From an uncultured Chloroflexia bacterium (GTDB lineage: Bacteria; Chloroflexota; Limnocylindria; Limnocylindrales; CSP1-4), in contig CAVYGJ010000002.1 in NCBI GenBank assembly GCA_963768035.1, positions 593,079 through 657,078 of the forward strand: a stretch of 64,000 nt of DNA, written 5' to 3'. Each line of letters opens with the position of its first letter. Within the stretch, counting starts at the first letter, position 1. A program made the position numbers and the translations under genes. Below the pieces are notes generated by a model. It was given only the letters and a program-made list of their open reading frames with translations. It ran no database searches and was not told the origin of the DNA. Positions 1 through 64,000 of this stretch are shown one piece after another.

Positions 1-22
1 CTCGTCGGGCGGTCGGTGATGC

Positions 23-1048
23 TCATCGGGCCGGGATCCGACCCGCGAAGTCGTCGAGGAGGACCGGCCGGCCGTCGGCGGCGGCTTGCAGGAGGCTCGA
101 GGCAATCGCGAGTGCCCACAGCCCATCCTCACCGTCCACGACCGGGCGATCCCCGGAGCGCGCGACGTCGAGGAACGAGTCGAGCTCGGCCGCGAGCGGC
201 TCGTGGCTCGCGACGTCGACATCGACGACGTTGCCCTCGAACGTGGTCGCGTAGCCGTCGATGAGGGTGGGGCTGCCGACGTCGGCGCTCGTGAACGTGA
301 GCCGCTGCGTGAGGTAGTCCAGCTCGAACATCCCCGATTCGCCGACCACGGTCAGCTGCCGACGCTTCGCGGGCGTCAGCCAGTTGACGTCCAGCATGCC
401 CGTCGTGCCGGACGGGAAGTGGAGGAGCCCGAACAGGAGGTCCTCGTTGCTGGCGTGGAGCCGCTGCGCCGTCTCGGCGTAGACACGCGTCGGACGCTCG
501 CCGGCGATCCAGGAGAGGATGTCCGCGTCGTGCGTGGCGAGGTCGATCGTGACGCCAACGTCGCGGATGCGCGCCGGGAACGGCCCGGCCCGCCGGCTCG
601 TGATCGAGTACAGGGTCCCGACCCAGCCCTTGGCGAGCCGGCGTCCGAGCTCGAGCACGGCCGGGTTGAAGCGCTCCACGTGTCCGACCTGGAGCGGCAC
701 CCCGCGTGCACGCGCGGCATCGACGATGGCGATCCCTTCGGCGACGGTCGCTGCCAACGGCTTCTCGACGAGGACGGGCAGACCGCGCTCGATGGCCGCC
801 AGCGCCACGCTGGCGTGGGCAGTCGTCGGCGCGGCGATGACCACTGCGTCGAGCGCCGCGTCGGCGATCATCGCGAGGGCGTCGGCGAACCCGGCCGCGC
901 CGGTCTTCGTGACGGCGTCGTCGAGGAGCTGCGGGTCCGGATCGGCGATCGCGGCGAGGACGCAGCTCTCGCGTGTCGAGAGATGGCGCAGGTGGTTGCG
1001 ACCCATCGAGCCCAGGCCGGCGAGGCCGACGCGAAGCGGGGCGTTCAC
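23..1048 (-). CDS. Gfo/Idh/MocA-family NAD-dependent sugar-nucleotide oxidoreductase (WbpB-like)
   Basis: 341-aa ORF with N-terminal Rossmann motif (VGLAGLGSMGRNH) and the LVEKPLA motif typical of the family. Its GTG start overlaps the stop of the upstream aminotransferase by 4 nt (GTGA, 1045-1048). Confidence 0.85.
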   Translation of the reverse strand: MNAPLRVGLAGLGSMGRNHLRHLSTRESCVLAAIADPDPQLLDDAVTKTGAAGFADALAMIADAALDAVVIAAPTTAHASVALAAIERGLPVLVEKPLAATVAEGIAIVDAARARGVPLQVGHVERFNPAVLELGRRLAKGWVGTLYSITSRRAGPFPARIRDVGVTIDLATHDADILSWIAGERPTRVYAETAQRLHASNEDLLFGLLHFPSGTTGMLDVNWLTPAKRRQLTVVGESGMFELDYLTQRLTFTSADVGSPTLIDGYATTFEGNVVDVDVASHEPLAAELDSFLDVARSGDRPVVDGEDGLWALAIASSLLQAAADGRPVLLDDFAGRIPAR

Positions 1049-2167
1049 GAAGCGGTCCTCCCGGCGGTCGCGTCAACGGATGCTGCGGGTGCGGCGACCT
1101 CTCGGACCGCGTCGATGATCGCCTGGAGCTCCTCGTCCTCGAGGTTGGGCCGGACGGGGATCGAGAGGACCTCCGCCGCCAGCCGGTTCGTGACCGGGAG
1201 ATCGAGGTCCGCGGCGCCCGGGACGAACGCCTCCAGGTAGCCCTGGCGATGCACGGGGACGGGGTAGTAGACCAGGCGTGCCGATCCCGCGCTCGCCCAG
1301 CGCGGTCGCCACCCGATCGCGATCGAGCGGGAAGCGCATCGTGTACTGGTGCCAGACGTGGGTCCGGCCCTCGGGGACGCCGGGCGTCAGGTAGCCGTCG
1401 AGCCCCCGGCTGAGGCGGTCGGCGTTGCGCCGGCGCGCCGCGGTGCGCTCGTCGAGGTGTGCGAGCTGGGCGAGCCCGAGCGCCGCCGCGAGATCCGTCG
1501 GCTTGAAGTTGGACCCGAGCGACTCGTGGTGGTAGCGGACGCGCATCCCGTGGTTGCGGTACAGGCGCAGGCGGTCGGCCAAGGCGTCGTCGTCCGTCGT
1601 CAGGAAGCCGCCCTCGCCCGCCATCAGATTCTTCGTCGCGTACAGGCTGAACATCGCCGGCCCGAACTGCCCGGCGCCGCGACCGCGATAGGTCGCCCCG
1701 TGCGCCTGCGCGGCGTCCTCGATGATCGCGATCCCGTGCCGTTCCGCGATCTCGACGAGCGGGTCCATGTCGGCCATCAGCCCGTACAGGTGGACGGGCA
1801 TGATCGCCTTGGTCCGGGGCGTGATCGCCGCCTCCACCAGCTCGGGATCGATACAGAAGTCGTCCGGGCGGACGTCGACGAAGACCGGCCGGGCGCCGGC
1901 CTGCAGGATGGCGCTCACGGTCGCGTTGAAGGTGAAGCTGACCGTGATCACCTCGTCCCCGGGGCCGATGCCCATCGCGCGCAGCACGGCCTCGCTGGCG
2001 ACGGTCCCGTTGCTCATGAGCACGGCGTGGCGCACGCCGCAGTAGGCCGCCCACGCCTCCTCGAACTCGGTCGTCCGCTTGCCCATCGCGAGCATCCCCG
2101 AGCGGAGGACGTCGAGCACCGCCTGCTCCTCGGCCTGGCCGATGTCCGGCTTCGAGATCGGGATCAC
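1045..2167 (-). pseudogene. DegT/DnrJ/EryC1/StrS-family sugar aminotransferase (WbpE-like), one apparent frameshift
   Basis: N-terminal ~300 aa (ISKPDIG...SFYATKNLMAGEGGFL...) lie in the frame of ORF 1073..2317. The conserved C-terminus (VYYPVPVHRQGYLEAF...LSIPV) lies in the frame of ORF 1045..1254. The frames switch near 1275 just after GERGIGT. The GTG start at 2167 overlaps the upstream stop (GTGA). Confidence 0.75.
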
Positions 2168-2805
2168 GGGCGGACCTCGCTGCGGGCGGGCGTGCAGCGC
2201 TCGGCGTCGAGCTCGTACCGCGACCCGCAGCCGGCGCAGGCGGCCGGTCCGGTGGCGGACGGCCCGAGGGGCACGCCCGCCGCATCCGCGAGGCGCTGCC
2301 CGCAGGCGCACACCCACCCGAGCCGACGCGCCGGGTTGCCCGCGACGAGCGCGTGGTCCGGCACGTCGCGCGTCACGACGGCGCCGGCGCCAACGGTCGC
2401 GAACCGGCCGACGTCGTTGCCCGCGACCACGACCGCCCCGGCGCCGATCGACGCGCCGGTGCGCAGGCGGATCGGGCTCACGACCCAGTCATCGGCACGT
2501 GCGAGCGCCCCGTCCGCGGTGATCGCGCGTGGGAACCGGTCGTTGGTGAGGATCGCGTTTGGCCCGATGAACACGCCGTCCTCCACGGTCACGCCGTGGT
2601 AGACGAGCGCGGCGTTCTGGATCTTCACGCGGTCGCCGATCGACACGTCCTCGTCGATGAACGCGTCGCGGCCGACGACGCACTCGGCGCCGATTCGGGC
2701 GCCCCGACGGACCTGTGCCCGGTGCCAGATGCTCGTCCGGGGTCCGACGCTGACGTCCGCCTCGATGTCCGCTGTCGGATGGACGCGCGCGGTGGGATCG
2801 ATCAT
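2164..2805 (-). CDS. Left-handed beta-helix (hexapeptide-repeat) N-acetyltransferase, WbpD/WlbB-like
   Basis: 213-aa ORF with repeated [LIV]G-x4 hexapeptide pattern (IGDRVKIQNAALV, IGAGAVVVAGNDVG, VGAGAVVTRDVP). It is coupled to the downstream aminotransferase. Confidence 0.85.
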   Translation of the reverse strand: MIDPTARVHPTADIEADVSVGPRTSIWHRAQVRRGARIGAECVVGRDAFIDEDVSIGDRVKIQNAALVYHGVTVEDGVFIGPNAILTNDRFPRAITADGALARADDWVVSPIRLRTGASIGAGAVVVAGNDVGRFATVGAGAVVTRDVPDHALVAGNPARRLGWVCACGQRLADAAGVPLGPSATGPAACAGCGSRYELDAERCTPARSEVRP

Positions 2806-2925
2806 GGCGCCCCACGATAGCAGCGGCCGGGGTGGTGGGGCATACTCCCCCGGCCCGCCGGGCAGGGCCGCCCGCCACGCGGTCGACGCGCGCCGCTGCG
2901 CCTTCCACAGGAGTCGATTCGACGC

Positions 2926-3947
2926 ATGTCCGCGAACGGCGTTCCCCGGGCACCCGGCGAGGTGGGTACGCCTGTCGGAAGCCCGTCGCCACGTGGTCGC
3001 CGGCTCGCTGCCGTGGTCGCCGTCGTCGTCCTGGGCCTCGTCGTCGCCGGGGTGGTGACACGCGTCGCGCGACCGACCGTCTCGCTCCCCACGTTCATCG
3101 CAGCGCCGGTCGCCACGCCGGCCCCGGGCGCGTCCTTGAGGGTTGCCTCGATCCCGGACCTGCTGACGGCGCTCGCCGACGACACGGTGACCGAGATCGT
3201 CGTGGCGAACGGGACGTACCGGGTGAGCCCTGCAGCACTCCAGCGCCCGGACTCGCTGTGGATCGGCTCGCGGTTCGCCGCCCGCACGCGGCCTGTCAGT
3301 GTCCGAGCCGAGACGCGCGGGAGCGTGATCTTTGACGGCGGCGGCTGCGACCTACTTCGGCGGGCTGACGTTCGTGGACGGCGCCCACGATCAGACGTGG
3401 GACGGGTTCAAGTTCGCCAACGGCCAGGCCACCGACACCGGCGTGATCGTGTTCGGCGGGTATCGCGGGCCTGCCCGCCCCGCACCACATCACGCTCCGG
3501 TCCATCTCGATCCTGGCAAGCGTGACCGGGCACAACGAGCGCAACGACCACGGGATCTACTTCTCGCACGCGGTCGGTGGCCCGCACGACCTCCTGCGTC
3601 GAGGACCTCACGGTCGACGGCAGCGGGCCGACGCCCCTGTCCACCGCCCTCGTCTTCTTCCACTCGGACGCCGCAAACGAGAACGCCTGGAAGACGACGA
3701 TCCGTCGACTCACTGTTGTCGGGACGTACACGGCGGTCATCGATCTGGGATCGCCACGCTCCACGACGTCACGATCGACGGCGCGAGCATCTCCCACCCG
3801 ATCTACGGCGCGGTCCAGTACGAGCAGCCCGGCCAGGCGATCACGCTCGCGAACATGGTCTCCGTCGGGTCGGGCAGGTTCGGCTTCTACAGCACGCTCG
3901 GCGACGATCCGCCCGGGATCACGATCACGGACTGCTCGTTCAACTGA
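2926..3947 (+). pseudogene. Decayed paralog of the secreted right-handed beta-helix protein at 34545..36350 (>=4 frameshifts)
   Basis: Signal/TM N-terminus, then segments colinear with residues ~345-601 of the 34545 gene ([117 protein letters not shown]...). These are spread over frames 1>2>0>1>0, with switches near 3346, 3470, 3597 and 3757. Confidence 0.8.
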
Positions 3948-4003
3948 GGCGTACCGGGCGCGCTCATGCTGCAGGCGAGTTCGCCGGGCGATAGGCTCCG
4001 CGT

Positions 4004-5275
4004 GTGATGCCCACCGCAACCGAAGCCGGCACTCCCCAGGAATCCTCCCCGCTGCCGTGTCGCTTCTGCGGCGCTCCGCTCCGCGACACGTTCGTCGATC
4101 TCGGTCCCCAGCCGCTGTGCGAGTCCTTCGTGGCGCCCGAGGACGTCGAGCGGATGGAGCCCTTCTACCCGCTGCACGTCCGGATCTGCCGCGAGTGCCT
4201 CCTCGTGCAGCTGCCGGCGCTCGTCGACCGCGAGGAGATCTTCCGCGAGTACGCGTACTTCTCGTCGTACTCGGACAGCTGGGTTGAGCACGCGAAGCGG
4301 TACGCGGAGGCAATGATCGAGCGGCACGAGCTCGGGCCGGCGAGCTTCGTGGTCGAGCTGGCCAGCAACGACGGGTACCTGCTGCAGCATTTCGTCGCCC
4401 GAGGGATCCCGGTCCTCGGGATCGAGCCTGCCCGCAACGTCGCCGCCGTCGCCGAGGCCAAGGGCGTCCCGACGATCACGGAGTTCTTCGGGCGCGACCT
4501 CGCGGGCCAGCTGCTCCGCGAGCGGGGACCCGCCGACCTCATCGCCGGCAACAACGTCCTCGCGCAGGTCCCGGACCTCAACGACTTCGTCGGCGGCATC
4601 GCGATCCTGCTCGCCCCGGACGGGGTGGCGACGCTCGAGTTCCCGCACGTCGTCAGGCTCGTCGAGGGCGTCCAGTTCGACACGATCTACCACGAGCACT
4701 TCTCGTACTTCTCGCTGACCACGATCGCGAAGATCGCCGCCGCCCACGATCTTGTCGTCGTCGACGTCGACGAGCTGACGACACACGGCGGGTCGCTCCG
4801 GGTCCACCTCGCCCGGATCGATGGGACGCCGCTCATCGCGCCGGCCGTCGAGGCGCTCCTGGAGCGCGAGCGCGCCGGTGGCTACGCGGACCTCACCGGC
4901 TACGCGGGCTTCGAGGAACGCGTCCGCGCGGCCAAGTTCTCGCTGCTGACATTCCTGATCGAGGCCCGGCGGGCCGGCCGGTCGGTCGTCGGCTACGGGG
5001 CCCCGGGCAAGGGCAACACGCTGCTCAACTACTGCGGGATCCGGACCGACCTGCTCGACTACACCGTGGACCGCAACCCGTACAAGCACGGCCGGTTCAC
5101 GCCCGGTACGCGGATCCCGATCCACGACCCGTCGCGGATCGCGGAGACGAGGCCGGACGTGATCCTCATCCTTCCCTGGAACCTCGCCGACGAGATCGGG
5201 CGACAGCTCGCCTACACCCGCGAGTGGGGCGCCAGCCTCATCGTCCCCATCCCGTCCACGACGCTGATCTCCTGA
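4004..5275 (+). CDS. Zn-ribbon SAM-dependent methyltransferase of the NDP-hexose C-methyltransferase (TylCIII-like) architecture
   Basis: 423-aa ORF with N-terminal CxxC...CxxC ribbon (CRFCGAP...CRECLL), a class-I MTase core (VVELASNDGYLL) and the C-terminal C-methyltransferase-type domain (VVGYGAPGKGNTLLNY...TVDRNPYKHGRFTPGTRIPI). An ATG at 4007 is an alternative start. Confidence 0.8.
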   Translation: MMPTATEAGTPQESSPLPCRFCGAPLRDTFVDLGPQPLCESFVAPEDVERMEPFYPLHVRICRECLLVQLPALVDREEIFREYAYFSSYSDSWVEHAKRYAEAMIERHELGPASFVVELASNDGYLLQHFVARGIPVLGIEPARNVAAVAEAKGVPTITEFFGRDLAGQLLRERGPADLIAGNNVLAQVPDLNDFVGGIAILLAPDGVATLEFPHVVRLVEGVQFDTIYHEHFSYFSLTTIAKIAAAHDLVVVDVDELTTHGGSLRVHLARIDGTPLIAPAVEALLERERAGGYADLTGYAGFEERVRAAKFSLLTFLIEARRAGRSVVGYGAPGKGNTLLNYCGIRTDLLDYTVDRNPYKHGRFTPGTRIPIHDPSRIAETRPDVILILPWNLADEIGRQLAYTREWGASLIVPIPSTTLIS

Positions 5276-5737
5276 GCCGCCGATGAAGGTCGTCCTGTTC
5301 TGCGGGGGACGCGGCCTCCGCCTGCGCGAGCACAGCGAGGCGATCCCCAAGCCGATGGTCCAGATCGGCTACCGGCCGATCCTGTGGCACGTCATGCGCT
5401 ACTACGCCCACTACGGCCACCGCGACTTCATCCTGTGCCTCGGCTACCGGGCCGACGCGATCAAGGACTACTTCCTCCACTACGACGAGGCGGCGTCCAA
5501 CGACTTCGTGCTGTCCGAGGGCGGCCGCCGGGTCGAGCTCCTCGGCTCGGACATCGCGGACTGGCGGATCACGTTCGCCGACACCGGCCTGGACACGACG
5601 ATCGGCGAGCGGCTGCGCCGCGTCCGGCACCTGCTCGAGGGCGAGGAGATCTTCCTCGCCAACTACGGCGACACCCTCACCGACGCCCCGCTCGACGAGC
5701 TCGTCGAGACGTTCCGGGCGGACACGGCGACGGCGGC
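5269..5737. repeat. Left copy of a 469-bp inverted repeat (partner 8973..9441)
   Basis: Reverse complement of 8973..9441. Direct reading of both ends and the translations of all three frames agree except for one synonymous site (5627 G versus the complement of 9083). It covers 14 nt upstream plus the first ~152 codons of rfbF. Confidence 0.9.
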
Positions 5738-6080
5738 GCTGCTTGCCGTGCGCCCGTCACACTCGTACTCGTTCCACGTGGTCGACACGGACGCCGACGG
5801 CCGCGTCAGGGCGATGCGCGACGTCGCGTCCGCCGACCTGCGGATCAACGGCGGCGGCTACATGTTCCGCTCGGGGATCCTCGATGCGCTGGACTCGGGC
5901 GAGGACCTCATCGACGCCCCGTTCGCGACGCTGGCGGCGGACGGGCGCCTGCTCGCCATCCCCTACGACGGCTTCTGGGAGTCGCTCGACACGCTGAAGG
6001 ACATGGAGCTGCTCCAGTCGCTCGACGCGCACGACTCCGCCCCGTGGGCGGTGTGGCGTACCGCGCCGACCGACCGGTGA
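5283..6080 (+). CDS. rfbF: Glucose-1-phosphate cytidylyltransferase
   Basis: 265-aa ORF with the [16 protein letters not shown]...IPKPMV nucleotidyltransferase signature and the RfbF-type C-terminus (FWESLDTLKD). Confidence 0.85.
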   Translation: MKVVLFCGGRGLRLREHSEAIPKPMVQIGYRPILWHVMRYYAHYGHRDFILCLGYRADAIKDYFLHYDEAASNDFVLSEGGRRVELLGSDIADWRITFADTGLDTTIGERLRRVRHLLEGEEIFLANYGDTLTDAPLDELVETFRADTATAALLAVRPSHSYSFHVVDTDADGRVRAMRDVASADLRINGGGYMFRSGILDALDSGEDLIDAPFATLAADGRLLAIPYDGFWESLDTLKDMELLQSLDAHDSAPWAVWRTAPTDR

Positions 6081-6116
6081 GCGGTGGCTGATGGCGGCGT
6101 CCTGGTGACCGGGCGC

Positions 6117-6846
6117 ATGCTCGACGGCCGCGTGGCGGTCGTGACCGGCGGCATCGAGCGGGATCGGGCGTGCGGTGACGATTGCGCTCGCGGCCGCCGG
6201 GGCGACGGTCGTGGCGGTGGGCCGGGACACGACCCGCCTGCAGGACGTCGCAGCGGCCGGGGGGCCCGACGATCGCATTGAGACGACCGTCCTCGACCTC
6301 GCCGACGACGATGCCGTTCGTGGGCTCGGCGCCGAGCTCGCCGCCGCGTACGGGGCCATCGACGTTCTCGTCCATGCCGCGGGTGACATCGCGTTCGGGC
6401 GGGTCGAGGATGCCGGCATCGACGACCTCGACCGGTTGTTCGGCGTGAACCTCCGGGCGCCCTACCTGCTGACCCAGGCGATCCTCCCACTCCTGGGCCG
6501 TCCGGGCGGGCACATCGTCTTCGTCAACTCGAGCGCCGGGGTCCGGCCCAGCGCCGGCGTCGCGGGCTATGGGGCCATGAAGCACGCGCTCCGCGGGCTC
6601 GCCGACGCCCTGCGCGACGAGGTCAACCCACTGGGCATCCGCGTGACGAGCGTCTACCCGGGCCGGACCCGCACGCCGATGCAGGCATCCGTCCATCGCT
6701 GGGAGGGACGCGCCGAGATGTCGGACGAGCTCCTCGAGCCCGAGGATGTCGCCGCGATGATCGTGGCGCTGCTCGGCCTGCCGGGCCGGGCGGAGGTCAC
6801 GGACCTGCACGTCCGGCCGGCGTATCCCCCGCGAACGGGCGCCTGA
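6117..6846 (+). pseudogene. Short-chain dehydrogenase/reductase (SDR), apparent frameshift inside the NAD-binding motif
   Basis: MLDGRVAVVTGG is in one frame and SSGIGRAVTIALAAAG...YGAMKHAL... in the next, with the switch at ~6150 inside the TGxxxGIG motif. The catalytic YxxxK (YGAMK) is present. Confidence 0.7.
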
Positions 6847-6867
6847 ACGGCGGCGTGACGCCCCGGC

Positions 6868-7914
6868 TCAGGGCTCCGCGGCAACGCCCGGCACGAAGCG
6901 CAGGTCGGGGGCGAGCGACCCGTCGGCGAGGCGCTGGCGGATGCGGGCGATCCGCTGGAAGCGGGGACCCTCGACCTCGTCCATGGTGAGGCCCGTCGCC
7001 GCGAACGCCGTCGCGAGCTCGGCGGCGCCCCGCCGCGCGTCCCACTCCGCCTCGAACCCGAGCGCGTCGGCGAACCGGTCGCCGTTGACGCGGTAGTTGC
7101 GCGCGTCCGGCGAGGCGTCGGAGGCGATCTCCACCTCGCAGCCCGGGAGGGCATCCGCGACCAGGGCCGCGAGGTCGCGGACCTGGTAGTTCTCCTGCGT
7201 CGAGACGACGTTGAACGCCTTGCCGCCGACGACCTCGTGCGGGGCGTCGAGCGCGAGCAGGAACGCCTTGGCGATGTCCCGGATGTGGACGATCGGCCGC
7301 CACGGCGTGCCGTCGCTCTTGAGGCGGACGGCGCCGGTCGTGTGCGCCCAGGCGACGAGGTTGTTGAGGACGACGTCACAGCGGAGGCGGGGCGAGACGC
7401 CGTATGCGGTGGCATTGCGCAGCGAGACGACCGTGTAGTCGGGACCGTCGAGCCCCACGATGTCGCGCTCCACGCGCACCTTCGACTCGCCGTATGGGGT
7501 CACCGGGCGAAGCGGCGAGTCCTCGTCGAGCATCGCGCCGCCGGCCGCGCCGTAGTTGCTGCACGACGACGAGAACAGGAACCGCTTGACGCCGGCCTCG
7601 CGGCCGATGGTCGCCAGGCGGACGCTCGCAAGGTGGTTGATGTCGAAGGTCAGCTCGGAGTCGAGGTCGCCGAGCGGGTCGTTGGACAGCGCGCCGAGGT
7701 GGACGATCGCGTCGATCCCGTCGAGCTGCTCCACCCGCACGTCCCTGAGGTCGGCATCCACGCGGGAGACCGTCGGCACGAGCGACGGGTCGCCGAACGT
7801 GCACCCCCGGTACAGGTCGGTGTCGAGCCCGACGACCTCGTGGCCGGCGTCCTGGAAGATCGGGACCAGGACAGACCCGATGTACCCGAGATGGCCGGTG
7901 ACGAGAACCCGCAT
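6868..7914 (-). CDS. NAD-dependent nucleotide-sugar epimerase/dehydratase (extended SDR)
   Basis: 348 aa starting [14 protein letters not shown] (GxxGxxG) with catalytic YGESK. This is the downstream part of track ORF 6868..8919, whose upstream extension is a shadow frame. Confidence 0.85.
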
Positions 7915-7940
7915 GCGCGCTGCCTCCGTGGGCTGGTGGA

Positions 7941-8600
7941 CTAGACGACGAGCTTCCGGCAGACGAACGCCTCGGCCGACCCATCGGCCGCACGGCACTC
8001 GATCCCGCGGAGCCGGAGCACCGCCCGGAAGGTGGCTTCGGAGAACCAGTCGCGTCCCGCCTGGGAGGGGAACGCGGCGAGGATGTGGTCGATCTTGGCG
8101 TCGGCGTCGTCGGCCGACAGCGGGACGTACAGGTTCGCCGGGCCCAGGTCGCCGTCCCACTTCGGGACCTCGTACTCGAGGATCGTCGCCCGGCGGAAGA
8201 CCTGCGGCAGCAGCTCTGCCGCCAGCCGGTGGTCCTGGTGGGCATCGTCGCGGCGGGGCCCGATGACGAGATCCGGATCCGCACCGGCGTGGGCGGCGAC
8301 CGCGTCCTTCGCCTCGGAGCCGAGGTACGGCAGGTAGCCGTCGCGGAGGTCGCGGATATCGGTCGTGCGTGAGGCCGCACCGGCGAGGAGGCGTCCGGCG
8401 CTCGCCTCCGCCTCGCTTGCGCGGGCCGGGTCCGGGGCCGCCAGCACGAGCCAGGTGACGCTGCTGTCGGGCCGCTCCGCGAGGAGGCGCAGGATCGTGC
8501 CGCCCGCACCGATCTCGGCGTCGTCGGCGTGTGCCCCGACCACGAGGATTGTGGGGCCTCGATCGACCGGCAGCCCGAGCCGCTCGGTGAGCGCCCTCAC
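7941..8600 (-). CDS. PIG-L/LmbE-family N-acetylglucosaminyl deacetylase
   Basis: [17 protein letters not shown] and HQDH motifs. The preferred GTG start at 8600 overlaps the rfbF-2 stop (GTGA). An ATG at 8666 is an alternative start. Confidence 0.75.
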
Positions 8601-9427
8601 GACGCCGGGCCGCCGGCGGCTGGCGTCGCGTCCGGCGGCGAGTCGGATCGTTCCCAGGCCATCCATGGCGCCTGCTTCGCCACGGCCAGCGACTGGAGGT
8701 GCTCGAGGTCCCGCAGCGTGTCCAGCGGACCCCAGAACCCCTCGTACTTCGTCGCCCGGAGTCGTCCCTGCTCGACGAGCCGCGCGAACGGCTGCTCGAC
8801 GAGCTCGTCGCCGGGCTCGAGGACGCTGAAGATCTCGTCCCGGAGGATGAAGTAGCCCCCGTTGATCCAGATGTCCGCGTCGGCGGGATGGAGCAGGCGC
8901 GTGACCCTGGAGGCGGCATCGGCGTCGACGATCCGGATCGGGTAGACCGACGGCCTGACCGCGAGGAAGGAGGCCGCCGTCGCCGTGTCCGCCCGGAACG
9001 TCTCGACGAGCTCGTCGAGCGGGGCGTCGGTGAGGGTGTCGCCGTAGTTGGCGAGGAAGATCTCCTCGCCCTCGAGCAGGTGGCGGACGCGGCGCAGCCG
9101 CTCGCCGATCGTCGTGTCCAGGCCGGTGTCGGCGAACGTGATCCGCCAGTCCGCGATGTCCGAGCCGAGGAGCTCGACCCGGCGGCCGCCCTCGGACAGC
9201 ACGAAGTCGTTGGACGCCGCCTCGTCGTAGTGGAGGAAGTAGTCCTTGATCGCGTCGGCCCGGTAGCCGAGGCACAGGATGAAGTCGCGGTGGCCGTAGT
9301 GGGCGTAGTAGCGCATGACGTGCCACAGGATCGGCCGGTAGCCGATCTGGACCATCGGCTTGGGGATCGCCTCGCTGTGCTCGCGCAGGCGGAGGCCGCG
9401 TCCCCCGCAGAACAGGACGACCTTCAT
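8597..9427 (-). CDS. rfbF: Glucose-1-phosphate cytidylyltransferase, second paralog
   Basis: 276 aa. The first ~152 aa are identical to the 5283 gene; the C-terminal half is divergent but still RfbF-like ([21 protein letters not shown]). Confidence 0.85.
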
Positions 9428-9441
9428 CGGCGGCTCAGGAG
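8973..9441. repeat. Right copy of the 469-bp inverted repeat (partner 5269..5737)
   Basis: See the left copy. The boundaries were read base by base at both ends. Confidence 0.9.
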
Positions 9442-9473
9442 TGGGCTGCGATACGCGTGGCTGACACTGACGG

Positions 9474-10724
9474 TCATCGTACGACGTCCCCCTCGGCTGG
9501 GCGCTCCCCGCCGGGTTTACTGGCGGCGACGTCGGCCAGGCGCGGCACGGCGACGAGGAACCGCGTGCCGGACAGCTCCGGGATCGCGAGCGACGCACGG
9601 ATCTCAGGCGCCAGGTCCCACGCGAGGACGAGGATCTCGTCGGGTGGCTCCGCGGCGAGCGCCGCAGGCTCCAGGATCGGGATCCTGACCCCCGGGATCA
9701 TCCGGCCGTGCTTCGCCGCCGCCCGGTCGACCGTGTACGGGAGGAGCTCCGGCCCGACGCCGAGCGCGTTGAGGAACGTGATCGAACGGGCCGGCGCGCC
9801 ATAGCCCACGACCCGCCGCCCTGACCCGTGGGCCTCGCGAAGGTGGGCCGGCACCTCGCGCCGGGCCGTCTCCACGGCGTCGCCGAGGACCGCTAGGCCT
9901 GCCGGACGGTCGATCGCACCGGCCGCCTCGCGGTCGAGCTCCCGCGAAACGGTCGCGCCACGGCCACTCCCGGCGGTGCGAGCCGTCACCCGGAGCGACC
10001 CGCCGTAGACCGGCTGCGGCGTCGCATCGATCACGTCGAGGCCGGCCGCCTCGAGCTCGCGTGCCAGCCAGCCCAGTGCGAGATATGTCTGGTGGCCGTG
10101 GCGGATGGCGTCCCACTGGCCGCCCTCCACGGTCGCGAGCAGGTGGTCGAGCTCCAGGACGAGGGTCCCGCCCGGCGCGAGCAGGCCGGCCAGGCGGCGG
10201 ACCGCGAGTCGCGGCCGCTCGAGGTGCGCCAGCAGGTAGGAGTCCACGACGAGGTCGAACGAGCCGGGGGTCAGGCCCGGCGGCAGCGTGTCCCCGTCGA
10301 GCGTCCCGACCATCACCTCGCTGCCGCCCGCGGCGAGTCGCGCCGCCCGCACCGGCGAGCCCTCCAGGATGGTTGCCCGCAGACCGCGTTCCGCGAGGAA
10401 CGGCGCGAGATGGCCGCCGTGGCTCGCCACCGACAGGATCCGGGACGCCGGCGTCGCGAGCCCCCGCGCCAGGATGTCGTCAACGAACGCTCGCGCGTGC
10501 GCCGACATCATCGCCGAGGACAACGGCGACGGCCCGTCAGGCTCGTCCGCCTCCGACGGGCTGGGGTCGACCAGCTGGGCAAGCCCGCACGCCAGGCACA
10601 CCCCGAGCCGCAATGGCAGCCGCTCGTCGGGCGGGTCGTCCGGCGCGGGGAAGCCGCCGCCCGACGGCTGTGCGCCAAGGTCGATGACCGGGGCGAGCAG
10701 GCCGCCGCAGGCCCGACAGGCCAC
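9474..10724 (-). CDS. Zn-ribbon SAM methyltransferase, divergent paralog of 4004..5275 (C-methyltransferase-like)
   Basis: 416 aa with CRACGG...CLACGL ribbon and the C-terminal VVGYGAPARSITFLN...TVDRAAAKHGRMIPGVRIPI block shared with the 4004 gene. Confidence 0.75.
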   Translation of the reverse strand: MACRACGGLLAPVIDLGAQPSGGGFPAPDDPPDERLPLRLGVCLACGLAQLVDPSPSEADEPDGPSPLSSAMMSAHARAFVDDILARGLATPASRILSVASHGGHLAPFLAERGLRATILEGSPVRAARLAAGGSEVMVGTLDGDTLPPGLTPGSFDLVVDSYLLAHLERPRLAVRRLAGLLAPGGTLVLELDHLLATVEGGQWDAIRHGHQTYLALGWLARELEAAGLDVIDATPQPVYGGSLRVTARTAGSGRGATVSRELDREAAGAIDRPAGLAVLGDAVETARREVPAHLREAHGSGRRVVGYGAPARSITFLNALGVGPELLPYTVDRAAAKHGRMIPGVRIPILEPAALAAEPPDEILVLAWDLAPEIRASLAIPELSGTRFLVAVPRLADVAASKPGGERPAEGDVVR

Positions 10725-10752
10725 GCCACCGGACCTCGTCCGGCGGCCCTCG

Positions 10753-11226
10753 TCAGCGATGGAGGACCGCCCAGTCGTATGGGATGTCGTCGCCGAAGGG
10801 GTCCAGACGCTCCGTGCGGGCCGGGTCGTGGGGGTGCGTCGCGCAGTTCGCGACGAGCGAGATGTCGTCCATGCCCTTCATGCCGTTCCACACGAACGGC
10901 GGGATCACGACCAGCGAGTAGTCGTCCGGCCCGAGGAAGCGCTCCATGAGGATGCCGCGGGTGGGCGAGCCCTCGCGGTCGTCGTACAGCACGAGCTTCA
11001 CGCGTCCCACCGGGCAGGCGTAGTTAAGCGTCATGTCCGCGTGGCGGTGCCATCCTTTGATGGCGTCGCGGTAGATCGTTGTGAAGTAGATCTCGCCGAA
11101 CTCCCGGAAGTGGGGATCGGTGCGGCGCAGCATGTGGAAGATGGTCCCGCGCTCGTCGGGGATCCGCCGCAACGGCACCACGAACACGCCCTCGATCGCC
11201 GCCACCTGTTCTCCCTGTTGGGTCAC
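10753..11226 (-). CDS. RmlC-like cupin (dTDP-4-dehydrorhamnose 3,5-epimerase family, short form)
   Basis: Motifs ...IPDERGTIFHMLR...GEIYFTTIYRDAIKGWHRH... The GTG start at 11226 overlaps the upstream stop (GTGA). The upstream extension in the track ORF was judged non-coding. Confidence 0.75.
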   Translation of the reverse strand: MTQQGEQVAAIEGVFVVPLRRIPDERGTIFHMLRRTDPHFREFGEIYFTTIYRDAIKGWHRHADMTLNYACPVGRVKLVLYDDREGSPTRGILMERFLGPDDYSLVVIPPFVWNGMKGMDDISLVANCATHPHDPARTERLDPFGDDIPYDWAVLHR

Positions 11227-11978
11227 GACGCACGCTCCTGTCGGGCACGGAGGTCGGCGGCCTTCCGCCAGTAGGTCAGCCGGTGAGTGCGTGGGGCGAA
11301 ATTCATGGCCCACGAGCCGAGGCGCGGGCTCACGAGCAACGACGCCGCAACCGCATGCAGGAGCGGGCTCAGCCGGATGCTCCCCTGCGGCTTGCGGCCG
11401 AGGTCCGAAAGGCGCTGCAGCGGCATGCTCACGACGTTCGGGTTCGTCGGCTTGCGGATGACGAAGTCGTAGACCAGCATGACTCCCCCTGGGCGCACGA
11501 CACGTTCCATCTCGGCAAACAGGGCGCGCTGGAGTTCGGCGTCGCGGATCGATGAGAACACCGTGGACGCCGTCGCGACGTCAAACGTGGCGTCGGGGAA
11601 CGGGATCGTCGGACCGTCGCTCAGCCTGAGGTCGACCCCAGGGCACAGGTCGCGCGCGGTCGCCAGCCGGACTTCTGTCAGGTCGACTCCGGCGAGGAGG
11701 TCCGGCGTCCAGCCCGCCACCTCAAGGGCATGCAGGTCGCCGCCGCCACCGCAGCCGACGTCAAGCAGACGGGGATGTGCCATCGGCAGCAGCTGTCCCA
11801 GGAGCTGGCGCGTCGCGGTCATTCGTTCCGCTGCGAGCATTCCGGACGCTCGACGGATCACCTCGCTCCGCGGGCCGCCGCGTTCCATCCGCTCGTACAC
11901 GGCCCGGATCCGCGCGACCTCCTCTGCCTGCGCGGTCGGTTGCTGGTGCGATCCCGGCGGGGCGTCCATCGGCAGCAT
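11223..11978 (-). CDS. Class I SAM-dependent methyltransferase
   Basis: 251 aa with motif I LLDVGCGGGGDL and the post-I/II pattern (VATASTVFSSI...PGGVMLVYDF). The start is uncertain because the upstream ORF overlaps it. Confidence 0.75.
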   Translation of the reverse strand: MLPMDAPPGSHQQPTAQAEEVARIRAVYERMERGGPRSEVIRRASGMLAAERMTATRQLLGQLLPMAHPRLLDVGCGGGGDLHALEVAGWTPDLLAGVDLTEVRLATARDLCPGVDLRLSDGPTIPFPDATFDVATASTVFSSIRDAELQRALFAEMERVVRPGGVMLVYDFVIRKPTNPNVVSMPLQRLSDLGRKPQGSIRLSPLLHAVAASLLVSPRLGSWAMNFAPRTHRLTYWRKAADLRARQERAS

Positions 11979-13362
11979 TATCGCCGCCTATTGGCGCCGC
12001 CGATCCGTCGATCGGCGTGCCGGCCGCGAGCGCCTCCCTGCGCTCGCGCTGCGCAAGGTAGGTGAGCCCTGCCGCGATCCCAATCACGAGCCAGACCTGC
12101 TTGCGGTTGGACAGGACATCGAGGAACACCCCCGCGACCATGAGTGCCGCGAGTCCCGCCTGGATCGACATCGCGTCGACGCCCCATCCACGGCGGAGCA
12201 CGAGTGGGACGATGAACAGGCCGAGGACGACGACGCCCAGGACGCCGAGCTCCACGCCAGTGGACAGGAAGATGTCGTGCGGGGCGCGGCCGGCGAGGTA
12301 CGCGGTCATGTTCGTCGCGCCCGACGCCCGGACCGCATCGAGCGTGTACACGACCGGAAAGTTCGCGAACCCCACGCCGATCACGGGTGAGAGGCGGAGG
12401 AGCGTCAGGCCCGCCAGCCAGATGTCGGCTCGCCCCGCGCCACCCGTGGAGACCGCGTTGCCGCTCCGCTCGGCGATGAGGTCCGCGATGCCGGGGATCT
12501 GGTAGACCACGACGGCCACGACAGCGAGGGCGGCGAGCACCGCGATCCGTTGTCGTGACGGCAACCGCGGGATGACGAACAGCAGCATGACGACGCCCAC
12601 GGCCACCCAGGCGCCGCGGGTGCCCGACACCGCGATGCCGGCGGCGGTGATCAGCGTCACCAGTCCGCTCAAGGCCCGCCGCTCGCCGGCGATCACCTGG
12701 TGGAGGCCGAACACGAACGCCGGAAGGAGGACGGCGGCGAACTGCGCAGGATCCTGTCCGCTGAGTGCGCTCGCACGGTCGCCGGCAAACCCGGCATCGA
12801 GGTACGACCTGACGCCGATCAGCGCCGTGAGCGCAGCCGACGCGCTGTACGCCCACATCACCGGGCGGACGATCGAGGGGTCGCGGACCACGTAGTCGGC
12901 TACCAGGACGGCGATGACGAACAACTGCAACAGCGTCGGGAGCGCCTGCCAGGTGACGCCCGGGTCGGCGGCCCAGAAGAGGCTCAGGCTCGCGAGCAGC
13001 ATGTACGCCCAGCCGGCGGGCGGCATCGCCCAGATCTTGAGGGAGCCGAGCCGCGGCACCCCGTAGGTCACCGCGAACAGGATGCCGGCGAACCGGCCGA
13101 GCGTCCCGAGCCCGTCGATGACGAGCACGGATTCGATGGGGATCGACGCAGCGAAGACGAGCAGGCCGAGCAACGGTCGCCGGATCGCGACCAGGGTCAC
13201 CGCGCCCGCGAGCGCCGCCGCCGTGACGGTCGACAGGTATCCCGTCCGTGTCGCGGCGACGGTCGCGACGACCACGAGCAGCAGACCGGCCGTGGCCAGC
13301 AGCCAGTCGCGCCTGCCGTCGAGCTGCAGCTCGGTCCCGATGCGCGACCGGATGGCCGTCAT
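11761..13362 (-). CDS. O-antigen ligase/Wzy-like polytopic membrane protein (putative polymerase)
   Basis: About 10-12 hydrophobic segments and a Wzy_C-like block (GTRGAWVAVGVVMLLF...). The ATG at 13362 overlaps the upstream stop (ATGA). The last ~70 codons are low-complexity and overlap the next gene, so the 3' end is uncertain. Confidence 0.65.
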   Translation of the reverse strand: MTAIRSRIGTELQLDGRRDWLLATAGLLLVVVATVAATRTGYLSTVTAAALAGAVTLVAIRRPLLGLLVFAASIPIESVLVIDGLGTLGRFAGILFAVTYGVPRLGSLKIWAMPPAGWAYMLLASLSLFWAADPGVTWQALPTLLQLFVIAVLVADYVVRDPSIVRPVMWAYSASAALTALIGVRSYLDAGFAGDRASALSGQDPAQFAAVLLPAFVFGLHQVIAGERRALSGLVTLITAAGIAVSGTRGAWVAVGVVMLLFVIPRLPSRQRIAVLAALAVVAVVVYQIPGIADLIAERSGNAVSTGGAGRADIWLAGLTLLRLSPVIGVGFANFPVVYTLDAVRASGATNMTAYLAGRAPHDIFLSTGVELGVLGVVVLGLFIVPLVLRRGWGVDAMSIQAGLAALMVAGVFLDVLSNRKQVWLVIGIAAGLTYLAQRERREALAAGTPIDGSAAPIGGDNAADGRPAGIAPATDRAGRGGRADPGRVRADGTRRPAERGDPSSVRNARSGTNDRDAPAPGTAAADGTSPSA

Positions 13363-14798
13363 CGCGGGCGGCCGCGTCGGGCGGGCTCGCGACCCGGTGC
13401 GTGGTCGCGGCGGGATTGCGCCGCCCTGTCGAGCACGCCTGCGAGGCGTTCGGCCATGGCAAGCCGCGAGTAGGCGCCCGCCGGGTCGGCCGGACGATGG
13501 GGTGCCGGCATCGCCAGGAGACGCTCGATCGCGCGGCAGACCGATGTGGCGTCCGGATCTGCGATGACGCCCCAGCGGAGCTCCTCGAGGATGTCCCGCG
13601 CGTCGCCGGGCGGAAGGACGGCGAGGATCTGCTTGTTCTGGCCCAGGTAGTCGAACAGCTTGCCCGGTACGAACTGGCCCATGCCAGGGCCGCCGCCGAG
13701 CATGACGAGGGCGGCGTCGGCATCGGCGATGGCCTGCAGGGCGACCTTGCGGGGAACGAACCCGCGGAAGTCGATCACGCCGTCGAGCGATCCGTCCGCC
13801 GCGACGCGGTCCGCGACGTGGCGGGACTCGTCCGAGACCAGCCCGTAGAAGGTCAGGCGCAGCGTGTCCGCGAGGGCTGGCCGACTCGCAACCATCGACT
13901 TCAGCCCCTCGAGGACGACCTCGAGCTCTGCAGGCCTGTAGATGGTGCCGGTCCACACGATCCGGAACAGGTCCCGATCTGCGGCGGGCCGCGCAGCAGG
14001 CACCAGGGTGTCCGCCGGGTCGTACGCATTCATGATCGTCGTCATCTCGGCGGCCTGCGGGTAGCGTCGGCGGTAGAGGCGCGCCGTCGACGGGCTGACG
14101 AACACGATTCGATCAGCGGAGCGGACGACCCATCGCTCGAGGTGCGCCTGGAGCTGCCTGTGGAACCATGGCGGCCGTGCCGCGACGGGGTTGCCCTTCC
14201 ACGGGTCACGGAACTCGGCGACCCAAGGGGCACCCGTGATCCGCTTGACGATGCCGGCGATGAGGTGGGCGGTGACCGGCGATGATGTCGAGTAGATCGC
14301 GTCGAACCGGCCCGCCCAGTACGCTCGGACGGCTCCGACGACCGCGAACACGAGCCACCCGATCTCGCTGTCGGGGAAGAACACCAGCTGCTGCAGGTGC
14401 CAGAACGACGGGATCGTGGAGCTTCCCGGCCGACCGGCCGCAGGCGGCTCGATCGCCGTCGGCGCTCCATCGGCGCGCTCGGTGCGCGACGCACGCGGCC
14501 GAAGGTGCTTCGCGAGGTTGACGACTGGGCGCAGCACCTCCGGCCCGACGAACCCGGTCCGCACGACAGTGGCGTCGGGGCTCACCATCCCGAGCGTTGC
14601 GGGATCGGCGGGCCCGTCGCCCTTGCGTGGGGCGAGCACGATCGGGGTCCATCCGAACCGCGGCAGGTACTCCACGTTGCGGACGTTGCGAGCCACGGGC
14701 ACGCCGCCAAGCGGCGGGAAGTGATACAGGACCATCAGCACGCGCTTCGAGGCAGCCGGAGCCTCCTCGAGGGCCGTGCCGTCGGGTGACGCGGTCAT
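13359..14798 (-). CDS. GT-B fold glycosyltransferase (GT4-like)
   Basis: 479 aa starting MTASPDG, with KRVLMVLYHFPPLGG at the N-terminus and PGKLFDYLGQNKQILAV in the C-terminal half. The upstream part of track ORF 13359..15143 is a shadow frame. Confidence 0.7.
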   Translation of the reverse strand: MTASPDGTALEEAPAASKRVLMVLYHFPPLGGVPVARNVRNVEYLPRFGWTPIVLAPRKGDGPADPATLGMVSPDATVVRTGFVGPEVLRPVVNLAKHLRPRASRTERADGAPTAIEPPAAGRPGSSTIPSFWHLQQLVFFPDSEIGWLVFAVVGAVRAYWAGRFDAIYSTSSPVTAHLIAGIVKRITGAPWVAEFRDPWKGNPVAARPPWFHRQLQAHLERWVVRSADRIVFVSPSTARLYRRRYPQAAEMTTIMNAYDPADTLVPAARPAADRDLFRIVWTGTIYRPAELEVVLEGLKSMVASRPALADTLRLTFYGLVSDESRHVADRVAADGSLDGVIDFRGFVPRKVALQAIADADAALVMLGGGPGMGQFVPGKLFDYLGQNKQILAVLPPGDARDILEELRWGVIADPDATSVCRAIERLLAMPAPHRPADPAGAYSRLAMAERLAGVLDRAAQSRRDHAPGREPARRGRPR

Positions 14799-14997
14799 CG
14801 GCCCGGCCGCGAAACGACGCTCGCCGCCCCGTCGCGGGATCGAGGCGATCCGACGTCCGGACGCGGGAGGAGGGCGGTCGGCGGCATGGGTCGCGCGGGC
14901 ATGGCGAGCGGAGGATACTCGACCGAGCCGAGTGGGACGCCCCGACCGGACCTGAGCGCCCGTGGTGCCCTCGCGTCGCCAACATGGACGCGACTGC

Positions 14998-17331
14998 CTA
15001 GAGCGTCCCGCTGCGGAACCGCTCGACGATCCCCTCCGAGATGCGCAGGGCCAGCGCGGAGACCGTGATCGCGGGGTTGGACGCGCCGGCTGTGACGAAC
15101 ACGCTGCTGTCGGCGAGGAACAGGTTGGGCACGTCGTGCGCACGGCCCATCGGGTCCACGACGGACGACGCGGGATCGGTGCCCATGCGGCACGTACCCA
15201 CGTAGTGCGACGACATCCCGGAGTAGTGCTCGTTGCCCCAGATCCGGCTCGCGCCCGACGCCTCGAGAAGGTCCCTGAGGCGCGCGGACATCGTGCGGAT
15301 CATGGCCCGGTCGTTGTCGCGCGGGGTGTTGATGAGGTGCGGCGCCGGCAGCCCGTAGACGTCCTTCTGGAGCGGGTCGAGCACGACGCGGTTGCGCTCG
15401 TCCGGGAGCTGCTCGCCGATCGTCGCGAGGGTGATGTAGTGGCCGAACTCCTGCTTGACGCGGGCCTTGTGCTCGTTGCCCCACCCGGGCACGCGGCTGG
15501 CAACCGTGTACGGCCAGTGTGAGTTCGCGCTGACGAGCGTCGTCCAGCCGCGGGCGAAGTCGTTGCGGGCATCGGTCTCGTACGCGTCCTGGATGATCCC
15601 GCCCGACGGCGTGCCTCGCCACGGGTCGACTCGCTGCTCGAACAGGCCGAAGGCGTACACCGCGAGGTGTTCCATGAAGTTGCGCCCCACCAGTCCGCTG
15701 GAGTTCGCGAGTCCATCCGGGAACCTGGACCGGCTCATGAGCAGCAGGCGCGGCGTCTCGACGGCGTTCCCTGCAACGACGATCGCGCGCCCCGTGACGC
15801 GCCGCTCCCGGCCATCCGCGTCGATGTACACGACCGCGCTCGCACGGCCGCTCGCGTCAGTCTCGATCTCGCGCGCCATGCTCTCGGTGCGCAGGTCCAC
15901 GCGGCCCGTGGCCTCGGCCTTCGGGATGTACGTCACGTCCATGCTGGACTTGGCGGAGATCAGGCAGCCCATGTGGCAGACCCCCGCGCCGACGCACGCG
16001 GGGCGTCCGCGCCAGTCCGCGGATGGCATCGCGAGCGGCTCCCGCACGAGGTGGAGCCCGAGCCGGTCCGCGCCGGTCTTGATCGTCCGGCTGGCCATGT
16101 TGAGCGGGTGGGCCGCCGTCGGGTACGGCCTGCTTCGCGGCGGCTCGAACGGGTTCGCGCCGTCCGGCCCGGAGACGCCGAGCTCGTACTCGACGCGGGT
16201 GTAGTACGGCTCGAGGTCCTGGTATGTGATCGGCCAGTCGGCGCCGACCCCGTCGCGGGAGCGCGTCGCGAAGTCCGACTCGTGCAGGCGGGGTGACATA
16301 CCCACGTAGTGCAGCGTCGATCCGCCAACGCCCTTGACGCGGCTGTAGGCGAACGAGCTGCTGGCGGGAGTCGTGTAGACGTCCCGGAGGTCGTCGGCTG
16401 CGCGAAACGTGTCGCGGCCAAGCGACTCGAAGTCGGGGCGGTCGGTTGGATAGTCGCGGAGCGGCTGGTAGCGCGGGCCAGCCTCGAGGACGATCACCGA
16501 CAGACCGGCCTCTGCGAGCTCCTTGGCAACCACAGCGCCGCCCGCGCCACTGCCGACGACCACGACGTCGGCCGCGTCCTTCCACGCGCCGGTGTCCGGT
16601 CGCGGGGTGGCCGGCGCGGTCCCGAGGACCGGCACTCGTCGCGGCGGCCGGGGCACGTCGAGCGAATCGTAGCCGAGCGGCATCGGCGGACCGTCGTACT
16701 CGAGCCACAGCCAGGCCACTTCGCTCGAGTAGAACACGCGCTGCGTGTCTGTGATGAGGCTCGGGTAGAGCTCGGCGGCCGCCCCGCCAGCGCCGAGCAT
16801 CGAGGCCGCCTGGTGCAGCCGACGGAGCAGGCCGCTGCGCGACGGGTCGGTCAGCTGCCGGTGGAGCGCCTCGACGGTCGAGAGCAGCGCCGACTGTTGG
16901 CTCGCCTCCAGGGCCTCGTACGGCCCGCCGTACGACCGGACCGCGAGCTCGTCGATGGCGAGCAGGCCACGGGCGTAGCGACCGTGGTCCCCAGGCCGGC
17001 CCGCCACGAGGGCGTCGATCTGGCGCACGGCCGAGGTCCCGATGATGTCCATGTCGGCCGCACCCGGCACGTCCTCCGTCGAGGGGATGATCACGCACGC
17101 CAGCGCGTGGACCAGCGCCTCCTCCTCGGGTGTGAACCACCGTCCCGGCTCACCAGTGCGGATCCGGTCGCGGCGTCGCAGGACTCGACGCCGGGCGGGC
17201 GGGAGCCGGTAGAGCAGCTGCCCGGTCGCCTCGAGCACGGCGACCGTCGAGGTCCGCGCCAGCCGCGGAATCGCAATCGAGACGGCCTCGCCCGCGCCTG
17301 GAAGCCGCGCTTTCAGGTGAGTCAGCAACAC
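14998..17331 (-). CDS. Fusion of a gluconate-2-dehydrogenase subunit-3-like domain with a GMC-family FAD oxidoreductase
   Basis: 777 aa. The N-terminal ~230 aa match the Gluconate_2-dh3 pattern (FTPEEEALVHALACVIIPSTEDVPGAADMDI). This is followed by the FAD motif VVVVGSGAGGAVVAKELAEAGLSVIVLEAG and a GMC C-terminal block (HYVGTCRMG...NLFLADSSVF). Confidence 0.8.
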   Translation of the reverse strand: MLLTHLKARLPGAGEAVSIAIPRLARTSTVAVLEATGQLLYRLPPARRRVLRRRDRIRTGEPGRWFTPEEEALVHALACVIIPSTEDVPGAADMDIIGTSAVRQIDALVAGRPGDHGRYARGLLAIDELAVRSYGGPYEALEASQQSALLSTVEALHRQLTDPSRSGLLRRLHQAASMLGAGGAAAELYPSLITDTQRVFYSSEVAWLWLEYDGPPMPLGYDSLDVPRPPRRVPVLGTAPATPRPDTGAWKDAADVVVVGSGAGGAVVAKELAEAGLSVIVLEAGPRYQPLRDYPTDRPDFESLGRDTFRAADDLRDVYTTPASSSFAYSRVKGVGGSTLHYVGMSPRLHESDFATRSRDGVGADWPITYQDLEPYYTRVEYELGVSGPDGANPFEPPRSRPYPTAAHPLNMASRTIKTGADRLGLHLVREPLAMPSADWRGRPACVGAGVCHMGCLISAKSSMDVTYIPKAEATGRVDLRTESMAREIETDASGRASAVVYIDADGRERRVTGRAIVVAGNAVETPRLLLMSRSRFPDGLANSSGLVGRNFMEHLAVYAFGLFEQRVDPWRGTPSGGIIQDAYETDARNDFARGWTTLVSANSHWPYTVASRVPGWGNEHKARVKQEFGHYITLATIGEQLPDERNRVVLDPLQKDVYGLPAPHLINTPRDNDRAMIRTMSARLRDLLEASGASRIWGNEHYSGMSSHYVGTCRMGTDPASSVVDPMGRAHDVPNLFLADSSVFVTAGASNPAITVSALALRISEGIVERFRSGTL

Positions 17332-17630
17332 TGAGAAATCACTCCCGCACGCTCATCGCGCGCCATTGGCGGCGGCGAGCACCTCGTCGACACAACACTC
17401 CCCGTGGAGCGCCTGGTAGCGTGTCGCGGGGCTCAAGCCGGATGCGGGACGCGAATTCCGGACGACCGGTCGCCGTGACCGAACAGCCCGGATGGCAGCG
17501 CTCCGGATGACGCGGCCGCCACCCTACCACCTCGGATACGGGCGTGCGTCCCGAGCGATCGCGATGTGGCGCACCTGCGCCGGCGGGCGGATGCGCTACC
17601 TTCGGGGGACGGGCCCCGTCTGAAGGTCCG

Positions 17631-19523
17631 TTGTGCTGGGCGAGGTTTGTCATCTGCGGGATCACCGGCTTTTTCGCGCCGGGCACGCCGGTTGCGCCGT
17701 GGTTCGCGGCCGCGACCGAGGTCGCGCGTCACCGCGGGCCGGACGGCGACGGCGTGTGGGCGGCCGGCTGGCCAGAGGCGATGTCCCTGGCCTCGCTCGC
17801 GCGCGACGCGGTCCCGGGCGGCGGATCGGCGGCGCTCGGGTTCGTGCGGTTGTCGATCCTCGACCTGGGCCCCACCGGGCGCCAGCCGATGGTGGAGCCG
17901 GGACGCGCGGCAATCGCCTTCAACGGGGAGATCTACAACTACGTCGAGCTGCGTGAGGAGTTGCGCGCGAAGGGCTGGACGTTCACGTCCACCGGTGACA
18001 GCGAGGTCCTGCTCAAGGGCTGGCTCGAGTGGCGCGAGGACTTGTTCGCGAGGCTCAACGGGATGTGGGCGTTCGCGATCTACGACTCGGAGCTTGACGC
18101 CATCGTCCTCAGCAGGGACCGGTTCGGTGAGAAGCCGCTGTTCTGGACGCCCTGGAACGGCGGCGTGGCGTTCGCATCCGAGGTCAAGCAGCTGCGCGAG
18201 TTCCCGGGCATCGACATCCGGCTCGACCGCGCACGGGCAGCGGGCTACCTCGCGACAGGCAGGCCGTACCTGGGTGCCTCGTCGTGGTTCGAGGGCGTCC
18301 ACCAGCTGGAGCCCGGTACGAGCATGTTCGTGGACCGGTCCGGGCGACGGATCGTCCGCTACTGGAACCTCTCGACCGCGGTGGCGGGCGTGGAGCCGTC
18401 GTCGCATCCCGACGAGTGGCAGCGCCGCTTTGCTGACGCGTTCTCGGATTCGGTCCGCATCCGGCTCCGATCCGACGTTCCGGTGGGCACGTCGCTGTCG
18501 GCGGGGATCGACAGCTCAGCGGTCATGGCCGAGGCCACGTGGCAAGGCCATCGCGGCTACCACAGCTTCACGGTCACGAGCGACGATCCGCGCGTGGACG
18601 AGGGCCCGAGCGCGAAGGCGTTTGCCGCGGCCATGGGCTCGACGTGGCACCCGGTCTCCGTGTCCGGCGAAGGCTTCGCCTCGTGCTGGGACCGGCTCAC
18701 CTGGCACCAGGAATGTCCGGTCCCGGGCACGAGCCTGTACGGGCAATGGCGTGTGATGGAGGCGGCCCGGTCGCAGGGCGTCATCGTGCTGCTGGACGGG
18801 CAGGGCGCGGACGAGGTGCTCGGCGGCTACCACAAGTTCCTCGCCGGGATCCTCCTCGCCCGGCTGCGGGCCCGGGACCCGTCGGCTATCCCGTTCGCGA
18901 TCGCGTTTGGGCGCCACCTCGGTGGCCCGCGCACGGTGCTCCACGCGGGCAACCGGTACCTCGGCCGGTTCCGCTCCACGCCGGACCTCCGTGACAGGTT
19001 GCTGGTGCAGCCGGACACGGCGGAGACCGCGCCGGCGATCCGCGGCGACCTGCGCTCGATGCAGCTGGACGACATCGAGCGCTGGAGCCTGCCCAACCTG
19101 CTCTCGTACGCCGACCGGAACGCGATGGCCTTCGGGGTCGAGGCGCGCCTTCCCTACCTGGACCCGCACGTGGCGACGCTCGCCCTCGCGATGCCGTCGC
19201 AGGTCCTCGCCCGCGACGGGTGGTCGAAGTGGCCGCTCCGGCAGGCGCTTGCCGACCGGCACGGCGAGATCCCGGCCTGGCGTCGTGGCAAGCGCTGGTT
19301 CGGCGTCCCCCAGCGCGCCTGGCTGCGCGGGCCGCTTGCGCCGCAGGTCGAAGACTGGCTCCACGCGCCCCACCCGGGCTGGGCGGAGCTTGTGGAGCCC
19401 GGCCACCTGCGGGCCTACGCCGACGCGTGGGCCGCCGCCCGGCGACCGAGTGTTGCCTGGGACGAGCGAGTGTTCGAGCTGGTCGCGCTCGACCGGTTCC
19501 TGCGGACCTGGTTCCCCGCCTAG
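17631..19523 (+). CDS. Asparagine synthase (glutamine-hydrolysing) family amidotransferase, AsnB-like
   Basis: Class-II GATase motif CGITGFF, then GEIYNY, and the synthetase domain SGGIDSS-type motif (LSAGIDSSAV), LSYADRNAMAFGVEARLPYLD. The catalytic Cys (17655) is preceded by ATC, not ATG. The nearest in-frame start is TTG 17631, with GAAGG 4 nt upstream. Confidence 0.8.
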   Translation: MCWARFVICGITGFFAPGTPVAPWFAAATEVARHRGPDGDGVWAAGWPEAMSLASLARDAVPGGGSAALGFVRLSILDLGPTGRQPMVEPGRAAIAFNGEIYNYVELREELRAKGWTFTSTGDSEVLLKGWLEWREDLFARLNGMWAFAIYDSELDAIVLSRDRFGEKPLFWTPWNGGVAFASEVKQLREFPGIDIRLDRARAAGYLATGRPYLGASSWFEGVHQLEPGTSMFVDRSGRRIVRYWNLSTAVAGVEPSSHPDEWQRRFADAFSDSVRIRLRSDVPVGTSLSAGIDSSAVMAEATWQGHRGYHSFTVTSDDPRVDEGPSAKAFAAAMGSTWHPVSVSGEGFASCWDRLTWHQECPVPGTSLYGQWRVMEAARSQGVIVLLDGQGADEVLGGYHKFLAGILLARLRARDPSAIPFAIAFGRHLGGPRTVLHAGNRYLGRFRSTPDLRDRLLVQPDTAETAPAIRGDLRSMQLDDIERWSLPNLLSYADRNAMAFGVEARLPYLDPHVATLALAMPSQVLARDGWSKWPLRQALADRHGEIPAWRRGKRWFGVPQRAWLRGPLAPQVEDWLHAPHPGWAELVEPGHLRAYADAWAAARRPSVAWDERVFELVALDRFLRTWFPA

Positions 19524-19564
19524 CCGCCGAGCCGACGGCGGTCCCCGGCCGCGCGAAGTGAGCG

Positions 19565-20929
19565 TCAGCCGCGCCGCATGAAGCGCCGGACGACGCCGGT
19601 GCTCGCTGCCCACAGGAAGCGGGCATCGCTTGGGCGCGGGATCCAGAAGTCGATCGTCCGTGCGCCGACGCCCCGTGCCGCGATCATCGTGAGCAGCACG
19701 GACGTCAGCGTGTAGGACACGAGCGACGCCGCCGACGCACCGACGATCCCGAAGCGCGGGATGAGGAGCAGGTTGATCGTGGCGTTGACGGCCAGCGCGA
19801 CGAGCGTCACCGCCGAGACGGTGCCCGGTCGGCCGATCCCGCGCAGGTAGGGGCTCACGACGTTGGTCGCGCTCAGCGCAACGACACCGGGCAGCAGGAC
19901 GATGAGCGCAGGGATGGACGGCACGAACGCCGGCAGCAACAAGACGATCATGATCACCGACGCCGGGACGAGCAGGATCGCGAAGCCCGCGGTCACCACG
20001 AGCGTGATCCGCGACACGAGCGCGACGTGGCGGTCCGCATCCTCGCGCGCGGACCCGGCGACGTGCGGGAAGAACAGCGTCGCGACGGCCCGTGGAAAGA
20101 AGAACACCATCTCGGCGAGCCCGACGGCCATGCTGTAGTAGCCGAGTGGCGCCGCGGAGTCGACCATGAGGATCGCGATCAGGAACGCGTCCACGCGATA
20201 GCTGAAGAAGCTCGCGAGGCTGGCCGGGAAGTAGGCGATTCCGTACCGGAACAGGTCGCGGTACGAGGACTGCCCCGGCCGGGAGATGACTGCCGTGAGC
20301 CGTCTCGCCCCGATCCCGAAGCCGACGGCCTGGATCGCGACGGACATGATGTACACCACGAGGGCCGTCTCCACCGTGGCCCCGAACCCGCCGAGGACCG
20401 CGACCAGGAGGATGGTCGTCGCGATCGAGAACACGACGTTGACGACCCAGTACCAGCGGACGCCCTGGCGGGCCATCACGATCGCCGTGCTGAACGTGAC
20501 GTGGAGCGCGGCGGGGAAGGCGAGGAACGCGAGCAGCACGAGCTCTGTCGTCAGCCCCGCGGTGCCCGCGCCACGAATGACCGGGAGGACCACGGCCAGG
20601 CCGACGAGCGCGACCACCGACAGCGCGCAGGTGAGCACGACCGTCTTGCGCATGATGCCGCTGCTCTGGCCGCGCGCAGCGTAGAAGCCGAATGCCTGCG
20701 GCAGGCCGAGCTGGAGGATGACGACCGCGGTGGCCGGCAGCAGCACGATGAGGTAGTACTCGCCCTTGGCGGCCGGGCCGAGCAGACGGGCGAGCAGGAT
20801 GCCGTTGACGATGCCGAGGGCGGCGCTGAACACCTGGGTCACGAACAGGACGACGACGCGGTCCGAGAAGGACCCAGCCCGGTCGGCGTCCTGGGCCACG
20901 GCACCCGGCGGCGCGGTCGCAGGCCCCAT
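19565..20929 (-). CDS. Wzx-type polysaccharide/oligosaccharide flippase (MOP superfamily)
   Basis: 454 aa with ~12-14 TM segments. The composition is typical of polysaccharide-biosynthesis (Polysacc_synt) transporters. Confidence 0.75.
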   Translation of the reverse strand: MGPATAPPGAVAQDADRAGSFSDRVVVLFVTQVFSAALGIVNGILLARLLGPAAKGEYYLIVLLPATAVVILQLGLPQAFGFYAARGQSSGIMRKTVVLTCALSVVALVGLAVVLPVIRGAGTAGLTTELVLLAFLAFPAALHVTFSTAIVMARQGVRWYWVVNVVFSIATTILLVAVLGGFGATVETALVVYIMSVAIQAVGFGIGARRLTAVISRPGQSSYRDLFRYGIAYFPASLASFFSYRVDAFLIAILMVDSAAPLGYYSMAVGLAEMVFFFPRAVATLFFPHVAGSAREDADRHVALVSRITLVVTAGFAILLVPASVIMIVLLLPAFVPSIPALIVLLPGVVALSATNVVSPYLRGIGRPGTVSAVTLVALAVNATINLLLIPRFGIVGASAASLVSYTLTSVLLTMIAARGVGARTIDFWIPRPSDARFLWAASTGVVRRFMRRG

Positions 20930-21010
20930 CGCCTACGTCGGCCGGTGTCCCACTCGCCGCGTCGCCCGCCACCGCGGGACGCGGAACGTCGTCGGCGGCA
21001 CCTTCTGTCG

Positions 21011-21936
21011 TCACGACTCGCCGCCGAGGAGTTCGGCGATGCCCGCGCGCAGGGTCGTGGCCGGCCGCCAGCCGATCGACCGCAACCGGGCGGCAGAGAC
21101 GCTCGAGGCCGTGATGTCGCCGAGCCGCCGCGGCTTCCACGTCCTGCCGAGCGACGTTCCCGCGAGCGCCTCGACCGTGTCGGCGAGCGCGACGATCGAG
21201 GTGCGCCGTCCCGAGGCCACGTTCCACGCGCCGTCGGGAGTCTCCTCGCGGCCGAGCCGGAACAGCGCGTCGGTGACGTCCCGGACATGGACGAAGTCGC
21301 GGGTCTGCGTTCCGTCGCCGTGGATCGTGAGGGCCCCACCGGCGGCGGCCTGCTCGACGAACGCCGCGACCACCGCCCCCTCGAGCCCGGGCGACTGGCG
21401 CGGGCCATAGACGTTGGATGGCCGGGCGATCGCGCTGGCGATCCCTGCGAGCTGCACGTGGCCCTCTGCGGCGAGCTTGTGGACGCCGTAGTGCGACAGC
21501 GGGGCAGGAAGGGTCCGCTCCGTCGCCGGCCGCGGCGTCTCGCCGTAGATCGCGCCGCCCGACGACGACGAAGACGAGCCGCCGGGCGCCGGCATCGCGG
21601 GCCGCGTGCGCCACTCGGTGCGTGCCGATGACGTTGATCGCAAGGTCGCGCAGCGGGTCCTGCACCGATCGGACGACGCTCGATTGAGCGGCGAGGTGGA
21701 AGACGGTCGCCGGCTGCCACGCGCGGAACAGCCGCTCGAGGTCGGCCTCGGTGATGTCGACCGCCTCGACGCGCGCAGCGCTGGGGACGTTGGCGAGGAG
21801 CCCGGTCGACAGATCGTCGACGATGAGGACCTCGATGCCGTCGCGCGAGCAGGCGATCCACGAGGTGGCTGCCGATGAAGCCCGCACCGCCGGTCACGAC
21901 GGCCCGCGGAGCAGGTGTGGAGCGGCGGCGCTCCAT
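21011..21936 (-). pseudogene. GalE-like NAD-dependent epimerase, two frameshifts
   Basis: AVVTGGAGFIGSHLVDRLLA (frame 0), DGIEVLIVDDLSTG...FHLAAQSSV...NVIGTHRV...RRLVFV (frame 2) and SSGGAIYGE...YGVHKLAAE...HGDGTQTRDFVHVRDV (frame 1). The switches lie near 21843 and 21565. The length is not a multiple of 3. Confidence 0.8.
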
Positions 21937-21940
21937 CGCG

Positions 21941-23923
21941 TCAGCCACCATCGGCCGTCGCCCGTGCCGCGATCGCCGCCTCCTCGGCGAAGCGCTGTTG
22001 GCCGGCGACGCCCGGCAGGTCCGCCCAGTGCAACCGCAGCCATGCCTCGGTCACGAACAGGCGCCACAGGTGATCGGTGGGCCGGCCGCCGAGGTGCCCC
22101 TCGGCGAGGACCCGCTCGACCTCGGCAGGCGCGACCCAGCCGCGCTGCACGAGCTGGCCACCGCGCAGCAGCCCGAGCAGGTCTTCTCGGCCCGCCTCGA
22201 GCCATCGCCTGGTCGGCGCCTCGAAACCCATCTTGTCGCGGCGCGCCGCGACCGCGGGCGGCAGTCGTCCCGCCATCGCCCGGCGGAGGACGGCCTTCGT
22301 GATGCCACGGTTGACCCGCAGCCGATCGGGGAGCCGCACGGCAAGCTCGACAAGGCGGACGTCGAGAAACGGGACGCGGGCCTCGATCCCGAACGCCATG
22401 CTGTTGCGGTCCTCGTAGCGAAGCAGGGCCGGCAGCCCGGCCACGGTGAGGTCGTGCCACAGGCGGGCCGCGAGGAACGTCCCGGGCTCGGGCGATGGGC
22501 TCGACCGTCACGGTCCGATCCGCCAGCCCGCCCTCGCATCGGATCCCGAACCGGCCGCTCGACCCCGCCCGGATCGCCTCTACCGCTCGACGGGGAGGCC
22601 GGCGTGGATCGCCGCCCAAGTCGCGGACCGCATCGTCGACGGCCCGCGCCGAGCCTGCGCATCGAGCTCCCTCAGGGCGCCGCCCGGCCGCCGCCCCAGG
22701 AACAGTCCCGCCGTCCGCGAGCCGAGGTAGAGGTCGTAGCCGCCGAGCAGCTCGTCGGCGCCCTGTCCGTCGAGGACGACCTTCACGCCACTCGCCCGGG
22801 CCGCCCGCATGACGGCGTACTGGGCGTCCATCGACCCAGTCGCGTACGGCTCGCCCTGCGCCCGGAGAACCGGCAGGACGCTGCGCAGCAGCGGCGTCCC
22901 CGCGGGCGTTGTCTGGACGAGCTCGATCCCCGCCGCCTCGGCGACGAGAGCCGCATAACGCGACTCGTCGATGCCGTCCTGCGGGAACCGGGCGTGGAAC
23001 CCGAGCCGTGGCATCTGCGTGTGCGCCGGTTCGTCACGCGCGGCCCTGAGTCGCGCGACGGTCGTCACGATGGAAGAGGAATCGAGGCCGCCGGAGAGGC
23101 ACGTCCCGATCGGCACGTCGGAGCGGAGGCGGAGCCCCACAGAGGAATCGAATGTCTCCCGGAACTCCTTCACGAGCGCGAAGTCGCGGTCGCGGTCCGT
23201 CCCAGTGACGCGCGGCCGATCGTCGTCGGCGAGCGGCGGAGGGCCCCAGTAGCGGATGAGGCGCTCGCGGCCGTCCTCGACGACGAGGAGGTGCGCCGGC
23301 GGCAGGGCCGTGATGCCATCGAAGAACGTGGACTCCGAGTGGTCGACCCGGCCACGGGCGAGGAAGTCGTGCACCGCGCCGAGGTCCGGGGACGCGGTCC
23401 AGCCGTCGTCCGCCGTGAGCGGCGCCCCAGCCACCAACGCCCGTGGCTCGCTCGCGACGGCGAGCGCCTGCGTCCCGCGGCGCAGGTACATCGGCTTGAC
23501 GCCCATCCGGTCTCGGGCGAGCACCAGCCGCCGCCGGTCGGCGTCCCAGAGGGCGAACGCGAACATCCCGTTGAACCGCGCGACGGCGTCCACGCCCCAG
23601 ACGCGATATGCCGCGAGGATGACCTCGGTGTCGGTCCCCGTGGTGAAGACTTCGCCGTGGCCACGCAGCTCCTCGGCCAGCTCGAGGTAGTTGTAGACCT
23701 CGCCGTTGTGGATGAGCGCGCATGCCCCGCGGTGCATCGGCTGCGAGCCCGCATCGGTGGGGTCGAGGATGCTCAGCCGGAGGTGCCCGAGCCCGATCTC
23801 GCCCGCGACCCACACGCCTGAGCCGTCCGGTCCGCGATGCGCCATCGCCTCGACCATGCGCTCGAGCGGCCCCGCCTCGACCGGCCCGCCGTCGAGACGG
23901 AGCACGCAGGCTATGCCGCACAT
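21941..23923 (-). pseudogene. AsnB-like amidotransferase, second copy, interrupted by two in-frame stops (or a compensating frameshift pair)
   Basis: Proper MCGIACV start at 23923, then GEVYNY and LSGGLDSS. The C-terminal LLRYEDRNSMAFGIEARVPFLD continues in the same frame after TAG (22580-22582) and TGA (22508-22510). An alternative frame is open across that 72-nt stretch. Confidence 0.8.
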
Positions 23924-23998
23924 GGGCTTGTCCTCGGGATCGGTCGTCGACTCACGCGCATGACGATACACACGAGGGCACCTTCGGGCGTCGCGGCC

Positions 23999-25270
23999 TC
24001 AAGGGCGCCCTTGATGCGATCTTCCAGTGGCGATCAGGCGATACGCGTCCACCAGCACGCCGGCCTCGGTCTCCCAGTTCCAGCGGTCACGCGCCGCGAC
24101 GACACAGCGCGCCCTGAGCGCCCGGCGCGCGGGACCGTCGAGGCCGACGATGGACCGGATCGCCCGTCCCAGCGCGGCCGGATCCGTCGGATCGCACACG
24201 GCGCCCAGCGGTCCCGCCGGATCGTCCGCGATGATCCGCCTCCGCTCCGCGAAGTCCGATGAGACGACGGGCAGGCCCGCGCCGATCGACTCGAACAGCT
24301 TGTTGGGCGTGGACAGGCGGTCGTTGAGGTTGCGCGGCTCGTTGGGCACGACACCCACGTCCGCGGACGCGACCCATGGCAGCAGCTCGGCAGGCGGCAC
24401 GGCGGGCAGCAGGTGCATGCGACCAGCGAGTGGCGGGATCCGGGACTGCTCGAGCAGGGACTCGCGTCGCGGCCCGAACCCGAGGAGCACGAGGTGGACG
24501 CGCTCGAGCCCGGGCTCTCGCATGGCCGCTACCAGCGTGTCGATGCCGCGGCCATCGTCCAGCAGCCCGTGGTACAGGACGATCGGGACGTCCTCGCCGA
24601 TGCCGAGCGCGTTCCGGATGTGGGACGGAGGCGGCTCGGGAGCTGTCCAGCGCGGCACACAGTTGTGCACGATGGCGAGCTTCCTGGGCTGGTAGTGGTG
24701 CTCCAGGTAGGCGGCCAGCCCATGGTTGACGGTGACAACGAGGTCCGCACTGCGAATGAGGCGCCGCTCGTACCAGCGAAGCAGCCGGCGCATCGGACCC
24801 GGGAGGCGCTCGCCCGTGTCCGTCTCGAGGTGGAGGTCGTGCAGGTCGTATACGAGGCCAGCGCCGGACGGCCGCGCGACCCGGGCGGCGAGGAGCCCGG
24901 TGAAGTCGTGCGCGTGCCACACGTCGAAGGTGCCCCCGGTGCGCCTGATCGCACGGCCCCACCGCACGATGTTCCGGACGTATGCAACCAGCCACGAGAC
25001 GCGTGCCACGATGCGACCGATGCCGCCGCGCGCGAGGAATGGGCTCGACCCGTGCGGCACGCCCCGGCGGCCGCCAATCGTGACGACCTGGATCGTGACC
25101 CCATCGCCGACGACGCCAGCGGTCTGCGGCGCCCCGTCGAGGCAGAAGATCGTGACCGCGTGTCCGGCACCTGCCAGGGCGCTGGCCTCGCGCTGGACGC
25201 GGCTGTCGTAGGTGATGTCGCCGAACAGGATCATGGCGACCCGCAACGTGGCGCGCGTCGTGTCGCTCAC
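23999..25270 (-). CDS. Glycosyltransferase family 4
   Basis: 423 aa with GT-B C-terminal motif STPNKLFESIGAGLPVVSSD. The GTG start overlaps the upstream stop (GTGA, 25267-25270). Confidence 0.8.
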   Translation of the reverse strand: MSDTTRATLRVAMILFGDITYDSRVQREASALAGAGHAVTIFCLDGAPQTAGVVGDGVTIQVVTIGGRRGVPHGSSPFLARGGIGRIVARVSWLVAYVRNIVRWGRAIRRTGGTFDVWHAHDFTGLLAARVARPSGAGLVYDLHDLHLETDTGERLPGPMRRLLRWYERRLIRSADLVVTVNHGLAAYLEHHYQPRKLAIVHNCVPRWTAPEPPPSHIRNALGIGEDVPIVLYHGLLDDGRGIDTLVAAMREPGLERVHLVLLGFGPRRESLLEQSRIPPLAGRMHLLPAVPPAELLPWVASADVGVVPNEPRNLNDRLSTPNKLFESIGAGLPVVSSDFAERRRIIADDPAGPLGAVCDPTDPAALGRAIRSIVGLDGPARRALRARCVVAARDRWNWETEAGVLVDAYRLIATGRSHQGRP

Positions 25271-26478
25271 GCACGGTCCCCGTGAGGCGGCGTCGGGTCA
25301 TCGGGCAGCCCGCTCGCCGTGGCGTAGTGCCGTGCGAGCTCACGCGCGTTCGTGTTGACGTCGTAGTGTGCCCGCACATGGGCGCGCAAGCGGACAGCCG
25401 ACGCGGCGGCCTCGTCCCGTCGAGCGTTGAATGCGAGGAGGGCGTCGGCGATCGCCGCCGCGTCAACGGTGGGAAGGAGCGTGCCCCGGCCGTCGGCGAG
25501 CAGTTCGGGGATGCCGCCAACGGTGCTCGCGATCACCGGCAGTCCGACCGATCCGGCCTCGACAAGGACCGTGGGAAGACCCTCACCGTGCGACGGCAGC
25601 ACGAGGACGTCCGCGGCCGCCATGGACCTGATGACGTCCTCGTGCGACTGCTGTCCGACATACCGCAAGCGGTCGCCGGCACGAGGGTCCTCGGACCCGT
25701 ATCCGTGCTCCGGTCCCTCCCCGACGAACAGCACCGTGTATGGATCGCCGAGTCCGGTAGCGGCCGCGGCCAGCTCGCGGACGCCCTTCTCTGGGAGCAG
25801 GTAGCCGACGAACAGCACCACGGTCCGTTCGTCGGTCAGGCCGAGCGCACGGCGCGCATCGGCGCGCGGGATGGCCACCCGATCAATCCAGGCGTGATCG
25901 CTGCCGATCGGGAGCGTCACGGCGTCGACGCCGGTCACGTCGTGGATACGCTGGGCGAGCGCGCCACTGACGGCGAACACCGCGCGCGCCCCGGCGACGG
26001 CGGCGCGGAGGTCCGCCAGGCGCTCCGGGTGGGCGTCGGGCCAGGTGTTCATGTCGTCCCCATGGAACGTCAGGAAGTACGGCAGGCCCGTGCGTCGTGC
26101 GAGCCGCCACGCCGCGAGGGCAGTGATCGTGTAGTGCCCGTGGATCGCACTGGCATGCGCCCAGGACCGGCGCGAACGCCAGGCGGCGCCGGCGATCGAC
26201 CGGTCCGGGCGTGTCCAGCTGGGCTCGCCGGGCACGTTGGCGTAGCGCGGTCGCACGACGAGCACGCCGCCGTCGTGCATCACGTGCGGAGACGCCGCAT
26301 ACAGCCGCCACCGTCGGCGGAGCCGCGCCAGCGGCCACGGGGTGGCGGGCGTGGGCGCCACAACCGTCACGGCGACACCGATTCTCGATAGGGCCTGTGC
26401 CTGGGTCTGGAAGAAGATGCTGCCCACCGGTTCGTCGGCCCACGGGTAGCCGGTGGTCAGCCAGACAACCTCGCTCAA
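25267..26478 (-). CDS. Glycosyltransferase family 4
   Basis: PSHGEGLPTVLVEAGSVGLPVIAS (E-x7-E). The TTG start at 26478 overlaps the upstream stop (TTGA). The upstream part of track ORF 25267..27351 is a shadow frame. Confidence 0.75.
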   Translation of the reverse strand: MSEVVWLTTGYPWADEPVGSIFFQTQAQALSRIGVAVTVVAPTPATPWPLARLRRRWRLYAASPHVMHDGGVLVVRPRYANVPGEPSWTRPDRSIAGAAWRSRRSWAHASAIHGHYTITALAAWRLARRTGLPYFLTFHGDDMNTWPDAHPERLADLRAAVAGARAVFAVSGALAQRIHDVTGVDAVTLPIGSDHAWIDRVAIPRADARRALGLTDERTVVLFVGYLLPEKGVRELAAAATGLGDPYTVLFVGEGPEHGYGSEDPRAGDRLRYVGQQSHEDVIRSMAAADVLVLPSHGEGLPTVLVEAGSVGLPVIASTVGGIPELLADGRGTLLPTVDAAAIADALLAFNARRDEAAASAVRLRAHVRAHYDVNTNARELARHYATASGLPDDPTPPHGDRA

Positions 26479-27548
26479 CCCGCGCTCCCTGGCCGCGCGA
26501 AGGGCTCGGTCGGCGTCATTCGCCGGTCCCGCGCCGGGCGCGGAAGGCGGCCGCGAACGACCCGCGGAAGCGCAGGATGCCCGAGCAGCATGCCGGTCCC
26601 GTAGGCCACGTGGAGGATCGGGTAGACGACCGCGAGGAGCGGCCCCGATGCACGCGTCCCCGGATCGCGGTAGCGGGCGGCCGCGGCGACGATTGCGGCG
26701 CCGTACATGCCCAGCGCGATGAGGGCCATCGACCGCGCCGGTCGCCACAGGAAGCCCAGGATGAACGAGCCGCCGACCCCCGTCACGAGCCCGAGCGGGA
26801 CCAGGTGGCGGGGACGCGCCTGCCGCGGGTGGAGCTGGAGGACCCGCACCTTCCAGTAGCCATAGGCGAAGTACTGGCGCCACAGGCCGGTGAGCGTCGA
26901 GCGGCTGTGATAGCTGCTCTCGATGGCCGGATCGCACACGATGCGGCCGCCCCCGTCGAGGAGCCGGTAGCTCAGCTCGTCGTCCTGGTTGCGCACGAAC
27001 TCCTCGTCGAACGGATAGCGCAGCCAGGTCTCCCGCCACCCGATGCCCATGAACACCGTGTCCACCTCGGCCGGCTCGGTGAGGTAGTGGTGCCGGGCGC
27101 CGCCCACGCCGAAGGGCGTGCTCGTCGCGCGGGCGATCGCCGCGCCGACGTCGCCGTCGGCGACGGCCTGCACCGGTCCGCCGACAAGTTCGGCTCCCGT
27201 CCGCTCCAGTGCGGCGACCGCGGAGCGGATGTACGCCGGGCCGAGCTGTGCGTGCCCGCTGATGATCCCGACGATGTCGCCCGTCGCGGTCCGGACCCCA
27301 GCGTTCCATGCCGCCGCCTGGATCCGGTGCGGGTTCTCGCGGACCGACCACCGCGGCCGGCCTGCGGCAGCCCGGTCCGCGATCGATACCGAGTCATCCG
27401 ACGACTGCCCGTCGTACACGAGCACCTCGAGCCGCTCCGCGGGCCAGTCCTGGGCGGCAATGGACGCCAGGCATTGGCCGATGTGCTCGCGCTCGTTGCG
27501 CATCGCCACGACCAGCGTCACGCTCGGCAGCGATCCGTCGCGTGTCAT
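26475..27548 (-). CDS. Glycosyltransferase family 2 with C-terminal membrane segments
   Basis: 357 aa with VTLVVAMRNERE...AQDWP...VLVYDGQSSDDS (GT-A DxD region) and a QDDELSYR-type motif, followed by hydrophobic C-terminal helices. Confidence 0.8.
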   Translation of the reverse strand: MTRDGSLPSVTLVVAMRNEREHIGQCLASIAAQDWPAERLEVLVYDGQSSDDSVSIADRAAAGRPRWSVRENPHRIQAAAWNAGVRTATGDIVGIISGHAQLGPAYIRSAVAALERTGAELVGGPVQAVADGDVGAAIARATSTPFGVGGARHHYLTEPAEVDTVFMGIGWRETWLRYPFDEEFVRNQDDELSYRLLDGGGRIVCDPAIESSYHSRSTLTGLWRQYFAYGYWKVRVLQLHPRQARPRHLVPLGLVTGVGGSFILGFLWRPARSMALIALGMYGAAIVAAAARYRDPGTRASGPLLAVVYPILHVAYGTGMLLGHPALPRVVRGRLPRPARDRRMTPTEPFARPGSAG

Positions 27549-27624
27549 GGGCTTGCTGGGTCGTGGTGAGTCGGTCGGTTCGGCGGCCGCGTCACGGGCG
27601 CCCGGCGCCGTGGCTGTACGCCGC

Positions 27625-29241
27625 TCACTCAGGTCCCGTCGCCCCCCGCTTCACCCTGCCGCCGGCACCTGTGGGTGCGGCGTCACCGTCGACGGTCCCG
27701 TGGTATGCCCCGTAGTCACTGCCATAGCCGAACTGCCCCCGTTCCGGCACCCGGTTCAGGACCGCGCCCAGGACGTGGGCGCCGGCCTTCGACAGCGTCT
27801 CGCGGGCCCGGCGTACCACACGTCCTCGGCTTCGCTTGGCATCGATCACGAGCAGGGTCCCGTCGACCCAGGAGCTGATCACCGCCGCGTCCGTCACGGC
27901 CTGGAGCGGCGGGCTGTCGAAGATGATGAGGTCCGCGCGGTCGTGCAACCGCTCGAGCAGCGTCTGCATGCGCTGCGACCCGAGGAGCTCGGCTGGGTTC
28001 GGCGGTATGGGACCGGTGGTCATCACCCGCAGGTTGGCCTGTTCGGTGGTGTGCTCGACCGATTGGATGTTCGTCTTGTCGTCGCGCAGCAGCGTCGTGA
28101 GGCCGCGGGAGTTGGAGAGGTTGAACATCTCGTGGACGCCGGGCCGACGCAGATCGGCATCCACCAGCAGAACCTTGCGGCCGGCCTGAGCGAAGATCAC
28201 GGCGAGGTTTGCGGACGTCACGGTCTTGCCCTCGCCTGGCGCAGCGCTCGTGACGAGGAGCGTACGGAGTGGCGCGTCGACCGAGGCGAACTCCACGTTC
28301 GAGCGCAGTGTCCGGTACGCCTCGGCGGGGCCGGCCCGCGGATACAGGAGCGCCACCAGCTGGTAGAAACCCTTGCCCTGCGGCGCCTTGATCGCCGTGA
28401 TCGTGCCGAGCGTGCTCAAGCCCGTGATCGCCTCGACCGCCTCGGGGTCCTTGACGTTGTCGCTCGACTGCTCGCGGAGGAAGGCGATCCCGAACACCAG
28501 AAGCAGGCCGAGCGAGGCGCCGAGCAGCGTGTTCAGCAGCGTCCTCGGCAGGACGGGCACCGTCGGCGCATCCGCCGGCTCCACCACGGTCAGCAGGTTC
28601 GTCGCCGCCTGAGGCGCGAACGAGAGCAACGTCGCGTACGTGGATCGCAGGCTTGACAGCCGCCCCTCGAGCGCCTGGAGCCGCGCGTCCTCGGCTGGCG
28701 TTCGCACGGGCGTCGCCACCAGCTCGTCGGCGCGGGCCTGCGTCGCGTCGATCAGTGCCTGGGTGGCTGCGAGATCGTCCTCGATCGACTTCTGGAACGC
28801 GGCGTCACGGCCCTGGATGGCGGGCGTGGACGCGATCAGCTGAGCCGCGAGGGCGTTGGCGGTGTCGGCGGCGCGGGACGCGCTGGTGTCCTGCACGCCG
28901 ATGGACAGCAACGTGCTGTCGCGTGGCGCGTCGACGGAGACTCGCGCGTTGAGCTCACCCGCCGTCGTCTCGAGCCCCAGCTTCTCGATCACCGCGTCGA
29001 GGACCGGCCGGGTCTTGGCCACGACCGCGTAGGTGGACGAGAGGTTCTGGGCGACGAGGAACTGGGTGTAGTCCGGGTTCGCCGCGGCGAGGGCCTGGCC
29101 GACGATCAGGGTCGTCCGGGCCTCGAAGACCTTCTGCTGGGAGTTGGATGCCAGGAAGGCCGCGGCACCCGCGAGCACGCCCGCCAGCACCATGAGCGGC
29201 AGCCACGCTCGACCGAACGAGACCAGGCGACGGAGTTCCAC
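27625..29241 (-). CDS. Polysaccharide co-polymerase / tyrosine autokinase (Wzc/CpsCD-like fusion)
   Basis: 538 aa with an N-terminal Wzz-like domain carrying two TM segments, Walker A (PGEGKTVTSANLA), Walker A'/B (LLVDADLRRP, IIFDSPP) and a Tyr-rich tail (FGYGSDYGAYHG). Confidence 0.85.
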   Translation of the reverse strand: MELRRLVSFGRAWLPLMVLAGVLAGAAAFLASNSQQKVFEARTTLIVGQALAAANPDYTQFLVAQNLSSTYAVVAKTRPVLDAVIEKLGLETTAGELNARVSVDAPRDSTLLSIGVQDTSASRAADTANALAAQLIASTPAIQGRDAAFQKSIEDDLAATQALIDATQARADELVATPVRTPAEDARLQALEGRLSSLRSTYATLLSFAPQAATNLLTVVEPADAPTVPVLPRTLLNTLLGASLGLLLVFGIAFLREQSSDNVKDPEAVEAITGLSTLGTITAIKAPQGKGFYQLVALLYPRAGPAEAYRTLRSNVEFASVDAPLRTLLVTSAAPGEGKTVTSANLAVIFAQAGRKVLLVDADLRRPGVHEMFNLSNSRGLTTLLRDDKTNIQSVEHTTEQANLRVMTTGPIPPNPAELLGSQRMQTLLERLHDRADLIIFDSPPLQAVTDAAVISSWVDGTLLVIDAKRSRGRVVRRARETLSKAGAHVLGAVLNRVPERGQFGYGSDYGAYHGTVDGDAAPTGAGGRVKRGATGPE

Positions 29242-29523
29242 TGGGCGTCAGGCTCTCTCTGTCAGCTACGCATGGAGGCACGCCGACGGCATCGACGCCG
29301 GGCGGATCATCGGCCACGTACCCGCGAGCGTCAACTGCGGGCCGCCTGCGGTCGTGGGCTCGCAGGTGCGGGGCCGCACCGCCAACCTGTCTGGAGCGGA
29401 GCCGGCGGCTGCGGAGGCGACGGCGGTCGGGCAGACTTGCGTTGCGCCGGACGGAGCGATCCGGTCGAATGTCCAGCCCATCGTGCTCGGCGCGCGCCAG
29501 GCGCGCCCGGAGGTCGAGACGTC

Positions 29524-30706
29524 GTGACACACGCGGACAGCCCGTTGCCCTTCGCCCGGCCGTCGATCACGGATCGCGAGAAGAACGCCGTCCTCGAGGT
29601 CCTCGACTCCGGCTGGCTCACCACCGGTCCGCGCTCGAAGCTGTTCGAAGCGCGTTTCGCCGAGACCGTCGGGTCGGCGCATGCGATCGCGCTCAACTCG
29701 GCAACGGCGGCGCTGCACCTCGCGCTCGAGGCGATCGGGGTCGGCCCGGACGACGAGGTCATCGTCCCGACCTGGACGTTCGCGGCAAGCGCGGAGGTCG
29801 TGATCTACCTGGGGGCCCGCCCCGTTCTCGTGGACGTCGATCCGCTGACCCTCAACGCGACGCCCGAGGCGATCCTCGCGGCGGTCACGCCGCGTACGCG
29901 GGCTGTCGTCGTCGTCCATGTCGCTGGCCTGCCGGGCGAGGTGGAACGGCTCGTGGGCCTCCTCGACCCGCTCGGGATCGCGGTCGTCGAGGACGCGGCC
30001 CACGCCTTTCCGAGCCGCATCGCCCCGGCCGGGCGGTTCGCTGGCACGGTCGGCAGGGCCGGTGCCTACTCCTTCTATGCCACGAAGACGATCACGACCG
30101 GCGAGGGCGGGATGCTCGTCACCGACGACGACGCGATCGCAGAGCGGGTCCGCATGATGTCCCTGCATGGCATCAGCAGCGCGGCGTGGAACCGATATAC
30201 CGCGGCCGGCTCCTGGTACTACGAGATCGAGGACGCAGGCTACAAGTACAACATGACGGACATCGCAGCCGCGCTCGGGCTGGTCCAGCTGGAGCGCGCG
30301 ACGGAGTTGCTGGATGCCCGGCGATCGCTGGCCGCGACGCTACCGCTCGCGGCTGGCGGCCTCCTCGGTGGCGGACCTGCTTGAGCTGCCGCCCGACGCG
30401 ACAGACGAGTCGCACGCCTGGCATCTGTACATCGTCCGCCTCGAGCTGGACCGGCTGACCATCGACCGGGCGCAGGCGATCGACGCGCTCAAGGCGCTTG
30501 GGATCGGGACGAGCGTGCACTTCATCCCACTCCACCTGCACCCCTACTACCGCAACACGTGGGGATACACGTCGGAGCCGTTCCCGGTCGCGACCCGCGA
30601 GTTCGGGCGCGTGATCTCGTTGCCCATCTGGCCGGGCATGCTGACGGCCGACGTCGACCGCGTCGCCGACGCCCTCGAACGGACGCTGGGGCCCGCGCGA
30701 CGCTAG
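29524..30706 (+). pseudogene. DegT/PglE-like sugar aminotransferase, one apparent frameshift
   Basis: FARPSITDREKNAVLEVLDSGWLTTG...SFYATKTITTGEGGMLV... lies in frame 1 up to ~30336. The conserved C-terminus (ELPPDATDESHAWHLYIVRL...GIGTSVHFIPLHLHPYY...ISLPIWPGM) lies in frame 2. Confidence 0.8.
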
Positions 30707-30712
30707 CCCTGT

Positions 30713-31300
30713 TCAGCTGAAGACGGTGCGGACGGTCTGCAGGATGATCCTGATGTCGAGCCGCAGCGACTGCCGGTCCAGGTAGTTCGCGTCGATGCGG
30801 AGCTTCTCGGGCTGGATCACCGTGCGGTAGCGATCCTCGACATCGTGACCGGCCAGCTGCGACGCCTCGTCGTGGAACGTGAGCTGTGCGAGACCGGTGA
30901 TCCCGGGCCGCGCCGAGAAGACCCGTCGATGCAGCGGGTCGGACGCGTCCACAAAGCGCGGGTCTTCGGGGCGGGGCCCGACGAGTGACATCTCCCCGCG
31001 CAGGACGTTGATCAGCTGGGGCAGCTCGTCGATCCGATACCGGCGGAGGATGCGACCGAGGCGAGTGATCCGGACGTCCCCGGCGACCGTGAGGGCGTGC
31101 CCAGGCGCGCCCGCGGTCATCGTGCGGATCTTGAGGACGCGGATCGGGCGCATGCCCTCGCCCATGCGAGTCGCCGGATACAGGAATGGTCCGCTGTCGC
31201 CAGTGAGTCGCATCGCGGTCGCGGTCGCGACGAGGATCGGTGCCGCGACCACGAGGGCGAGTGAGCCGAGGGCAAGGTCCATGCTCCGCTTTGCATTCAC
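30713..31300 (-). CDS. Small polyprenyl-phosphate sugar phosphotransferase (PglC/WbaP C-terminal-domain family), initiating transferase
   Basis: 195 aa with one N-terminal TM segment and the motifs IRVLKIRTM, DELPQLINVLRGEMSLVGPRP. Confidence 0.85.
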   Translation of the reverse strand: MNAKRSMDLALGSLALVVAAPILVATATAMRLTGDSGPFLYPATRMGEGMRPIRVLKIRTMTAGAPGHALTVAGDVRITRLGRILRRYRIDELPQLINVLRGEMSLVGPRPEDPRFVDASDPLHRRVFSARPGITGLAQLTFHDEASQLAGHDVEDRYRTVIQPEKLRIDANYLDRQSLRLDIRIILQTVRTVFS

Positions 31301-31523
31301 CTGACCGGGCTCCGCCTAGCGCTGACCGCGACGACACGGTGACGATACCGGGCGCGCCTGACCCGCTGGCAGGCGGTCGTTGCGAGCGTGCACCGCTAAG
31401 GGACCCCGGCAGCACTTAATGACGCCTTCAGTACTATGCACGTCCCGGCAATTGACCTACCGTTCCGTGTCCGGACCGTTCGGGTCAGTCGCGGGATGTC
31501 GTTCGGAACGTCGTGCTTGCGGT

Positions 31524-33659
31524 ATGAACCCGACTCGCGGCCGGAAAGTGACGTTGCGGCCTGCCCGGTGGCGGGCCATTCGGGAGCACCGCACACTCGA
31601 GGTTGAATTGTCTGTCCGCCGCTACACCCGGCTGTCGCCACCGATCTGGCGCAGTCTGGGCAGGGCGAAAGTCGAACCGGACGCCGAGTCCGGCCGATCG
31701 ACGCCGAATTCCGCATTCCGCATCGCCGTCAACGTTCGAGGCCGGTACCTGCTTGCCGTCGATCTGCTCGGGATCGTCGTGGGTGCCTACCTGGCGTTCG
31801 CGTTCCGGTTCGATCGGATCAGCGCGCCGTTCCTGAATCCCGCGTTCCCGCTGATCGTCGTGCTCCTGCTCGCCGTGCGCACGGCGACCAACGTCCGCCT
31901 CGGCATGTACAGCCGGCGGTGGCGGTACGCAAGCGTCCCCGAGCTCCAGCGGATCGTCGGCACGGTGGCGATCGGGTCGATCGTCAGCATGGTGATCTTC
32001 TACGGCGCCAGCAACGTCGGCTCTGGCACCTGGGCCGATGGGTTCCCGCGTTCATTCTGGCCGATGGAGCTGTTGATCAGCATCGCGATCCTTGGCGGCG
32101 TCCGCTTCGGCATCCGCGCAGCATCCGACGGCGCGTCGCTGCGGACGGCGCCGGGCTACGGCGTCAACCGGACGCCCACACTCCTCTACGGCGCTGGCAG
32201 CGCCGGCGTGCTCCTCGCGCGGTCCGCCGAGCGGCACCCGGACTCCGGTGTAGATCCGGTGGGGTTCCTCGATGACGACCAGTCGCTCGCCGGCGGCATC
32301 GTCGCCGGCCTGCGGGTCTTCGGTGGCTTGGACTCGCTGGAGTGGGCCGTTTCCCAGACTGGCGCCAAGTCCTTGCTCATCACGATGCGCAGGGCCCCTG
32401 GCAGCCACGTGCGGAAGGTGGTCGAGGCTGCGCTCGCGCTGCATCTCGATGTCCGGACGGTGCCGGCGATCTCCGACCTGCTCGACGGGAGCGTGGACGC
32501 ATATCGCGTCAGGCGTGTCCGAGTGGAGGATCTGCTCCAGCGCCCGATCGTCACTGAGCATGCTGAGGGCGTCGAGGACATGATCCGCGGCAGCACCGTC
32601 CTCATTACTGGGGCCGGGGGATCGATCGGGTCCGAGCTCGCACGACAGGTGTTCGCGATAGGTCCCGAGCGTCTCATCCTCCTCGACCGGGCCGAGTCGC
32701 CGCTCTACCTCATCCAGCGCGAACTGGAGACGCGACGGGCGCATGGCAACGGGAGCGGCGAGGTCCGGGTGCACTTGGCGAACGTCGCAAGCCGCGGGCC
32801 GATGGTGCGCCTGATCGCCACCGAGAAGCCCGACATCATCTTCCATGCCGCCGCCTACAAGCACGTGCCGATGATGGAGGAGCATCCGTCGGACGCCGCA
32901 TACGTCAACATGGGCGGGACGCTCGTGTTGCTCGAGGCGGCCGCCGACGCGGGCGTGGCCCGGTTCGTGTTCGTCTCCTCGGACAAGGCCGTGCGGCCGT
33001 CGAGCGTGATGGGCGCGACCAAGCGGGTAGGGGAGATGCTCGTGGCCGACGCCGCGCGCCGGACAGGCCGCCCATACGTCTCGGTCAGGTTCGGCAACGT
33101 GCTCGGATCGACCGGCAGTGTCGTGCCGATCTTCCAGGAGCAGCTCGAGAACGGCGAGCCGCTGACCGTCACCCATCCCGACATGACCCGGTATTTCATG
33201 ACGATCCCGGAGGCGGCGTGGCTGATCCTCGACGCGGCCGCCCTGGGGCACACCGGCGACCTGTTCATGCTCGACATGGGTGAGCGGGTGCGGATCATGG
33301 ACCTCGCCCGGGACCTCGTCCGCCTCGCGGGCCGTGACCCGGACAGTCAGGCCATCGAGACCATCGGGCTGCGCCCGGGCGAGAAGCTCCACGAAGAGTT
33401 GTTCTACGCCATGGAGCAGGTGGAGCCGACGCTGAGCGCCAAGGTGCTCCGGGCCATCTCCCCGCTACCCCCGCAAGGTATCCGCGAGGACGTTGAGGGG
33501 ATGCTTCTGCTCGCCAAGGGCGACAATGACGATCAGCTGCGCGAAGCGCTACTGCGATACGTGAGCGAGCACGGCAACGCGCCGAGCCAGCCGACGCCGG
33601 TCGTCCTCCAGGCGCCGGTCGCGCGCTCCAAGGAAACGTCCTTGGAGGCGGTCCTGTAG
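31524..33659 (+). CDS. CapD/PglF-like membrane-anchored nucleotide-sugar 4,6-dehydratase
   Basis: Four N-terminal TM segments, then two Rossmann regions (LLYGAGSAGV; VLITGAGGSIGSEL) and FVFVSSDKAV...YFMTIPEA. The start codon is uncertain; ATG 31524 was chosen. Confidence 0.8.
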   Translation: MNPTRGRKVTLRPARWRAIREHRTLEVELSVRRYTRLSPPIWRSLGRAKVEPDAESGRSTPNSAFRIAVNVRGRYLLAVDLLGIVVGAYLAFAFRFDRISAPFLNPAFPLIVVLLLAVRTATNVRLGMYSRRWRYASVPELQRIVGTVAIGSIVSMVIFYGASNVGSGTWADGFPRSFWPMELLISIAILGGVRFGIRAASDGASLRTAPGYGVNRTPTLLYGAGSAGVLLARSAERHPDSGVDPVGFLDDDQSLAGGIVAGLRVFGGLDSLEWAVSQTGAKSLLITMRRAPGSHVRKVVEAALALHLDVRTVPAISDLLDGSVDAYRVRRVRVEDLLQRPIVTEHAEGVEDMIRGSTVLITGAGGSIGSELARQVFAIGPERLILLDRAESPLYLIQRELETRRAHGNGSGEVRVHLANVASRGPMVRLIATEKPDIIFHAAAYKHVPMMEEHPSDAAYVNMGGTLVLLEAAADAGVARFVFVSSDKAVRPSSVMGATKRVGEMLVADAARRTGRPYVSVRFGNVLGSTGSVVPIFQEQLENGEPLTVTHPDMTRYFMTIPEAAWLILDAAALGHTGDLFMLDMGERVRIMDLARDLVRLAGRDPDSQAIETIGLRPGEKLHEELFYAMEQVEPTLSAKVLRAISPLPPQGIREDVEGMLLLAKGDNDDQLREALLRYVSEHGNAPSQPTPVVLQAPVARSKETSLEAVL

Positions 33660-33686
33660 GGTCACGCGGCGCTCCTGCGCGCGCCG

Positions 33687-34232
33687 ATGCTGACTGACCT
33701 CGGCGACGGCGCCGTCGACCTTGCCGACTACGCGGGCTTCGTTCCCGGGCTGGCGGTCTCCGTCGTGCTGGCGTTCCTGCTGTGCGGATGGCTCTCCCGG
33801 CAGCTGGCGGTCGGACGTGCGACGGCGTGGTCGCTCATCGTCAGCGTCGGCATGGTCCTGGCTGCAACCATCACGCCGAGCCGCGACGCGATCGCCTCCG
33901 GGGCGGTCGGGACAGGACGTTGCGACCTGTCCGGCCTGGGTGCGTTCTCGCCTCTGGGCTACCTCGGCTTCAACGACCTGTCGCTCAACGTGTTGCTGTT
34001 CATCCCGCTGGGCGTGGTGGTCGCGCTCCTCCCTCGATCTCGCTACCGGCTCGCCGTCGTCGCCGCGGCCATCGCCCTGCCGTTCGCGGTCGAGGGCATC
34101 CAGCTCCTCGCGGTGTCGCTCGGCCGAGGATGCCAGGCGTCCGACATCCGCAACAACCTGACCGGTCTGCTCGTGGGCGCGGCACTCGGCCTCGCGTGGC
34201 TCGCATTGCGGCACCGTCGCTCGTCGGTCTGA
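33687..34232 (+). CDS. VanZ-like family membrane protein
   Basis: 181 aa with four TM segments and VanZ-type motifs (NVLLFIPLG; EGIQL...DIRNNLTG). Confidence 0.7.
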   Translation: MLTDLGDGAVDLADYAGFVPGLAVSVVLAFLLCGWLSRQLAVGRATAWSLIVSVGMVLAATITPSRDAIASGAVGTGRCDLSGLGAFSPLGYLGFNDLSLNVLLFIPLGVVVALLPRSRYRLAVVAAAIALPFAVEGIQLLAVSLGRGCQASDIRNNLTGLLVGAALGLAWLALRHRRSSV

Positions 34233-34454
34233 CCTCGCCCCGGGTGCCCGCGTCCCGAGGCCCCGCGTTCGGTGACAGGGCGCACCGGGAACTGCCGAGG
34301 GTAAGGGTCGCTTGTCCATCGCGGTAGTGGTCTGGGGTCGTCTAGGGGGCTTCCGGCAGTACGACTTGCCCAATGCGCCTGCGCCGCTCGCGCCGCTACG
34401 GTGCCAGTGGGTCGGAACGTGACCCGGCTGGACCGCACGACCCTTGGCCCGGCC

Positions 34455-34540
34455 TCCACGAAAAGGCACACCCGTCGCGAGGCGGGGCCGCAAAGCCACG
34501 GGACTCCCTGAGTCAGCCGGGTTGCCGAATGAAGGTGTTC
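34455..34540 (+). promoter_or_regulatory. Candidate c-di-GMP-I (GEMM-I) riboswitch in the 5' leader of the 34545 gene
   Basis: AAAAGGCACACC (34461-72). Hairpin CCCGUC/GGCGGG (34471-76/34481-86) capped by GNRA loop GCGA. GCCGCAAAGCCACGGG (34487-502). CAGCCGGGUUGCCGA (34514-28). These match my recollection of the conserved GEMM-I blocks (GGCAAACC; ACGCAAAGCC-CGGG; CAGCCGGGUUGCCGA). A GAAGG Shine-Dalgarno (34531-35) abuts the 3' end. Confidence 0.7.
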
Positions 34541-34544
34541 GACC

Positions 34545-36350
34545 ATGTTTTGGGATGGAGAGCGCTGGCTCCCGTCGGATGACGGCAGCCGGCAACCGAC
34601 GACGCCACCGCTGCCGCGTTCACGTCTCCGCGATTGGCTCTCGACCGCCGTGATGGGTCTCATGCTGGTCGCGCTCGTCGTGCCGGTGGTCAGCACCTCG
34701 GCGTCGACGACCTCAGGCCGCCGGCTCCTGTCCGCGTGGTCCGCCGACTCGCAGGTCAAGGTCTATCAGGAGACGAGCGCCGCGATCTCGTATCGCGGGA
34801 GCTGGCTGACCATGGCCTATCCCACCTACCTCGGCGGGCAGGCGCGAGCCTCCGACAGCGCGAACGACCGCGCGACCCTGAAGTTCAAGGGCGCCGCTGT
34901 CTCCTGGATTGGCCCGGTCGGCCCGACTCGCGGCAAAGCCCGCGTCTACATCGACGGCACCCTCGTCGCGACCGTGAACACATGGAACGCGTCGTTCATG
35001 CCCACCCGCGTGCTGTTCAAGAAGTCTTGGTCGACCGTGGGCACCCATCGCATCGGCGTGTCCAACCTGGGCACGAAGGGACACTCGACCGTCGCACTCG
35101 ACGCCCTCATCGTGCGGCTCGACACCGGCGATCAGGCCCCGCCCCCCGACGATGGCGGTGCTCCGATCGGCACGCTGCCGCCTGATCCGACGGAGGCACC
35201 GGTCGCGCCCGATCCCACGGCCCCGCCGGTCGATCCGACGCCCGATCCCACGGCGCCGCCGGTCGATCCGACGCCCGCGCCGACCGCCGCCCCGACGGCG
35301 ACGCCCGCCCCCACCGCGGCCCCGACGGCCACGCCTGCCCCAACCGCGGCCCCGACAGCGACGCCCGCACCGACGGCGACACCCGCCCCCACTGCGGCAC
35401 CGACGGCAACCCCGGCACCGACGGCAACCCCGACTCCCAGGCCGACCGCGACACCGGCGCCCACGGTCGCCCCGACGCCCGCCCCGACCCCGACTCCCAG
35501 GCCGACCGCGACGCCGACGCCGACGCCGACGCCGCCAAGCGCGTCCAGCGTGCGGGTCAACACCATTCCGGCGCTGCTCACGGCGCTCGCGGACAACACC
35601 GTCACTGACGTCGTCGTCGCGAACGGGACCTACCACGTGAGCACTGCAGGAAGCCTGCGGACCGACTCGCTGTGGATCGGCTCACGGTTCGCCGGCCGCA
35701 CGCAGCCCGTGACGGTACGAGCCGAGACCCGTGGCGGCGTCACGTTCGACGGCGGCGGAACGACCTCCTTCGGTGCGCTGTCGTTCGTCGAGGGCGCCCA
35801 CGACCAGACCTGGGACGGGTTCAACTTCGCACATGGTCAGGCGACTGACACGGGCGTCATCGTCTTCGGTGGCTACGCCGGCAGGGCCGCACCGCACCAC
35901 ATCACCCTGCGCAACATCAAGGTGCTATCGACCAGCACCGGCCGCGGTGGCGTGAACGACCACGCGATCTACTTCTCCTACGCCGTGGGTGGACCGCACG
36001 ACATTCTCCTCGAGGACGTCAACGTGGACGGGTCCGGCGGCCTCGCCACGGCGCTCCACTTCTACCACTCCGACAGCGCCAACCGGAACGCCTGGAACGT
36101 GACAGTGCGCCGTCTCGTAGCCGACCGTACGCAGCAGGCGATCATGCTCTGGGACTCGTCACTGAGGAACATCACGATCGACGGCGCATCGATCACCAAC
36201 TCGCGCGACATGGCAGTGAGCTACCAGTACGCGGCCTCCGGCATCGTGATCTCCAACACGACGTCGACGGGCTCCGGCCAAATTGGCTTCTACAGCCCGA
36301 TGGGCGCCAACCCACCCGGCATGACATTCGTCAACGCCAGCCTCAAGTAA
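34545..36350 (+). CDS. Secreted or anchored protein: N-terminal TM, beta-sandwich carbohydrate-binding-like domain, Pro/Thr/Ala linker, C-terminal right-handed parallel beta-helix (pectate-lyase-fold) domain
   Basis: 601-aa ORF. The hydrophobic segment is [15 protein letters not shown]. The region YRGSW...[17 protein letters not shown]...ARVYIDG...GTHRIGV resembles CBM-type modules. About 110 aa form a PT-rich linker. The C-terminal 260 aa have beta-helix-like periodicity (VVANGTYHV..., [26 protein letters not shown]). Confidence 0.75.
35211..35540 (+). repeat. In-frame tandem repeats encoding the Pro/Thr/Ala linker
   Basis: 33-nt unit x2 (35211-35243, 35244-35276; [11 protein letters not shown]). 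About four 30-nt units follow ([10 protein letters not shown]). CCGACTCCCAGGCCGACCGCGAC occurs twice (near 35430 and 35490). Confidence 0.85.
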
Positions 36351-36360
36351 CAGACGGCGG

Positions 36361-37245
36361 TCAGCGACGCCCGTCACTCCGCAACAGATCGGGCAGCTCA
36401 CGGGCAAGGCGCCGCCACTGGTAGGCGGAGGCCCTCGCGAGCAGCACGAACAGGCGCACCTTCTTCCCGGCCGGGATCGGCGCTCGAGCGACGATCCCGG
36501 CCCTGTCCATGCTCAGCCGCCATAGCGGGGCGCGCGCGCCGGGTCGCGTGCCGCTGAGATGCTGCCGGAGCCAGCGTGCGTTCCCGGAGTTGCCCTTGGT
36601 GGAGCCGCCGTGCACCCGCCGGACATAAAGCCGTTCGGGCACTTCAACGAACGTGCCCTGGATCGCGAGCTCGGCCATGAACCGGAAGTCGCCGCCCGGG
36701 TACGGCGGCATCAGCCGGGTCCGGCGGAGTGCGTCGGTGCGGATCACGCCGAGGCTGGCATTCACGAAGTGATCCGCGGCGATTGCGAATTGCAGCCGCT
36801 CGTACACGTCCGCCGAGGAAACGTTCCAGCCCGCATCCTCGAGATCGAGCGGAACGCCGTCCCCGTCGACGAAATCCGTCCGAGGGTACGCGAGGACGAC
36901 CGCCGGGTCGGCGTCGACGGCGGCCACGCAGGTCTCGAGGTAGCCGGGCCGGAGCACGTCGTCGGCCGTCGCCCACTTGAACAGCCGGCCGCGGGCCAGA
37001 GGCACGAGCAGGTTGAGGTTGCCGCTGAGGCCCACGTTCTCCACGTTCCGCCGGTACGTCACCCGCGGGTCCGCCGCGGCGAGCGCCCGGCCGATCTCGC
37101 CTGTGGCGTCGGTGCTCGCGTTGTCCGAGATGATCAGCTCGAAGTCGCGGAACGACTGGGCGAGGACCGACGAGACGGCAGCCTCAAGATAGAGCGCACC
37201 GTTGAACACGGGAACTCCGACCGTCAGCGTCGGGGCCGCTTCCAT
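36361..37245 (-). CDS. Glycosyltransferase family 2
   Basis: Starts MEAAPTLTVGVPVFNGALYLEAAVSSVLAQSFRDFELIISDNASTD (GT-A N-terminus and DxD). The upstream part of track ORF 36361..37575 was judged non-coding. Confidence 0.8.
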   Translation of the reverse strand: MEAAPTLTVGVPVFNGALYLEAAVSSVLAQSFRDFELIISDNASTDATGEIGRALAAADPRVTYRRNVENVGLSGNLNLLVPLARGRLFKWATADDVLRPGYLETCVAAVDADPAVVLAYPRTDFVDGDGVPLDLEDAGWNVSSADVYERLQFAIAADHFVNASLGVIRTDALRRTRLMPPYPGGDFRFMAELAIQGTFVEVPERLYVRRVHGGSTKGNSGNARWLRQHLSGTRPGARAPLWRLSMDRAGIVARAPIPAGKKVRLFVLLARASAYQWRRLARELPDLLRSDGRR

Positions 37246-37371
37246 CGCACCACCTGTTTCGTCGTGACACCGGGACGGGCAGGCGGTCATTATGGGTGGA
37301 CGACAAAGGCGGACGGGCACCGGGCGCGGGTGCGTCGGGGCAACGTTCGCGGCGGCGGCAACGGCCGGCGA

Positions 37372-37410
37372 GGAGCCGCTGAGAGGAGCCGCTGAGAGGA
37401 GCAGCTGGGG
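37372..37410. repeat. 13-nt tandem repeat in a divergent intergenic region
   Basis: GGAGCCGCTGAGA x2 (37372-84, 37385-97), then a degenerate third unit GGAGCAGCTGGGG (37398-410). Confidence 0.7.
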
Positions 37411-37466
37411 GTGCTCACGATGGGACGAGCGACGGCCGCGTCGGAGTACGGGGGCGACCGCGTCGC

Positions 37467-38441
37467 ATGCCTGGCATGAGCGAGAACCTGCGCCTGCTCT
37501 GTATCTGCGGCCATCCGGATGACGAGACCATCCACATGGGTGGCACGCTCGCCCGGTATGCCAACGCGGGCGCAACGGTCGTCTGCGTCACCGCCACGCG
37601 GGGGGAACTCGGCGAAATCGTGGATCGCGACCTCGCGACGCCGACCAACTACCTGCGGCTCGGTGAGCTGCGCATGGAGGAGATGGCGCTCGCCCTCGGG
37701 CGCCTGGGGCCGATCGAGGCGCGCTGGCTCGGGTACCGGGATTCGGGGACGCAGGGCGACGCGCGGAGTGCCGGTGGCGAGGCGTTGTGCGGCGCGGACC
37801 CGGACGAGGTCGCGGGTCGGATAGCGCGCGTGATCCGCGAGGTCCGGCCGCAGGTGGTGCTCACCCTGCCGACGAGCAACGGGGGCGGTCACCCGGATCA
37901 TCTGCAGGCCGCCCTCGCGACCCGGGTTGCGTTCGAGCGCGCCAGCGATCCAGCGGCTTGGCCGGACCAGCTGGCAGGCCCCAACGCGCTGGGGCCGTGG
38001 ACACCGACGAAGCTCTACGAGTGGCGCGGCCAGTCACGCACGCCGCTCACCAACGGCGACCGGATCCGGTTCCTGATCCGCGACCGCGGTCTGCTCGGCG
38101 CGGCGCCGGTGATTGCCCGCGCGGCCCTGCGGATGCTGCCGACTGGGCGGCGGCAGGCCGCGGAGCCCGCCTCCGCGTCAGTGATCGCCAGGCCGAGCGC
38201 TACGACCCAAATCAGCGTCCGCGAGTGGACGGGGGCCAGGGATGCGGCGATCCGCGCCTACCGGTCGCAGATCCCTCCCTCGGCCGAGCTGTTGGCCCTG
38301 ACCCCCGTGGAGGTGGCCCGCCTGTCGCCCACGGAGGACTTCACCCTGCTCGAGGGACCGGCGCCGACCGGGATCGAGACGGACCTGTTCGCGGGGCTCG
38401 CGGTGGTCACGCCAGAGGCTGTTGAGCCGGCCACACGATGA
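37467..38441 (+). CDS. PIG-L family deacetylase (MshB/Mca-like)
   Basis: 324 aa with LLCICGHPDDETIHMGG, a GGGHPDH metal-binding motif and the long C-terminal extension seen in MshB/Mca-like proteins. Confidence 0.75.
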   Translation: MPGMSENLRLLCICGHPDDETIHMGGTLARYANAGATVVCVTATRGELGEIVDRDLATPTNYLRLGELRMEEMALALGRLGPIEARWLGYRDSGTQGDARSAGGEALCGADPDEVAGRIARVIREVRPQVVLTLPTSNGGGHPDHLQAALATRVAFERASDPAAWPDQLAGPNALGPWTPTKLYEWRGQSRTPLTNGDRIRFLIRDRGLLGAAPVIARAALRMLPTGRRQAAEPASASVIARPSATTQISVREWTGARDAAIRAYRSQIPPSAELLALTPVEVARLSPTEDFTLLEGPAPTGIETDLFAGLAVVTPEAVEPATR

Positions 38442-38941
38442 CGGGCGACATCGCACGGGACCAGCTCGAGACCGTGCTCGCGGGCCGCGGCGAGTACGAG
38501 CTGTTCGCCTGTGACCCGGCGCTCGCGGACACGGCCGCGTTCTGCGCCCACTACGGGTTCGCGCTCGAGGACTCGGCAAACACGATCATCGTCGTGGGCA
38601 AGGGCGCCGAGCCCGTGTACGCGGCGTGCGTCGTGCTCGCGACCCACCGGCTGGACGTCAACCGGGCGGTCAAGGGCCGCTTCGGCCGCAAGTCGTCGTT
38701 CGCGTCGGCGGACGAGACCCGGGCGATCACGGGCCACGAGATCGGCGGCGTCACGGTGTTCGGGCTGCCGGCCGAGCTGCCGGTGTGGATCGACGCGGCG
38801 GTCATGGACCGGGATCGGATCGTCCTGGGCGGTGGCAGCCGGAGCTGGAAGGTCATCGCCCCGGCGCCGATCCTGCTGACGCTGCCCAACGCGACGGTCG
38901 TCGAGGGGCTCGCGAACCCGGCGCCGCTGCACGAGGGCTGA
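38438..38941 (+). CDS. YbaK/EbsC/ProX-like aminoacyl-tRNA editing-domain protein
   Basis: 167 aa with ...ANTIIVVGKG...HEIGGVTVFGLP...RIVLGGGSRSWKV... typical of the YbaK family. ATGA overlap with the upstream gene. Confidence 0.7.
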   Translation: MTGDIARDQLETVLAGRGEYELFACDPALADTAAFCAHYGFALEDSANTIIVVGKGAEPVYAACVVLATHRLDVNRAVKGRFGRKSSFASADETRAITGHEIGGVTVFGLPAELPVWIDAAVMDRDRIVLGGGSRSWKVIAPAPILLTLPNATVVEGLANPAPLHEG

Positions 38942-39036
38942 GGGCCGGTCCGGACCGCACCTGACCCCACCGTCGTACCCCGCACCGACCCGAAGGTACG
39001 GGGGACCGTTCGGGCGGTCGCGCCTACCATGGGCGC

Positions 39037-39927
39037 ATGGAGAACCGCTCGCGCACCATCGTCATCGCCCTGATCGCCGTGTTCGCGCTGCTCGGCGGCT
39101 TTGCCGCCGGCGCCCTGCTGACCGGCGGCGGGGGAGGCAGCGGGGCGTCTCCCTCGCTGGAGGCAGTGGCGACCGAGGAGCCCAGCGACGAGGCGTCCCT
39201 CGAGCCCGAGAGCGAGGAGCCGAGCGACGAGAGCCCCAGCGACGAGGAGAGCCCCAGCGACGAGGAGAGCCCCAGCGAGGCGCCGAGCCCGTCCGGCGCG
39301 CCCGCGGCCGCATTCACGCTCAACTCGCTGTTCGTGGACGCCGCCGACAACCCGGACGGCGCCGACCGCGTCATCACCTGGAAGAGCGCCACGGGCAGCG
39401 TCAAGGCCGAGGTCGCGACGGTGAGCCCGATGGGCGACGTCGTCATGTGCCTCAAGACGCCGACCAAGACGCTCGGCTGCCGGACGGCCGGCAGCGGCAC
39501 GCTCCGGGCGAAGACGACCAAGTCGAGCGAGACGTTCATCCTCACGCTCCGTGGCGACGGGATCGCGCAGCCGATCGTGGACGTGACGCTGTCGTTCCAG
39601 GCGCGCAAGCCGAAGGTCACGATCGAGAACGCCCGCTTCGACGGCACGGCGTATCCGGAGACGAACGGGATCTCCGCGACGGTGACCCCGCGCGTCGACG
39701 GGAAGCTCGGCGTCCAGGCGGAGTGGGGCGGGCATCCGTTCCTGTACGAGATCGACGTCATGGAGCAGGGCGGCAGCGGCAGCCTCACCTATGCGCCCGA
39801 ACAGGGCAACGTCGGCACGGACGTGGACTTTGCGGTGACGGCGGCGAACCCGTGGAAGGTCGTGCTCCAGAACACCGAGGACGGGTTCGGGATCACCCCG
39901 ATGACCGCCGTGATCACCTGGCCCTGA
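39037..39927 (+). CDS. Membrane-anchored hypothetical protein with an acidic Ser/Pro/Asp/Glu repeat linker
   Basis: 296 aa with N-terminal TM (IVIALIAVFALLGGFAAGALL) and an acidic linker containing an 18-nt tandem (AGCCCCAGCGACGAGGAG x2 at 39232-39267). A beta-rich C-terminal domain follows. No family recognised. Confidence 0.6.
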   Translation: MENRSRTIVIALIAVFALLGGFAAGALLTGGGGGSGASPSLEAVATEEPSDEASLEPESEEPSDESPSDEESPSDEESPSEAPSPSGAPAAAFTLNSLFVDAADNPDGADRVITWKSATGSVKAEVATVSPMGDVVMCLKTPTKTLGCRTAGSGTLRAKTTKSSETFILTLRGDGIAQPIVDVTLSFQARKPKVTIENARFDGTAYPETNGISATVTPRVDGKLGVQAEWGGHPFLYEIDVMEQGGSGSLTYAPEQGNVGTDVDFAVTAANPWKVVLQNTEDGFGITPMTAVITWP

Positions 39928-40056
39928 CGGGCTGACCCGGACCATCGTCGCAGGGCGGCGGGACCGCCGGACCATTTCGAAGAACTGGCGCACACGCGAG
40001 GCTGGACGAGCCCTTCCTCCATCCTCGCGGTTCATCCACGCCCCGGCGAGCCGGGG

Positions 40057-40088
40057 CATCCGGACGACCGCTCCATGACGTCCGGATG
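40057..40088 (+). promoter_or_regulatory. Perfect 10-bp hairpin enclosing the start codon of the 40086 gene
   Basis: CATCCGGACG (40057-66), a 12-nt loop, then CGTCCGGATG (40079-88). The last three bases are the ATG. It is preceded by the hairpin CCCCGG-CGAG-CCGGGG (40041-56). Confidence 0.4.
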
Positions 40089-41579
40089 CCCACCGCCGCA
40101 ACACCCGTCCGAGCCACGCTCATCGCACGCGCCCGAGCCGCCGCCGTTGCCCTCCTGGCGGCCGCCTCGCTGCTCACCGCGCTGCCCGCTCCCGCGGCCG
40201 CGCTGGAGCCGCCGCGCCCGCTCCCCGGGTACCGCCCCGCGTTCGTCACGGAGACCGACACCCGGCCCTGGACGGACTGCCTCTGGGCGTCGGGCGCCAT
40301 GCTCCTCGACAAGTGGACGAACGGCGACGTTCGGGTCACCCGGCAGCAGCTGCGCGCCGCATCGGGCGACATGCACGGCGGGTCGCAGTTCCGGGACATG
40401 AAGATCGCGTTCGCCAAGTACGGGTTCAACCTGCGTTTCTCGCCCGACGGCGGCGAGCGTCTGACTTGGGCACAGCTCCTGAGCCGGCTGGGCAAGGGCG
40501 CCGGCGCCGTCGTCCTCGGCGACGACCACAAGCTGCCCCGCTGGTTCGGCCGCTGGGACTACGGCTTCTGGAAGAAGAAGGGCAAGAAGGACAACCACGC
40601 GGTGTACATCGAGCGTTACGACCGGCAGCACGGCCGCGTCTGGCTCATGGATCCGCTCGGTCGCGACGGCTGGAAGGGCGAGTGGATCCCCGTCTGGGCG
40701 ATCAAGCGGTTCGCGTGGAACCGCGGCGGCGCGGTGTTCGCGGCCGTCACGCCCACGGCGAAGGCGGCCCCGTTCGCGAAGGTGCGGACGTCGTCCACGC
40801 CCAAGCTCGTGCGCTCGACGTCCTCGATCGACGCGGCCTGGACGCTCAAGGCGCCGAAGCGCTGGAAGTTCCCGGGCGCGAACATCACGGCGAAGTTCGG
40901 CGCGTCGAAGGACCCGCTCCTCTCGGCGGCGATCTCGCCGGACATGCCCGTCCGGACGACGCCCGCGACGACCAAGGCGCCGAAGGGCGCGACCGTCACC
41001 GTCAAGGGCAAGACGATGCGCCTCACGGCGCCGCTGCCGACCAAGCCAGGCGCCTACACGCTCCACCTGGGCATCCACGACCGCCGCTTCGGGCGGGCCG
41101 TGGTCACGGCGCAGGACGTGGCGGTGTTCGTCCCCGGCGACCGCCGTGCGACGCTGCGACTCAACGTGCGGGAACCCGGCGTCGAGGCGGGGAGCGCGCT
41201 GCCGCTCTCGATCAACGTGGCCAACACCGGCACGCTCACGTGGGCCGGCGCGTACTCGATCGACGCGGGTTCTGGCCAGATGGAGGTGGAGCGCGGCACG
41301 CGCGTCATCGCCCGCTGGATCCGGCTCGACGCCGCCGGTCGTGCGCTCCCCGACAACAAGGACACGCCGGACGACGTGGTGCTCGGCGTCCGTGCCCCTC
41401 GAACCGGGCCAGATGATCGCGCTACAGGAGGCTCTCACCGTCCCGACGACCATCGGGACCTGGGCGCTCGTGTTGGACGTCGTGGACGATGTCGACGGCT
41501 CGTACGCGGCGCTGGGGAGCCGCCCGCGACGACGGTCATCGACGTCGTGACCGCACGGGGTCGCGACTCGGTCAACTAG
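40086..41579 (+). pseudogene. Secreted papain-fold (C39-like) cysteine-peptidase-domain protein with an Ig/NBR1-like C-terminal domain; compensating frameshift pair near the 3' end
   Basis: Signal peptide (AAAVALLAAASLLTALPAPAAA). Candidate catalytic residues are Cys in TDCLWASGAML, His in DNHAVYIERYD and Asp in WLMDP. The C-terminal segment PLEPGQMIALQEALTVPTTIGTWALVLDVVDDVDGSYAALGS is readable only in the +1 frame, between ~41408 and ~41520. Confidence 0.6.
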
Positions 41580-41708
41580 GGCGGCTGGCGCCCAGCGCGA
41601 GCGCGTCTTCGCATCGCTGCAAGCCCCGAGTCCCGTACGGCATCGCGCCCGTTGGCCCGCCCGCCCAAGGATTCGTCGTGCACCCAGCGTCCGCACGGAG
41701 AGTTCTCC

Positions 41709-42335
41709 ATGGCCACCACCACCCGCAGCCACGCGTCCAACGGCACCTCGTCCGGCAACGGAAGCAAGTCGTCCACGCGTCGCTCGCCGGAGCCGCGGCT
41801 CGGGCAGCGAGGCAAGGAGCTCCAGCGGTTCGGGACGCTGCGTCAGCTCCCGATCGCCCTGTCCGCCGAGGCGCGGACGGAGAGCTGCCAGCTGCTGAAC
41901 GAGGTCCTCTCCGACACGACGATCCTGTACGCGCTCTACAAGAAGGCGCACTGGAACGCGGCCGGCCCGACCTTCTACCAGCTCCATCTCCTGTTCGACA
42001 AGCACGCGGGCGAGCAGCTCGAGCTCGTCGACGCGATCGCCGAGCGGGTCCAGATGCTGGGCGGGATCAGCGTCGGCGACCCCCGCCACGCGGCGGAGCT
42101 GACGACGATCGAGCGCGCGCCCGACGGCGCGGAGGAGATCCCGGTGGTCCTCGACCGCCTGCTCGACGCCCACGAGACGATCATCGAGAAGGTCCGCGAG
42201 GCGATCGACAAGACCGAGGAGTCCAAGGACATGGGCACCAACGACCTGCTGATGGGCGAGGTCCTCCGGACCCACGAGATGCAGGTCTGGTTCATCGCGG
42301 AGCACGTGGTGGACGTCCCGCTCGTCGAGGCGTAG
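41709..42335 (+). CDS. dps: Dps-family DNA-protection/ferritin-like protein with a Ser/Thr/Gly-rich N-terminal tail
   Basis: LYALYKKAHWNAAGPTFYQLHLLFDKH...ELVDAIAERV... ferroxidase-site pattern. ATG at 41709 is preceded by GGAGAG. Confidence 0.85.
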   Translation: MATTTRSHASNGTSSGNGSKSSTRRSPEPRLGQRGKELQRFGTLRQLPIALSAEARTESCQLLNEVLSDTTILYALYKKAHWNAAGPTFYQLHLLFDKHAGEQLELVDAIAERVQMLGGISVGDPRHAAELTTIERAPDGAEEIPVVLDRLLDAHETIIEKVREAIDKTEESKDMGTNDLLMGEVLRTHEMQVWFIAEHVVDVPLVEA

Positions 42336-42483
42336 CCCGTTCGGGCGGCGGCGCGGACGCCGCTCGGCCCGCCGAAGTTCCCGGAACCGCGCACGCAACA
42401 CGGGCGTCGAACCCCCAGCGAGACCGCTCGCCGGCACCTCCTCCCGCCGGCAACCGGTCTGCCAAACCGTTGGAGTTCCACCC

Positions 42484-43344
42484 GTGTTTCGTGCTGCCCT
42501 GCGGCTGGCCAGTCCGGCCGCGATCCTCATCTCCGCCGTCGTCGTGGGTGCCTGCGTGGCGCCCGCCGGCGCGGCCAACCCGACAGCGAGTCCCGTGCCC
42601 GATCCTGACACCGTGATCATCCGCGTCGACCTCGAGGGTGGCTTCGTCCCGCCGTCGGTCACCTACGGCCGCCTGCCGGTGCTCGTCACGGCGGACGGGC
42701 GCGTCATCACCGAGGGCCCCCAGATCGAGATCTACCCCGGCCCGCTCCTGCCGAACATCCAGGTCCGGACCCTCACCCCCGAGGCGCTCGCCTCGCTCCT
42801 CGAGCTCGCCCGCGATCAGGGCCTCCTCGACGACGCCTCGTACGGCTTCCCCGGGATCGCGGACATCCCGACGACCGTGCTCCGGATCACCGTCGATGGC
42901 GTGACCTCGACGGTCTCCGCGTCGGCGCTCGGCGAGGCCGGGACCGACGACGCGATGGGCCAGCCGCTCGACGACGCGACCGTCGCCGGCCGGGCCGCGC
43001 TGCGCACGTTCATCGACACCCTCACGGGGCTGCCCGACAACGCCTTCTCCGACGAGAGCCACGCCTACGAGGCGACGTCGCTGCGGATCATCAGCACGCC
43101 GTACGTGCCCCAGCCCGCCGAGGACTGGATGCCCGTCGAGTGGCCGCTCGACGACCTCGCCACCGCCGGGACCGCGCCGATCCCGGGCGACGACTCGCTC
43201 CGCTGCCAGGTGATCTCGGGCGACGACGTCACGACGGTGATGCCGCTCCTCGAGGGCGCCAACCAGGCGACGCCGTTCCGCTCCGGCGACGCCGACTACA
43301 CGCTCGTCGTGCGGCCCATCCTGCCGGGCGAGTCCGGCTGCTGA
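42484..43344 (+). CDS. Hypothetical lipoprotein or secreted protein
   Basis: 286 aa with a signal sequence and a lipobox-like VVVGAC. Coding-like composition. No family recognised. Confidence 0.55.
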
Positions 43345-43372
43345 GCCGAGCTCAGGCTCGCCATCGCCCTGC

Positions 43373-43403
43373 GCCCGCCCCGGTCCCCGGGGCGGGCGTT
43401 CTC
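43373..43403 (+). terminator. Intrinsic-terminator-like hairpin after the lipoprotein gene
   Basis: Perfect 11-bp GC stem GCCCGCCCCGG/CCGGGGCGGGC (43373-83/43387-97) with a 3-nt loop, followed by GTTCTC. Confidence 0.55.
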
Positions 43404-43591
43404 ATGTGACGTCCGTGTGGCGACGCGGCGCACCAGGCGCTCGAGATCGGCGACCTCGTGCTCGCCGCGGAGGGGTACGCGCTCGCGGCGATGAGCCGCG
43501 CGGTCGAAGGCAGCCTCGACGGCGCGCCGTGCAACCGGCGTTCACGTCGCGGGCGCAGAATCACCCTCGACCCTCCGTACCAGGACGCGCC

Positions 43592-44044
43592 ATGGACCCC
43601 GTGCTCGAACTGCCCAAGACGATCGGCCTCGTGGCCCACGACAACAAGAAGGCCGACCTCGTCGAGTGGTGCCACTACAACCGCGAGATGCTGGTCGCCC
43701 ATCGCCTCGTCGCCACCGGGACGACCGGCACGCTGCTCCAGGCCGAGCTCGACGCGCCCGTCCGCAAGCTCCAGAGCGGCCCGCTCGGCGGCGACCAGCA
43801 GCTCGGGGCGCTCATCGCCGAGGGCGAGATCGACTTCCTCGTCTTCTTCTGGGACCCGCTCGAGGCGCAGCCCCACGACCCGGACGTGAAGGCGCTCATC
43901 CGGCTCGCCGTCGTCTGGAACATCCCGGTCGCCTGCAACCGCGCGACCGCGGACTTCCTCATCTCGTCGCCGCTGATGACCGCGGGCTACGTCCGCGCGG
44001 CACCCGACTTCGAGGCGTACCTCAACCGGTTCGCGAGGGAGTAG
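43592..44044 (+). CDS. mgsA: Methylglyoxal synthase
   Basis: 150 aa with LVAHDNKK...ATGTTG...[60 protein letters not shown], which closely matches the conserved MgsA core. Confidence 0.9.
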
Positions 44045-44059
44045 CGCCGGGTACGACGG

Positions 44060-44458
44060 ATGTCCATTGGCGCCCGGCGAGCGATCGGGGATCGTTGGGC
44101 CATGAGCATGTCGCCCGTCCCCGTCCCGCCGTCGCGCGCGGACCGGCTCCTCGCCGGGTTCGACCGCGTGCGCCACCCGCGCCTCACGCGCGAGCTCGGG
44201 CGCGCGACCGACGGGTTCCACGCGACCGGCGTCGTCCGCAGCTACTCGAACGACCTCGCCGGCCGGCGGGCAGAGGCCCGCGAGGGCGCGATCCTGTGGC
44301 ATCGCGGCTATCGCCCGCCGACCCGGATCACCCACAACGCGATGTGGTGGACCGGCGGCCCGGCCGTCACGATCACCTACAGCCGCGAGCTCGTGCCCGC
44401 GTTCATGTCCGAGCGTTCACGCGCGGTCGCCGAGCGGCTCGGGCTCACCCGCCGCTGA
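44060..44458 (+). CDS. Hypothetical protein
   Basis: 132-aa ORF with strong G/C third-position bias and non-repetitive composition. No family recognised. An alternative start is at 44102. Confidence 0.45.
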   Translation: MSIGARRAIGDRWAMSMSPVPVPPSRADRLLAGFDRVRHPRLTRELGRATDGFHATGVVRSYSNDLAGRRAEAREGAILWHRGYRPPTRITHNAMWWTGGPAVTITYSRELVPAFMSERSRAVAERLGLTRR

Positions 44459-44515
44459 GGCCCGCGCTCCCGTAGGATTCGGCGTGGCGGTCCGCATCCC
44501 GGAGGGAGCTTCACG

Positions 44516-44998
44516 ATGATCAGCGACGCGGCGCAGAAGCTGTTGGTGGCCCAGGTGGCCCACGAGCTCTCCGCGCACCAGACCTACATGGGCATCTCGC
44601 TGTACTTCACTCGCGAGAGCCTCAACGGCTGGGCGAAGTTCTTCCACGAGCAGGCGGTCGAGGAGGCCGGGCACGGCTGGAAGATCATCAACTTCCTCAT
44701 CGACAACGAGGTCGAGTTCTCGCTGCCGCAGGTCAAGGGCGCGCCGACGACCTACGGGAGTGCCCGTCAGGCCGTCGAGACCGCGCAGGCGAGCGAGCGT
44801 CGCGTCACCGGCCAGTTCGAGGCGCTCGCCAACGCCGCCCGCAATGCGAACGACAACCGAACGCTCCAGTTCCTCCAGTGGTTCATCGAGGAGCAGGTGG
44901 AGGAGGAGCGCACGATGACCTCGCTGCTCGACCTCATCGACAGCGGGATCAACCTGTTCCAGGCCGAGTCGCACCTGGCGTCCGTCGCCGGGGAGTAG
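44516..44998 (+). CDS. Non-haem ferritin
   Basis: 160 aa with ferroxidase-centre pattern (AHELSAHQTY...EEAGHGWK...FLQWFIEEQVEEE). GGAGGGA Shine-Dalgarno upstream. Confidence 0.85.
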   Translation: MISDAAQKLLVAQVAHELSAHQTYMGISLYFTRESLNGWAKFFHEQAVEEAGHGWKIINFLIDNEVEFSLPQVKGAPTTYGSARQAVETAQASERRVTGQFEALANAARNANDNRTLQFLQWFIEEQVEEERTMTSLLDLIDSGINLFQAESHLASVAGE

Positions 44999-45295
44999 CC
45001 CGCGGGCGCAGGCCCGGGCCGCCATGCCCCGGTGCGCGTCCGGATGCAAGCCAGTCGGGTTCATCGGATGGTCAAGGGATCGGCACCACGCGACGGCGAC
45101 GGGACGTGCCGGCCGCCACGCCCGGTGGCGCCGTCCGGTTGCGCAGCCGCGCAGGTTGTGCGCAGCCGCTGCGCGGATCCGGTGAGCGCGACGCTCGCAG
45201 ACTGCGGGTTGTGCGCGGCTGGGTGGCAAATCCAGCGCGCGTTCATCGGGTGGCGCACGACGATGGCACCGCCCCCCGACGGCTACTGTGTCGTC

Positions 45296-46318
45296 ATGAC
45301 CGACAACGTGCTCGATGAGGCGGGCGAGGCCCGCCTGTACCGGTCGCTTCGGCGGTTCTGGCACCCCGTCTGCTGGGCGGACGAGCTGGGCGAGAAGCCG
45401 CTCGCGGCGCGTCTCCTTGACGAGCCGCTCGTGCTCGTCCGGCTCGAGGGTGGCGTCCGCGCGTTCCGCGACCTGTGCGTCCACCGGGGAACTGCCCTGA
45501 GCCTCGGCTGGGTGGAGGACGGGTGTCTCGTCTGTCCGTACCACGGCTGGACGTACGACGACGACGGGGTCTGTCGCCGGATCCCCGCCAGCCACGGCAC
45601 GAACATCCCCGCAAAGGCGCGGATCCAGCCGTTCGCGGCCGCCGAGCACGCCGGGCTCATCTGGGTCTGCCTCGAGGAGCCGGCGATGCCGCTGCCCGAC
45701 TTCCCGGAGTGGGGCGACGACGCGTACCGGCTGATCAAGATCCCGCAGTACGACTGGCACTGCAGCGCCGCGCGGCGGGTCGAGAACTTCGTCGACTTCA
45801 GCCACTTCGCCTGGGTCCACGAGGGGATCCTCGGCGATCGCTCGCGACCCGAGATCCCGGACCACGACGTCTACCGCACCGACACGACGCTGTGGTTCCG
45901 GCTGGGCATCGTGGAGCCGTCAAACGACCTCAAGGGCGACACCGGCGCCACCGAGACCATCCAGCGCGAGCCGAGCCACTACACGATCACGATGCCGTTC
46001 ACCGTGAGGCTCGACCAGCCGCTCGAGGACGACCGCCACTTCGTCCTGTTCGTCGCCTCCTGCCCGCTGTCGGCCAAGGAGACGCGCAACTTCACGTGGA
46101 ACGCGCGCAACTACGAGCTCGACCCGGCGCGCGACCAGGGCTTCGTCGACTTCCAGCAGGTCATCCTCGAGCAGGACCGCGTCGTCGTGGAGAGCCAGCG
46201 CCCCGAGGAGCTCCCGATCGACCTCTCGGAGGAGCTCCACATCAAGGGCGTGGACCGGGTCTCGATCGACTACCGCCGCTGGCTGGGCGAGATCGCGAAC
46301 GGGGAGCAGGCTCGCTAG
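45296..46318 (+). CDS. Rieske [2Fe-2S] non-haem-iron oxygenase (PaO/Tic55/vanillate-demethylase-like alpha subunit)
   Basis: Rieske motif CVHRG...CPYHGW and mononuclear-iron region (NFVDFSHFAWVHEGILG). Start chosen at MTDNVL. The upstream track extension is non-coding-like. Confidence 0.85.
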   Translation: MTDNVLDEAGEARLYRSLRRFWHPVCWADELGEKPLAARLLDEPLVLVRLEGGVRAFRDLCVHRGTALSLGWVEDGCLVCPYHGWTYDDDGVCRRIPASHGTNIPAKARIQPFAAAEHAGLIWVCLEEPAMPLPDFPEWGDDAYRLIKIPQYDWHCSAARRVENFVDFSHFAWVHEGILGDRSRPEIPDHDVYRTDTTLWFRLGIVEPSNDLKGDTGATETIQREPSHYTITMPFTVRLDQPLEDDRHFVLFVASCPLSAKETRNFTWNARNYELDPARDQGFVDFQQVILEQDRVVVESQRPEELPIDLSEELHIKGVDRVSIDYRRWLGEIANGEQAR

Positions 46319-46780
46319 AGGCCCGGCGCGATGCTCCGGCCGCGCTCGCTCGTGCGGACGCCGGTCACGGCGGCGACGGCGGCCTCGAGCTGCGCCTCCT
46401 CGTCGTCGGTCCCGAGGTCCAGCCGGCAGTAGGTGAACCGGCCGGGCAGCACGCGTTCCATCATCGCGCCGAGCCACTTGGTCAGGTCCGTCGCGCGGGC
46501 CGCTCCGCTTGCGCGCGTCGGGCGTGATCGCGTGGATGAGCACCAGGCGCCGCCGGCTCCGCTCGAGCCACGGCCAGTACTGGAGCACGTTCTCGGCCGG
46601 GTGGGCGTGCTTCGTCTCGACCTCGAGCGCGACGTACGTGTCCTCGCCGACCTCGCCCAGCCCGCCTGGCGTGGCGCCGAGCCCGACCTCGCCGTCCTCG
46701 TTGAACACGACGTCGAGCATCCGCCCGAGACGCTTCGCGATCTGCGCGTCGGAGAGGTCCGCCCACTGCGATCTCGCCAA
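46315..46780 (-). pseudogene. Small hypothetical protein with a possible PD-(D/E)xK-like motif, one frameshift
   Basis: MARSQWADLSDAQIAKRLG...EDTYVALEVETKHAHPAENVLQYWPWLE...LIHAITPDARKRS lies in one frame. ARATDLTKWLGAMMERVLPGRFTYCRLDLGTDDEE... lies in the next, with the switch at ~46500. Confidence 0.5.
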
Positions 46781-46826
46781 GCCCTGCCCTCACTGCGACT
46801 ACCGATGCTGCGGGGGACTCTACCGG

Positions 46827-46874
46827 TTGACACGGCGCGCGGTGCGACGTACGATCATTCAACCAAAAGGTTGA
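46827..46874 (+). promoter_or_regulatory. Sigma-70-type promoter plus palindromic operator upstream of the arsR-family gene
   Basis: TTGACA (46827-32), a 17-nt spacer, TACGAT (46850-55). Next comes a perfect 6-4-6 palindrome TCAACC-AAAA-GGTTGA (46859-74), then AAGGAG and ATG 46889. Confidence 0.5.
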
Positions 46875-46888
46875 TTGTAAGGAGTGCG

Positions 46889-47227
46889 ATGCAGGCGGCC
46901 GGGATCACGATGACGTTCGCCGCGCTGGGTGACCCCGTGCGGAGCGCGATCGTGGGCCGCCTCGCGGACGGTGACGCGACGGTCAACGAGCTCGCCGCCC
47001 TGTTCCCGATCACCCTCCAGGCCGTGTCGCGCCACATCGGCGTGCTCGAGGCCGCGGGGGTGGTGACCCGCCGCCGGGAGGGGAAGACCCGACCCGTGCA
47101 CCTGGAGCCGGCCGTGCTGGCCAGCTCCGCCGACTGGCTCGAGGCCCACCGGCGTCGCCTCGAGACGAAGTACCGGCGCCTCGACGCGCTGCTCGCGACG
47201 CCACCCAAGACGAAGGAACCCCGATGA
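46889..47227 (+). CDS. ArsR/SmtB-family transcriptional regulator
   Basis: FAALGDPVRSAIVGRLADGDATVNELAALFPITLQAVSRHIGVLEAAGVV (winged HTH). Strong Shine-Dalgarno. ATGA overlap with the next gene. Confidence 0.85.
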   Translation: MQAAGITMTFAALGDPVRSAIVGRLADGDATVNELAALFPITLQAVSRHIGVLEAAGVVTRRREGKTRPVHLEPAVLASSADWLEAHRRRLETKYRRLDALLATPPKTKEPR

Positions 47228-47694
47228 CCAGCAAGCGCACCGTCGTCGCCAGCCCGGCGAGCCAGACCATCTCCTGGACCCGCGAGTTCGAGGCACCTGC
47301 CGCCCGCGTGTTCGAGGCCCACACGGACGCGGACATGCTTCCCCTGTGGACCGGCCCCGCAGGCACCACCCTCCACATGCGCGAGTTCGACGCCCGGACC
47401 GGCGGCTGCTGGAGCTACGTGATCCGCGCCGGCAGCGGGGACGAGTGGGCGTTCCACGGCTCGTTCCACGAGATCACGGCGCCGAGCCGGCTCGTCCAGA
47501 CCTTCGAGTTCGAGGGCGAGCCCGGCCACCCGAACGTCGAGGTCATCGAGTTCGAGGACCTGCCCGGCGGCCGGAGCCGCCTGTCGGGCCTCTCGGTGTT
47601 CCTGTCCGTGGCCGATCGGGACGCGATGCTCGGCGACATGGACAGCGGCATGGACGAGAACTTCGAGCGCCTCGACGCGCTGCTGGCGGGCTGA
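47224..47694 (+). CDS. SRPBCC-superfamily (AHSA1/START-like) protein
   Basis: 156 aa with ISWTREFEAPAARVFEAHTDADMLPLW...HGSFHEITAPSRLVQTFEFEG. This is the common ArsR-SRPBCC gene pair. Confidence 0.8.
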   Translation: MTSKRTVVASPASQTISWTREFEAPAARVFEAHTDADMLPLWTGPAGTTLHMREFDARTGGCWSYVIRAGSGDEWAFHGSFHEITAPSRLVQTFEFEGEPGHPNVEVIEFEDLPGGRSRLSGLSVFLSVADRDAMLGDMDSGMDENFERLDALLAG

Positions 47695-47760
47695 CCAGCC
47701 CTCGGGCGCGTCGAGGAAGGCGAGGGCCGCGTGGCGCGTACACGCCGAAGGCGTCCGCCT

Positions 47761-48459
47761 TCAGGAGCTGGCGGGCGTCGGGCGAGGCTGGGCCGCGGAG
47801 GTTGCCGCCGGCCTGCCGTCGAGGTAGGCGAGCACGGCGAGGACGCGCCGGTTGTCGCGCGCGTCGTACTCGAGCTCGAACTTCGAGAAGATCACGCTGA
47901 TCGCCCCCTCCACGGTCTTGGCGGAGAGGGCAAGCGCATCCGCGATCGAGCGGTTCGAGCGGCCCTCGGCGAGCAGCGCCAGGATCTCCTGCTCGCGCTT
48001 CGTCAGCCGCCCGAGCCGGTCGTTGGTGCGGCGCGCGCGGACGAGCTCGTCCACCACGGCGGGGTCGATGGCCGATCCGCCGGCCGCGACGCGGAGGGCC
48101 GCCTCGGCCAGCTCACTCGCCTCGCCAAGGCGGTCCTTGAGCAGGTAGCCCACGCCGCCGGCACCGGAGCCCAGGAGGCGCAGCGCGTAGTCCGGCTCGA
48201 GGTACTGGGACAACACGAGCACCCGCACCCGGTCGGCGTAGCGTGCCCGGATCTCGAGCGCCGCGGTCAGGCCTGCGTTGCCACCGGGCGGCATGCGGAT
48301 GTCGACGACTGCGAGATCGGGCAGCGTCTCGGCGACGACGGCCAGCAGCTCGTCCGCGGTCTTCGCCTCGCGGACGACCTCGATCCCGACGCCCTCGAGG
48401 ATCCGGACGACGCCGGTCCGGATGACCCCGGAGTCATCGGCAACGACCGCGGTCGTCAT
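47761..48459 (-). CDS. NarL/FixJ (LuxR-type) response regulator
   Basis: Receiver domain (VVADDSGVIR...DLAVVDIRMP) plus a LuxR HTH (LTKREQEILALLAEGRSNRSIADALALSAKTVEGAIS). Confidence 0.9.
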   Translation of the reverse strand: MTTAVVADDSGVIRTGVVRILEGVGIEVVREAKTADELLAVVAETLPDLAVVDIRMPPGGNAGLTAALEIRARYADRVRVLVLSQYLEPDYALRLLGSGAGGVGYLLKDRLGEASELAEAALRVAAGGSAIDPAVVDELVRARRTNDRLGRLTKREQEILALLAEGRSNRSIADALALSAKTVEGAISVIFSKFELEYDARDNRRVLAVLAYLDGRPAATSAAQPRPTPASS

Positions 48460-50276
48460 GGCAGCGGGACCGTGGCCCGGATCGTCGTGCCGGTGCCCGG
48501 CGACGAGACCACATCGAGCTGCCCGTCGACCGCAGCCAGCCGATCGGTCAGCCCCCGCAGCCCTGAGCCAGCCGCCGGGTCCGCCCCGCCGCGGCCGTCG
48601 TCCTCCACCGCGACCTCCACCCGGTCGCCGGCGTCGTGGATCGTGACGACGGCCTGCGTCGCCCGGGCGTGCCGCGCGGCGTTGGTCAGCGCCTCGGCGA
48701 CGGTGAAGTAGAGCGTCGACTCGACGTGCTGCGGGAACCGGCGCGCGAGGTCCGAATCGACAGAGACCGCGACCCCCGCTCGTCGTGCCAGGGCCGCGAC
48801 GGCCGCCGGCAGCCCGTCGTCCTCGAGGATCGCCGGATGGATGCCGCGGGCGAGCTCACGCAGGTCGTCGATGGCGCCTTGGAGCTCGTCGGCCGTCGCG
48901 GCGAGCTCGTCCCGTAGCTCGGGTGCCGCGTCCGTGGTCGAGGCGGTCTCGCGTGCCTGTCGGAGCGCGATCGCGACGGCGACGAGCCGCTGTTGCGCCC
49001 CGTCGTGGAGGTCGCGTTCCACCCGCCGGCGCTCCTCTTCGGCGGCGATCGCGAGGCGGGCACGCGACGCCTTTGTTTCCTCGAGCTGGGCCTGGAGGGC
49101 CGCGTCCAGCCGCTCGTTCTCGACGGCGAGCCGCAGGACCGCCATCACGGACCCGACGAGCGCGGGATCCTCGCGCAGCACCGGGTCGTGGACGATCGCG
49201 GCGAGCGGCGCCCCGTCGTGCTCCAGCAGCGTCACCGCGTGCGTGTCGCCATCGACCGGCGCAGGGACCGGCCTGCCGTCGGCCGCCGTCCAGCCACCAC
49301 CTGACGGATCGGGTCGCACGAGCCGGAGGCTCGGATCGCCCAGCGCAGCCGCGAGCGCCGACTCGAGGCGGATGGGGGACGGCACCGTTCCCAGCCCGAC
49401 GGCGAGCGCCACGAGCGGGCCGCCCGCCCGGCGTAACCGGAGCGAGCCGACGACGAGGCCGACCGGGACGAGCAGGCGGGCGAGGAACAGCAGCCACGAG
49501 AACGGCTCCTCCCAGGCCTCGGGAAGCGTGAGCAGCGGCTCGCCCGTCGCGGTGCCGTACGCGGTCTCGGTCGCGTCGAACGCCGCCGCGCTCATCGCGA
49601 CGATGCCCGCGACGAGGATCGGCCACATCACGTGGCGGACAATCGGCCGGCTGCCGACCAGGCGCGCGAGGCAGACCAGCGCGACCGCGAGCGCGAGGAT
49701 CGCGATCACGGCACTCGTGACGGACTCGACCGTGAAGAACGCATCCGGCGAGGCAGCGATCGCGAAGGGGTTGGGCGGCAAGCCGGCGTCGGGCGCGATC
49801 TGCGCAGGGTCCTGGAGCAGCAGCCGCGAGGCGCTGCGGACGACGAATGCAGCCAGCATCGCCAACGAGAGCCAGCGGCCCAGCCCCGTCGGCAGCCGCG
49901 CCGGCAGCGAGAGCACGAGCACCGCCAATGCGACGTCGTAGTAGCCCTGGAACGCGAATCCGAGGTGGGTGACGATCGGGAGGCCGGTCGGCGCGTAGCT
50001 CCCAAGGAAGTTCAGCGCCGCGCACGCGACGAGCAGCGGTCCGGTGAGCACCTCCGGCCGGCGCTGCCACGCGATGACTCCGCCGCCGAGGTAGACGAGG
50101 CCGATCACGGCGTCGAGGACGAGGAACCGGGTCGGCGCCCCGTTCGCCGCGCCGACGGCCAGCGTCACGACGGCGAACGCGACAACTGCCGCCGACGCCG
50201 CGACCAGCGACGAGCTCGGGCCGCCGATGGGCGACGCCGCGATCGAGGGCCTTGGGAGGGGCGCCGGCGACTCCAT
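48456..50276 (-). CDS. Polytopic sensor histidine kinase (HisKA_3 / HATPase_c), partner of the response regulator
   Basis: About 10 TM segments, H-box RRRVERDLHDGAQQRL, and an ATPase domain (TVAEALTNAARHA...GLRGLTDRL). ATGA overlap with the response regulator gene. Start chosen at MESPAP. Confidence 0.85.
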   Translation of the reverse strand: MESPAPLPRPSIAASPIGGPSSSLVAASAAVVAFAVVTLAVGAANGAPTRFLVLDAVIGLVYLGGGVIAWQRRPEVLTGPLLVACAALNFLGSYAPTGLPIVTHLGFAFQGYYDVALAVLVLSLPARLPTGLGRWLSLAMLAAFVVRSASRLLLQDPAQIAPDAGLPPNPFAIAASPDAFFTVESVTSAVIAILALAVALVCLARLVGSRPIVRHVMWPILVAGIVAMSAAAFDATETAYGTATGEPLLTLPEAWEEPFSWLLFLARLLVPVGLVVGSLRLRRAGGPLVALAVGLGTVPSPIRLESALAAALGDPSLRLVRPDPSGGGWTAADGRPVPAPVDGDTHAVTLLEHDGAPLAAIVHDPVLREDPALVGSVMAVLRLAVENERLDAALQAQLEETKASRARLAIAAEEERRRVERDLHDGAQQRLVAVAIALRQARETASTTDAAPELRDELAATADELQGAIDDLRELARGIHPAILEDDGLPAAVAALARRAGVAVSVDSDLARRFPQHVESTLYFTVAEALTNAARHARATQAVVTIHDAGDRVEVAVEDDGRGGADPAAGSGLRGLTDRLAAVDGQLDVVSSPGTGTTIRATVPLP

Positions 50277-50406
50277 GTCGCGAATGGTGGCACAGCGCGT
50301 TGGCGCGCGAGACCCGAGGAATCCCCTGGACTCGCCGGGGTTGCCTCGCTGGCGCGCGGGCGCCGGCACCGTGAGGCTGACGAACACGCAGCTCGTCATC
50401 AGGAGA

Positions 50407-50874
50407 GTGACATGTCGATCACGCGCAGCCTCATCGCGGGCACGCCTCGCTATCACGGCGCTCGCCGTCGCGGCCGGTGGCGCCCTCGCCGCGAAGCCCG
50501 AGACGGTGCACTCCGGGAAGGTCGTGGAGACGTTCTTCGACGACTTCATCTACGACCTGTGCGGCATCGAGACGATGACGACGGTCACCGAGCGGTGGAC
50601 GCTGACCACGTACGCCGATGGATCACAGCGGTTCACCAACAGTCGGAAGTTCGTGCCTCAGGATCGGCGGATCCCGATCGAGTACGGCGCAGGCATGTCG
50701 ACCTGGGACGCGGACGGCGTCCAGACCGTCCACGGCTCGCCGATCCGCCTCCAGCGTCGCGGTGAGGGAATCATCTTGCTCGATGCCGGGTTCGTGACGC
50801 TGAGCGACGACCCGACGGTCCACGGTCCGCATCCGTCGCTGGGCCTCGACCTCGCGGCGCTGTACTGCCCCTGA
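50407..50874 (+). CDS. Small secreted hypothetical protein
   Basis: Signal-like N-terminus (ARLAITALAVAAGGALAA). The in-frame GTG at 50407 sits only 1 nt after AGGAG, while an out-of-frame ATG at 50412 has ideal spacing. The start, or a very early frameshift, is therefore unresolved. Confidence 0.5.
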   Translation: MTCRSRAASSRARLAITALAVAAGGALAAKPETVHSGKVVETFFDDFIYDLCGIETMTTVTERWTLTTYADGSQRFTNSRKFVPQDRRIPIEYGAGMSTWDADGVQTVHGSPIRLQRRGEGIILLDAGFVTLSDDPTVHGPHPSLGLDLAALYCP

Positions 50875-50903
50875 GGGGGTAGCGGGCCTGGAGACTGTTC
50901 AGG

Positions 50904-51734
50904 CTAGCCGTCGGGCGCGTCAAGGAAGGCGAGCGCCGTCTCCGCGAGGAGCGGCGAGGCGAAGATCGTGTAGTGCTGGAGGCCCGGCAGGATCGCCAGC
51001 GCGTGACCGCCGGCCGGCCGGCCCTCGCCCATCCAGCCCCCGTCCCGCTGCCCGCCGCCGAGGAGCTCGAACGCCTCGACGGCGTGGCTCGGCGGGAACA
51101 TGTCGGCGTCCGCCGCGACGTACAGCGTCGGGACCTGGAGCGCGCGGAACTGGTCGGTGAAGTCGAAGTCCTCGGCCATCCAGGCGCCCATCTTGTCGAG
51201 CAGCCGCGGGAAGTCCTCGGGCCGCGGCGCGACCCGCTCGTAGGTCTGGAACATCGGCGTGTCGCGCATCATCGGCGCCGCCTCGCCGGTGAGCTGTTGC
51301 TGCTGCTCGCCGATGGCCTGGTAGGCCGCGTCCTTGCGCAGGTACGCCGACACGAGCACGAGCTTGCGCACGAGGCCCGGGTGACGGAGCGCCACGTGGA
51401 ACGCGACCCCGCCACCGAGCGAGTAGCCCATCACGTCGGGCCGCCCGACGCCGAGATGGCCGATGAGCGCCCCGATGTCGTCGGCCATCGCCTCGAGGGT
51501 GATCGGCCGATCGACGTCCGCCGTCCGCCCGTGGGCCTGGAGGTCCACGGCGATGACCTGGTGCGACTCCGAGAGGCGGGGGAGGATCGGCCCGAACATC
51601 TCGCCCGAGCCCAGCCCGCCGTGGAGCAGGACGAGGGGCCGTCCGCTCCCGTGCGTCTCGTAGTAGAGGTTGATGCCATTGACGTCGGCGTACGCGCCGG
51701 TCCCCGGTGTATCGCTCGTCCACTCGGTGCTCAT
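50904..51734 (-). CDS. Alpha/beta-fold hydrolase
   Basis: 276 aa with the HGGLGSG oxyanion region, nucleophile elbow GYSLGG and a C-terminal His region (GLQHY). Confidence 0.85.
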   Translation of the reverse strand: MSTEWTSDTPGTGAYADVNGINLYYETHGSGRPLVLLHGGLGSGEMFGPILPRLSESHQVIAVDLQAHGRTADVDRPITLEAMADDIGALIGHLGVGRPDVMGYSLGGGVAFHVALRHPGLVRKLVLVSAYLRKDAAYQAIGEQQQQLTGEAAPMMRDTPMFQTYERVAPRPEDFPRLLDKMGAWMAEDFDFTDQFRALQVPTLYVAADADMFPPSHAVEAFELLGGGQRDGGWMGEGRPAGGHALAILPGLQHYTIFASPLLAETALAFLDAPDG

Positions 51735-51842
51735 CGGCGGATTCTAGGCCGACAGCGGCGAGGTTGACCCGGAGGCGCATGATTGGGTCCACCGCCCCGG
51801 CAAGGGGCCGGGATGCGATGGTCGCTCGCGGGAGCACCACAT

Positions 51843-52139
51843 ATGCAGGCGTCCCCATTTCCCAGCTCGGTCATCCGCGCTCCACGGGTCGATGCGACCT
51901 GCACGTGTGAGCACTGGGTCCACTGCGCCCACGCGTGTCATGCGATGGACTGCGACCCGACCGAGGCCGTCTGCCACCTCGACTACCGTCCCGACGAGGG
52001 CGGGCTCACGCTCTGGGGCTGCCCGGAGTGCACGCCCGGCGAGCACGCGCCGCACCTCCTGGGCTGCGAGCTCATCGGCTGGAACGTCCCGATGCCCGCA
52101 GCCGCCGGCCCGTTGACCTCGGACCACGCCGGCCACTGA
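51843..52139 (+). CDS. Cys/His-rich small hypothetical protein
   Basis: 98 codons from ATG 51843, with 10 Cys and ~9 His (CTCEHWVHCAHACHAMDC...CH...CPEC...HAPHLLGC). G/C third-position bias is consistent with coding. It overlaps the 3' tail of the convergent EamA ORF. TTG 51783 and ATG 51813 are alternative starts. Confidence 0.4.
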   Translation: MQASPFPSSVIRAPRVDATCTCEHWVHCAHACHAMDCDPTEAVCHLDYRPDEGGLTLWGCPECTPGEHAPHLLGCELIGWNVPMPAAAGPLTSDHAGH

Positions 52140-53146
52140 CCGCGCCGTTCCGGGCGCGGCGGTGTCAGGAGCCTGACGCCGCCCAACGCATCGAGAGCGC
52201 GAGCCAACCCGCGCGGACGCGAGCCCGGACCGAGTCCAGCCTCGATGCGCAGCGCCGCGACCGGCACCGGCAGCACGAGCACGAGGCTCACGAGCACGAG
52301 CGCGAAGCTCAGGATGAGCTGCGGCCCGATCGGCTCGCCCAGGATGAGCGCACCCCAGATGATCCCGAACAGCGGCACGATGAAGGTCGCCGTGCTCGCC
52401 ACCGTGGCGTTCGTCCGGGCTGAGACCCGGAAGAACAGCGGCCAGGCGAGGGCGGTCGAGACGAGCGCCATGAGCACGAGCGAGACGGCCCCGTCGAGCC
52501 GGAGCGCACCCGGCGCGCCGCTGAGGATCGCGACCGGCAGCAGGACGACGGCGCCGGCGAGCAGCTGGCCCGCGGCGAGGTCGAGCGGCGCGATGCCGCC
52601 CGTGGACCGCCGGACGTACGTGCCGGCGATCGCGTAGCTGAACGCGGCCAGCAGGCCCGCCCCGAACGCGGCGAGCGTCGCCGGGCCGATCGCGCTGGTG
52701 CCGTTCCCGCCGAGCAGGAACACCACCGTCCCGAACCCGATGACGAGACCCGCGATGACACGCGCCGACAGGCCCTGGCGGAGCCACACGGCGCCGACGA
52801 TCGCGGTGAACAGCGGGGTCGTCGCCATGAGCAGCGAGGCGAGCGAGCCCGGCAGCGTGAGGGTCGCGAAGGCGAGCAGCGAGAAGGGGATCGCGGAGAA
52901 CGTGGCGCCGACGATCGCGAGCTTCATCGCGTGCGGACGGAGGGCGAGCAGCCGGCGCGGCCCGATGAACGCGCCGATCATCGTTCCGGCGAGCGCGATG
53001 CGGATCTCGGCCGTCCAGATGGGTCCCACCTCGGGCGAGGCGACGCGGAAGAACAGGAACGCCGCGCCGAAGACGGCGCCGAGGTAGATCAGCGACGCGA
53101 GGTCGCCGATGCCGACGCGGGAGGTGGAGGACGGTTGCTGGCTCAT
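51983..53146 (-). CDS. EamA/DMT-family transporter
   Basis: Ten hydrophobic helices in two EamA-like halves. The last ~85 codons (after ...VPVAALRIEAG) are non-membrane low-complexity sequence, so the true stop may lie further upstream. Confidence 0.75.
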   Translation of the reverse strand: MSQQPSSTSRVGIGDLASLIYLGAVFGAAFLFFRVASPEVGPIWTAEIRIALAGTMIGAFIGPRRLLALRPHAMKLAIVGATFSAIPFSLLAFATLTLPGSLASLLMATTPLFTAIVGAVWLRQGLSARVIAGLVIGFGTVVFLLGGNGTSAIGPATLAAFGAGLLAAFSYAIAGTYVRRSTGGIAPLDLAAGQLLAGAVVLLPVAILSGAPGALRLDGAVSLVLMALVSTALAWPLFFRVSARTNATVASTATFIVPLFGIIWGALILGEPIGPQLILSFALVLVSLVLVLPVPVAALRIEAGLGPGSRPRGLARALDALGGVRLLTPPRPERRGQWPAWSEVNGPAAAGIGTFQPMSSQPRRCGACSPGVHSGQPQSVSPPSSGR

Positions 53147-53348
53147 CCCCCGATCGTCGTGGGGACCGGGCACCCGGATAGTGGGCGCCCGTCATCGACG
53201 TGCGTACGTCAATGGTCGCGACGCGCGCGGGACGGTACCGGACGCCACGGTACGTCTGGACCGGTCCGTGGCGGCCGGGCGTCGGGCACACTGATGGCCG
53301 GCACAACGTTGGCGGCACCGATCGCCCGCCCGCGTGCCTGGGGGTTCG

Positions 53349-55067
53349 ATGCGCCACGCAGCCCGAGTCATCTTCGCGGCCGTGCTCGCCGTCGGTGGAT
53401 ACCTGCCGGCTGCGGTGGTCGCGACCGCGCCCGTCGCGGAGGCGGTCGGCAGCGCGGCCACGGGGACCTGGTCGACGCTCGGCGAGTACCGCGTGAGCCC
53501 CAAGCCCACGAGCCTGACGAACCGCAGCCGCGAGCCGATCGTGACGGCCCACCCGTCCAATCCGCTTCGGCTGGCCGTCGTCTATGCCGCCGGCCCGGGC
53601 GAGGAGAGCCACCCCGTCGTCCGGATCAGCCGCGATGGCGGCAAGACGTGGCGGTCGACCTCGGGCCACCCGCGGGGCGGCGGCAGCCACCCGATGGTCG
53701 CGTGGGGCCCGGGTCCGACCCGTGGCTCGGCGCGGCTGTGGTACACGGCGATGGTCGGCGACCCGAACAACTACCACTTCGGCGTGAGCTACAGCGACAA
53801 CGAGGGCACGACCTGGCACCTGTCCTACATCGCCGACAACACGCGCGGCTGGTTCGGCGGGATGGAGGACATCACCGTCGACACGAACCTGGCGAGCCCG
53901 AACTTCGGCGCGATCTACCTCGCCTACAACTGGCCGAAGGACCCCAATGGCGGCGACGGGCTGCGGGTCATCGCGTCGCGCAACTTCGGGCGGACCTGGT
54001 CCGAGACCGAGATCCCGAAGGTCACGCCGCCGACCGGCTACGGCGACGCGTGGCGCATCGGCTACAAGCTGACGACCGCCCCCGACGGCGCCGCGTACGT
54101 GGCGGGCTACCAGCTCGACATGAAGCACTGGAGCATCACCTGCCCGTTCTGCAAGGGCGGTACCTCGAACGTCGGGCGGATCGTGTTCGGCGTCGTCGCG
54201 GCTGCACCTCGACCGGGCGACCGGCAGGCTCACCCATTCGGCGAACGTGCTCGCGACGAGGCTGCCGGAGACCTCGTGGAACCTCGGCTACACGTCGTGG
54301 CTCAAGGGCGTGAACGTCGGTCTCGCCGAGCCGTGCTGGGCGACGGGCCTCGTCGTCGATGCGAAGGGCCGGATCTACTACGCCGTCGCGGGCGACGGCC
54401 GGATCCGGATCGTCTACAGCGACGACCGTGGCCGCACATGGCACACGCGCTACCTGCCCCACGCCCCCGGCGCGAACGGCCGGTCGCAGCTGTCGATGCG
54501 CCCCGAGCTCGTCGTGGGCGACGGGTTCCTGGCCGTCCTGTTCCACACCGTCGATGCGTCCGGCAGCAGCCGGACCGCCGGCAACGCCGTGGCGGTGAGC
54601 TTCAACCGGGGCGCGACGTGGGTGGGGCCGAAGCCCGTCAACGGCCATCGCTGGGCCATCGCGCGGATCATCGCGCGCTACAACGGGCCCGGCCTCCGCG
54701 ACGAGGCGACGCTGCTCGCGGACGGCAGGACGATCTACTTCGCGTACGGCGACGGTCGCGACGGGCTGTCGGCCGCGTTCGGCGCGCGGATCCGCGTGAC
54801 GCTCCCCGTGGCGCCGCCGCCTCCGCCGCCCCCGTCGCCGACACCCACACCCACGCCGCCGCCGACACCCACGCCGGCGCCCACGGACACGCCCGCGCCC
54901 GCGGCGCCGGTCGCCACGCCTGCCCCCACGGCGACCCCGACGCCGGTCCGACGCCCGCCGCCCACGCCGCGCCGACGCCGCCGACCCCGCCACCGACGGC
55001 CCCGCCGACCCCGACGCCCGAGCCGCCGACCGACCCGCCCGCGTCACCGTCGGTCGAGCCCGGCTGA
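53349..55067 (+). pseudogene. Secreted BNR/Asp-box repeat (sialidase-fold) protein with a Pro/Thr-rich tail; frame changes near 54200 and probably 54948
   Basis: Signal peptide, then five SxDxGxTW-type boxes (SRDGGKTW, SDNEGTTW, SRNFGRTW, SDDRGRTW, SFNRGATW). The first three are in frame 0 and the last two in frame 1. The PT-rich end with the stop at 55067 is back in frame 0. Confidence 0.75.
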
Positions 55068-55169
55068 CGCGCGAGGCGCCCGTCGGCCTCAGATCCACAC
55101 GAGGACGATCGTCGCCAGGACGAGGACGGCAGCACACGACGGCGTCGCATCCGGTCATCGCCCGAGCGG

Positions 55170-55621
55170 TCAGCCGGCCGCGCCGCCCCTGAGCTCCGCC
55201 TCGGCCTCGTCGAGGTGCTCGTCCCGGTGGAGGTGGCGCCGGACCCAGCGCGGATGGGCGTCGAGGAGCAGCGCCGGCGAGCGGCCCCTCCAGCGTCGCG
55301 ATGAACGCTGTCGATCTCGGACGCGGCATCGAGGGCGAGGAGCACGGCATCGCTCGGCGGGATGGCGGCCCACAACGGCAGCGACAGGTCGTTGACGACG
55401 ATGTCGACGTCGGCGGCCGTCGGCGCGTTCGCCGCGACGCTCCGGCGGAGCGAGTCGAGCGCCCGGCGATCCCAGAACGCGAGGTGGGCGAGCGTGATCG
55501 CCACCGTCCAGTGCTCGCCTACCGGGTGCCGCATCGCGTCCTCGGTCAGGTGTTCGGCCATCGCGCGGATCCGCTCGGTGCTGCGTTCGTTGGCGGCGAG
55601 GATCTCGGGATCGACGGGCAT
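55170..55621 (-). pseudogene. DinB-family (four-helix-bundle) protein, two closely spaced frameshifts
   Basis: The N-terminal part HWTVAITLAHLAFWDRRAL is in one frame and the C-terminal part LLLDAHPRWVRRHLHRDEHLDEAEAEL in another. The junction lies at ~55290-55330. Confidence 0.6.
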
Positions 55622-55625
55622 CGGG

Positions 55626-56165
55626 TCATACCTCAGGCGGAGGTGCAATCCTGCCCGACGGTGCGCTCCGTGTCAGCCGGCTAGGCCACGGGCACGAGCG
55701 CCGCGACGCGACCGGATCGCGCATCGCGCTGAGCGAGACGCCGATGCCGTACGTCACGAACCGGCCCTCCGGGACGAGCTCGAGGAGCACGGCCCGCGAC
55801 TTCCGCTCCTCGGGGACGAGCGCCTCGAGCGCCGTCGGAAGGTCGGCCGCCGCCATGGAGCCCGCCGGATGCACGACGGCGCGGGCACGGAAGCTGACCG
55901 TCGCCGGCGGGATCGGGAACAGCAGCGACAGGATGCCGCCACGCCGGACGGGGATCGTCACCGAGACGGCCTCGCCGTCCTCGATCTGGCGCGCCTTCCA
56001 GCTGTCGGGCGCCACGGTGACGTACAGGTGTCGATCGACGATCGCGTACACGACGCCGCTCGAGCGGGGCTCGCCCCTGGCATTGGTGTGCGCGAGGACG
56101 GCGAACGAAGCGTGGTCGATGGCGCGCCACACGTCGTCGCAATGGATGGTGGGTCCGGCCGTCAC
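55626..56165 (-). CDS. Pyridoxamine 5'-phosphate oxidase-fold (PNPOx-like) protein
   Basis: FAVLAHTNARGEPRSSGVVYAIVDRHLYVTV...WKARQIEDGEAVSVTIPV. The C-terminal ~35 aa look non-native, so a shift to the TAG at 55681 is possible. Confidence 0.65.
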   Translation of the reverse strand: MTAGPTIHCDDVWRAIDHASFAVLAHTNARGEPRSSGVVYAIVDRHLYVTVAPDSWKARQIEDGEAVSVTIPVRRGGILSLLFPIPPATVSFRARAVVHPAGSMAAADLPTALEALVPEERKSRAVLLELVPEGRFVTYGIGVSLSAMRDPVASRRSCPWPSRLTRSAPSGRIAPPPEV

Positions 56166-56307
56166 GTGAGGCCGTCTGGTCGGTGCTCATCGGGTGTCTC
56201 CAGGCGAGTCGATGCCCGGGACGCGCAGGCTCACGCCAAGTAGGCGCCGGGCGCCTTCGCGGCGCAAGGACCGTTCGGCCCATCCGCGCACTGGGTTCGT
56301 CAGGCGC

Positions 56308-57525
56308 TCAGCGGACGACCTGGAGCAGCGCCACCTCGTCCGACACGCCCTTGAGCCGTGCCCGCCCCGCGTCCATGACCGCGATCCCGTCCGCCGCGAG
56401 CGCCTGGCGGAGGTCGGCCGTGACCAGCAGCTGCGCCGATGGCGCGTGCCCGGCGATGCGGGCCGCGAGGTTGACCGTGTGGCCGTACACGTCGGCGTCG
56501 CGCACGACGACCGGTCCCGAGGCGACGCCGGCATGGGCCGGTGGCAGGCCGGCGGCATCGATCGCATCCATCAGCCCGAGGACGCCACGCACGGCCTCGA
56601 CCGGCGACCCGAATCGGAGCATGACGCCGTCGCCCAGGAGCTTGACGACGCGACCCTGGTGGGTTCGCGCGGCCGACATCGCCAGGTCCTGGAGCCGGGC
56701 CGCGAGAACGGCCGCCTCCTGGTCGCCGGCGGCCTCGGTGAACTGCGTGTAGCCCGCGAGGTCGACGAAGGCGATCGCCGGCTCCACCGCGTCGCGGACG
56801 GCGACTCGTCCCGCCTCCGCGGCGCGCGCCTCGATGTAGGCGACGATCCGGCGGAAGACCTCGTCCTCCGAGTGGCGGTTGAGCAGCCACGGGAGGAGGT
56901 CGGCCATCACGGCGATCATCGCGATCGATGGACGGTTGGCGTCCTCCACCGACCGTCCACGCTGCATCTGCTGCGGCGGCGAGCCGCCGTACTCGTCGAA
57001 CAGGTCGAGGGTCGCCTCCTGGATCCGCCTGACACCTTCGCCCGCGATCCGCGCGGCCCGGATCACCGCTTCGGGTCCTTCGTCGACCAACGCCCACGTG
57101 TCGATGAAGCCCCGGATGATCGACTCCTCGTCATGTGCCACGACGGAGTCATCGCCCGGCGGAGCCAGGCCGAACGCCGAATACACCGACGCGAGGAGGT
57201 CGGCCCGTTCGCCAACCGATGCCCTGAGCGAGCCGAACGTCTGGCTCACCGGCCCGGGCGTCGGCCACGTTCGTGACAGCTGGTCCATCGGCAGCAGGCC
57301 GGTGCTCATCGCCCACAGGAGGTCGTCTCCGCCGATCCCGCCCTGGTTGAGCGCCCACGCCAGGCGCACGCGCCGGACGTCGTCCGCGTGGTAGTTGCCG
57401 TCCGCGTCGTGCTCGATCGCGCCGGCCGCTGCCAGCTCGTCGACGTACGCAGGCGCGACGCGCGCCTCGATCGCGACCTCGTCGCGGGTCAGGTGACGCG
57501 GGGCGGGCGGCGGCGGCTCGGACAT
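56308..57525 (-). CDS. Class III adenylate/guanylate cyclase with an N-terminal MerR-like HTH and a helical linker
   Basis: 405 aa. The C-terminal cyclase core is AIAFVDLAGYTQFTE...VKLLGDGVMLRFG...GPVVVRDADVYGHTVNLAARI. The N-terminus is LTRDEVAIEARVAPAYVDELAAAGAI. Confidence 0.8.
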   Translation of the reverse strand: MSEPPPPAPRHLTRDEVAIEARVAPAYVDELAAAGAIEHDADGNYHADDVRRVRLAWALNQGGIGGDDLLWAMSTGLLPMDQLSRTWPTPGPVSQTFGSLRASVGERADLLASVYSAFGLAPPGDDSVVAHDEESIIRGFIDTWALVDEGPEAVIRAARIAGEGVRRIQEATLDLFDEYGGSPPQQMQRGRSVEDANRPSIAMIAVMADLLPWLLNRHSEDEVFRRIVAYIEARAAEAGRVAVRDAVEPAIAFVDLAGYTQFTEAAGDQEAAVLAARLQDLAMSAARTHQGRVVKLLGDGVMLRFGSPVEAVRGVLGLMDAIDAAGLPPAHAGVASGPVVVRDADVYGHTVNLAARIAGHAPSAQLLVTADLRQALAADGIAVMDAGRARLKGVSDEVALLQVVR

Positions 57526-57556
57526 GGCGGCTAGCGTAGCGGCACCGCCGCCGGGT

Positions 57557-58054
57557 TCAACCCTCCGCGGCGAGACGCTCGAGGATCCGCTCCGCGCGGT
57601 CGGCGGGCATGCCCGGGCCGGGAAGTGCGCGGATCCCGTCGAGGTCGTGGAGCTCGCCGCACGCCGTGCAGCTGGCGCCGACGACGACCGGCGACCCGCA
57701 CGTGGCGTGGCGGTAGAGGATCGGCGGGCCGTCGGGTGCGGCCCACTTGTCGCCCCACTGGGTGAGTGCGATGAGCGCGGGCGCGAAGTCGGATCCCTTC
57801 TCGGTCAGGACGTACTCGTGGAGCTCAGGCTGCCCGTCGAGCGGCCGCCGCTCCATGATCCCGGCCGCCACGAAGCCGTCGAGCCGGTCCTGGAGCACGT
57901 TCGTCGCGATGCCGAGGCTGCGCTGGAACTCGCCGTACCGGGTGTTCCCCGCGAACAGCGCGTTGCGGAGGATGAGCAGGCTCCAGCGCTCGCCCACGAG
58001 CTCGAGGGACCGGGCGATGGAGCAGACCTGGGTGTCGTACGTCTTGCCGAGCAT
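57557..58054 (-). CDS. HxlR-family winged-helix regulator with a Cys-containing C-terminal extension
   Basis: CSIARSLELVGERWSLLILRNALFAGNTRYGEFQRSLGIATNVLQDRL is the HxlR signature. Confidence 0.85.
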   Translation of the reverse strand: MLGKTYDTQVCSIARSLELVGERWSLLILRNALFAGNTRYGEFQRSLGIATNVLQDRLDGFVAAGIMERRPLDGQPELHEYVLTEKGSDFAPALIALTQWGDKWAAPDGPPILYRHATCGSPVVVGASCTACGELHDLDGIRALPGPGMPADRAERILERLAAEG

Positions 58055-58076
58055 GGGGCGATTCTAGACGAGGCAC

Positions 58077-58124
58077 TTGCGTCATGCAATCTGGTTCGCT
58101 ATGGTGCCCCTTGCATCGTGCAAG
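58077..58124 (+). promoter_or_regulatory. Divergent promoter/operator region between the hxlR-like and SRPBCC genes
   Basis: Two related 13-mers, TTGCGTCATGCAA (58077-89) and TTGCATCGTGCAA (58111-23), giving TTGC-N5-GCAA half-site symmetry. TTGCGT, a 17-nt spacer and TATGGT (58100-05) fit a promoter for the + strand gene. Confidence 0.45.
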
Positions 58125-58144
58125 CAGGCACCCAGGAGACCATC

Positions 58145-58651
58145 GTGAGCGACCAGAGCTACACCACCACCTTCACCGTCGATCGCACGCCCCACGACGC
58201 CTATACCGCGATCAACGACCCCCGCGGCTGGTGGGAGGAGACGATCGCCGGGCGGACCCACGAGGAGGGCGACGAGTTCACCCACTGGGTCCCGGGCATC
58301 CACTACGCGCGGATCCGCGTCACCGAGCTCCTGCCCGGCAAGCGCGTCGTGTGGCAGGTCCTCGACAACTGGATGAGCTTCATCGACGACCAGTCCGAGT
58401 GGAAGGGGACCGAGATCCGGTTCGAGCTGAGCGCCCGCGACGGCGGGACGGAGGTCCGGTTCACGCACGTCGGCCTCACGCCGGCGTACGAGTGCTTCGA
58501 CGTCTGCCGCGACGCCTGGGGGACCTACGTCAACGACAGCCTCCGCAGCCTCATCGAGACCGGCGTCGGCCAGCCCACGCTCAAGCCGGAAGAGGGCGAC
58601 GACCCCCGCTTCGCGGACCTTCGCCGGCAGCTGGCGACCGCGAGGAGCTGA
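58145..58651 (+). CDS. SRPBCC-superfamily (AHSA1-like) protein
   Basis: The GTG start is preceded by AGGAGA. FTVDRTPHDAYTAINDPRGWW...VWQVLDNWMSFIDDQSEWKGTEIRFEL. Confidence 0.8.
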   Translation: MSDQSYTTTFTVDRTPHDAYTAINDPRGWWEETIAGRTHEEGDEFTHWVPGIHYARIRVTELLPGKRVVWQVLDNWMSFIDDQSEWKGTEIRFELSARDGGTEVRFTHVGLTPAYECFDVCRDAWGTYVNDSLRSLIETGVGQPTLKPEEGDDPRFADLRRQLATARS

Positions 58652-58755
58652 CAACTCCGCGAAATCCACTTTCCGGGAGCCCGGCGTATCCGGGTGCAGA
58701 CCGACGTCCGCCTGCCGGCGCGCGGTCACCCATTGGTAGTGGAGCTAGCTTCAAC

Positions 58756-59004
58756 ATGCCTACGTACATGGACATGCACAACATCCCGGGGGTGAAGGCG
58801 GCCGACGTCGCCGGTGCCCACGCAGCCGACCTCCGGGTCCAGGGCGCCTATGGCGTCGACTATCGCGAGTACTGGGTCGACGAGGAGGAGGGCAAGGTGT
58901 TCTGCCTCGTCGACGCCCCCGACCGCGACACCGCCACCCGCGTCCACCGCGAGGCCCACGGCCTCGAGGCCCACGTCCTCCACGAGGTCCAGCAGGGCAG
59001 CTGA
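58756..59004 (+). CDS. DUF4242 (SCO4226-like, ferredoxin-fold) small protein
   Basis: 82 aa: MPTYMDMHNIPGVKAADVAGAHAADL...GKVFCLVDAPDRDTATRVHREAHGL, matching the DUF4242 pattern. Confidence 0.75.
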   Translation: MPTYMDMHNIPGVKAADVAGAHAADLRVQGAYGVDYREYWVDEEEGKVFCLVDAPDRDTATRVHREAHGLEAHVLHEVQQGS

Positions 59005-59056
59005 CGCCCGGTGAACCAGCCCTCCCGATGGCGCTCGTCCGTCGGGAGGGCTATTC

Positions 59057-59722
59057 CTAGCCGGTCCAGGCGCGCCTCGAGGCCGTCGAGGACGAGGTCG
59101 AGCCCGAAGGCGAACTCGACGTCGTCGTCGCACGGGCCGAGCGTGCCGCCGTGGCTCGCCGCCTCGCGAGCGACGCGACGTTGGGATACCGGGCGAGCAT
59201 CGCCTGGAGCTGTGCCGGGTCCGCCTCGGGCGCGGCGCCGCCGCCGCTGTCGCCGAGCATGTCCTGCTCGAACCCGTAGATCCGGCTGCCGAGGACGTGG
59301 AGCGCGTGGTGGGCGAGCTCCAGCGAGAAGCCGGCGTCCGCGAGGATCCCCAGGATCGAGTCGATGTGGGCGAGCGTCGCCGGCCCGGTGAGCCGCGGTC
59401 CTCGAGCACGCGTCGCGCCCACGGGTGCCGGAGCATGACCGCACGCGCGGCCATGAGCTGCGCCCGGAGCGTCGCCTTCCAGCCGTCGCCCGCATCGGGA
59501 CGCCCGATCTGGCCCACGAGGACCTGGACCACGCCATCGAGCAGGTCGTCCTTGTCCCGGACGTGACGGTAGAGCGCCATCGCCTCGACGACCCAGCTCC
59601 TGGCCCAGCTTGCGCATGCTGAGCGCCTCGAGCCCGCCGCGATCGGCGACGTCGACCGCGGCCAGGAGCACGCGTTCGCGCGTCAGCGGCGCTCGGCGGT
59701 CTTCGATGATCTCCTGCTCCAT
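59057..59722 (-). pseudogene. TetR-family regulator with >=3 frameshifts
   Basis: The HTH LTRERVLLAAVDVADRGGLEALSMRKLGQELG is in frame 1. EAMALYRHVRDKDDLLDGVV...LRHPWARRVLEDRG is in frame 0. LTGPATLAHIDSILGILADAGFSLELAHHALHVL... is back in frame 1. EAASHGGTLGPCDDDVEFAFGLDLVLDGLEARL is in frame 2. The switches lie near 59590, 59395 and 59170, and the 3' end is uncertain. Confidence 0.75.
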
Positions 59723-59723
59723 C

Positions 59724-59776
59724 TTGACGAGTTTACGGTGTAGGGCTATGTTTACATCGTAGTTTACAATGTAAAC
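59724..59776 (+). promoter_or_regulatory. Promoter and TetR-type operator between the tetR-like and DDN genes
   Basis: TTGACG (59724-29), a 17-nt spacer, TATGTT (59747-52). GTTTAC motifs occur at 59731 and 59751. A perfect 15-bp palindrome GTTTACA-A-TGTAAAC lies at 59762-76. GAAGGAGG and ATG 59797 follow. Confidence 0.55.
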
Positions 59777-59796
59777 ACGAAGGAGGCGCGAGACCG

Positions 59797-60267
59797 ATGC
59801 CCGCCACGACGAAGCCGCCGATCCAGGTGCCCCGTCCGATTGTCCGGACCATCTGGCTCGCGCATCGCGCCGCGTACACGCTCACCGGGGGCCGGTTCGG
59901 GCTGCGCGCCCCGACGACCAGCAGGTGGGGCATGCTCCGCCTCCGGACCGTCGGCCGCCGGAGCGGCAAGGAGCGGATCGCGATCCTTGGGTACATCGAG
60001 GACGGGCCGAACCTCGTCACTCCCGCTATGAATGGCTGGGCCGACCCCGATCCCGCTTGGTGGCTCAACCTCCAGGCGAACCCGGAGGCCACGGTCGAGC
60101 TGCCCGACGGCGCCCGCCGGGTCGTCGCACGCGCCGCGGTGGGGGAGGAGCGGGCACGCGTGTGGGCGGCCCTCGTCGGCCTCGGCACGGCGGCCTACAC
60201 GGAGGCGAGCGCCGCACTCCGCTCCCGCGAGACTGCGATCGTCATCCTCGAGCCGCACGAGGCCTGA
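59797..60267 (+). CDS. Deazaflavin (F420H2)-dependent nitroreductase/quinone reductase, DDN family
   Basis: 156 aa with the GRFGLRAPTTSRWGMLRLRTVGRRSGKERIAILGYIEDG...GWADPDPAWWLNLQANPEATVEL signature. Confidence 0.85.
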   Translation: MPATTKPPIQVPRPIVRTIWLAHRAAYTLTGGRFGLRAPTTSRWGMLRLRTVGRRSGKERIAILGYIEDGPNLVTPAMNGWADPDPAWWLNLQANPEATVELPDGARRVVARAAVGEERARVWAALVGLGTAAYTEASAALRSRETAIVILEPHEA

Positions 60268-60337
60268 TGCCGCAGCCCCGACGCCTGGCCTGTGGGACGT
60301 CGCGCGACCGTCGCTGGTACCGTCGTTTCCGACAACG

Positions 60338-60664
60338 ATGGCGAGACCGACCAACCCCGGAACCGTGCAACCCGAGCCCGATGCGGAGCTGTCGGCGGCC
60401 GCCCGTGCCGTCGTCCATGACGCGGGCGACCCACGCATCGACGCCCACCTCGCGGCGCTCGGCGCTCGGTCCCGACCCCGCGCCGCCATCTCGCGGCGCG
60501 CGCATGCCGCCGCCGACGACGGCGAGCTGACGGTGCTTCGCGATCGCGTGCCCGCCTCGAGCTCGAGCAGCCCGCCCCGCATCACCCGCAGCAACGTGCT
60601 CGGCGCGCTCCTCGCCTTCGCCATCCTGGTCATCGTCGTGCTGGCGGCGCTCCTGGTCATCTAG
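60338..60664 (+). CDS. Small tail-anchored hypothetical membrane protein
   Basis: 108 codons with G/C third-position bias and a single C-terminal TM segment (VLGALLAFAILVIVVLAALLVI). No family recognised. Confidence 0.4.
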   Translation: MARPTNPGTVQPEPDAELSAAARAVVHDAGDPRIDAHLAALGARSRPRAAISRRAHAAADDGELTVLRDRVPASSSSSPPRITRSNVLGALLAFAILVIVVLAALLVI

Positions 60665-63230
60665 CCCCGGGGCAGGGGCTCCGGAGCTGCATCAGGATCG
60701 ACTTGTCGGTGATCTTCGCGTCCTCGGCCAGCAGGAACGCCTTGGACAGGATCACCGACAGCGTCGGGTCGTCGTCGAAGGCAGGAACACCTTGTCGGCA
60801 GCGCGGCCGCGTGCCGGGACGATGCACAGGTACGTGTCGCTGGGCGCCATGTAGATGTTCCCGCTGGCGAGGTGGATCCGGTAGGACCGCACGTCGCCGC
60901 GAACGGCCAGGTGCCGCTCCTCCAGCGTGAGCCGGTCCGCGATAGCGAGCCCGGGGAGCATCCGCTCGAGGACGTCGCGACGCACGCTCGCGCTCGCGTT
61001 GAGCGGGGCGCTGCTCGTACATCCCGAAGTAGGTGCCGAACGGTCCGGCCATCTGCCGATCGCGCCAGCCGTCCTCCCAGTTCGCGTCCGCGCCGACGGA
61101 TCGTCACCGAGACGAACAGGTCGACGTCGCGCATCGCCTCCGAGAACACGATCGGCGGCACCTCGCGGAGCGTGCAGCACCGCGCCGTCGCGACCGGCGA
61201 CGGACGAACCGGACCTGGTCCGTGACGCAGTGGAGGACCTCGCCTCATCATGCGGGTCGTCCGCGGTCGCTCGCGTCGTGCCAGAACTCGGCGCGCATCG
61301 CCGTCGGTCCGGAACTCGCGCTTCGCGATGCCGCTGTACCCGCCGTCGAACGGGTCCGAGGAAGTTCGAGCCCCAGCGACGGGCCGTCATGAGCGCTCGC
61401 GCCTGCGGGTAGCGCAGGACATGGGCCGCGAACCGGTTCGAGTAGCTGTCGGTCTGCTCCTCGGCGGGCGTGAGCCGGTAGACCTCGCGGAACGCCTGCT
61501 TGAACGGCTGGCGGAGCTGGAGGTCGATGAGCCGCGTCCGCCAGCCGGCGATCTCGGCGTCGACCGCGTCGATCGGGTGCCAGGTCCGGACCCGCGCTTC
61601 GCCGGACGGCTCGACCGGCATGCCCGCGACGTCGTGCAGCTCGCCGCCTGACGCGAGGACGCGGCGTGCGCTCGTCGCCATCGAGCAGCGTCCAGATGAG
61701 CCTGCGCGCGATCGTCCGCGTCAACGGATGCTCGAGATAGCGCGTGCGCCACTCGGCGAGCGGCCACTCGCGGTCCTCCGTGAACAGGTCCTCGACGCGG
61801 CCGCGCTCGATCCCGATCGCCTTGCGGAGCTCCTTCAGCGTCTCCTTGGCGCGGGCGATTTCGGCGGTGCGCTCGGCGATGGCGAGCGGCGGTCGCGCGG
61901 TGACCCGGCCGTCCGGCCGCGCCAGGTGAGGTGGCATCGTCGCCCGCGACAGCGAGGACCGCAATGTGGTCGCCGACCTCGATCTCGCGCCGCCCATCGC
62001 CGTCCAGGCCCTCGGGCGAGACGGCGAGCTCCAGCAGCGCAGACGGGCTCATCCCCGACGACGCGGCGGCCGCGTCGAGCGCCTTGACGATCTGCTTCGA
62101 GACGTTCCGGTTGGTGACCTTCGCCTTGAGGCGGCCGAGGCCGGCGATGGCGGCCGTCGTGCCGCGGGACCCGAGCGCCGCGGTCGCGGTGTTCGCCAGG
62201 CGCTCGTCGCGGGCCACGTTGCTCGACCCGCCCGAGGTGCCGAAGTGGAGCGCGATCGTCGTGAGCACCTCGTCCGGCCACGCGTCGTCGAGGGTCGCGG
62301 CCGCCCAGAGCGCGCCGCGGAGGATGAGCACGTTCGGGTCGGTCAGCGACCGGGCCGGACGCTCTCGAGCCGCCGGCCCTCGATCTCGAACACCCGGACC
62401 GGCGCCGTCGAGCGCGACGTGAGGCTGCCGGCGAGCATCTCCCGGAGGACGGCCGGCACGCCGTCGACGCGGGCGAGCTCCCTGGCCTTCGACACCCAGC
62501 TCTTCGGCGGCACGACCCCGCTCTGCACCGAGCAGTGGATGATCAACGCCGCGGCCGGCCCCGCCAGCGAGGCGGCCCGACCGCGCCACTCGACGCCCCA
62601 CGTGTCGCCGTCGCTGAACAGCGTGGGATCCACGGTGACGGGGGCGTTCGGGATCCGTCGTTGCGGGCTGGACAAGCGCGAGCAAGCGTGCGCTCGCCTT
62701 CGCCTGCTGGCTGTTCGCGCCGCCGCGGAACTCGCGGAGCGCGCTCGCGAGCTCGCGGATCGGGCCTCGAGCTCGCTCGACGCCACCCTTGCGAACCGCC
62801 TTCTCGGCGGCGACGAGCGGGGCCGAGACGAGCCCCATGACGAGCCACTCGGAGAATCCGCGGGCGTTGCGGAGCGCGTGCGTCGCCATCGTGAGCAGCA
62901 GGAGCGACGTCGCCACGCGTGAACGGCGGCCGCTGCGAGCCGAGCTCGCCAGATGAGCCGGGCCGGCGACTGGATGTCGTCGCCGCCGAACAAGCCCGCG
63001 GAGCTGCCGGATCGGCGGGACGTCCGTCGAGGCGAGCGACAGGAGCGAGATCACGATCGATCGCTGGAGGTCCGGGTCGGCGTCGACGAGCGCCCGAACC
63101 TCGGGCGGGCGCCTCGAGGAAGTACGGGTTCCGGTCGACGGCGGCGATCGCCGGGTCCACGAGCGCCTTCGCGCGTACGCGGTGCTGGTAGAGGGACAGC
63201 TCCTCGACGGTGTCCTGCAGCCGGCACGAC
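60657..63230 (-). pseudogene. DUF4132-domain large protein (MolR-like C-terminal domain), heavily decayed (about 10 or more frame changes)
   Basis: Colinear conserved blocks are scattered over all three frames. Examples: NPYFLEAP / PEVRALVDADPDLQRSIV; ...LTDPNVLILRGALWAAATLDD...KAKVTNRNVSKQIVKALD; LAIAERTAEIARAKETLKELRKAIG...RRLIWTL; WHPIDAVDAEIAGWRTRLIDLQLRQPFKQAFREVYRLTPAEEQT; VPPIVFSEAMRDVDLFVSV; RSYRIHLASGNIYMAPSDTYLCIVP; FDDDPTLSVILSKAFLLAEDAKITDKSI. Confidence 0.75.
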
Positions 63231-63625
63231 TCAGCCGCCGACCAGCGGCGTGAGCTTGATGAAGCCGATGTCGACGCTGCCCACGCAGCTCGATGGTGTC
63301 GTCCAGCTCCGTGACCTGCTTGCGGTTCACGAGGACGAAGAATCCGTTGCGCTCGAAGCTCTCGCACGCGATCCCGGCCTGGGTCTCCCAGTCGAGCCGC
63401 CGCGGCTTCTTGAGCCGGAACGAGCGTCCCACGGGGATCGGAACCCTCCGGCTGGACGAGCCCCTGGAACTCCTCGGCGGGCCGCAGGTTGTACCGCGCT
63501 ACCTCCTCCCGGACTCGCAGCCGGATCAGGTCCCGGAGCGTGATCCGGTCAGGCACGTCCGGCAGGTCGATGTGCCCAACCGGCGTTCCCGTCGCCGTCC
63601 GGTCCTCGATCGTCAGCGTCGCCAT
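63231..63625 (-). pseudogene. Small (~128 aa) hypothetical protein, possibly beta-grasp-like with a C-terminal Gly-Gly, two frameshifts
   Basis: MATLTIEDRTATGTPVGHIDLPDVPDRITLRDLIRLRVREEVARYN... is in frame 1. VPVGRSFRLKKPRRLDWETQ...NGFFVLVNRKQVTELDDTIELRG is in frame 0. SVDIGFIKLTPLVGG-stop is in frame 2, with TGA at 63231-33. AAGAGGA lies upstream of ATG 63625. Confidence 0.45.
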
Positions 63626-63731
63626 CACGTCCTCTTGCGGTTCTCGCGATCGTACAGCGCGCTGCTCCGAACGAAATGGGCAGGTGCCACTCCATGCTAG
63701 GTAGCCCGCGGGTCCAGCGGCGCGGCCTCCA

Positions 63732-64000
63732 GATGGGCCCGATGGACCGAGACCTCGTGGAGCGAGCCCGCTCCGGCCACGAGGAGGCGTTCGCGGATCT
63801 GATGCACCAGCTCCGCCCGTTGACCGCGGGCGCCGCGGCTGCGAGCATCGAGTCCTCGAGCGTGGACGCCGGGGGACCCGCGACGCCGTCCACCAGCCGC
63901 TGCGGGCACCGGAGGTCTCGATGCGTCCCCGTCTCGCCGCCCCGCTCGCGGCGCTGCTGCTCCTCGCCGCTATCCCGGGCTCCGTCGCCGCACGACCGGC
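63732..64000 (+). CDS. Partial ORF running off the window: ECF-sigma-like N-terminal residues followed by a signal-peptide-like hydrophobic stretch
   Basis: The frame is open from ATG 63732/63741 to the window end. MDRDLVERARSGHEEAFADLMHQLRP resembles sigma-70 region 2.1 of ECF sigmas. An internal ATG at 63921, preceded by GGAGG, begins MRPRLAAPLAALLLLAAIPGSVAARP. It is unresolved which reading is real. Confidence 0.35.

Follow-up and report, generated by a model that had tools for sequence, protein, structure and literature searches.

The convergent rfbF1 and rfbF2 genes of an uncultured Chloroflexia bacterium, predicted to encode two glucose-1-phosphate cytidylyltransferases, are located in a window of 64 kb (the whole stretch of DNA analysed here) and carry near-identical 5' halves in inverted orientation, followed by clearly different 3' halves. 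This raises the question of how one half of each gene came to match the other, and whether the segment enclosed by the two halves is inverted and serves as a switch.

Gene content of the locus

The gene calls were backed by Pfam, and those of the central segment also by a GC3 frame plot (Table 1). PF00483 matched both rfbF1 and rfbF2, PDB 1TZF was matched at E=5e-49 over residues 2-258, and the two proteins are, as judged from their sequences, full-length homologs of the characterised glucose-1-phosphate cytidylyltransferase (RfbF). The N half, which carries the GGxGxR nucleotide-binding motif, is 90-96% conserved as protein in both clades and has a GC3 of 0.99; the C halves of rfbF1 and rfbF2 (C1 and C2) share ~47% of their residues.

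Table 1 Features of the rfbF locus, with positions in the window
Feature	Position	Strand	Content or support
MT1, sugar C-methyltransferase-type	4004..5275	+	Methyltransf_13 (zinc-binding), Methyltransf_23 and Methyltransf_14 domains
Inverted-repeat arm 1	5269..5737	+	Last 7 nt of MT1 including stop, 7-nt spacer, rfbF1 codons 1-152
rfbF1, predicted glucose-1-phosphate cytidylyltransferase	5283..6080	+	Shared N half and C1 half; NTP_transferase; PDB 1TZF
Inter-arm segment, 3,235 nt	5738..8972	.	C1 half of rfbF1, SDR, epimerase, PIG-L, C2 half of rfbF2
SDR, short-chain dehydrogenase	6117..6846	+	Pfam; longest open frame 6175-6846
NAD-dependent epimerase/dehydratase	6868..7914	-	Pfam, GC3 frame plot
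PIG-L/LmbE-type de-N-acetylase	7941..8600	-	Pfam; GTG start overlaps rfbF2 stop (GTGA)
rfbF2, predicted glucose-1-phosphate cytidylyltransferase	8597..9427	-	Shared N half and C2 half; Pfam
Inverted-repeat arm 2	8973..9441	-	14 nt leader and rfbF2 codons 1-152
MT2, second C-methyltransferase-type paralog	9474..10724	-	Pfam; 36% identical to MT1
Cupin sugar epimerase/isomerase-like (dTDP_sugar_isom)	10753..11313	-	Pfam; first gene of the ISOM-MT2-rfbF2 operon

The SDR gene contains an extra G near position 6150, a +1 frameshift inside the TG(x)3GxG motif, and its ortholog in the related genome L002 is intact, with the motif reading VTGASSGIG. The gene calls of the earlier note thus stood with Pfam and GC3 support, apart from its SDR model, which needs correction for this frameshift. 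In all, at least three window genes near the repeat had indel-type frameshifts.

An exact-protein look-up of rfbF2 returned no identical entry on record, and a plasmid search gave only distant methyltransferase/rfbF pairs. Scanning metagenomes with the N half common to both genes gave distant family members and no close relatives among the at least 600 matches listed, the best having 72% identity. The promoter and terminator scan, which is uninformative for this phylum, yielded no sigma-70-type promoters and one terminator-like site at chance level.

Anatomy of the inverted repeat

Both a repeat search and a base-by-base comparison identified the two arms as reverse complements, with 468 of 469 nt complementary; they are the only inverted-repeat pair of at least 60 nt within the window. 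The sole mismatch, at 5627 (G) versus 9083, affects the third base of an Arg codon (CGG versus CGC) and is therefore synonymous, and the first 152 residues of the two proteins are identical. It may be a sequencing error, because the window carries several frameshifts. Each arm has a coding part of 455 nt preceded by a 14-nt leader. This leader takes in the end of MT1 (7 nt, stop codon included), and arm 2 places a copy of this stop-codon region inside the spacer between MT2 and rfbF2. The arm boundaries are sharp: outward of the arms the sequences are no more alike than unrelated ones, and inward their identity is ~60% across the next 300 nt. The earlier note had read the repeat from the letters in the same way, as a reverse-complementary pair with a single synonymous difference, composed of a 14-nt leader and ~152 codons, in which identity ends abruptly before diverged 3' halves.

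Homogenised 5' halves in related genomes

The convergent rfbF pair was also found in related metagenome-assembled genomes, at least six in number, that bear the label 'uncultured Chloroflexia'. The 5' halves of the pair were identical in L002 (512/512), L169 (462/462) and L171 (599/599), and similar in L003 (500/505), L170 (425/448) and L011 (94% across 260 nt); the contig of L168 terminates within the repeat. Nucleotide identity of the N halves was 88-100% inside one genome versus 83-92% among close genomes. Over 152 codons, the paralogs of one genome had 0-2 synonymous codon differences (6 in L003), versus 23-44 between orthologs across genomes. At SNP 5534, both arms of the window have C, and metagenome contigs of both arm contexts have G.

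The inner boundary of homology was constant (+437 to +481 nt), and the outer boundary ranged from -7 to -147, the outer tracts taking in pieces of the 3' end of MT1 (window, L002) or of MT2 (L171). Variable outer and fixed inner tract ends are as expected from independent conversion tracts.

In the nucleotide tree of the N halves, the arms paired by genome in six genomes, with 100% bootstrap in five and 61.5% in L170, and in the protein tree, which included four pairs, genome-wise pairs had 91-100% bootstrap. The C halves separated into clades C1 and C2, both at 100% bootstrap, and the two C halves of the window were not paired in any replicate; those of L011 were placed in C1 or C2 at bootstraps of only 3.5% and 13%. 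The separate phylogenies of the 5' and 3' rfbF halves proposed as a check by the earlier note are thus discordant, the N halves clustering by genome and the C halves by paralog.

These comparisons point to recurrent gene conversion, rather than one event, as the process homogenising the rfbF 5' halves, that is, to concerted evolution. The earlier note had attributed the identity to gene conversion; the discordant trees and the synonymous counts agree, and further indicate that it recurred. Purifying selection was ruled out as the source of arm identity, since selection at the protein level cannot explain the difference between the within-genome and between-genome synonymous counts. Whole-module duplication was also ruled out, given the 36% identity of MT1 and MT2 and the divergence of the C halves; the highly diverged flanking methyltransferases had already been taken as an argument against a recent duplication of this kind.

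Linkage of the rfbF halves to neighbouring genes

Two linkage states were distinguished, state A being MT1-N-C1 together with MT2-N-C2, and state B including the linkage MT2-N-C1. State A linkage was found in the window, L002 and L169, and two long contigs, L170 and L171, had the MT2-N-C1 linkage of state B. Since linkage differs between genomes, at least one inversion of the segment between the arms has very probably occurred in the course of evolution. L170 and L171 are not plain mirror images of the window: both are without an orthologous MT1 beside N-C2, and L171 is also without the epimerase, so additional rearrangements took place. The trees of C1, C2, PIG-L, epimerase and MT2 were star-like and are compatible with one inversion or several. 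L011, in which PIG-L and epimerase lie on the MT1-like side, was dropped as a clean state B genome, its C halves not being assignable to C1 or C2.

The junction MT1-repeat-C2, with PIG-L, was present on three short metagenome contigs (L082, L166 and L084), which could be chimeric joins because MEGAHIT k141 contigs traverse a repeat longer than k. L082, a 1.7-kb contig of this type which crosses the 469-nt repeat and is possibly chimeric, was 98.7% identical end-to-end with the predicted flipped haplotype, and its MT1 part was 99.4% identical to the window. By comparison of shared SNPs, L082, L166 and L167 are distinct haplotypes. At 157 other loci, the methyltransferase immediately upstream of rfbF-PIG-L was of MT1 type in 36 and of MT2 type in L002 only; the widespread operon is MT1-rfbF-PIG-L.

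The geometry that had been proposed for the locus was right, in that a crossover between the arms would invert the inter-arm segment, keep both rfbF ORFs and swap the downstream cistrons. Both linkage states occur among relatives.

Discussion

The most probable account of the locus, which we hold with good though not full confidence, is that of ancient convergent rfbF paralogs whose 5' halves are recurrently converted, with occasional crossovers inverting the segment between them. The two cytidylyltransferase genes are ancient paralogs and lie tail to tail in a glycan-synthesis cluster, with ~3.2 kb between them. Their N-terminal halves are strongly conserved as protein, which would have kept the DNA alike enough to recombine by homology. 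Gene conversion would then overwrite one 5' half with the other in repeated non-reciprocal exchanges, which presumably depend on RecA, as the analogy to tufA/tufB suggests (PMC5485169). The tract would stop where homology stops, on the outer side at the unrelated upstream flank and on the inner side at about codon 150-160, where C1 and C2 become too different. The predicted outcome is a perfect or near-perfect inverted repeat of 450-600 bp, renewed separately in each lineage. Some of the recombination events would be resolved as crossovers and, because the copies are inverted, flip the intervening segment, trading the C halves and the downstream genes (SDR versus PIG-L and epimerase) between the MT1 and ISOM-MT2 operons. 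The window would represent a derived linkage, MT1-N-C1-SDR with MT2-N-C2-PIG-L-epimerase, and the flipped form would restore the widespread MT1-rfbF-PIG-L-epimerase operon. We infer that conversion and inversion are coupled at this locus, and that the flip would arise incidentally and make little or no difference to phenotype.

Two other origins of the arm identity appear very improbable. A single ancestral homogenisation, by one conversion or a partial duplication and followed by purifying selection and codon bias, would fit the strong conservation of the N-half protein in both clades and its extreme GC3. Such an event would, however, leave the arms within a genome as diverged as orthologs, whereas they are identical inside genomes and 8-17% apart between genomes, mostly at synonymous sites, and the outer tract ends vary among genomes. 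The chance that the identity or orientation of the arms was produced by assembly or polishing is equally slight, even though the frameshifts near the repeat are typical of an error-prone long-read consensus and short-read contigs may be chimeric across repeats. The same repeat is present in six or more genomes that were assembled independently, and each of its boundaries is crossed by short-read contigs that come from more than one sample and archive; independent contigs of this kind carry the repeat sequence of the window in the MT1 context (L001 and L083) and in the MT2 context (L167). A JGI short-read contig breaks within the repeat, as a true exact repeat would cause. The overlaps collapsed by long-read assemblers exceed 469 nt, and the repeat is too short for such a collapse. 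The repeat is thus not an artefact of this assembly.

The earlier note had further considered the locus a plausible switch for sugar-modification output, and this suggestion was not supported. A repeat selected for phase variation that relies on general homologous recombination, and not on a recombinase of its own, is improbable, although somewhat less so than the two origins above. Equally doubtful is its more specific form, in which soil Chloroflexota would shuffle SDR versus PIG-L and epimerase between two C-methyltransferase operons under different regulation. If true, it would mean alternative surface glycans and population heterogeneity, with arm identity maintained through the usefulness of switching. 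That four separate lineages have perfect or near-perfect arms implies fast conversion relative to mutation, and both linkage states occur among relatives, possibly inside one species if the MT1 part of L082 is taken as a guide; the locus also lies within a glycan cluster, and at such loci selection often favours variation. Nevertheless, no recombinase, invertase or integrase gene was found by Pfam among the ORFs of positions 1-21.6 kb of the window, which encode sugar-pathway and unrelated enzymes and include three ORFs with no Pfam match, nor in the precomputed Pfam lists of L169 and L171. The flip alters neither rfbF protein, as the chimeras equal their parents owing to the identical 152-residue prefix, and on the gene map each of the seven genes would still follow one of the two operon starts whichever way the segment points. 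No promoter difference was found in the scan, which yielded no sigma-70-type sites. The arms match the block of coding homology exactly, which is predicted by passive conversion and not by a recombination site. There is no support for a programmed switch.

Recurrent conversion with occasional inversion makes this locus a further clean instance of a recombination process already known, and reveals no new mechanism. It provides a multi-genome case, in uncultured bacteria, of concerted evolution confined to half a gene, in which a half-gene repeat would let recombination re-deal operon partners with both enzymes unharmed. Full-length rfbF trees in this clade will mislead, and the pathway of a tailoring gene should not be read off from the operon that holds it here. 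Long-read metagenomes would make the locus a natural test of conversion-inversion coupling beyond laboratory model bacteria.

Comparison with known systems

Type I hsdS shufflons, the shufflons of R64-type plasmids and the invertible capsule promoters of Bacteroides rely on a dedicated nearby tyrosine or serine recombinase and short specific sites, and their inversion changes a protein sequence or toggles expression on and off. The rfbF locus resembles them in having inverted repeats in or beside genes, and in that inversion re-joins gene halves or reassigns promoters at a surface or glycan locus. It differs in that no recombinase gene was found, the arms correspond to a homology block and the protein products are constant. 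In the flip-flop of plastids and other organelles, large inverted repeats are homogenised by conversion, and reciprocal recombination gives both orientations. Conversion-homogenised inverted repeats can thus mediate inversion in both cases; the organelle repeats, however, span whole genes, contain rRNA, are 10-25 kb long and belong to a multicopy genome, whereas the present ones are half-gene repeats in a bacterial chromosome.

In the flip/flop region of Saccharomyces chromosome XIV, an inverted repeat of paralogs is continually homogenised within species, and repeated re-inversion has given both orientations across species (PMC9731477). The rfbF locus likewise has a homogenised inverted repeat of paralogs and both linkages among relatives. 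The yeast case is eukaryotic, with 4-kb whole-gene arms 24 kb apart, and orientation polymorphism was directly shown within species (PMC9731477), whereas here linkage differs between related genomes.

The closest known case is the conversion plus inversion of tufA/tufB in Salmonella enterica. As summarised in PMC5485169 (citing Abdulkarim & Hughes 1996 and Hughes 2000) and PMC6735719, these inverse paralogs are kept near-identical by recombination-dependent gene conversion, and a large share of the conversions also inverts the intervening DNA. The rfbF copies are similarly inversely oriented paralogs on one chromosome which would be kept near-identical through conversion. In the tuf case, as described in these sources, homogenisation extends along the entire gene and hundreds of kb separate the copies, whereas at the rfbF locus it is confined to the 5' half (~470-600 bp) and the distance between copies is 1.5-3.6 kb. 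Unlike in tufA/tufB as so described, the unconverted rfbF 3' halves are those of ancient paralogs, so that a crossover would give chimeric genes of the same sequence with swapped operon partners.

Inverted repeat and gene content of the rfbF locus

The stretch 5269-5737 is the reverse complement of 8973-9441 with a single mismatch, on which two independent checks agree, and the near-identical 469-nt inverted repeat with one synonymous difference described in the earlier note was thus confirmed. The mismatch (5627 G against 9083) is at a third codon position, and is synonymous because the first 152 residues of the rfbF1 and rfbF2 proteins are identical. Outward of the arms, identity is at the level of unrelated sequence, and inward it is approximately 60 % across the next 300 nt. 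No other inverted repeat of at least 60 nt was found in a search of the whole window, which has a G+C content of 71.6 %.

Genes were identified from Pfam domains, and the coding frames of the central segment (5900-9000) were taken from a GC3 frame plot. The gene map proposed from the sequence alone was right overall, except for the frameshift in the short chain dehydrogenase gene (SDR). Along its whole length, the predicted rfbF1 protein matches the structure of the Salmonella glucose-1-phosphate cytidylyltransferase (1TZF, E=5e-49). The surrounding glycan cluster includes genes for a GFO/MocA oxidoreductase, a DegT aminotransferase, a hexapeptide acyltransferase, a GT4 glycosyltransferase, an asparagine synthase and a flippase.

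Genes at the rfbF locus (window positions)
Gene	Position	Strand	Domains or similarity
MT1	4004-5275	+	zinc-binding, SAM-methyltransferase and C-methyltransferase C-terminal domains
rfbF1	5283-6080	+	glucose-1-phosphate cytidylyltransferase
SDR	6117-6846	+	short-chain dehydrogenase, +1 frameshift near 6150
Epimerase/dehydratase	6868-7914	-	NAD-dependent
PIG-L	7941-8600	-	de-N-acetylase type
rfbF2	8597-9427	-	glucose-1-phosphate cytidylyltransferase
MT2	9474-10724	-	36 % identical to MT1
ISOM	10753-11313	-	cupin sugar isomerase-like (dTDP_sugar_isom)

Frameshifts disrupt three genes in the vicinity of the locus: the SDR gene, where a G has been gained (accggcGgca), the DegT aminotransferase gene (1057-2317), split across two frames near 1270-1287, and an ORF at 3127-3941, a homolog of a 331-aa protein of the relative L169, spread over three frames with breaks near 3350-3460. 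The pattern looks like the indel errors of a long-read consensus; it is possible that the genes are real pseudogenes.

The window also contains a 208-nt direct repeat (3137-3344 and 35551-35758, 78 % identity), corresponding to two paralogs without a Pfam domain. The paralog upstream of MT1 is fragmented, and the copy at 35544-36344 is intact within an ORF of 601 aa that also contains a linker rich in Pro, Thr and Ala. Short degenerate repeats (12-30 nt) at 35271-35534 and 54811-55055 encode Pro/Thr/Ala-rich stretches, which probably act as linkers of proteins that are secreted or located at the cell surface.

Homogenisation of the 5' halves

The closest genomes are metagenome-assembled and labelled 'uncultured Chloroflexia', and the convergent rfbF pair was found in contigs L002, L003, L011 and L168-L171. 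Within genomes, the two 5' halves are identical at 468/469 positions in the window, 512/512 in L002, 599/599 in L171, 500/505 in L003, 425/448 in L170 and 462/462 in L169, whose 491-nt arm has 12 mismatches, all at +452 or beyond. The value for L011 is 94 % over 260 nt, and L168 is a short-read contig which stops within the repeat. Between genomes with the convergent pair (L011 left out), identity of this half is only 83-92 %.

In a set of 120 close homologs, identity with the window over the first 152 residues is 78-100 % for proteins of C1 type and of C2 type alike, the types being named after the diverged 3' halves of rfbF1 and rfbF2. Between the types, identity of the C halves is only approximately 45-50 %. 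Such conservation would make the 5' halves fairly similar even without conversion; pairs without sign of recent conversion have 75-77 % nucleotide identity in this region (L007, and L011 overall).

Separate phylogenies of the two halves, suggested in the earlier note as a check, were discordant. In the nucleotide tree the N arms pair by genome, with bootstrap values of 100 % for the window, L002, L169, L003 and L011 and 61.5 % for L170. In the protein tree the C halves fall into two clades, C1 and C2, both supported at 100 %, and 0 replicates join the two C halves of the window. The number of synonymous codon differences is 0-2 for the paralogs of one genome (six in L003) and 23-44 for orthologs of different genomes. 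Higher identity within than between genomes, discordant trees and these codon counts are the standard signature of concerted evolution, and strongly support repeated gene conversion in multiple lineages, as judged from sequence comparison. The gene conversion proposed earlier for the window is thereby upheld and extended to a recurrent process.

On the inner side, the identical block stops between +437 and +481 in all genomes, which is the point of C1/C2 divergence. The outer end differs by genome, at -7, -10, -14, -39, -68 or -147 nt relative to the start codon. The flank copied in the window and L002 comes from the 3' end of MT1, which is now also present within the MT2-rfbF2 spacer, and the one copied in L171 consists of the spacer and 89 nt of the 3' end of MT2. 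The varied outer ends and donor sides fit independent conversion events which ran until homology was exhausted.

In the + strand rfbF copy, the GC3 of the converted N half exceeded that of the C half in five of five genomes: 0.99 vs 0.93-0.97 in the window (N 5283-5738; C 5739-6077 and 8600-8971), 0.95 vs 0.85 in L002, 0.99 vs 0.93 in L003, 0.95 vs 0.76 in L169 and 0.93 vs 0.85 in L171. Such an excess is in line with conversion biased towards GC or with stronger selection on codons.

Linkage across the repeat in relatives and metagenomes

The repeat is not peculiar to the window assembly, as its sequence is also found in independent MEGAHIT contigs from ENA metagenomes and in one JGI contig. 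In contigs L001, L083 and L165 the repeat connects MT1 with the C1 half, and in L167, which has 98.9 % identity to the window, it connects MT2 with the C2 half and PIG-L. Position 5534 is C in both window arms and G in metagenome contigs of either arm context.

Close-relative metagenome contigs are mosaic in structure (L001 1-235, L084 1-170, L083 654-1742). L001 has approximately 99 % identity with the window from 5000 on and diverges sharply upstream, inside MT1. In L084 the MT1-like end and the first 100 nt of rfbF are diverged, after which the repeat is matched with one mismatch. In L083 homology with the window stops after 5809, and its rfbF1 stops at 193 aa. These contigs reflect either frequent inter-strain recombination at the locus or chimeric assembly.

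Crossover between the arms would, judging from the sequence, flip 5738-8972 with both ORFs staying intact. Since the prefixes are identical, both proteins would be unchanged and only their operon partners would differ. The arrangement of the window, MT1-N-C1-SDR facing ISOM-MT2-N-C2-PIG-L-epimerase (N being the shared 5' half), is also found in L002, L169 and the left junction of L168. The flipped linkage, with an MT2-type gene upstream of a C1-type rfbF and N-C2-PIG-L opposite, is found in L170 (253 kb) and L171 (491 kb). In these genomes the C halves can be assigned clearly, with 66-70 % identity with the matching type vs 44-46 % with the other. L170 and L171 differ from the window beyond a flip: no orthologous MT1 adjoins N-C2, L171 is without the epimerase and L170 contains fragmented genes.

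PIG-L follows rfbF in 106 of 157 other loci, from many phyla; the methyltransferase directly upstream in these 106 is of MT1 type in 36 and of MT2 type in L002 alone. The order MT1-rfbF-PIG-L-epimerase occurs in loci such as L011, L030, L036 and L041, the C halves of L011 matching neither C1 nor C2 assignably in the protein tree. As a flip of the window would recreate this order and MT1-type is the usual upstream gene, the window arrangement is derived, with breakpoints within the rfbF genes. Over its full 1,710 nt, metagenome contig L082 gives a gap-free alignment with the haplotype predicted for a flip (98.7 %; 99.4 % to the window in its MT1 part), and L166 and L084 also link MT1-type to C2, but all three may be chimeric, since the repeat crossed exceeds the assembler k-mer. 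The three contigs come from samples ERZ27228596, ERZ27311755 and ERZ27228462. Taken together, sequence comparison supports a segment that can invert over evolutionary time.

The order (epimerase)-C-methyltransferase (MT1 type)-rfbF-PIG-L was observed in >100 loci (within L004-L164), in Acidobacteriota, Actinomycetota, Chloroflexota, Nitrospira, Proteobacteria and other phyla. Direct repeats are present just upstream of the rfbF locus in L003 (8103-8731 and 9044-9671, 629 nt, 99.4 %) and L002 (5165-6102 and 7702-8660, 960 nt, 93.9 %). In L003 and L170 a UDP-GlcNAc 2-epimerase-like gene replaces SDR downstream of the C1-type rfbF.

Discussion

Homologous recombination between closely spaced inverted paralogs would best explain these observations, frequent non-reciprocal conversion holding the 5' halves identical and occasional crossovers inverting the intervening segment. 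The inversion proposed in the earlier note, which would keep both ORFs, agrees with the occurrence of both linkages among relatives; the note's suggestion of a switch for sugar-modification output did not gain support. A programmed or functional switch is improbable: no recombinase gene was found among the ORFs scanned in window 1-21.6 kb, the arms coincide with the homology block rather than with short specific sites, and a flip alters neither protein nor an on/off state. All genes lie within an operon in both states, so any effect of a flip would need operon promoters which are differently regulated.

An assembly artefact is very hard to reconcile with the same repeat in independent MEGAHIT and JGI contigs. 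A single ancestral homogenising event is equally hard to credit, being contradicted by the concerted-evolution signature in identities, trees and codon counts. Protein-level selection as the cause of the identity is ruled out by the few synonymous differences within genomes compared with those between genomes.

The closest documented case to recombination between such paralogs is Salmonella tufA/tufB. Among eukaryotes, the flip/flop region of Saccharomyces is comparable: paralogous genes form an inverted repeat there which undergoes continual homogenisation, and re-inversion of the region takes place within species (PMC9731477). The rfbF locus differs from both in that homogenisation covers only half of each gene, the distance between the arms is 1.5-3.6 kb, and a crossover would re-deal the operon partners and leave the proteins unaltered.
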